31,465 nt of DNA, taken from positions 1-31,465 of the IMG/VR virus record IMGVR_UViG_3300010362_000070. The stretch is one strand, 5' to 3'. The DNA comes from a virus (taxonomy: Duplodnaviria > Caudoviricetes). Position numbers and translations under genes: made by a program. The notes below the pieces were generated by a model, which saw nothing but the letters and a program-made list of their open reading frames with translations, searched no databases and was not told the origin of the DNA. Below are positions 1-31,465 of this stretch, one piece after another (the first letter of the stretch is position 1; every line of letters begins with the position of its first letter).

Positions 1-1
1 C

Positions 2-349
2 ACAGTTCCGCCGGCGGCTGCGGCCGACATCGGGCCAAGGACGGGGAAGCCCGCATCGTCTGCGCGGCCGCCGGCCGGCTATCGCGTGATCGACCAGTAC
101 GAACTCGAGGGCCGCTGGCACCATATCTACATCGGCGACCCGCCCGAACATTTCAAAACCTCGATCCCGAAAACCGGCGCGCTATTGAAACGCGCCTTTG
201 CGATGAAAGCGCCGATCGCGCTCGACATCACGGCGAACAAGACCAAGGGCGAAGCTGGATACATCAATCGCGTGACGTTTCTGAGCACGGATGCCGACCT
301 CGAGGCGCGCGAGGCGATACGAAGCGAATCAGACGATCCCCCGAGTTGA
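2..349 (+). CDS. 5'-truncated early phage protein (hypothetical)
   Basis: The frame of ORF 86..349 is open back to the window edge (TVPPAAAADIG...), so the gene starts outside the window. Stop TGA ends at 349. Confidence 0.6.
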   Translation, partial: TVPPAAAADIGPRTGKPASSARPPAGYRVIDQYELEGRWHHIYIGDPPEHFKTSIPKTGALLKRAFAMKAPIALDITANKTKGEAGYINRVTFLSTDADLEAREAIRSESDDPPS

Positions 350-357
350 CAAAACAT

Positions 358-412
358 CCGTGTCGGGCCGGGCGTCCGGCATTTCTGGACGCTTCAGCAC
401 GGCGGGTTTTTT
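358..412 (+). terminator. Possible intrinsic terminator / long hairpin
   Basis: Inner stem GCGTCCGG(372-379)/CTGGACGC(385-392) and outer stem CCGTG(358-362)/CACGG(398-402), followed by T6 at 407-412, just after a stop codon. Confidence 0.4.
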
Positions 413-449
413 CACTGTAAATATTGCGGAAAGGTTAAACGGAGCGAGC

Positions 450-1556
450 GTGCCTAAAGCGCTGTCGATTAAATCAAAACCCGCACTGATTCAGGAACGC
501 TGGCAGGATTCCCCATTGCCGGCGATTCGAGCCAAGTGCCGCGAGATTTACGAACGTCGCAATGAACTGATCGGCGAACTCGATCTTAATCAGGCCGATT
601 ACTACCGCCAGCACGCGAATGCGATCGAGCGATTCGTAGGTAATCGTGAGGGCCGCGACGATGCACGCCGTAGTGCGCGGATTCTAGAGTGCGCCGTGGG
701 TGCGGCACTTGGTATCGTCCGCGCAGGACAGCGGACCGATCGTCAACCTTCGCAAGCTAGCGAAGGTTCAGGAATCAAAGATCCTGATGACCGTCATCGC
801 TGTCGGTTGATTTTTAAGTACCGTCGGGTGTGGGAGCCGCTACTCGAGGACCGCGGCTTGACGCGGCTGCAGGTCTTGACGCTGATCAAGATTTACCGGA
901 ATCGGGAAACGAATCCACCAGTAGGCTCCGCAATGATTCACCAGGCAGACTGGCGCAACTGGCTGGCCGCGCAACCGACGTGCGATCTGCTTCTAACCGA
1001 TCCGCCGTATGCGACTGAGGTCGCCGATATACGAGCCTTCGCGCATGACTGGCTGCCGCTCGCGCTCGAAAAGGTCGCACCGACGGGCCGTGCCTATGTC
1101 TGCATCGGCGCGTACCCGAATGAACTCGAAGCCTATCTGACCGTACCTCGAGGGAAACTCACGCTCGCGCAAGTCCTGGTATGGACCTATCGCAACACAG
1201 TAGGGCCGGCGCCGAAGCTCGATTACAAACAGAACTGGCAGGCGATCTTGTACTACCGCGGTGCCGAAGCCGCGCCGCTCGAGTGTCCACTGCTGACGGA
1301 GTTATTCAGTGTGCAGGATATCAACGCGCCGGATGCACGGCAGAGTGAACGCTATCACGCCTGGCAAAAGCCCGACGCGCTCGGTGAACGGTTCATCCGT
1401 CATGCAACGAAGCCGGGCGATCTGATTCTGGATCCGTTTGCCGGCACCGGCACGTTTCTAATGGCCGCCGCGCGTTTGGGCCGCGACGCGATCGGTTGTG
1501 AGCACGATCCGAAGCAAGTGGAGGTCTGTCGTGAGCGAGGTTGTCTGGGAGCCTGA
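450..1556 (+). CDS. DNA N6-adenine/N4-cytosine methyltransferase (beta class) with N-terminal helical extension
   Basis: Catalytic motif TDPPY precedes SAM-binding motif DPFAGTGT; H..QKP motif present. GTG 450 is preceded by GGAG at 441-444. Confidence 0.9.
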   Translation: MPKALSIKSKPALIQERWQDSPLPAIRAKCREIYERRNELIGELDLNQADYYRQHANAIERFVGNREGRDDARRSARILECAVGAALGIVRAGQRTDRQPSQASEGSGIKDPDDRHRCRLIFKYRRVWEPLLEDRGLTRLQVLTLIKIYRNRETNPPVGSAMIHQADWRNWLAAQPTCDLLLTDPPYATEVADIRAFAHDWLPLALEKVAPTGRAYVCIGAYPNELEAYLTVPRGKLTLAQVLVWTYRNTVGPAPKLDYKQNWQAILYYRGAEAAPLECPLLTELFSVQDINAPDARQSERYHAWQKPDALGERFIRHATKPGDLILDPFAGTGTFLMAAARLGRDAIGCEHDPKQVEVCRERGCLGA

Positions 1557-2163
1557 TGTCTCAGTCGACGAGGATGCCGAGTTTTCGCGGCAGGCTTTTC
1601 TCTTAACGTGGCCGCATATCCGTCATCTCTTCGGCCCAGATGCGGAATATCGACCACTCGAAGAGAAAAAAACAAAGGCGCACCATCGTGAACTGGATCT
1701 AGTCGGTGGCATCGATGGCTATATCGTGCAAGAGAACGTCATACGAACCGTAGCGCAGCGAACACAACGCATTGAAATCTTTCCACGCGCAAATACTTTC
1801 ACGCTTCGTCGGCGACGCACGACCGGTACCGCCACTGAATACTTGAAACGGCTCGAGGCGATCAACAACGGTGATGCCGTTCCTTCTCTGACGATTCAGA
1901 CTTATTTCAGCGAGACGCAGAATTGTCCTATGAAAGTTGGCATTGCACACACCGTGGCGCTATATCGATGGACGCATGAACATTTGACCAAGTGTGATGT
2001 TCGCACGGCCCAACATGGTGGCAATGAATTCCTGGTCATTAAATGGCTGACGCTTGGACTCGAAAGCGATGTGCCATACGCAACGTGGTATCCAACCTCG
2101 CGAACACGTGGCCCAACCGCATTTTTTGATCGGCCCACGTGGCCGAAGAATCGCTGGATCTGA
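1531..2163 (+). CDS. Hypothetical protein, possible PD-(D/E)XK-like nuclease partnered with the MTase
   Basis: Overlaps the MTase 3' end. GTG 1531 follows GGAGG (track start 1498). Motifs LDxxGGIDG...AQRTQ...TFTLR...TEYxKR. Confidence 0.6.
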   Translation: MSEVVWEPDVSVDEDAEFSRQAFLLTWPHIRHLFGPDAEYRPLEEKKTKAHHRELDLVGGIDGYIVQENVIRTVAQRTQRIEIFPRANTFTLRRRRTTGTATEYLKRLEAINNGDAVPSLTIQTYFSETQNCPMKVGIAHTVALYRWTHEHLTKCDVRTAQHGGNEFLVIKWLTLGLESDVPYATWYPTSRTRGPTAFFDRPTWPKNRWI

Positions 2164-2221
2164 ACGAATTAAACGACAAAACCCCTGAGTCGGATCGGAT
2201 CAGGGTCTGATAAGCCGGATT

Positions 2222-2884
2222 ATGTTGATTCTTGATCTCTGCGGCGGATCGGGCGCCTGGTCGCAGCCATATCGCGAGGCGGGGTACTGCGTCGATGTCG
2301 TCGATCGGCCCCGCGACGTCCGCCTGCTGCAACGCATCAAAGCCGGTGTCCATGGCATTCTCGCAGCCCCACCCTGTACCCATCTCGCCGGATCGGGTGC
2401 GCGCTGGTGGGCCGATAAAGGCGACGAGGCATTACGCGATGCACTCAGTGTCTCCGATGCATGTCTTCGGATTGCTTACGTCCAGCAACCGTGCTGGTGG
2501 GTGCTCGAGAATCCGGTCGGCCGGCTGGTGTGGTATCTCGGCCCGCCGGTCATGGCGTTCGATCCGGCGGATTACGGCGATCCCTATACCAAACGGACGC
2601 TGCTCTGGGGCAGGTTCATCTGTCCGCGCAAACGTCGCATCGTCGCGAGCGAGGGCTCGAAAATCCATCCCGTGGGATCTCGTCGTCGTGGCGTTCGGCC
2701 TCGGTTGGACGCTGCGATCGATTGTGCCCGTGCGGATCGATCGCTGCTGGATCGGCCACGACTGGGTGGTGATCGGCGAACCGAATCTCGCGATCGCGCA
2801 TCAGTGGGTCCAGTGTCGCCGCTGCGGCGTGGTGGACGTCGAGGAGCCGTAACGTTCGATCGCGTTCGGGCAGAAAGGGAGTGA
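2222..2884 (+). CDS. Minimal phage C5-cytosine DNA methyltransferase, C-terminus apparently lost
   Basis: Motif I LDLCGGSG, catalytic PPC, motif VI ENP and YGDPYTKRT are present. Sequence after EGSKIH (~2668) is Arg-rich and looks off-frame. Confidence 0.7.
   Translation: MLILDLCGGSGAWSQPYREAGYCVDVVDRPRDVRLLQRIKAGVHGILAAPPCTHLAGSGARWWADKGDEALRDALSVSDACLRIAYVQQPCWWVLENPVGRLVWYLGPPVMAFDPADYGDPYTKRTLLWGRFICPRKRRIVASEGSKIHPVGSRRRGVRPRLDAAIDCARADRSLLDRPRLGGDRRTESRDRASVGPVSPLRRGGRRGAVTFDRVRAERE
2667..2852 (+). pseudogene. Small membrane + Cys/His protein, possibly 5'-truncated
   Basis: IPWDLVVVAFGLGWTLRS...CWIGHDW...QCRRCG in the frame of ORF 2232..2852. No ATG/RBS found; GTG 2688 is possible. 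Confidence 0.45.
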
Positions 2885-2888
2885 CTCC

Positions 2889-3539
2889 GTGGCCCCGATG
2901 AGTGACAAGAAAGAAGCCTACCCGTTGAGTTGGCCGGACGACTGGCCTCGTGCGCGCCCGCAAGACCGTCGTGCCATGGCGTCCTGGAAGCGGACCGCGA
3001 ATCAGTACCGCGATGCGCTCATCAACGAGTTGGCGCGCATGGGTTCGCCCTCGGCGGTCATCTCCTCGAACGTCCCGCTGAATCTCCGGGGCGCGATGAC
3101 GCCGGGGGTCGAACCGCTCGACGTCGGGGTCGCGGTCTACTTCTCACGCAAGCTGAAGGAAGATTTCGCGTGGCAGGACGCGCTCGGGGTGCACGATCCC
3201 GCGCCGACCGAGGCGCAGGTGAGCGAGGCCTATCGGCGCCTGGCGCAGCAGTACCACCCGGATCGCGGCGGCGATCTCGAAATGTTTCGATCGCTCACCC
3301 GGCACCGCGACAACGCACTCGCGTGGATCAACCGGAAAACGAATCAACGGTTCGATTACGTCATCGCGTGCGATCAGTTTCTCGAAGTGCGGCTGAACCT
3401 GGCGGCGATCGGGCTGACGATCAAAGCCATCCGCCAGATCGAACGGTGCGGCACGTCGAGTCTGCTCGAGCGGGCGTTCAAGGGGTTCGCGGCGCTGCCG
3501 GCGCATGTCGAGAGCGCCGTTGCAGGCGCCGCGCGGTAA
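2889..3539 (+). CDS. Phage J-domain (DnaJ-like HPD) protein
   Basis: AYPLSWP...VISSNVPL...GVAVYF N-terminal motifs; J-domain W..LGV...AYRRLAQQYHPDRGG; IACD...NL.AI..TI.A.R.IER.G. RBS AAGGGAG upstream; ATG 2898 is an alternative start. Confidence 0.8.
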   Translation: MAPMSDKKEAYPLSWPDDWPRARPQDRRAMASWKRTANQYRDALINELARMGSPSAVISSNVPLNLRGAMTPGVEPLDVGVAVYFSRKLKEDFAWQDALGVHDPAPTEAQVSEAYRRLAQQYHPDRGGDLEMFRSLTRHRDNALAWINRKTNQRFDYVIACDQFLEVRLNLAAIGLTIKAIRQIERCGTSSLLERAFKGFAALPAHVESAVAGAAR

Positions 3540-3541
3540 GC

Positions 3542-4060
3542 ATGATGGCGCTCAAAGCGATCACCGACGGCACGGTCATCGACATTGGCGTGGATGCTCG
3601 TGATCAGGAGATCGAATCGCTGCGCAGCGAGGTGCGCCGCTTGCACCGCGCCGTCAACGATGCCGACGTCAAGGCGGCGCGGGCGCGTGAAGACGCCGAT
3701 CGCGCGCTGTCGGCGCTCCGTCGGCAGTTGAGTCCGCTCTATCGCGCGCTGCAGGCGGTGTTCGGCGAGCTCGACGCGGCCGGCGTCACCGATGCGTCAT
3801 CGGCGTCGAGTCCCACCGCGGGCGAGACGGCGCCCCCGAATGCGCGCGCCTCGGCGGTGTGGGAAGCGTGGAAGGCGAAGCTCGGGCCGTCGTGCGCGAA
3901 GGTGATCGATGCGCTCCTGCTGCACGGCGAGATGAACACCACGCAGCTCGCGATCGCCGTCGGCATGAGTCGCAAGCCGATTCCGAATCTGATCTACAAG
4001 CTCAATCAGGCGGGGCTGATCACCAAGAACGGCGGTCGGTTCTCACTCAAAACGCTCTGA
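3542..4060 (+). CDS. Coiled-coil + winged-helix DNA-binding protein
   Basis: ATG 3542 lies right after the previous stop. Heptad region, then KVIDALLLHGEMNTTQLAIAVGMS...LIYKLNQAGLI, a wHTH pattern. Confidence 0.75.
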   Translation: MMALKAITDGTVIDIGVDARDQEIESLRSEVRRLHRAVNDADVKAARAREDADRALSALRRQLSPLYRALQAVFGELDAAGVTDASSASSPTAGETAPPNARASAVWEAWKAKLGPSCAKVIDALLLHGEMNTTQLAIAVGMSRKPIPNLIYKLNQAGLITKNGGRFSLKTL

Positions 4061-4072
4061 CTGCGAGGCGCT

Positions 4073-4468
4073 ATGACTGACATCCACGTCGACCCCGGGT
4101 CCAGCTTCGTGACGGTGACCGCGATCCCCCCCGCGTTGACGGTGATCGAAGTGTTCGCGCCCGATCAGTACAACGACCTCGGGGATGGCGACTACACGCT
4201 CACCGCCGGCCACTACGCGCAGGGTCTGACCCGCGATGGGCAGCCACCCATCGATCCCGCCCTCATCAATGAGGAGCATCCCGATAACCGCTCGCAGCCC
4301 GACGACGTCATGTCGATGCAACCCGATGGCTCGTGGCAGACGCGGCCGAAAGGCGCGAACGGCCCGTACGAACGCTGCAAGAAAACGGCGGCGGGCGCGG
4401 TGTATCGACCCGTCGTGCCAGGCGTCGCGCGCCTCGTGGGTGTAGCGACGGAGGTGCCGAACCAGTGA
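4073..4468 (+). CDS. Hypothetical protein with one fascin-like repeat motif
   Basis: GAGG RBS, GC3-rich codons, stop overlaps next start (TGATG). Motif VMSMQPDGSWQTRP...GPYE. Confidence 0.7.
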   Translation: MTDIHVDPGSSFVTVTAIPPALTVIEVFAPDQYNDLGDGDYTLTAGHYAQGLTRDGQPPIDPALINEEHPDNRSQPDDVMSMQPDGSWQTRPKGANGPYERCKKTAAGAVYRPVVPGVARLVGVATEVPNQ

Positions 4469-5016
4469 TGTCGATGGCGATCGAGGCCGACGAGCCGCCC
4501 ACGTTTCGGTTGCTAGCTGACGATGGGCGGCTCGTGTGCGAATACATGCCGAGCCTGGACGCGTGGACCGACCTGCAGGTCCTGGCGCGCGTGCGTGGGC
4601 AGTCGGTCGAAGACCTGATTCGCTTGGCGCTCGACACCTGGATGGACGGGGAGGCGCGTGGCCCGGTATCCGCCGACCGCGAATCGCGGCCAGCTTCGCA
4701 GCGTGAGACCGGCCGGTTTCGCGCAAGCGTTCTTCGAGGCGAATCCATGAATCGTAGAAGGCCAGAGGATCGGTTCGACGGCGAGCTGCCAGAAGAAGCG
4801 CCGCGGCAACAAGGCGTCGTCGGCCAGGTCGCGACCCTCATCCCCGAGAAAGGCTACGGCTTCCTGTTCGCGGAGGGCCGCAAATACTTTTTTCATCGCA
4901 GCGACTTTGTCCGCGCCGCGGACTTCGACGCGCTGACGGTCGGCCTCTACGTCACGTTTCTTCCAATCGAGCGCACGGCGAAAGGGCCGCGCGCCAAGAA
5001 CCTCGAGCTCGCGTGA
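4468..5016 (+). CDS. Ribbon-helix-helix-like domain fused to cold-shock domain
   Basis: C-terminal CSD with RNP1 KGYGF, RNP2 YFFH and KGPRA. N-terminal LQVLARVRGQSVEDLIRLAL is RHH-like. In-frame ATG at 4747 with GAGG upstream. Confidence 0.75.
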   Translation: MSMAIEADEPPTFRLLADDGRLVCEYMPSLDAWTDLQVLARVRGQSVEDLIRLALDTWMDGEARGPVSADRESRPASQRETGRFRASVLRGESMNRRRPEDRFDGELPEEAPRQQGVVGQVATLIPEKGYGFLFAEGRKYFFHRSDFVRAADFDALTVGLYVTFLPIERTAKGPRAKNLELA

Positions 5017-5027
5017 CAGGGGAGGTC

Positions 5028-5657
5028 ATGGCGGCGGAAAAATCCCCAGCATTCCAGTTCTATCCCAAGGACTTTCTGTCCGACCCGAACGTGATCAGTA
5101 TGCGAATGGCCGAGCGCGGCGCCTATATCACGCTGCTCTGTTTGTGCTGGATGGAACAGGTGCTGCCGGCCGATCCTGACGAGCTGGCGCGCCTGTGCAA
5201 AATCCCACGCTCGATCTTTGCGGCTATGTGGCCTAACCTTTCGCGCTGTTTCATTCTCCAAAATGGTACACTCGTACAACCGCGTCTCGAGCGCGAGCGC
5301 GAAAAGCAACATATCTATAAGCAACTGCAATCACTTAAAGGCAAGCTCAGCGCGGCCGGCCGATTCAACCGCGGTTCAGGCTCGGTTCAACCGGAGGGCA
5401 ACTCTTCGTCTTCTTCTTCTACTACGTATAAGAACAAGCTAGTACAGACGCCTGTTCAGGTCCTCCCATCCACAGCTTGTGGACGTCAAAAAACTGACGT
5501 CGACGACGAACCGCTGACGCGGCAAGAAACGACGCTCGCCGAACGGATCCTGAAGAGCCGGTTCGGTCGCTGCGAACACGATCCGCCGTGCCACAACAGC
5601 CTCGCATGCACGAACAAGATCGCGTACGAGATCCGCGCGAAACGGAACGGAGGGTAG
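5028..5657 (+). CDS. DUF1376/YdaU-like phage replication initiator
   Basis: PAFQFYPKDFLSD...ERGAYITLL..CW...LP.D...LARL...L.QPRL signature. GGAGG RBS at 5021. Confidence 0.85.
   Translation: MAAEKSPAFQFYPKDFLSDPNVISMRMAERGAYITLLCLCWMEQVLPADPDELARLCKIPRSIFAAMWPNLSRCFILQNGTLVQPRLEREREKQHIYKQLQSLKGKLSAAGRFNRGSGSVQPEGNSSSSSSTTYKNKLVQTPVQVLPSTACGRQKTDVDDEPLTRQETTLAERILKSRFGRCEHDPPCHNSLACTNKIAYEIRAKRNGG
5361..5436. promoter_or_regulatory. Putative replication origin: three 11-bp iterons plus pyrimidine/AT-rich tract
   Basis: CGATTCAACCG(5361), CGGTTCAGGCT(5372) and CGGTTCAACCG(5383) in tandem, then TCTTCGTCTTCTTCTTCTACTACGTATAAGAACA, inside the initiator gene as in lambdoid origins. Confidence 0.6.
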
Positions 5658-5685
5658 CGATATCTCCACGCGTGGCTGGGAGTCC

Positions 5686-6048
5686 GTGACGTTGGCTGAA
5701 GCCGTCGCAAAGACCGATGCCGACACGCGGTCGAAGTACGGCAACACGCGCGTGATGGTCGACGGGATCACGTTCGATTCCAAACGCGAGGCGGCGCATT
5801 GGCAGTTGCTCAAGGCTCGAGCCGCCGCCGGCGAGATCACCGAGCTGCGCCATCACGTCGTCTTTCCGTTGTTGTGTCCGTACGAAGATCGCGCGCTGAT
5901 GGTCAGCACGTACGAAGCCGATTTCACATATCGCGATCAATACCGCCGGCTGCATGTGGTCGACGTGAAAGGGCAGCGCACGCAGATGTATCTGCTCAAG
6001 AGACGCTGGCTGCAATTGCAAGACGGGATTCGGATCGAGGAACCGTGA
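5686..6048 (+). CDS. DUF1064 family PD-(D/E)XK endonuclease
   Basis: SKYGN....DGITFDSKREA...YEADFTY...VVDVKG signature. Confidence 0.9.
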   Translation: MTLAEAVAKTDADTRSKYGNTRVMVDGITFDSKREAAHWQLLKARAAAGEITELRHHVVFPLLCPYEDRALMVSTYEADFTYRDQYRRLHVVDVKGQRTQMYLLKRRWLQLQDGIRIEEP

Positions 6049-6299
6049 GCGTGCAGCGCGTCGCCTTAACGGTCGGTCGCGAAACCTTCGATCTCGAGTT
6101 GGTCAATACGATTCAACCGGACGGGCGATCGTTTCGGCTGCTGGGTGGCCGGTTAATGCTCGTCGCCGAAATCTACGTGGCCCACGACGCCATGTGTCCG
6201 GCACGGTTGCCGGAGTCCAACGATGCGTCCGGTCCCTGTACGTGCGGCGGCCAAGAGGCGTTTAACGCGCTGCTCGACGTCAAACGGGTTCGCCGATGA
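6045..6299 (+). CDS. Hypothetical protein, possible Zn-binding (HDAMC...CTC)
   Basis: GTGA overlap with the upstream stop and ATGA overlap downstream; GAGG RBS. Confidence 0.65.
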   Translation: MSVQRVALTVGRETFDLELVNTIQPDGRSFRLLGGRLMLVAEIYVAHDAMCPARLPESNDASGPCTCGGQEAFNALLDVKRVRR

Positions 6300-6538
6300 C
6301 CACTTTTGGGAGCCTGATGTTGGACGAGCGCGACGCAATTGGTTATCTCGAGACTCTGGGGCGTGCGGGCTTCATCGTCTCGATCTGTTGCGGTCCCTGC
6401 GGCGCCCAGCCCTTCGCCTGGAGCATCAATGTCATGAATCGCGCCGGTGAAGAATTCGCGCGGCCAGAAGGCGCGCTCAGTTTCACGCACGCGGTGGCGA
6501 TTGCACTCGTGGAGATCGAGCGGCGCCAATGGATGTGA
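6296..6538 (+). CDS. Hypothetical protein
   Basis: 80-aa ORF translationally coupled to the previous gene. Confidence 0.65.
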   Translation: MTTFGSLMLDERDAIGYLETLGRAGFIVSICCGPCGAQPFAWSINVMNRAGEEFARPEGALSFTHAVAIALVEIERRQWM

Positions 6539-6555
6539 TGCGAGAGGAGGCCTGA

Positions 6556-6687
6556 ATGAGTCGCCTGCATTTGCTGGCCTATGTGCTGGCGTTCTGTTGT
6601 TTCGCACTCGCGGCTTGGCCAGTGTCGGCGCGCTTCAATTTGCTCGCGATCGGCCTCGCGGTCTTGACGCTGACGCTGATTTTCTGA
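6556..6687 (+). CDS. 43-aa two-TM membrane protein (holin candidate)
   Basis: Not in ORF track. MSRLHLLAYVLAFCCFALAAWPVSARFNLLAIGLAVLTLTLIF; strong AGGAGG RBS at 6545-6550. Confidence 0.7.
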   Translation: MSRLHLLAYVLAFCCFALAAWPVSARFNLLAIGLAVLTLTLIF

Positions 6688-6774
6688 ATGACCGGACTCG
6701 AGCTGATGTGGCTGGCGTTTGCGTTTTGTCTCGGGTGGACGGTGCGATCGTGGTTCGATCGCCGAAAGGACTAG
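6688..6774 (+). CDS. 28-aa single-TM peptide
   Basis: Not in ORF track. MTGLELMWLAFAFCLGWTVRSWFDRRKD fills the gap exactly between neighbours. Confidence 0.55.
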   Translation: MTGLELMWLAFAFCLGWTVRSWFDRRKD

Positions 6775-6777
6775 CGC

Positions 6778-8136
6778 ATGAGCATTGAGGCGGCAAAGGC
6801 CTGCATCCGCCACGCCCAGGCCGACCTGAATCAAGCGCTCGTCGAGCTCGATGCCGTCACGCCACCAGAACCGCCAGCCGCCATCGTCAGCACGCCGGCC
6901 GAATTCGACGAGGCGCTGCTGGCAGCCGTTCCCGGCGATGTCATCGTGTGTGCGGTCTCGCTGGTCTATCCGTCGGTGCTGACAATCCGAACGGCCGGCA
7001 TTCAGATCATCTCGGAACACAGCGGCACGACGCGGATCACCGACACGGAGTCGGCCCCAGCGTTCGGCGACAAGATCATTCTCGAGGCCGCTGATGTCCG
7101 ACTGAGCGGTCTGCAGATCTCGCACGGGAAATGGACCGACATTCTGCAGCTCGCCGGCGCGAATCCGATCATCGACCGCTGCCGCATTCTCGGCGACACG
7201 ACGACTGGTGCGCGCCGCGGAATCGCCGCCAACGCCGCGAACGTCACGATCACGCGCTGCCATATCGATCTCTGTTTTGGTCCCTATCCTGGCGATGATA
7301 CGCAGGCGATCTGTGCCTGGAAATCACTCGGCCCGATCCTCATCGAGGATTGTTATCTCTGCGGCGGCAGCGAGACGGTGATGTTTGGCGGGTCGGATCC
7401 GCCGAGTTCCGAGTACGTGCCCGCCGACATCACCATCCGTCTCAACACGATCACCAAGCGCGCCGCGTGGCAGCAGCAAGCGGTCGGCGTCAAAAACATT
7501 TTCGAGTTGAAGAATGCGAAGCGCGTCCTGATTGAAAACAACACATTCAGTTATTCGTGGGGCGGCCACGGTCAGGACGGATTCGCACTGGTGCTGACGC
7601 CGCGGAATCAGAGTGGCACGGCGCCCTATTCGACCGTCGAGGATGTCGAAATCAGACAGAACCGCTTTTCGTGTTCAGCGGGCGCGATCAGTTTCTTGGG
7701 TCACGATAACAACTATCCGAGCCAGCGCCTAGCCCGCGTAAACATCCATCACAACGTGTTCGAGGATCTCTCGCCCAGTAAGTACACCGGCACGAACAAG
7801 ATGCTCCAGATTCAAGCTGGCCCGATGCAACTGACTATCGACAGCAATGAGTTCTATGGTGCCGGTCTGAGCTCACAGGTGTATTTCAGCGGTTCGCCTC
7901 AGTGCGACCAATTGACCGTGACCAACAATAAGTGGCCGCACACGACGTACGGAATTTTCGGATCGGGTTCGTCTACAGGGACCGACCCAGCGACGGGCTT
8001 GCCGAAGGCTTGGGTGCAATACGTCGCGTCGGGTCAGTTGGCCAATAACACGGAATGGCCGGCGACGCGATCTACCGTGAGGCGCTTCTACGAATGGATC
8101 CTTCGCTGCGTGGCATCGTTCGGTTTCGCGAGGTGA
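6778..8136 (+). CDS. Right-handed parallel beta-helix (pectin-lyase-like) protein, putative polysaccharide depolymerase
   Basis: Repeated beta-helix coils (NVTITRCHI, ILIEDCYL, ITIRLNTI, VLIENNTF, VEIRQNRF, VNIHHNVF); VKNIFELKNA and GQDGFAL motifs. Confidence 0.8.
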   Translation: MSIEAAKACIRHAQADLNQALVELDAVTPPEPPAAIVSTPAEFDEALLAAVPGDVIVCAVSLVYPSVLTIRTAGIQIISEHSGTTRITDTESAPAFGDKIILEAADVRLSGLQISHGKWTDILQLAGANPIIDRCRILGDTTTGARRGIAANAANVTITRCHIDLCFGPYPGDDTQAICAWKSLGPILIEDCYLCGGSETVMFGGSDPPSSEYVPADITIRLNTITKRAAWQQQAVGVKNIFELKNAKRVLIENNTFSYSWGGHGQDGFALVLTPRNQSGTAPYSTVEDVEIRQNRFSCSAGAISFLGHDNNYPSQRLARVNIHHNVFEDLSPSKYTGTNKMLQIQAGPMQLTIDSNEFYGAGLSSQVYFSGSPQCDQLTVTNNKWPHTTYGIFGSGSSTGTDPATGLPKAWVQYVASGQLANNTEWPATRSTVRRFYEWILRCVASFGFAR

Positions 8137-8139
8137 GGC

Positions 8140-9384
8140 ATGAAAATCACGCTGCAGTACTTCGGCCGGTACGTCAGTGCGGAACAGGGCGGCGGCATCG
8201 ATACGCGCGAGCTCGGGGCGCCCATCGCGATGCACGCTGATCGCAGTGAAGCCGGTCCGTGGGAAACGTTCGACCTGCAAGATCTCGGCGAGAACAAGTA
8301 CGCGCTGCGGACCTGTGATGGCTATTACGTCACCGCCGAGAATGGCGGCGGATCGAGTATTCGCACCAATGAGAAGGCAGCTGGCGTTTGGGAAACCTTC
8401 ACGCTCATTAACGGCGTCTTTCTCTGCTGGGATGGTCTTCACGCGCTCGGCGTCATCAACGCGACACTTGACATCACGGCGCAAACGAGTCCGCCGCGCT
8501 TCACGATCACGTCGCTCGAGCCGCCGACGCCGCCATTCCCAGAGCTCGACGTCTGGAAGGGCTCGTTTTGTATTCCCGGCGCGATGGCCGGTGCCCCGTA
8601 TGGCGATGGGCAACGCATCTGGACGCCCGCGTACGGCTGCTACGACGACACCTGGCGCGCGACTATGCGGAAGGCCTACCGCGCTCGAAGCTATACGCAT
8701 TTCGTCTACAACGCGGCCGGCTTGCCGTACGCGAACGATTACCCAGAGCTCACCGACGATCCCGATCGCGTCGCGCGCGATCTCGCCGAGCTCGTCGCCG
8801 ATGGATTGATTCCCGTCGTCTGTGCGACCGACGATCGGGAACCCGACCGCGTGCTCGAGAGTGTTGGCCGCTGCAGCGATCTGATTCCGATTGTGTTTCC
8901 GTGCTGGGAACAAAACGGCCCGCTCGGTAACGACACGAATCGACAAAAGACGCTCATTTGCAACGTGCGCGACGCGGTGCCGGCCGCGCAATGCTGGTTA
9001 CACTTCACGCCGGGACACGGCGCGATCGGGATTCCCGAAGACGAGTGCTGGTTCTGGTGTCAGGAGCAGGGCACGATCGGATTGCTGGCGCAAGGCGGAA
9101 ACAAGATCAGCAATCTCGATCCGGTTTACGAGGGCAAGGGCCTTGAGACAACCGCCGTACGCCTCGCCGGCCTGGTCGGCTATGTCGTGCCCGAGTGGGA
9201 CGGTGGCTCGGTTCCACCATCGTGGGCGGGCTTGCATCAGCGCACGGTGAAGTTCGAGTGGGGGATTTTTGAAAGCTACCATTCGCGTGTCACCGAAGCG
9301 GATCTCTGCGCGTTTACCGATGCGTTCATGCCGTATTGTCCGCACGTCTCCGGCTTCTGCGACGGTGGCACGGTGCACGTATGA
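8140..9384 (+). CDS. Fascin-like (beta-trefoil) domain + putative TIM-barrel glycoside hydrolase
   Basis: Two repeats YVSAEQGGG...GPWETF and YVTAENGGG...GVWETF; Pro linker; alpha/beta domain with WEQN, WLHF and KFE motifs. GAGG RBS. Confidence 0.65.
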   Translation: MKITLQYFGRYVSAEQGGGIDTRELGAPIAMHADRSEAGPWETFDLQDLGENKYALRTCDGYYVTAENGGGSSIRTNEKAAGVWETFTLINGVFLCWDGLHALGVINATLDITAQTSPPRFTITSLEPPTPPFPELDVWKGSFCIPGAMAGAPYGDGQRIWTPAYGCYDDTWRATMRKAYRARSYTHFVYNAAGLPYANDYPELTDDPDRVARDLAELVADGLIPVVCATDDREPDRVLESVGRCSDLIPIVFPCWEQNGPLGNDTNRQKTLICNVRDAVPAAQCWLHFTPGHGAIGIPEDECWFWCQEQGTIGLLAQGGNKISNLDPVYEGKGLETTAVRLAGLVGYVVPEWDGGSVPPSWAGLHQRTVKFEWGIFESYHSRVTEADLCAFTDAFMPYCPHVSGFCDGGTVHV

Positions 9385-9596
9385 CGGACCAGGACGACGA
9401 CGTCGTGATCTGGTCGGTGGAACATCAAGGCTGGTGGCGGCCGAATCGTCTCGGCTATGCCGACACGCTAGCCGGCGCGGGTCGGTACGCGCGCGAAGAC
9501 GCCGATGAAATCGTGGAGGATGCGAACCGGCTGGAGTTCAACGAATGCGCGATTCCGATCCGCGCGCTAAACGGCTGGATTGCCGCGCGCGGCTAA
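9381..9596 (+). CDS. Conserved-looking small phage protein (WS.EH..WW.P...GY....AGRY)
   Basis: ATGA overlap with the upstream gene; aromatic-rich motif. Confidence 0.7.
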   Translation: MTDQDDDVVIWSVEHQGWWRPNRLGYADTLAGAGRYAREDADEIVEDANRLEFNECAIPIRALNGWIAARG

Positions 9597-9602
9597 TCTC
9601 AC

Positions 9603-9851
9603 TCATGGCCTGTTGCCGCCGTTCAGCCGATCACGCAAGGCTCGGATTTCGGTGCCTTGCTCAAGAACCATGCGTTTGAGTTCTTCAACGCTTTCCTCAA
9701 GTTGCGTCTCGTGGTCACCGACGGCACGCAGCAGTTCTCCCAGCACCGCGACCCCAGCTTGATGAGCATGGATGGCCTGCAGGATCGCTTGCTGAAACCG
9801 ATCGTTCGATTCGGCAAACTGTTCGCGGAAAATGTCGTACCGATTCGGCAT
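9603..9851 (-). CDS. Small coiled-coil protein, counter-oriented
   Basis: 82 aa MPNRYDIF...GGNRP with heptad pattern; GGGGA RBS-like sequence and TATACT -10 hexamer upstream (9881-9886, minus strand). Confidence 0.65.
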   Translation of the reverse strand: MPNRYDIFREQFAESNDRFQQAILQAIHAHQAGVAVLGELLRAVGDHETQLEESVEELKRMVLEQGTEIRALRDRLNGGNRP

Positions 9852-9912
9852 TGGGTATCCCCGAGGCGATATGCCGAATAAGTATAACTTGACGATTAGC
9901 AAGGCCTGAACC

Positions 9913-10221
9913 ATGCCGTCTTTACCGCCACGGGTCAGGCCAGCTCGAGGCCGGGGTGCCCCCTGGGCGCGCACGTCCTCACCTCGCATCCGCGGCTACG
10001 CCTTGCAGCAACTGCGTCACCGGCTCTTCGACGAGCAGCCGCTCTGCGTTCACTGCTACATGGTCGGCCGGGTCGAACCGGCGACGATTCGTGATCACAT
10101 CGTCCCGCTCGCTGAAGGTGGACTGGACCTCGAGGCCAACACGCAAGCCCTCTGCGCCGCCTGCCACGATCGCAAGTCGGCCGCCGAGGCCAAGCGGGGA
10201 TCGGCGCGCTCGAAACTGTAA
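9913..10221 (+). CDS. HNH endonuclease (packaging-associated, HK97 gp74-like)
   Basis: PLCVHC...DHIVPLAEGG...NTQALCAACHDRKS, directly upstream of the terminase. Confidence 0.92.
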   Translation: MPSLPPRVRPARGRGAPWARTSSPRIRGYALQQLRHRLFDEQPLCVHCYMVGRVEPATIRDHIVPLAEGGLDLEANTQALCAACHDRKSAAEAKRGSARSKL

Positions 10222-10284
10222 CTGGTTCGAGGATTCCCGTAACTGAACGCGTATGCTAGGCGAAGGCGAAAGTACGAAAACCGA

Positions 10285-10323
10285 GTGCAACTCCGTGCAG
10301 GGGCGGGCACTTCGAGGTTGCAC
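10285..10323. other. Candidate cos (packaging cleavage) site
   Basis: Hyphenated dyad GTGCAAC(10285)/GTTGCAC(10317) and GTGC/GCAC around G-rich centre AGGGGCGG, in the HNH-terL intergenic region. Confidence 0.45.
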
Positions 10324-10439
10324 ACAACTGCACATCCGAAACCGACGGGCAGCATTTCTTCCCAAAAATGCGCGGACTTTGTAGCGCCAATGCGTGCAAG
10401 TCTGCTTTCGCCCTGCAGAATTGTTAGAACTTAGCGGCC

Positions 10440-12266
10440 GTGAAAAAACAGAAGTTGAGTGCGAGCGAGCAACTGCTGAAACGCGTTGTGCGGGTGACGC
10501 AGGAGTATCGCGGTCGGTGGCAACCACGTGCCGGCCGCAAGCCGGCGCGGAGACCGACGGCTCGCAAGACGGTGAAACTGGCGTCGTCGCGGGATTACGT
10601 TGGCATCGCGCGGCAGTACTGCACTGACATTTTGAGCGGGCGGATCGCGGCGTGTCAGTGGGTGAAGCTCGCGTGCGAGCGGCAGGACCGCGACACGATG
10701 CGGGCGATGACCGATCCGAGCTGGCCGTACGTCTGGAGCGACGCGCACGCGATGGAAGCGTGTGCGTTCCTCGAGCGGCTGCCGCACATCGAAGGGAAGT
10801 GGGCGACGGCGACGATCCGGCTTGAGCCGGCGCAGATCTTTCTCGTGTCGACGCTGTTCGGCTGGCGGCATCGCGCGCATGCGGCACGGCGCCGGTTCAC
10901 CCAGCTCTATCTCGAGGTCGGGCGCAAGGCGGCGAAGTCGACGCTGATGGCTGGGCTCGCGTTGTTTCACGTACTACGCGAACACGAACCGGGCGCGGTG
11001 GTCGTCTGCGGCGCGACGACCGGCAGCCAGGCGCGGATCGTGTTCGGGATCGCGCAGCAGATGGTCGGGCGCTCGGCGTGGTTGCGCGATCAAGGCGCCG
11101 ACGCCCTCGCCAACAGCATTCTCACGACCGACGGGACGATCAAGCCGGTCAACGCCAAAGCGTCGACGCAAGATGGCTTAAATCCGTCGTGCATCGTGCT
11201 GGACGAATCGCACGCGCAGAAGTTCGGGCTGCATGACGTGCTGAAGTCGGCGCAGGGCGCGCGGGTGAATCCGCTGATGCTCTGCCCGACGACCGCTGGA
11301 TACGATCTGCTGTCGGTCGGCTATGCGCTGCGGACCGCGGTCACCAAAGTGCTGCAGCAGGTCTTCGACGCCGATCATCTGCTTGGAATCATCTATACGC
11401 TCGACGACGGTGACGACTGGCGCGATGAACGCGTGTGGATCAAAGCCAATCCGCTCATCGGGATTACGCCGACGCTCGACTGGGTCCGGCAGTACTGCCA
11501 GGACGCGCAGCAGACACCGGGTCTTGAGGGCGAGTTCCGCATCAAGGTGTGTTCCGAATGGCTGCAGTCGGCGCGGTCGTGGTTGTCGATGTCGCGCTGG
11601 GATGCGTGCGCGGAGCCGACGCTGCGACTGGGGGACTTTGCCGGCGCTCGCTGCTGGATTGGCGCCGACCTGGCGCAGCTCGATGACCTGGCCGCGGTCG
11701 CGTTGTGTTTCGAGCGTGGCGCCGACATCTGCGCCTTCGTGAAGTTCTACCTGCCGCGGGAAGTCGTCGCGGCGCGGGCGCGCACGGTGCCGGCCTATGC
11801 GGGCTGGGTGCGTGACGGGCTGCTCGAGTTGACCGAAGGCACAATGGTCGACTACGCGAAGATCGAGGCCGACATCCGCGCGTGGTGCCAGCAATTCAAC
11901 GTGGTCGCGCTGCGGTTCGACCAGTTCGGGTCGGCCGGGGTCGTGTCGAATCTGGCGGCGTCGGGCTATGCGGCGGCGATTCTCGACAAGAGCCGGAAAA
12001 ACATCACGCCACCGGCGCGTGAGCTCGAGACGCGCGTGTTACACGGGCGGTTCAAGCATGACGGGAATTCGTGTCTGAAGTGGATGGCGAGTAACACCGT
12101 CGTGACGCGCGGCATCGACGATTCGCTGCTGCCGAAGAAAGAAGGGCCGGAATCACCGAACAAGATCGACGGGATTGATGCCATTTTGCAGGCGATTAGT
12201 GCGATGATAGGGCCCGTCGACAAGCCGAAGGAATATCAGATCCTCGTGCTCGGAGGCGGCCGGTGA
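10440..12266 (+). CDS. terL: Terminase large subunit
   Basis: Walker A GRKAAKST, Walker B IVLDESH, TTAG coupling motif, KANP, GADLA nuclease motif, KIDG. Confidence 0.97.
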   Translation: MKKQKLSASEQLLKRVVRVTQEYRGRWQPRAGRKPARRPTARKTVKLASSRDYVGIARQYCTDILSGRIAACQWVKLACERQDRDTMRAMTDPSWPYVWSDAHAMEACAFLERLPHIEGKWATATIRLEPAQIFLVSTLFGWRHRAHAARRRFTQLYLEVGRKAAKSTLMAGLALFHVLREHEPGAVVVCGATTGSQARIVFGIAQQMVGRSAWLRDQGADALANSILTTDGTIKPVNAKASTQDGLNPSCIVLDESHAQKFGLHDVLKSAQGARVNPLMLCPTTAGYDLLSVGYALRTAVTKVLQQVFDADHLLGIIYTLDDGDDWRDERVWIKANPLIGITPTLDWVRQYCQDAQQTPGLEGEFRIKVCSEWLQSARSWLSMSRWDACAEPTLRLGDFAGARCWIGADLAQLDDLAAVALCFERGADICAFVKFYLPREVVAARARTVPAYAGWVRDGLLELTEGTMVDYAKIEADIRAWCQQFNVVALRFDQFGSAGVVSNLAASGYAAAILDKSRKNITPPARELETRVLHGRFKHDGNSCLKWMASNTVVTRGIDDSLLPKKEGPESPNKIDGIDAILQAISAMIGPVDKPKEYQILVLGGGR

Positions 12267-12526
12267 AGCGTTCCAAGCGAATCCACGCCAACTCGAGACG
12301 TTCGTACCGTCCTGCCGCCGACGAGTTATCCCACGATTGCCTCATGGCCATTGATTGGTTACGCATGGCGATGTCCTTTTTGAGGCCTGTTATTTTTTTG
12401 AAGGACGGTAAACACGTCGTGCGTGTAGCCACGCCTTGGTTAGCCGAACGTGATTTGCTTGATCGCGCGGCTGAGAACATCGCCTTCGCTCAGAAGTGCG
12501 TCCGGAGGCATGCGCACGCCTTATAA
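12263..12526 (+). CDS. Hypothetical protein
   Basis: GTGA overlap with terL stop, GGAGG upstream; more AT-rich codons than neighbours. Confidence 0.5.
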   Translation: MKRSKRIHANSRRSYRPAADELSHDCLMAIDWLRMAMSFLRPVIFLKDGKHVVRVATPWLAERDLLDRAAENIAFAQKCVRRHAHAL

Positions 12527-12585
12527 GTTTTCGGCGTTGCCCGTCGTGCGCATGTCTCAAGTTGACAATGTTTTGCAGAGTGGAG

Positions 12586-12804
12586 ATGAGTAAACGTCGC
12601 GGTCGGCCGCTCATATCGGATGCGCCGGTGACGACGCAGATCCACATTCGTGTGTCTCCAGCGCAACGCCTTGAATTGCGTCGTGTCGCCGATGCAAACG
12701 GTTTGCGGCTCTCAAGCGTGATCCGGGAGGCTGTGAACGAGTACGTCGCCGATTACGGCGAGCGCCTACCATTCCGGCGGCCATTTCGTGCCACAAAAAG
12801 TTAA
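12586..12804 (+). CDS. Ribbon-helix-helix (CopG/Arc-like) DNA-binding protein
   Basis: RRGRP...QIHIRVS....ELRRVA...GLRLSSVIREAV pattern. Confidence 0.75.
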   Translation: MSKRRGRPLISDAPVTTQIHIRVSPAQRLELRRVADANGLRLSSVIREAVNEYVADYGERLPFRRPFRATKS

Positions 12805-12828
12805 GCGATAGCTCATCCTGCGGCGCCA

Positions 12829-14700
12829 ATGGTGCGCCGCGCCTACGGCTTCCTGCACGTCAAAGCGGTCGACGACGAGCAGCGCGTGATCCGCGGCACG
12901 GCCTCGACGCCGGAGCCCGATCGCATGGGCGACGTGATCGAGCCGCTCGGGATCACGTTCAAGAATCCTGTTCCCTTGCTGCTGTACCACGACACGCGCA
13001 AGCCGGTCGGCCAGGTCAAGTTCAAGAAGCCGAGCGCCGAAGGCCTCGACTTTGAGGCGACACTCCCGCAGCTCGCGGAGCCCGGTACGGTGCGCGATCG
13101 CATCGAGGAGGCCTGGCAGTCGATCAAGGCGGGGCTGCTGGCCGGCGTGTCGATTGGCTTCCGGTCGATCGAGGAAGCGTTCAACAAGGAAACCGGCGGG
13201 TTCCGATTCCTGAAATCCGAAGTGCTTGAGCTCTCCCTGGTCGCGATTCCGGCGAATGCCGACGCGACGATCACATCCATCAAAGCGCTGGATCTCGCCA
13301 GCCAGCCGCCGGCGGTTCTGCCCGTCGTATGTGCCACGGCGCAGCAAAGGAAAAAAGCTATGACCATCGCCGAGCAAATCACGAGTTTTGAGACCACGCG
13401 CGCGGCCAAAGCGGCGCGGCTCAACGCCATCATGGCGACGGCCGCGGAGAAGAACATCACGCTCGACGAGGGCGAGACTAAGGAATACGACGAGCTTGAG
13501 AGCGAGGTCGCTGCGGTCGACGCGCATCTCGTCCGACTCCGTGCGCTCGAGAAGTCGAATGCTGCGGCAGCCGTGCCTGTCATCAAGGCGACGGAGACCA
13601 AAGCTGCGAGTGAGTCGCGCGGGGGCACGCCGATTATCTCGGTCAAAGCCAATGTCACGAAGGGCACGGCCTTTACCCGCTACGTGCAGTCGCTACTGGC
13701 GACGCGCGGCAATTTGATGCTCGCGCAGGAGTATGCGAAGCGCTGGGAGGATTCGACGCCGGAAGTGGCGATGGTGCTCAAGGCGGCCGTTGCCGCCGGC
13801 ACGACGACGGATGCGACGTGGGCCGGCCCACTCGCGCCGCTCAAGCCGTTGGCGACGGAATTTCTTGAGTTGCTGCGGCCGGCGACGATCCTCGGCCGCA
13901 TTCCCGGGTTGCGCCAGGTTCCGTTCAACGTGTCGGTGCCGATTCAGACCGGCGGCGGTACCTACAAGTGGGTCGGGCAGAACGCACCGAAACCCGTGGG
14001 CAAGCTGGCGTTCGGCACGATCACGCTGGCGATCACGAAATGCGCCGGGATCATCGTGATCACCGACGAGCTCGCGCGGAACTCGACGCCGTCGGCGGAA
14101 GCCGTGATTCGCGCGGACATGATCAACGGCATCGCGGCGTTCCTCGATGTCGAATTCACTGATCCGAGCAAGGCCGCGGTCGCCAACGTGTCGCCGGGCA
14201 GCATCACGAACGGCGTCACGCCGATCACGACCGCAGGCACGACGCCGGCGAATGCGCGCACCGACATCCAAGCCCTCATCAACGCCATGACCGCGGCCGG
14301 CATCTCGACGGCCGGCGCGACGCTCATCATGTCGGAGACGAACGCGGCGGCGCTCGGCTCGGCGCTCAATGCCCTCGGGCAACCGTTGTTTGGCGATCTG
14401 ACGGTGAGTGGCGGCACCGCGATGGGGATCAACGTCGTGCCGAGTCAGTCGGCCGGTAACAATGTGATTCTTATTGCGCCGTCGACGGTGCTCTATGCCG
14501 ATGACGGCGGCGTCACGATCGATGTCTCGACGGAAGCATCCGTCGACATGAATGACGCGCCGGCGGCGCCGGATGCGACGACCGTGTTCACGTCGTTCTG
14601 GCAGAACAATCTGGTCGGCCTCCGCGCCGAGCGGTATGTGAACTGGAAACGCGGCCGCACCGGCGGCGTGCAGTACACCGTCGCGACCTACACCGCGTGA
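12829..14700 (+). CDS. Fused HK97-type prohead protease + major capsid protein
   Basis: Protease motifs DRMGD, LLYHD, GVSIGF, ELSLVAIPAN; then delta-domain coiled coil from M at 13360 and a capsid fold ending SFWQNNLVGLRAER. Confidence 0.93.
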   Translation: MVRRAYGFLHVKAVDDEQRVIRGTASTPEPDRMGDVIEPLGITFKNPVPLLLYHDTRKPVGQVKFKKPSAEGLDFEATLPQLAEPGTVRDRIEEAWQSIKAGLLAGVSIGFRSIEEAFNKETGGFRFLKSEVLELSLVAIPANADATITSIKALDLASQPPAVLPVVCATAQQRKKAMTIAEQITSFETTRAAKAARLNAIMATAAEKNITLDEGETKEYDELESEVAAVDAHLVRLRALEKSNAAAAVPVIKATETKAASESRGGTPIISVKANVTKGTAFTRYVQSLLATRGNLMLAQEYAKRWEDSTPEVAMVLKAAVAAGTTTDATWAGPLAPLKPLATEFLELLRPATILGRIPGLRQVPFNVSVPIQTGGGTYKWVGQNAPKPVGKLAFGTITLAITKCAGIIVITDELARNSTPSAEAVIRADMINGIAAFLDVEFTDPSKAAVANVSPGSITNGVTPITTAGTTPANARTDIQALINAMTAAGISTAGATLIMSETNAAALGSALNALGQPLFGDLTVSGGTAMGINVVPSQSAGNNVILIAPSTVLYADDGGVTIDVSTEASVDMNDAPAAPDATTVFTSFWQNNLVGLRAERYVNWKRGRTGGVQYTVATYTA

Positions 14701-14704
14701 TGTC

Positions 14705-14887
14705 ATGGCTGATTTTCCGACGGAACAGGAATTCGGCAGTGTCAGCGTCACGGCGCTGACCTATCACACGATCGATCACACCATCGAACATCCCGAAGGC
14801 GATGTTTACGATGTGACCGACTACAACCTCGCAATGACGCTGGTCGGCTGCGGCTTCGTGATGCTGACCGAAGCACAGCCGAAGTAG
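14705..14887 (+). CDS. Small head-module protein
   Basis: 60 aa between capsid and portal. Confidence 0.65.
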   Translation: MADFPTEQEFGSVSVTALTYHTIDHTIEHPEGDVYDVTDYNLAMTLVGCGFVMLTEAQPK

Positions 14888-14894
14888 CACGCCA

Positions 14895-16283
14895 ATGCGG
14901 ATCTTCGGGTACGTCATCACGATCTCGAAGGGACTGCTGCCGCCACTGACGCCGGTCTCGACGAGCCGTGGCGGCTGGACGACGATCGTGCGCGAACCGT
15001 ATACCGGCGCCTGGCAGTCGAACGTCTCGGTCAGCCCGGATTCCGTCGTCACCAATCCGACCGTGTTCGCGTGCGTGACGCTCATTGCCTCGGACATCGG
15101 CAAGCTGTGCTTGCGTCTCGTCGAGCAGGACGACGATGGCATCTGGACCGAGACCGACAATCCGGCGTTCTCGCCCGTGCTGCGGAAACCCAATCGCTAC
15201 CAGCGGCCGTCGACCTTCGTGCAGCAATGGATGATCTCGAAGCTGCTGCAGGGCAATACCTACGTGCTCAAGCAGCGCGACAACCGCGGCGTCGTGATTG
15301 CGCTCTACATCCTCGATCCGACGCGCGTGCAGCCGCTGGTCGCGCCCGACGGGTCGGTGTACTACCAAGTCAGGCGCGATTGGCTGTCGGAGCTCCCCGA
15401 CGACAGCCTGGCGATTCCGGCGCGCGAGATCATTCATGATCCGATGTGCCCGATCTTTCATCCATTGATTGGCGTCTCCCCGATCTTCGCGTGCGGGTAT
15501 GCGGCGTCGCAGGGGCTGACGATTCAGAAGAACTCGGCGAAGTTTTTCGCCACCGGCTCACAGCCCGGCGGCGTGTTGACGGCGCCCGGATCGATTTCGG
15601 ATCAGACCGCGAAGCGGCTGAAGGACTACTGGGATCAGAACTTCACCGGCGACAACGTCGGCAAAGTCGCCGTGCTCGGCGACGGCTTGAAATACGAAGG
15701 CATGGCGGTCAATGCGGTCGATTCGCAGTTGATCGATCAGCTCAAGTGGACGGATGAGAAGATCTGCAGCGTCTATCACGTGCCGGCGTACATGGTCGGC
15801 GTTGGCGCGGCGCCCGCGTATGCGAACTCGGAGCCGCTGATTCAGCAGTACTACTCGCAGTGCATTCAAAGTCTGCTGGTGAACTTCGAGCAGGCGCTCG
15901 ATGAAGGCCTCGGGCTGACGGCGCCGATCAACGGGACGCAGTACGGCACTGAATTCGACGTCGATGATCTGATCTGGCTCGACAGCGAGACGCGCTCGAA
16001 GGCGGCGCAAGCGGCGTCTGGCACGTTAAGTCCGAACGAGACGCGCGCGAAGTACTACGGCGTCGGGCCGGTCGCCGGCGGCGATTCGTTGTACATGCAA
16101 CAGCAGTACTACTCGCTTGAGGCGCTGGCTGAGCGCGATGCGGATCAGCCGTTCGCGAAAGCCCGGCCGCCAGCGGTCCAGCCACCGGCCGGCGCACCCG
16201 CGATGACCAACGAACTGTCGCCGGGCATCGTGAGCGCACTGGCGCGGCAGTGGTTGAGTGACGCGCTCGCGAGGGTCGCATGA
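14895..16283 (+). CDS. Portal protein (HK97 family)
   Basis: VFACVTLIASDIGKL, KPN.YQ, LLQGNTY, GVSPI, PGGVL, LSPNE.R motifs. Confidence 0.95.
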   Translation: MRIFGYVITISKGLLPPLTPVSTSRGGWTTIVREPYTGAWQSNVSVSPDSVVTNPTVFACVTLIASDIGKLCLRLVEQDDDGIWTETDNPAFSPVLRKPNRYQRPSTFVQQWMISKLLQGNTYVLKQRDNRGVVIALYILDPTRVQPLVAPDGSVYYQVRRDWLSELPDDSLAIPAREIIHDPMCPIFHPLIGVSPIFACGYAASQGLTIQKNSAKFFATGSQPGGVLTAPGSISDQTAKRLKDYWDQNFTGDNVGKVAVLGDGLKYEGMAVNAVDSQLIDQLKWTDEKICSVYHVPAYMVGVGAAPAYANSEPLIQQYYSQCIQSLLVNFEQALDEGLGLTAPINGTQYGTEFDVDDLIWLDSETRSKAAQAASGTLSPNETRAKYYGVGPVAGGDSLYMQQQYYSLEALAERDADQPFAKARPPAVQPPAGAPAMTNELSPGIVSALARQWLSDALARVA

Positions 16284-16507
16284 CCGAAGCCGATCTGCGC
16301 GCGATCATCGATGGCCTCGCGCCGGTGGTCCGGTCCTACGTCCAGAATGCCCTTGAGACCGCCACAACCGAGCTAGGAACGCTTCGGACGCGGGTCGCAG
16401 AGCTTGAAGCCCAGACCGTGATTTTGATCGCGCAGACGCGCACGGCCGAACCTGAGGGCGATCGCCTGAGTCTCGATCTCGAGACCAGCGATGACACGGT
16501 GAACTGA
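16280..16507 (+). CDS. Small coiled-coil head-module protein
   Basis: Coupled to both neighbours (ATGA and TGATG). Confidence 0.65.
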   Translation: MTEADLRAIIDGLAPVVRSYVQNALETATTELGTLRTRVAELEAQTVILIAQTRTAEPEGDRLSLDLETSDDTVN

Positions 16508-16854
16508 TGGCGTTGGTCCGACTGACGCAAGCGCAAGCGCATCTCCGGTTGCCGGTCACGACGGATGCCGACACGAGCAATCCCGATCTCGTGCTCAAAC
16601 TCGCGCACGCCGAAGCGGTGATTCTCGACTACTGCAACGCGACCGAGTACTGGCGCGGCATCACGGCCGCGTGGACGAATGACATGACGGTCCCCAAACA
16701 AGTCCACGCCGCGATTCTGCTGCAACTGAGCGAACTCTGGCGCTTTCGTGGCGATGATCGGCACGACGAAGGGCCGCAACACGAGGCCGGCGTGGATCTG
16801 TCGCCGGTGATTGTCAGTCTACTGCGCCGCACGCGCGATCCGGTGGTCGCATGA
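16507..16854 (+). CDS. Head-tail connector (HK97 gp6-like)
   Basis: LV.L..A..HLR...AE..ILDY...VP..V.AAILL...L...R pattern and position. Confidence 0.88.
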   Translation: MALVRLTQAQAHLRLPVTTDADTSNPDLVLKLAHAEAVILDYCNATEYWRGITAAWTNDMTVPKQVHAAILLQLSELWRFRGDDRHDEGPQHEAGVDLSPVIVSLLRRTRDPVVA

Positions 16855-17222
16855 GTCCGGTCAATATTGCCGCCGGCCTGCGCGACAAGCGGATCCGGTT
16901 GCAGAATCCCGGCCCACCGATTCCCGATGGTGATGGCGGCTTTACCGAAGGCCTTACCGATTTGACGCCGGCTTATGTCGAGGCTTACATCACGCCGGCG
17001 ACGGCACGCGATCTCGAGCGTACGGCGGCCGGCACGGTGATCGCGTCGGCGACGCATTTGATCACGATTCCCTATCACAAGGACGTCACGACCAAAACGG
17101 TGATTACGTTCAACGATCCCGTGCTCGGCCGCGCGCGGACGTTCAATGTGAACGGGCTGCGGAATCCCGACGAGGCAAACATCATCCATGTCCTGATCGC
17201 TGAGGAGTTGTTGACGACATGA
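16851..17222 (+). CDS. Head closure / head-tail adaptor (SPP1 gp16-like)
   Basis: AGLRDKRIRLQ...DGDGG...THLITIPY...NPDE pattern and position. Confidence 0.85.
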   Translation: MSPVNIAAGLRDKRIRLQNPGPPIPDGDGGFTEGLTDLTPAYVEAYITPATARDLERTAAGTVIASATHLITIPYHKDVTTKTVITFNDPVLGRARTFNVNGLRNPDEANIIHVLIAEELLTT

Positions 17223-17638
17223 GCGCGACGTCGTTCACGTTTGAAGGGCTCGAAGAATTCAAGGTCGATTTGACCAAGCTGCCGGCCCGTCTGCGCGAGC
17301 GGGCGCGCGACATCGTCGAGAACGCCGCCGAGGAAGCGAAGTCGTCGATCTTCCAGGCGTATCCGCGGCGTACGGGCAACCTCCGGCTCGGCGTGCAGAT
17401 CGAACACAAGCCGCTCGGTGGGTTCGGGCAGCTCTCGATCGTCAGGAACAAGGCGAAGCACGCCTTCATCTACGAGAACGGGACGGTCGCGCGGCACACC
17501 AGTCTCGGCGCCGATCGCGGCATCATGCCGGCGGGCAAGGTGTTCGTGCCAATTGCGCGGCGGCGGCGGCGGCAGATGTATCAAGAACTCAAAACGATGA
17601 TGCGGGACGAAGGGCTGCAGGTCACGGGTGATGCCTGA
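17219..17638 (+). CDS. Neck protein (HK97 gp10-like)
   Basis: GLEE...L..LP...P.RTGNLR...HAFIYENGT...MP pattern. Confidence 0.8.
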   Translation: MSATSFTFEGLEEFKVDLTKLPARLRERARDIVENAAEEAKSSIFQAYPRRTGNLRLGVQIEHKPLGGFGQLSIVRNKAKHAFIYENGTVARHTSLGADRGIMPAGKVFVPIARRRRRQMYQELKTMMRDEGLQVTGDA

Positions 17639-18050
17639 TTCCTCCGAGATCGACCAGGCGCTGATTCAGCGGCTGTCGAGTGACACGACCCTGCTCGGGC
17701 TGATGCCGAACGGCGTCTACTGGGAAATCGCGCCGCCGGGATCCAAGCAGTTTGTGATCGTGTCGCTGCTCGAGGAAAGCGACGAGCGGGAATTCGAGGC
17801 GCGCGCGTTTGAGGATGCGTTGTATCTCGTCAAAGCGGTCGAGCTCGGGACGGTGACGGTCAAGAACATCAAAGCGGCGGCGGCGCGGATCGATGTCCTG
17901 CTCGAGGAACAAGTGCTCACGGTGACAGGCTATGCACCGATGGCGTGCTATCGCGAGACGCGCATCCGCGCGACGGAACGCGACGAGGTCGACGCGTCGA
18001 TTCTCTGGTTTCATCGGGGCGGGCATTATCGCGTCGTGATGAGTACCTAA
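17628..18050 (+). CDS. Tail terminator/completion protein (DUF3168-like)
   Basis: I..AL..RL..D..L...GVY...AP pattern; immediately before the tail tube gene. Confidence 0.75.
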   Translation: MMPDSSEIDQALIQRLSSDTTLLGLMPNGVYWEIAPPGSKQFVIVSLLEESDEREFEARAFEDALYLVKAVELGTVTVKNIKAAAARIDVLLEEQVLTVTGYAPMACYRETRIRATERDEVDASILWFHRGGHYRVVMST

Positions 18051-18088
18051 CGGGCGATCGGGGACACGAGTAGCAATGAGGTGCAATC

Positions 18089-18493
18089 ATGGCAGGCAGA
18101 CGCCACGGCAGTAAGGGCCAGGTGAAAATGGATCCGACGGGTGGGGCGACCACGGTCGTCGTCGCGGATCTGAATGCCTGGACGCTCAATCAAGCGCGTG
18201 ACACGGTCGATGTCACGGCCTTCCAGGATACCAACAAGCAGTATGTCGTCGGGTTGCCCGACGTCAAAGGCACAATCGGCGGTTGGTGGAATTCGGCCAC
18301 GTCGCCGGTGCTATTCGATGCCGCGGCGGCCGATATCCCGGTGATGCTCGAGCTGGTGCCGAGCACGACCGACCCGACATTCCTCTTCAAAGGCTTGGCC
18401 TATCTCGATGCCGCGATCAATGTCTCGGCAACGGGCGCGGTCAGTATCAGCGGCAATTTCGTCGGCGCCGGCCCCTGGTCGCAGTTGCCGTAA
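18089..18493 (+). CDS. Tail tube (major tail) protein
   Basis: G..G.V...W.L....DTVDVT.F.D..K.Y..GL.D..G...G signature; GAGG RBS. Confidence 0.85.
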   Translation: MAGRRHGSKGQVKMDPTGGATTVVVADLNAWTLNQARDTVDVTAFQDTNKQYVVGLPDVKGTIGGWWNSATSPVLFDAAAADIPVMLELVPSTTDPTFLFKGLAYLDAAINVSATGAVSISGNFVGAGPWSQLP

Positions 18494-18502
18494 CGTGCGG
18501 CG

Positions 18503-18775
18503 GTGCGGGGCAGTATTCGCGGCGTGACCGCGACGCTGCGCTGGGCGTACTACGACGCGGCGCGGCTCGAGGGCTACACGATCACGCGCGAGAATGGCGA
18601 CTGGCGGGCGAGTGGGCGCGTCGTCTGGATGAACGCGTATAACCTGAAACAGCAGCCGCTGTACTTCCTCGCACCGCACCAGCACGGCGTCTGGGAATGG
18701 CCGGTGCTGGAATGCGACATTGTCGAGGGTCGATTGCGCGCCAAATTAGGCGCGCCGGATGAAAGGGTCGCCTGA
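18503..18775 (+). CDS. Hypothetical tail-module protein
   Basis: 90 aa, TGATG coupling to the chaperone gene. Confidence 0.65.
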   Translation: MRGSIRGVTATLRWAYYDAARLEGYTITRENGDWRASGRVVWMNAYNLKQQPLYFLAPHQHGVWEWPVLECDIVEGRLRAKLGAPDERVA

Positions 18776-19200
18776 TGTACGGACCACCGACGGGAGAAAC
18801 CAAACGCCTGGCGCTGTCCGATGGCCAGTGGATCGCGGTCAAGAAACGGCTAACGGCCGGCGAGTATCGCGACATGCTGCGGCGGATGTCGACACAGAAA
18901 GACGATGGCACGCTGGTCGTCAACTCGCTCGAGACCGGCCGCGCGCGGTGTGTGGCCTACCTGGTCGACTGGTCGCCAGCCGACTGGCCGCCGATCCGCC
19001 ATGCCGGCCGGGACGATCTCGCCGTCGCGCTCGATGCGCTGGACCCCGACGATTTCGAGGAAGTGAAAGATGCCGTGATGGCGCACGAAGTCGCGATGCT
19101 CGAGGAGCGGACCGAGGAAAAAAAACGCCGCGCTGGCGGGATGACATCCTCAGCGACCTCGCGATCGCCTGCCGCTATGGCTGGCGCTATGAGTGGGTGA
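18775..19200 (+). CDS. Tail assembly chaperone (gpG-like)
   Basis: Position between tube and tape measure; LVDWS motif; slippery A8 at 19118-19125. Confidence 0.8.
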   Translation: MYGPPTGETKRLALSDGQWIAVKKRLTAGEYRDMLRRMSTQKDDGTLVVNSLETGRARCVAYLVDWSPADWPPIRHAGRDDLAVALDALDPDDFEEVKDAVMAHEVAMLEERTEEKKRRAGGMTSSATSRSPAAMAGAMSG

Positions 19201-19271
19201 GAGATCTGGATTGCGATGTCCATGAACTACTGCTCGAGGAACTGACGCGCAGCGTCGCAGAGATGGAATAG
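19119..19271 (+). CDS. -1 frameshift extension of tail chaperone (gpGT-like)
   Basis: A AAA AAA heptamer (19119-19125). The -1 frame reads KKTPRWRDDILSDLAIACRYGW.YEWVRDL... to TAG 19271, 3 nt before the tape measure start. Confidence 0.8.
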   Translation, partial: KKTPRWRDDILSDLAIACRYGWRYEWVRDLDCDVHELLLEELTRSVAEME

Positions 19272-19274
19272 GGC

Positions 19275-21008
19275 ATGGCGATTAGCGGCAAATTCGTCGC
19301 CGATTTCGAGAATTTCAAAGCGGGCGCCGATGATGCGGTGCTGCGGTTGAAGAAACTCGAGAAGGGCGCCGATGCGGTCGACAAAGCGGCGAAGCGGATG
19401 ACGACGCCGACTGGTGGCGGGACCTCCGGCTTCTCGAAATTGAGCAATGAACTCAACCAGGTCGATCGGATCCTCAATTTGACGGGGATCAGCATCGGGC
19501 ATGAAATCGGCGCGTTGAAGGAACTGGGCACGATCGCCGAAACCGCCGGCGGATCGCTCGGCTTGCTCGGACCGGCCGCATTAGTCGCGGGCACCGCGAT
19601 CGGCAGCTGGCAGCTCGGCAAGGTTATCGGCGAAGCGACCGGACTCACGACGGCCATCGAGAAATTAACGGTCGCCTATTTGGGCCTTCCCAGCGCCGCG
19701 GAGGAAGCCGGCAAGGCGCAAGCGGATGTCTTTAAACGGGCGCTTGAGCTGACCGGCCAGTCCTATCAAACCCAAGAGGCCGCGCAACAGGCGATCAACG
19801 TCGAATTGGCCAAGCGCCAAGCCTTTCTCGAGGATCACAAGAAAGCCGTCGACTTGATCAATGGCAGCTTGCTGCAGCAGCGCACGACGCTCGCCGGCAT
19901 TAGTGGTGAGACGAAAGAAGGTGCGAAGTATCTGCTGCAGCAAGGCATCGATGCCAAAAACGTGGCGGCCTACTATGGCCTGACGCTCGGTCAGGTCACG
20001 GCCATTAATCGGGAATTGGAACGAGGCCAAAAGCTCCTGAAACAACAAAGCGGCGAACTGCAGGCGCAGATGGATCGGCGCTTGGTCGAATTTCGCCAAC
20101 AGCAAGCCGGCGCGGAACGAGGGACGCAAACATCACTGGGCGATTACAGTCTGCGCGGCCAAATCGACAATCTCAAAACGCTGCAGACGCAACTCGATAA
20201 AAACGCGGTCACGACGCTGACGGCGCTCGATGAAGAGCAGCGCCGCCAGGAGAATCTGGTCGAGGATGAATTCGAGTATGCCGCGATCGTCGCCAAGCAC
20301 GAACAGGAGCGGCTGAAATTCCTCGATGAGTGGGGCGCCAAACATGCGGCGCTCAGCGATCAGATCGCGGCGAAGAATCGCGAGCTGATGGATCAGACGA
20401 CGGCGCTCCTCGCCGATGCGTTCTCAAAGATTAATGACTTGCAGAAAGCCGCCTACGAGCGGCGCGGCCTCGTCGGCGAGGGTGCCGAGGCCGGTCAAGT
20501 CGCACGGACCAAGACGCCGCAGGAAGAATACGACAAAGCCATACAGGAAGCCGCACGGGCAGCTGAGATGCTTTTAGCGCAAACCCAAAACGCCGCGGCC
20601 GCGCAGCAACTCTACGATGCGATGGTCAAAGACGCGAGCGACCGATTCCTCCTCGCGAGCGACGGGTTCATTCAGAACTTCAGCCAAGCCGGCGCGACCG
20701 TCGCGGTCTTCGGGAAATCCGTGCAGGACACCGTCAGCAAGCTGGAGATCATTTCCGGCGAGTCGGGCGAAGGGCCGCTCGTCGGCGTGTTCGGCAACAC
20801 ACCGGAATCCGTCTATAACCCGCGGCCGAAGACCGGCATGTTCAATCCGTTTGCACTGCCTGGCTTTTCGTTGTCCGGCCCATCACCGGGCGTCAATTAC
20901 AACGTGAACGTGAATGTGAGCGGCGTGTTCGATCCGCGCACGAAGCAGGAGATCGCCGACGCCGTCGGCGATGTCGTCATGCGCGGCCGGCAGTGGGGCA
21001 ACCGTTAA
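19275..21008 (+). CDS. Tape measure protein
   Basis: 577 aa, Ala/Gln/Leu-rich helical, N-terminal F.AD...F, C-terminal NVNVNVSG; canonical position. Confidence 0.88.
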   Translation: MAISGKFVADFENFKAGADDAVLRLKKLEKGADAVDKAAKRMTTPTGGGTSGFSKLSNELNQVDRILNLTGISIGHEIGALKELGTIAETAGGSLGLLGPAALVAGTAIGSWQLGKVIGEATGLTTAIEKLTVAYLGLPSAAEEAGKAQADVFKRALELTGQSYQTQEAAQQAINVELAKRQAFLEDHKKAVDLINGSLLQQRTTLAGISGETKEGAKYLLQQGIDAKNVAAYYGLTLGQVTAINRELERGQKLLKQQSGELQAQMDRRLVEFRQQQAGAERGTQTSLGDYSLRGQIDNLKTLQTQLDKNAVTTLTALDEEQRRQENLVEDEFEYAAIVAKHEQERLKFLDEWGAKHAALSDQIAAKNRELMDQTTALLADAFSKINDLQKAAYERRGLVGEGAEAGQVARTKTPQEEYDKAIQEAARAAEMLLAQTQNAAAAQQLYDAMVKDASDRFLLASDGFIQNFSQAGATVAVFGKSVQDTVSKLEIISGESGEGPLVGVFGNTPESVYNPRPKTGMFNPFALPGFSLSGPSPGVNYNVNVNVSGVFDPRTKQEIADAVGDVVMRGRQWGNR

Positions 21009-21541
21009 GTGGGAAGAGCGAAACAACCTCTATGGTGTGGACAAATATGTGCGTTGAGCGCCGCGGCACGATTGCAGTTGAAGCAGAGGATCCGATACCC
21101 GGGCGGAAATCCATGATTGATCAAGTATCGAACGAGTCGCGCTCCTTGGCCTTCAAGTTTTCGCCGCGCCGCCGTACAGCCGCCGATGTGATCGATGGTC
21201 AGCATGGTAAATGTGTCTTCGCCACAGCAGGCGCACGTCTGCCCGTAGTGCTCGAAGACTTCAAGTCGACTATCGCGAGTGAACTTCCGCATGTCCGCAC
21301 ACAGCCGATCGCGATGTTTTTGTTGACGCTGATGGGCGTACGCCAATTTCTCTTCACGGTGTGCCCAGTAGTACTCCCGAGCTTTCTCGCGATAGTACTC
21401 GGCATGTTGGCGATAATGGCGACGCTGGGCCGTCTGCATCGCGCCGGGATGGGCCTCTTTCCATTTCTCGACCGACTGTCGCACTTGCGCGCGCCGCCGG
21501 GCTATTCGCGCTGTCTTGGACAGTTTGAGCTTGGGTGGCAT
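21005..21541 (-). CDS. Free-standing HNH endonuclease (homing-type), antisense to tail operon
   Basis: CACCGE...LTIDHIGG...YRILCFNCN; basic/aromatic N-terminal repeats (YYREKAREYYWAHREEK). Confidence 0.85.
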   Translation of the reverse strand: MPPKLKLSKTARIARRRAQVRQSVEKWKEAHPGAMQTAQRRHYRQHAEYYREKAREYYWAHREEKLAYAHQRQQKHRDRLCADMRKFTRDSRLEVFEHYGQTCACCGEDTFTMLTIDHIGGCTAARRKLEGQGARLVRYLINHGFPPGYRILCFNCNRAAALNAHICPHHRGCFALPT

Positions 21542-21570
21542 GGCGCGACTTTAACACAGGTTGGATTATT

Positions 21571-22011
21571 ATGGGAACAGCACAGGCCAGCGACTTCTTA
21601 GAAAACCTAATTGTTGATCACTTATTCCGCACGCGCACCTGGTCGAAACCGACGGCGCTGTATATGGCGCTGTTCACAACGGCCCCGAGCGATAGTGGCG
21701 GCGGGACCGAAGTCACGGGCGGCAGCTATGCCCGCGTGAATCTAGCGCCACTCGATACGAACTGGGCGGCGACGCAAGGCGGCACGACCGGCAATTCCAG
21801 CGGCACGGGCGGGGTGACGTCGAATGCGGTCGCGATCACGTTTCCCGCGCCGACGGCGAACTGGGGCACGGTGACACATTTTGCGATCCTCGATGCCAGC
21901 GTCGGCGGCAACATGCTCATCTGGGATGCGCTCGTCGCGTCGCGCACGATTCTCTCCGGCGATCCGGCGCCGTCGTTTCCGATCAGCGCGCTGCAGATTA
22001 CGGTCAGCTGA
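21571..22011 (+). CDS. Minor tail protein
   Basis: S.FLEN...DH..R...LY.ALFT.AP...GGGTEV.GGSYARV...ITFP..TA.WGTVTH..I.DA..GGN.L, a recurrent siphovirus tail-tip motif set. Confidence 0.8.
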   Translation: MGTAQASDFLENLIVDHLFRTRTWSKPTALYMALFTTAPSDSGGGTEVTGGSYARVNLAPLDTNWAATQGGTTGNSSGTGGVTSNAVAITFPAPTANWGTVTHFAILDASVGGNMLIWDALVASRTILSGDPAPSFPISALQITVS

Positions 22012-22937
22012 TGGCCTTTGACGCGCACGTGAACTTCGGCTACGGGATCGTGGCGACGGTGCCCAGTCCGGCGACGAGTGGCACGACGCTGGTCCTGCAG
22101 ACGGGGCAGGGCGCGCTGATGCCGGCCGTGCCGTTCAATGGGACCGTCTGGGCGATCGGGCAGCTCGCGCTGGTCTCGACGGCCGAAATCGTCCGCGTCA
22201 CGACGATCGCCGGCGACACGCTGACAATCACACGCGCGCAGGAAGGCTCGACCGCCCGCACGATTGTCGTCGGCGACCAATTTGCGGCAACCATCACGGC
22301 CAAGACGCTGCAGGATGTCGAGCTGCTCGCCAAGGGCGGCGATGTCACCGGGCCGGGTTCGGCCGCCGCCGATAGTCTGACGGCGTTCAGCGGCACGACC
22401 GGCAAAGTCCTGAAGGATGCCAGTATTCCGCTCAGCCAGGTCGCGCGCCGCGATCAGACGAACACGTTCGCGCAACAGGCGGTCTTCTCATCGACCGTCA
22501 CGCTCAACGGCGTCATGGCCTCGAGCGCGCAACCGCGCGTTGCCGCGTGGAATAACGGATTCCAGACGCTCTCGAACGGCTGGACCGCGGTCACCTTCAA
22601 TACGAATGACGAGCAAGTCGGCTTCGTGCACGATACCGGCGCGAATAGCCATCAATTCACGTGTCCGTCTGCTGGCTTCTATTTGATCGTGGCGCAGGTC
22701 TTTTTCGCGGCCAATGCGACTGGCCAGCGGTATGGGCAACTCCTGCGGGATGGGACCTCGATTTCCTACATGGGCGCGTCCTTCGGCGGGCAGGCGCTCC
22801 AGATTCATTGGATGGGACCAGCCACGAACGGGCAAGTCTTCACGCTGCAAGCGTTCCAAGATACCGGCGGCACATTGACCAGCGGCAACACGGTGCGCGG
22901 CGTCAGCAATTGGTTCTCGATCACGCGGCTCTGGTGA
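22011..22937 (+). CDS. Tail fibre/adhesin with C-terminal C1q/TNF-like domain
   Basis: EIVRVT...DTLTITRAQEGS N-domain; GDVTGP linker; C-terminal VTFNT...FTCP.AGFYLI.AQV.F. Confidence 0.7.
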   Translation: MAFDAHVNFGYGIVATVPSPATSGTTLVLQTGQGALMPAVPFNGTVWAIGQLALVSTAEIVRVTTIAGDTLTITRAQEGSTARTIVVGDQFAATITAKTLQDVELLAKGGDVTGPGSAAADSLTAFSGTTGKVLKDASIPLSQVARRDQTNTFAQQAVFSSTVTLNGVMASSAQPRVAAWNNGFQTLSNGWTAVTFNTNDEQVGFVHDTGANSHQFTCPSAGFYLIVAQVFFAANATGQRYGQLLRDGTSISYMGASFGGQALQIHWMGPATNGQVFTLQAFQDTGGTLTSGNTVRGVSNWFSITRLW

Positions 22938-22947
22938 AGAGAGAAGT

Positions 22948-24012
22948 ATGGGTACCATCAATCATCGGCACGTCACGATCCTCCCTGACGATCCGGCGTC
23001 GGATATTTCGGCAGATGAGTGGAACGATGCGCTGGTCGTCCGCGGGACCGATCTGACCGGCGCGCTGCTGGCGCGCGATACCGGCGCCGGCGACGGCTGG
23101 AGTGCGATTCCCGCCGCGGCCGGGATCCTGAACTGTACCGGGGCAGGCACATTGCCGACCTGGTCGACCTCGATTACCCTAACGGGCGCCATCACTGCGG
23201 GATCGCTGACGACGAGCGGCGCCGTCAATGCGGGATCGCTGACGACGACGGGAGTAGTAACTGCCGGCGGGCTGCTCACCGCCAGCGGCGGGATCACGAC
23301 GTCGGGGCCTCTGCTGTTCTCGCCGGACAACACCTACGACCTCGGGGCGAGCGGAGCGACCCGGCCGCGCTCGGGGTATTTCGGGACGTCGATAGTGGTC
23401 GGCAATAGTCCCGCTTCGACGGGCGCGCTGCGACTGGCGAATGCGGGTTACATTTACACGAAAACAACTGGTGGCACGGATACGTTGTTGCTGGGAATGG
23501 ATACGGGCAACTCCATTTTTCTAGGCGAGACAACCGTTCCGCTCACGCTCCGCGCGAGTGCCGCCTTTGTCAATGCACCGCTATATGTCGGGACGGCCCT
23601 CAGCATCGGGACGAACCCGGCGACGACGGGCGCGATCCGGCTCGCCAACAATTCAGGGATCTACGCACGCAATGCCGCGAATACGGCCGATCTGGAAATT
23701 CTCCGTATCGATAGTACAAATCTAACCACGCTATTGAGTAATGGCCTGATGACGCTTCAGGTCGGAACGTGGCCTAATGGAATTTTATTTAACACCGCTG
23801 GATCGTTGTATCCCGCGACCACCGGCATGACGCTGGGGATTACGAGCCAGCCGTGGCAGATCGCCTATGTTGCAAAACTGCTGATCACGGATGGGATCGG
23901 CGCCCCGTCAACAGTGACGGGATTCGCACAGATTTATGTCGATAGTGCAGACGGTGATCTCAAAGTCCAATTTGGCGATGGCGTGGTGAAAACCATCGTC
24001 GTCGATACTTAA
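22948..24012 (+). CDS. Tail fibre protein
   Basis: Gly/Thr-rich; P..DNTYDLG....R motif; duplicated (V/I)G..PA.TGA(L/I)RLAN unit. Confidence 0.7.
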   Translation: MGTINHRHVTILPDDPASDISADEWNDALVVRGTDLTGALLARDTGAGDGWSAIPAAAGILNCTGAGTLPTWSTSITLTGAITAGSLTTSGAVNAGSLTTTGVVTAGGLLTASGGITTSGPLLFSPDNTYDLGASGATRPRSGYFGTSIVVGNSPASTGALRLANAGYIYTKTTGGTDTLLLGMDTGNSIFLGETTVPLTLRASAAFVNAPLYVGTALSIGTNPATTGAIRLANNSGIYARNAANTADLEILRIDSTNLTTLLSNGLMTLQVGTWPNGILFNTAGSLYPATTGMTLGITSQPWQIAYVAKLLITDGIGAPSTVTGFAQIYVDSADGDLKVQFGDGVVKTIVVDT

Positions 24013-24024
24013 GGAGTCTTCCCG

Positions 24025-24357
24025 ATGCCCACGACGCCGAACAGTCAAGCCAAACTCGCCAGCGATTCGATCTTTCTCCGGCGTCTCGGCTCGCTGTTGT
24101 CGCAAGAAGCGCAAGTCGTCGCGAACGAAGCGCCGACCACGCCCGAGCATGCCAAGCGCCGGCAGCTCGCCCAGGCCATCATCACGAATCCCGCCGGGAT
24201 GGCCGCGAGCCTCGCGCCGACGATTTGTAACGCGACCAACCTCGTCGCCAAAGACACGACGTTTAATTTCGAGGCGGATCAAACCGTGACCACGGCGACG
24301 GATGCCGAGATCCGCTCCCAGATTGCGACGCTCTGGAACATCCTGGCGGGCGTATGA
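24025..24357 (+). CDS. Fibre-associated small protein (chaperone candidate)
   Basis: AAGGAG RBS; TDAEI..QI...WN.LAG C-terminus. Confidence 0.7.
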   Translation: MPTTPNSQAKLASDSIFLRRLGSLLSQEAQVVANEAPTTPEHAKRRQLAQAIITNPAGMAASLAPTICNATNLVAKDTTFNFEADQTVTTATDAEIRSQIATLWNILAGV

Positions 24358-24533
24358 GTCAGCCCGCAGATTTCCATTTCAAACTGCTGGTGGGCGACCT
24401 CGCGGCGCAGATTGCGATCCTCCGCGCCGAAGTCGAGAAACTGCGCGAGCAGCTCGCCACGGCGGCCCCGGACGATACCCTGCCGCGGGCTGAAGTGCGC
24501 CCCTTCCCCGAGCACGACCTGAGCAGCGGCTAG
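24354..24533 (+). CDS. 59-aa coiled-coil protein
   Basis: Not in ORF track. MSQPADFHFKLLVGDLAAQIAILRAEVEKLREQL...; ATGA overlap, TAG ends at 24533. Confidence 0.65.
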   Translation: MSQPADFHFKLLVGDLAAQIAILRAEVEKLREQLATAAPDDTLPRAEVRPFPEHDLSSG

Positions 24534-24545
24534 CCGCAGACCGCC

Positions 24546-27500
24546 ATGTTCGGGACCGCGGCGTTCGGACAGCTCGGGTTCGGCCAGGTCGTCGGCCAGG
24601 TCTTCACGCCGCTGGCGGTGACTGCGGCGCTCAGTGTCGCCCCACAGGCCGCCCTCACAACCCCAAGTCCTCTGGCCGCCGTCTCGGGCTGGACCCTCGC
24701 GACCGACGCAATCCTCACGACCGGCACGAATCGGTTCGAAGCCAGTGCCGGGATCAGTCTCGGGACGCAGGCGCCGCTCGCGCTCCGCGCCAATCTCGCG
24801 ACGCATCCGACGATCACGATTGGCGTCGGCGAACCGATCTTCGATCCCGGCATCTTCGACGGGTTCACGCTCTTCGATACGCGCCGGCGGTCATCGACGC
24901 AGCTACTCGTCTCCGGGCCATTCGTCGCGGCGCCGACGCTGACCGTCGGCGTGGCGGCCCCGAACCTGGCCGTCGGGTCGATTGCGTTCACGGCCGACAC
25001 GACCCTCCTGCTGGGCACGACGGCGACGCTGCGGTCGCTGCCCGCCACATTCGCCGTGACGGTGACGATCCCGATCGGCGTCGTCGGCAACCTTGTCAAG
25101 ACCGGCTACGGCTTCTCGAGCGTGATGATCGCGTTCAACGGCGCGATCACGCAGGACGTGCGGCGCGGTTCGATCAGCATCAGCGACGAATTGAACGAAG
25201 CCCCGAATACCTGCGACTTCATCGTCGACGGGTCACCGCCGTCGATCGGTACCGATGTCCGCATCGGCCTGCGGGATCTGCAGGCGGCCAATCTGCTGTT
25301 CGGCGGGGAAGTCTTGAAAGTGACGGAGACCTTTTCCGGGCGGCCGTCGCATCCGGCCTGGCAAGTGAACTGCCGCGACTACACGTTCCTGCTGAATCGG
25401 CGCAAGGTCTGGGCGAAGTACACGCAGACCTCGGCGACCTCGATCGCACTCGAGCTGATGCAGAGCTATACGACCGGCTTCTCGACGACCGGGATCGTCG
25501 GCGGCTTGCCGGCTATCGATGTCGAGTTCGACGGCATCGATGTCCTGGGTGCGTTGTCCAAGATCGCGACGCTCATTGGCGGCTACTGTGACGTCACGGC
25601 CGCGAAGGTGGTCCGGCTGTTCGTCACGAATACAGATCCGCCGCTGACGCTGACCGACACGGATCCGCTGTTCAAGATGAATCCGTCGCTCGGCCTGACG
25701 CGTGATCTTTCGCAGGTCCGTACGCGGGTCGCGGTGAAAGGCGTCGGCAAGTCGGTCGCCGGCAACTCGGGGATGCGGATCGGAGCGGGTGCCTCGCTGC
25801 TGCCGCTCGAGGATGTCGAACCCTTTGGCGTCGATGCGGGTCTGGCCATCACGGACGACCAACAGATTCTCAATTACAGTGCGACGACGCCGGGCGGGGC
25901 GGTCGGCAAAGTCGGCAACACGGCCTCCCCGATTAACACGATGCTCGCGCAGCTCGCGCCGAGTGTGGTCGGCGGCTTGATTGGCACTTACTACTGGGCC
26001 GTGGCCTTCGCGAACGCCGCCGGCGAGACGCCGATCAGTCTGCCATCGAATCAACTCGCGTGTCCTGACCGGACGTCACCGACATCGACTATCGGGATCG
26101 GCACGACTGGCGCCGTCGGGCCGCTCGTCGGCCGCTATGGGTACCGGGTCGCGAACGTGACCTCGCGCGGGCAGACGCTCCTCGGACCAGAGACCGCACG
26201 GGTCGCCAATGCCCTGGCACGGCCGTTTGCGCCGAGCATCAGTACCGCGTCGCCGCCGGGGCCGTTTCTCGGCGGCAACAACTGGGCCTATGCGTCATCG
26301 TTCGTCACGCCCTACGGCGAGACGATGCCGAGCGCGCAAACGATCTGGACGCCCACGCCCATCGTGCTCGCACAGGTCACGTCGGCCTCGGGAGATGCGT
26401 TCGGCGGGTTGCTCGATGGTCCGTACTACGTCGGCGTATCGAATGTGACGGCCCTTGGCGAGATCGGTTTATACACGACCTACATCGGGACGAACTTCCA
26501 TACGACCGGACCGGCACCACCGGGGATTATGCGCTGGGATACCGGCGGTCGAATCGAAACCGGTTACAACTACTTTTACGCGTGTTCCTCCTATCACGAA
26601 ACCTGGGGAGAAACACCGCTCAGTCTGTACCAAAGTTTTTACAATCAGTCGGGCGTCGGCGTGAAGTTTACGGTCAGATTGCCGGCGCCGCTGCCAAATC
26701 AAACGGGGATGCGCTTGTACCGGCGCGCGTCGCCCGTCAGCGATCAATCCATTAGCTCGGCGTGGCAACTCGTCGGCGAGTTCTGGGGAAGCCAAGACAT
26801 CGTCGACAACTATAACCAGAGCGAGCTCGGCGACCAGTATCCCAAGCAGGCGCGCGCGGGCGGGCGCGTGTGGTACACGCTCAGTTCCTCGGCCGAGGCC
26901 GGCGTCGTCGCGCGCCGGATCTACCGCACGAAGTCCAACGGCGCGGAATATTTTCTCGTCGGGGAAATTCAAAACAACTTCAACGGCGCACAGTTTCTCG
27001 ACCTCGCGCCCGACTCCGCGCTGACGCAGCGATCATCCGCCGTCGCGACGACCGCGAAGTCATCATTCGTCTCGGCCGCGAGCGGACCGGCCGGTGTGAC
27101 ATCGCGGCGCATCTATCGCACCAAGGTCAATAGTTCGCAACTCTTCCTCGTCGGCGAGATTAAAGACAACTCGTCGTCGGGCATGATCGATATGGTAAAG
27201 GACGACGGGTTGACGGTCGGGGCACCGGGCACTCAGAGCGGCATCGGCGACACACACATTCTCACGTCAATTCAACCAGGACCACCGGGCACGCTCGCGC
27301 GCAATCTCTACCGCACGAAAGCGAACGGCTCGGAATTCTTTCTGCTTGGTCGCATCAGCGACAACACGAGTACCAGCTTCGTCGATAACGTGCCCGATGC
27401 GAACCTCGGTGAGGGGCAACCGCTGGTCAATACGGCGGGGGCGTCGGCGGCGCAGTTGATCGGTATCCCGATCGGCGGCAGCGGCGTCACCAAGCGCGTC

Positions 27501-28508
27501 TTGTACAGGACGAATGGCACTGGCAATGTCGCGACCTTCAAGTACCTCGCGACCATTGACAACAACACCGACACGACCTTCATCGATGATAAACCCGACA
27601 GCGATCTCGGCCGCGCGCCTTCGGAAGCGTCGAACCTCGGCGCCCTGCCTGGTGATACCTCGCTCGCACTCGACAACGTGAACGGCTTCCCGACGCTCGG
27701 CTGGGTCCGCGCCGAGAATCAGTACATCGCGTACAATGGCATCAGCTATACGGGCGGCGGCCGCGGCACCCTGAACAACATTGCGGCTCTGCAACGGATT
27801 CTGTCGATCACGCGCAGCGGCAACATTGCGACGGCGATTACGCAATTTACGCATGGGTTCGTCGTGGACGATGTCGTGACGGTCCTCGGCGCGAATCAGA
27901 CCGAATACAACGGCGTGCGAAAACTCCTGTCGGCCTCGGGCACCGTCTTTAGCTACAAGGTCGAAGGCTTTCCGGCGTCGCCAGCGACGGGCACGATTAG
28001 TGTCGGTGTCAATGGCGCGATCGTGGCCGCCATTCAGGGCGGATCCATCGTGCAGGCTGTGCCCATGCTGACCGGCGTGTCGGGTCTGATTCGACCGATT
28101 GCGATCGGTGCGAGCGTCTCACTCTGGGTCGTGCGCTCGTCGGCGACCGGCATCACGCAGCTCCAGACGCTCGAGGGCGGCGACGGCATTCGCGAGTACA
28201 GCATCACCGACAGCTCACTGGAGTCCATTGCGGCGTGTCAGCAGCGCGGCGATGCCGACCTGGCGCTATTCGCGTTCGCGCAGATAACCCTGACCTATCG
28301 CACGCAGGACACGACGACGCGCAGTGGGCGGACCGTGCACGTGACGCTGCCGCCACCCTACACGCTGACCGGCGACTTTCTGATTCAGTCGGTGCGGATC
28401 AGCAATATCGATCAGGAACTGCGGACGCTCCCGTTTTTCGACGTGACGCTCTCGAGCACGCGGTTCTCGCTCGAGGACGTGATTCGCCATGTCATCCTGA
28501 GCCGCTGA
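24546..28508 (+). CDS. Large tail-tip/baseplate hub protein with inserted repeated beta-sandwich modules
   Basis: Hub-like segments (ISISDELN...CDF; LFGGEV; CRDY..LL.R; RTRV.V.G; DG.RE..I.D) enclose five Y.Y....GE(T) and five R..YR repeats. Confidence 0.82.
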   Translation: MFGTAAFGQLGFGQVVGQVFTPLAVTAALSVAPQAALTTPSPLAAVSGWTLATDAILTTGTNRFEASAGISLGTQAPLALRANLATHPTITIGVGEPIFDPGIFDGFTLFDTRRRSSTQLLVSGPFVAAPTLTVGVAAPNLAVGSIAFTADTTLLLGTTATLRSLPATFAVTVTIPIGVVGNLVKTGYGFSSVMIAFNGAITQDVRRGSISISDELNEAPNTCDFIVDGSPPSIGTDVRIGLRDLQAANLLFGGEVLKVTETFSGRPSHPAWQVNCRDYTFLLNRRKVWAKYTQTSATSIALELMQSYTTGFSTTGIVGGLPAIDVEFDGIDVLGALSKIATLIGGYCDVTAAKVVRLFVTNTDPPLTLTDTDPLFKMNPSLGLTRDLSQVRTRVAVKGVGKSVAGNSGMRIGAGASLLPLEDVEPFGVDAGLAITDDQQILNYSATTPGGAVGKVGNTASPINTMLAQLAPSVVGGLIGTYYWAVAFANAAGETPISLPSNQLACPDRTSPTSTIGIGTTGAVGPLVGRYGYRVANVTSRGQTLLGPETARVANALARPFAPSISTASPPGPFLGGNNWAYASSFVTPYGETMPSAQTIWTPTPIVLAQVTSASGDAFGGLLDGPYYVGVSNVTALGEIGLYTTYIGTNFHTTGPAPPGIMRWDTGGRIETGYNYFYACSSYHETWGETPLSLYQSFYNQSGVGVKFTVRLPAPLPNQTGMRLYRRASPVSDQSISSAWQLVGEFWGSQDIVDNYNQSELGDQYPKQARAGGRVWYTLSSSAEAGVVARRIYRTKSNGAEYFLVGEIQNNFNGAQFLDLAPDSALTQRSSAVATTAKSSFVSAASGPAGVTSRRIYRTKVNSSQLFLVGEIKDNSSSGMIDMVKDDGLTVGAPGTQSGIGDTHILTSIQPGPPGTLARNLYRTKANGSEFFLLGRISDNTSTSFVDNVPDANLGEGQPLVNTAGASAAQLIGIPIGGSGVTKRVLYRTNGTGNVATFKYLATIDNNTDTTFIDDKPDSDLGRAPSEASNLGALPGDTSLALDNVNGFPTLGWVRAENQYIAYNGISYTGGGRGTLNNIAALQRILSITRSGNIATAITQFTHGFVVDDVVTVLGANQTEYNGVRKLLSASGTVFSYKVEGFPASPATGTISVGVNGAIVAAIQGGSIVQAVPMLTGVSGLIRPIAIGASVSLWVVRSSATGITQLQTLEGGDGIREYSITDSSLESIAACQQRGDADLALFAFAQITLTYRTQDTTTRSGRTVHVTLPPPYTLTGDFLIQSVRISNIDQELRTLPFFDVTLSSTRFSLEDVIRHVILSR

Positions 28509-28509
28509 C

Positions 28510-28608
28510 ATGAGCGAGGATTTGGTACGCGAAGCGCGGATCGTGATCGCGCTGCTCGCCATCCTGACCGCGCTTAGCTTCGTGGCGATCGTGTGGCGTT
28601 ATTGCTGA
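28510..28608 (+). CDS. 32-aa single-TM peptide
   Basis: Not in ORF track. MSEDLVREARIVIALLAILTALSFVAIVWRYC exactly fills the gap. Confidence 0.55.
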   Translation: MSEDLVREARIVIALLAILTALSFVAIVWRYC

Positions 28609-29160
28609 TCAGGGATTGGATCCGCCAGTGGGCCCCGTGGCCCCCGTGCCACCACCGGCAGGCGGCGGCGTCGTGCCGGGCGGCGGCGTCGGAAGCCGTG
28701 GCGGCGGCATCGGCGTGGGTTGGGCCGTGCACGGCTGGCCGTACGCTCGCAGGTTCACGGCTGAGGAGAGCGATCCGGCGGTGAGCACTACCACGACATC
28801 GGTATCGACCGCGCTGCTCGGCAGCGTGAGCAGCACCGCACTCTGACCGCCGCCATCCGTCCGCGCCGACATCATCCCGAGATCGGCGAGCGATCCGTAC
28901 GATGTGCCCCACTGCACGGGCAGATCGGGCACGCCGCGCATGACGCCGTCGCTGGCCAGCCCCATCGCGATGACCTTGACTTGCGTCGCGCCGCCGGCAC
29001 AGACGAACAGCGGTTCATAGAACGCGCGGAGCTCGCTCGGGTGCGACGCCGGCACGACGTTGGCCGGATACGGCGTCCCGACCGGCGTCGGCCCGAGGAT
29101 CGGGCCGGTCGTACACGCGGACATGAAGCCGGTCAGGATGATCGCACATAGTCTTCTCAT
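28609..29160 (-). CDS. Lipoprotein with Ig-like domain and Pro-rich tail
   Basis: Signal MRRLCAIILTGF with lipobox-like MSAC; V.W.TS.GSL...ARTDGGGQ..V.L resembles Big_1 domains. Confidence 0.7.
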   Translation of the reverse strand: MRRLCAIILTGFMSACTTGPILGPTPVGTPYPANVVPASHPSELRAFYEPLFVCAGGATQVKVIAMGLASDGVMRGVPDLPVQWGTSYGSLADLGMMSARTDGGGQSAVLLTLPSSAVDTDVVVVLTAGSLSSAVNLRAYGQPCTAQPTPMPPPRLPTPPPGTTPPPAGGGTGATGPTGGSNP

Positions 29161-29227
29161 ACTTGGCCTATCGGTTGGACAGCCCGTCGGCTATAGATGC
29201 AGATCTTCATCCGGCTGAACGGCTGAA

Positions 29228-29598
29228 CGATCGGGAACAGGACGGGAATGGAAGTGCCAAAAAGCCCCCGATCGTCGCAGATAGCCGCCGATGGTCCCGG
29301 CGCGGTGATCGGTTGAAATCGGCAGTTTTGTTCAGGAATTCGCGGATTTGGGTGGTGGACGGCAGGAGGCTCGAACTCCCGACCTCCGCGTTGCGAAGAC
29401 ACCTTTGAGGCACCTTTTCCTTAAGGTTTTTTGCGTTTGCTGGGGCGATTGGGAACAGCGTGGGAATGAAATGAGGCCAGTAGCGCCCGAATGTCGCGCA
29501 CACGCCACGCATTGACACGCGGCGAAATCTTGACGGGTTGCGGATACCGACCTTCTGCCACACCACGCCGCCAGCTTGTTTTCCCGATTGGGAACAGC
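29228..29598. repeat. Direct repeats flanking att core (integrase arm-type site candidates)
   Basis: CGATCGGGAACAG-gac-GGGAATG (29228), CGATTGGGAACAG-cgt-GGGAATG (29446), CGATTGGGAACAGC (29585). Confidence 0.65.
29353..29397 (-). other. attP: attP core: 3' half of tRNA-Ala(CGC)
   Basis: Minus strand TTCGCAA CGCGG AGGTC GGGAG TTCGAGC CTCCT GCCGTCC A CCA: anticodon loop (CGC), T-arm, acceptor 3' strand with U70, discriminator A and CCA. No 5' half. Confidence 0.9.
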
Positions 29599-29681
29599 CG
29601 AAGGATGAGCTGTTCTCGCACGAAGGCTTCATTCTCGAGCGGTAATGCCGAGGGGACGTCCTGTTTCGATCGTGGCGGCAT
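29421..29681 (-). CDS. AlpA-family excisionase / recombination directionality factor
   Basis: FVR...I...FPIGKTSW.RGV.EGRYP.PVK.S.RV.AW...DI pattern; TGATG coupling to the integrase stop. Confidence 0.85.
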   Translation of the reverse strand: MPPRSKQDVPSALPLENEAFVREQLILRLFPIGKTSWRRGVAEGRYPQPVKISPRVNAWRVRDIRALLASFHSHAVPNRPSKRKKP

Positions 29682-30781
29682 CAAGCGCGCGCCTTCCGCG
29701 GCTTCCGCGGCGACTGGCTACCGAGCGCGGCGACCATGTCCTCGCGGCTGACCTCGCTATAAATCTCGAGCAGGACGTTCGGCTTTTTCCAATTCCCTTG
29801 CTGCTGGACGATCGGCAGCGCCACATTCTTCTTGACCAGCAGATCCGTCGCGCCCGAGCGGCGCGTGCCCCAATGGAAGGTGATCCCGTTCTTCTTTTTC
29901 CCGTAGTCCAAATTCGCCTTCCGGCAGAGATATTCGAGCCGTTGCCGGACCGAGCCGGTCCAATCGCGCGGCTCGACGGCTTTCCTGAATTTGGGAAATA
30001 GGTATTTGCTATCGTTCCCGGCCAGCGCATCGACGGCGCCGGCGGCGCGCGGCGAGAGCACCATCTCGTACGGCGTGCCGCCTTTCGGATCGCGCACATA
30101 GAGCAAACGCCCGTCCCGGTCGGTGTGCTGCAAGTCGAGCAAATCCCCGAGCCTGGCCAGGCCGTCGCGCCCGAGCACCAGGATCGCCGTATCCTGTGCG
30201 TCCTCGCAGACGGCGAGCAACTTCTCGAACTCCTCCGCGCTGACGTAGCGGCGCCGCGGCGGCACGATGCGCAACCGCGGCATCCCGACCAGCGGCGACA
30301 CCTGGAGGTACTTCGGCACGGCGTCGCGCAACATGGCCTTGAGCAGATCGACTTCGCGGTTGATCGTGACCGCTGCGGCCGGCGGCGAGTCCGTCCGGCG
30401 CACGGTGTGATACGCCTTCACGCGGTCGCGGTCGATCGCCGTCAGCAGATCGTCGCCGAAGAACGCGACGAGTTGCTTGAGGATCTCGAGTTCGCGGCGG
30501 GCGCCGGCGCGATGCGCGATCGTGTCGGTCTTGTACGGCTCGGCGTACTTTGCGAAGCGAATCGCCGGCCGCGCGGTCGGCAACTGATAGAGACGCGCCG
30601 CCAGTTCGTTCATGCGCTGGTGGTAGCGATCGAGGGCGAGCTGCTTACTCTCGCGGCGCTGGACCGTCGTGCGGCCGACCTTGATATCAGTCTTTTCCTT
30701 TTGTTTGGTCGTTTCGAGAAACATCCACCAATACGGCGATTCGAGCCTGCCGTTTCGCCGAAGACGCATGTAGATGCCCAT
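29681..30781 (-). CDS. int: Tyrosine integrase
   Basis: TINRE...LK core-binding motif; catalytic R (ARLGDLL), K (DPKGG), H-x3-R (FHWGTRR), W (GNW), Y (EIY). Likely start MGIY at 30781 (track start 30883). Confidence 0.92.
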   Translation of the reverse strand: MGIYMRLRRNGRLESPYWWMFLETTKQKEKTDIKVGRTTVQRRESKQLALDRYHQRMNELAARLYQLPTARPAIRFAKYAEPYKTDTIAHRAGARRELEILKQLVAFFGDDLLTAIDRDRVKAYHTVRRTDSPPAAAVTINREVDLLKAMLRDAVPKYLQVSPLVGMPRLRIVPPRRRYVSAEEFEKLLAVCEDAQDTAILVLGRDGLARLGDLLDLQHTDRDGRLLYVRDPKGGTPYEMVLSPRAAGAVDALAGNDSKYLFPKFRKAVEPRDWTGSVRQRLEYLCRKANLDYGKKKNGITFHWGTRRSGATDLLVKKNVALPIVQQQGNWKKPNVLLEIYSEVSREDMVAALGSQSPRKPRKARA

Positions 30782-30971
30782 CAGCGAGCTCGGTGTACCT
30801 GAGCTGCTTTCACGATCTGTCGGCGGTATGCGGAATCGGTATTCGTGCGATTGCCCGAACCATAAAATCTTGTCTCGCTGCACAGAAACAACTGATAAAC
30901 CATTGTCATACCGTCATACTCGCAGTAGCGTGTCGCCTTTGTTTTCGTCTCGCATTAAAGGCAGGTGAGAC

Positions 30972-31184
30972 ATGTTCACGTGGCGGCGATTTAGCGTGTG
31001 GATTTCTCCCCAGGATTACGACACTATCGAGCAATATCTGCGACTCCCCGACGACATTCGTGCCGCTTGTCGGGATGTCATCGCTTTTTCGGCGGCAAGG
31101 GCGGCGGCACGTACCACGATTCCAGCAACTGACGCAAGGCCGTCCGAGCTTGCTCTGGCAGGGCGCGATAGCGTTCCAGAATGA
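30972..31184 (+). CDS. Small protein resembling the repressor C-terminal domain (anti-repressor candidate)
   Basis: AGGTGAG RBS-like sequence. Residues 13-37 align without gaps to repressor residues 80-104. Confidence 0.6.
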   Translation: MFTWRRFSVWISPQDYDTIEQYLRLPDDIRAACRDVIAFSAARAAARTTIPATDARPSELALAGRDSVPE

Positions 31185-31434
31185 ATTGCTCGTCGGGATT
31201 CTGCGGGAGATCAAGGAGCGCATGCAGGCCGTGCCCGAACAACGCCGCCATCCGCTGTAAGGTTTCGAGGTCGGCATCGTTCTCGCCACTGAGATAGCGC
31301 GACGCCCAGGGTTGCGTTTTCCCGAGCCGGTTGGCCAATTCGTCCTGGCTCATTCCGGTCATCTTCATCCACTGGCGGATCCGATCGCGCGCAAGTTTAT
31401 CCAGCACGATCGTTGAGTGTAGGGCGGTCGGCAT
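31078..31434 (-). CDS. XRE/Cro-CI family immunity repressor without S24 peptidase domain
   Basis: GMSQDELANRLGKTQPWASRYLSGE....LETLQRMA..FG HTH; upstream of int; only 118 aa. Confidence 0.88.
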   Translation of the reverse strand: MPTALHSTIVLDKLARDRIRQWMKMTGMSQDELANRLGKTQPWASRYLSGENDADLETLQRMAALFGHGLHALLDLPQNPDEQFILERYRALPEQARTALRQLLESWYVPPPLPPKKR

Positions 31435-31446
31435 GTCGTGCCCGTG

Positions 31447-31465
31447 AGTATACGCGATAAGTATA
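31447..31465 (-). promoter_or_regulatory. Candidate -10 elements for repressor promoter
   Basis: Two TATACT hexamers on the minus strand (AGTATA at 31447 and 31460); any -35 for the distal one lies outside the window. Confidence 0.35.

Follow-up and report, generated by a model that had tools for sequence, protein, structure and literature searches.

A small gene convergent on a phage repressor resembles the repressor's own C-terminal hairpin and may encode a SinI-like antirepressor in phages that likely infect soil Acidobacteria

How a temperate phage whose repressor is short and non-cleavable leaves lysogeny is the question raised by the right end of the linear virus record IMGVR_UViG_3300010362_000070 (31,465 bases; estimated completeness, 98%), which was analyzed as a whole and is hereafter called the window. 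Its + strand carries terminase, capsid-protease, portal, and tail-related genes (Pfam/PHROG), and the right end of its − strand carries an integrase and an XRE regulator (Table 1). As a first-pass annotation had remarked, this repressor lacks the Peptidase S24 domain of lambda CI-type repressors (it matches Pfam HTH_3), and a search for the domain found none anywhere in its own genome or in the five records covered (0/5, own genome included). The same annotation had proposed that a 70-residue open reading frame (ORF), convergent on the repressor gene, encodes a mimic of the repressor's C-terminal domain and thereby an antirepressor.

Table 1. Features of the lysogeny region of the window (positions counted from the first letter of the window).
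Feature	Position	Strand	Remarks
XRE repressor, 118 aa	31078..31434	-	Pfam HTH_3, E 2.7e-9; PHROG regulator and repressor families
Small convergent gene, 70 aa	30972..31184	+	Antisense to the repressor 3′ end; overlap 107 nt
Shine-Dalgarno-like motif of the small gene	30958..30968	+	SD-like 4-mer
Promoter-like site TTGTCA-17 nt-TAGCGT	30903..30931	+	40 nt before the ATG of the small gene
Tyrosine integrase	29681..30781	-	phrog_1 integrase, E 3e-30; transcribed away from the small gene
attP-like core, 3′ part of tRNA-Ala(CGC), downstream of the integrase	29353..29395	-	43-nt exact matches
Perfect operator-like palindrome TATAC-N7-GTATA	31449..31465	.	Just upstream of the repressor; contig end
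Operator-like palindrome (TATRC-N7-GYATA type)	30827..30843	.	Between integrase start and small-gene promoter; third-best site in the window

The attP-like core is matched exactly at no fewer than 122 genome loci; among the 80 matches listed, most belong to Acidobacteriota and many to genomes named Vicinamibacterales, and ARAGORN called a tRNA-Ala(cgc) at six of the eight core loci tested. Because of these matches, we infer that the window derives from a temperate phage of Vicinamibacterales, soil Acidobacteria being the likely host. The start of the integrase was placed according to homologues that begin with MGIY or MGVY, the longest ORF starting at 30883.

The repressor is laid out as an N-terminal HTH, a predicted two-helix C-terminal hairpin (residues 80–91 and 94–107), and a basic tail (AlphaFold2 model; mean pLDDT, 79.8), and no Pfam family matched its C-terminus. 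Residues ~12–41 of the small protein correspond to a stand-alone copy of this hairpin, with predicted helices 13–23 and 27–48 that are in register with those of the repressor and a pLDDT of 94–98 over residues 11–40, followed beyond about residue 50 by a low-confidence and variable tail. The coordinates, lengths, and overlap recorded in the first-pass annotation proved to be exact, as did its ungapped alignment of ORF residues 13–37 with repressor residues 80–104 (8/25 identical). The ORF and the repressor align locally with a score of 45, which 21 of 20,000 shuffled versions of the ORF attained; among 706 six-frame chunks of the window compared with the repressor C-terminus, only the ORF and the repressor itself did so. 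BLASTP gave an E-value of 0.002. These scores, together with the ranks obtained across loci with a repressor-only profile (see below), lead us to reject chance similarity. At the DNA level, the two segments share 37 of 75 nt, with 14, 18, and 5 matches at codon positions 1, 2, and 3, respectively, and are not joined by an inverted repeat; because of this distribution and the lack of a repeat, the likeness resides at the protein level, in agreement with the earlier claim.

Successive scans with repressor alignments yielded 14 metagenome loci, 6 viral loci, and lastly 18 viral loci, from which those identical in the region or representing the same contig a second time were left out (L010–L012, L018, L020, L021, L023–L027, L030, L032, and L038). 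The remaining 24 distinct loci, window included, have repressors 38–100% identical. The antisense ORF, whose absence or interruption in relatives the first-pass annotation had named as an argument against its proposal, is conserved in all 24 at an equivalent position and without interruption, sharing 62–164 nt with the repressor 3′ end; one of the loci is cut by the contig end. A scoring matrix was derived from repressor C-termini alone and used to score all 26-residue windows of the six reading frames. The antisense ORF came out on top in 12 of 15 loci (rank 89 in the truncated L005, 2 in L008, and 6 in L013) and, with the same matrix, in eight of nine held-out distinct loci (rank 16 of 7,056 in L022). 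In 18 of 21 loci, the end of the motif window falls exactly 7 nt inside the repressor stop; reverse-complementing the repressor stop codon gives the codon junction where the small protein has a conserved hydrophobic position. Two loci are irregular: the repressor match of L014 (L014:4001–4337) does not lie in one frame, with an apparent frameshift near 4104, and L035 (L035:3001–3378) has a longer repressor tail and an overlap phase unlike that of the other loci.

Beyond these loci, single-sequence scans of viral contigs with the repressor and the small protein returned little or nothing, as did the repressor alignment against genome contigs, GenBank phages, and PDB sequences; nor was a match to the alignment found in 5 genomes of the host order or in a sample of 401, in each of which only 11 candidates were scored. 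A profile search of 1.84 billion representatives yielded four rows, of which two are true relatives and two are repeat proteins rejected as spurious, and a word-index search with 23 sequences yielded two proteins that were already in the set. The small protein matched no Pfam or PHROG family and had no Atlas match at 0.9 or above, and no description of the repressor/small-gene family was found in the literature searched, most subscription journals lying outside it.

Several coding signals were found for the small gene. In 23/23 loci, no stop interrupts its motif frame over the 30 codons beyond the repressor stop, as compared with 9–16 loci for the other five frames, a count that is partly circular because the frame was chosen by the motif. 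The value of pN was below that of pS in nine of nine pairs, by a clear margin for close relatives and by a narrow one for some distant pairs, and between the window and L002 all five differing sites within the 33 codons outside the overlap are third positions. Of 11 amino-acid differences from P0003, nine lie in the overlap tail, where silent changes of the repressor alter the small protein; because the differences concentrate there, the tail looks like a passenger of the repressor coding sequence. The ribosome-binding-site-like sequence reported for the ORF was confirmed as an SD-like motif, and such a 4-mer is found ahead of the small-gene start at 16 of 21 loci, the background being 0.17. 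Likewise, a promoter-like pattern (TTGnnn-17/18-TAnnnT) occurs upstream in 16/21 loci, with 0.9 expected and none on the opposite strand, although this count is optimistic because the pattern was chosen by eye from the same loci; the site in the window scores below the threshold of a generic promoter scan. Judged by these coding signals, the small gene is a real gene.

The relation between the two proteins was then considered across the family. In hhalign, the alignment of 23 small proteins matched that of 26 repressors with a probability of 88% (E, 2.8e-6); the 36 aligned columns all fall within the C-terminal domain, and the hydrophobic patterns of small protein and hairpin agree column by column (rho, 0.74). 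Each small protein resembles the hairpin of its own repressor more than those of other repressors, with scores of 25.5 and 18.9 in 21 loci, and of 25.0 and 18.7 (p = 0.0013) in the 19 loci that remain without two close relatives. As had been claimed, the matching segment lies almost wholly outside the overlap, and the cognate excess persists on the 22 outside codons (p = 0.0009), so that an artefact of reading the overlap is rejected; the p-values of these tests are optimistic because the loci are related. A composition control reached at most 4.5, as compared with an observed excess of 5.9. There is no cognate excess at third codon positions (p = 0.52), and four-fold sites match in 32 of 85 cognate and 451 of 1,264 non-cognate comparisons, by which recent DNA duplication or gene conversion is rejected. 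An excess in protein with none at third positions is consistent with selection that preserves the match of the protein to its cognate repressor, and not with recent copying of DNA. Overall, small–small similarity does not follow hairpin–hairpin similarity (Mantel rho, 0.10; p = 0.18), and no charge complementarity between small protein and hairpin was detected (rho, 0.31; p = 0.17). Divergence is much greater among the small proteins than among the hairpins (6.0 vs 10.1 identities of 25), and weak mimics exist, with 3/25 identities in L008 and L022. Fold comparison added generic rows: Foldseek gave no match at E ≤ 0.001, the best VIA-align hits (Z, 4.3) were generic hairpins only, and other fold searches returned only generic HTH or hairpin rows. 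As read from these alignments, the small gene reproduces the C-terminal hairpin of the repressor but not its DNA-binding domain, and it keeps its place next to the repressor throughout the family.

The genes surrounding the pair are arranged in the order cro-like gene, operator-like palindrome, repressor, mimic, and often then integrase. All 17 loci examined upstream of the repressor have a divergent cro-like HTH gene there, 15 of them with a PHROG regulator match; that of the window would lie beyond the contig end and is seen in L002 and relatives. The interval between the cro-like gene and the repressor contains a conserved TTGACA promoter facing the former and a palindrome of the form TATRC-N7-GYATA, with a second, weaker copy often ~32 nt from the first, and the palindrome at the contig end of the window has its counterpart in this interval in relatives. 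Upstream of the small gene, the best operator-like site is significant (p ≤ 0.05) in 17 of 22 loci. It is situated ~36–89 nt upstream of the small-gene −35 (ten loci) rather than over it, so that repression of the small gene is not straightforward, and its role may lie on the integrase side. Among 18 neighbours compared with PHROG, the next long gene proved to be an integrase in 11; one more locus has a weak Pfam integrase match, and the other upstream neighbours have no assigned family. L002 encodes a repressor protein 100% identical to that of the window, and its DNA is near-identical up to the operator-like site at 30827–30843, beyond which it switches to an unrelated integrase (window 30781–30850 vs L002:1830–1900); on this comparison, the module exchange point adjoins the palindrome. 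Further operator-like palindromes are located far from the switch, at 9870–9886 and 8692–8708. The former has the highest score in the window and lies just upstream of an HNH gene (9913) that precedes the terminase, which suggests direct control of the late region.

Other routes of repressor inactivation were surveyed. The ImmA/IrrE-type trans-cleavage systems inactivate repressors that do not self-cleave, and an M78 peptidase of this type was found neither in the own genome (0/1) nor in the related records (0/5), these being phage records only. The palindrome is not a host SOS box, as it was found in 0 of 33 lexA and 0 of 31 recA upstream regions and showed no excess over control in five host genomes. 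The lexA and recA upstream regions, which belong to the inferred host order (lexA loci L166–L170 and L177–L204; recA loci L172–L174 and L205–L232), display a candidate SOS box of their own: nearly all of the 33 lexA regions contain TTCGC and, 11 nt further on, TTTGC, and in 27 of the 31 recA regions TCGC abuts the −35, often with a second, inverted GCGAAAG copy. This candidate, derived from the lexA and recA regions, is significant ahead of the small gene in only one of 22 loci and shows no enrichment there. It differs from four LexA boxes of other phyla, which had one match in 23 loci and were likewise rejected.

Among known systems, the closest is AimX–AimC of the extended arbitrium Bacillus phages, a phage precedent of the same gene geometry that the first-pass annotation, which cited SinI, did not mention. 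There, a gene for AimX (29–80 aa) is convergent on, and sometimes overlaps, that of the short HTH repressor AimC, and the AimX–AimC heterodimer blocks oligomerisation and DNA binding, as shown by two-hybrid, SEC-MALS, and EMSA (10.1101/2025.11.23.689978); its authors liken AimX to SinI, consider antisense effects inconsequential, and report very few close aimC–aimL homologues outside arbitrium loci (10.1101/2025.11.23.689978). Both loci have a small HTH repressor with a divergent cro-like gene (that of the window seen via L002) and a small ORF convergent on or overlapping the repressor 3′ end, as in 24/24 loci here. In arbitrium, aimR is found upstream of aimX, whereas the small gene described here has its own promoter-like site and often a divergent integrase; because it is without AimR (PF22871 in 0/5 records, four at least 90% complete, own genome included), the locus is not an arbitrium system. 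Further differences concern the host (inferred to be Acidobacteriota, as opposed to Bacillus), the overlap register, which is fixed here, and the origin of the small protein, a detectable sequence paralogue of the hairpin, whereas the main text on AimX states no duplication of, or sequence similarity to, AimC.

With the SinI/SlrA–SinR systems of Bacillus subtilis, the pair has in common an XRE repressor with a C-terminal helical hook and a stand-alone hook paralogue, which is the antagonist in the former (PMC3917956). The sinI gene is chromosomal, co-directional with and upstream of sinR, and controls biofilm genes (PMC3917956), whereas the present gene belongs to a phage and is convergent. 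Foldseek rows of the repressor model to SinR are weak and driven by the HTH (3qq6, E 5.6e-3; 1b0n, E 1e-2), and none of 23 small proteins matched Pfam SinI at E up to 1, nor any Pfam family below E 0.048. The CI protein of TP901-1 is also a non-S24 phage repressor with a two-helix dimerisation domain (PMC4941734). The match of the small-protein model to that domain (6fxa) is weak (Z, 3.3; rmsd, 1.7; 35/35 residues) and indicates only a common helical hairpin. The antirepressor Mor of TP901-1 binds the CI N-terminal domain and is the Cro-like protein itself, not a separate hairpin copy. The Gifsy antirepressors, as proposed here, inactivate repressors that do not self-cleave, but their genes form a separate LexA-repressed unit, whereas the present gene is interlocked with its repressor (PMC3121763).

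Based on this comparative evidence, we favor, with a probability of about two in three, the reading that the small protein is a SinI-like dominant-negative antirepressor of the adjacent repressor. The hairpin is assumed to be the dimerisation hook of the repressor, by analogy to SinR and TP901-1 CI, and the repressor to bind the TATRC-N7-GYATA palindromes around the cro-like promoter. By pairing with the hairpin, the small protein would block dimerisation of the repressor, and the resulting 1:1 heterodimer would be unable to hold the operator, whereupon the cro-like lytic promoter would fire and the phage pass from dormancy to lysis. The palindrome upstream of the small gene and the integrase may close a loop of mutual inhibition. 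More tentatively, and with the odds somewhat against it, the whole may be a self-contained cassette, without arbitrium or an identifiable SOS box, in which the antirepressor is an inverted copy of the hairpin, locked to the repressor stop, co-evolving with it, and placed under the repressor's operator. An additional layer of antisense or transcriptional interference, which the first-pass annotation had envisaged, gained no support here, and such effects were inconsequential in the closest tested system, AimX–AimC (10.1101/2025.11.23.689978).

It is less likely, at perhaps a small share of the probability, that the small protein binds the hairpin to tune the repressor, by capping oligomers, shifting operator preference, or buffering the threshold of lysogeny, with no part in triggering induction. 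A conserved promoter-like site of its own with no SOS-type box upstream would fit steady expression; the pair of operator-like sites, ~32 nt from each other, that many loci have at the cro-like promoter hints at higher-order binding open to capping; and SlrR–SinR exemplifies the redirection of a repressor by a hook-sharing partner (PMC3917956). However, a small protein devoid of a DNA-binding domain cannot add specificity, and the small hook-binding partners that have been tested, SinI, SlrA, and AimX, are inhibitors (PMC3917956; 10.1101/2025.11.23.689978). We regard it as improbable that the main target lies elsewhere, in the repressors of co-resident related prophages acted on in trans, or in a hairpin-attacking host protease for which the small protein would be a decoy. 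Similarity to non-cognate hairpins is also high (18.7–18.9), and a weak fold row relates the small protein to the C-terminal domain of CapH, a peptidase target (Z, 3.0; rmsd, 3.9; 35 aligned); trans-acting antirepressors are known from the Gifsy phages (PMC3121763). Against these points stand the cognate excess in protein and the fixed point of linkage to the adjacent repressor.

Slightly more improbable still is an effect at the RNA level, in which convergent transcription would lower the repressor by antisense pairing or polymerase collision and the peptide would be secondary. Such an effect would agree with the convergent overlap being kept in every locus and with the conserved promoter-like site pointing into the repressor, yet selection acts on the protein outside the overlap, co-variation with the repressor is found only in protein, and in AimX–AimC recoding of the overlap had no effect whereas a stop codon abolished the response (10.1101/2025.11.23.689978). 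The idea of a functionless relic of an old inverted duplication of the repressor 3′ end, to which the strong divergence of the small proteins and the free change of the overlap tail might be attributed, is largely refuted by the open frame in 23/23 loci, the start codon with its SD-like motif, the promoter-like motif, and the third-position bias.

Thus, the gene pair is real and conserved, and its likely mechanism, under the favored antirepressor reading, is one already known from Bacillus; its novelty lies in the host group, in being independent of arbitrium, in a clear paralogy at sequence level accompanied by cognate co-variation, and in the fixed overlap register. For an abundant soil phylum of which little has been cultured, the pair provides a concrete candidate explanation of the way in which phages whose repressors are short and non-cleavable could exit lysogeny, and the AimX/SinI mechanism would reach beyond Bacillota and beyond arbitrium. 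If the self-contained cassette holds true, it would represent a two-gene mutual-inhibition toggle, a strict paralogous phage SinI, in Acidobacteriota phages. The ~20 divergent cognate pairs constitute a natural panel for the question of how a mimic keeps its specificity for a homodimer interface, and could supply orthogonal repressor–antirepressor parts. The locus also offers a search rule for a class of genes that callers often overlook, namely to scan the antisense strand at a repressor stop with a profile of the repressor's own C-terminus.

Several other genes of the window are worth recording. Between the integrase and the attP-like core, an 87-aa ORF (29421–29684, − strand) with a weak AlpA match (E, 0.064) is possibly a recombination directionality factor. 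Proline-rich proteins with a lipoprotein-like N-terminus, as recognized by eye, are encoded near the lysogeny module in the window (28609–29160, − strand) and in L036 (L036:3563–4177, + strand); nothing in Pfam matched either of them, and they are possible superinfection-exclusion genes. The tail region encodes a protein of 1,320 aa (24546–28508, + strand) with repeated internal segments and no Pfam match, an apparent relative of which adjoins the switch of L029. Upstream of the terminase and outside the tail module (6778–9384, + strand), a beta-helix protein of 452 aa, with a weak match to a tail-spike PHROG, is encoded together with a DUF7910 protein of 414 aa.
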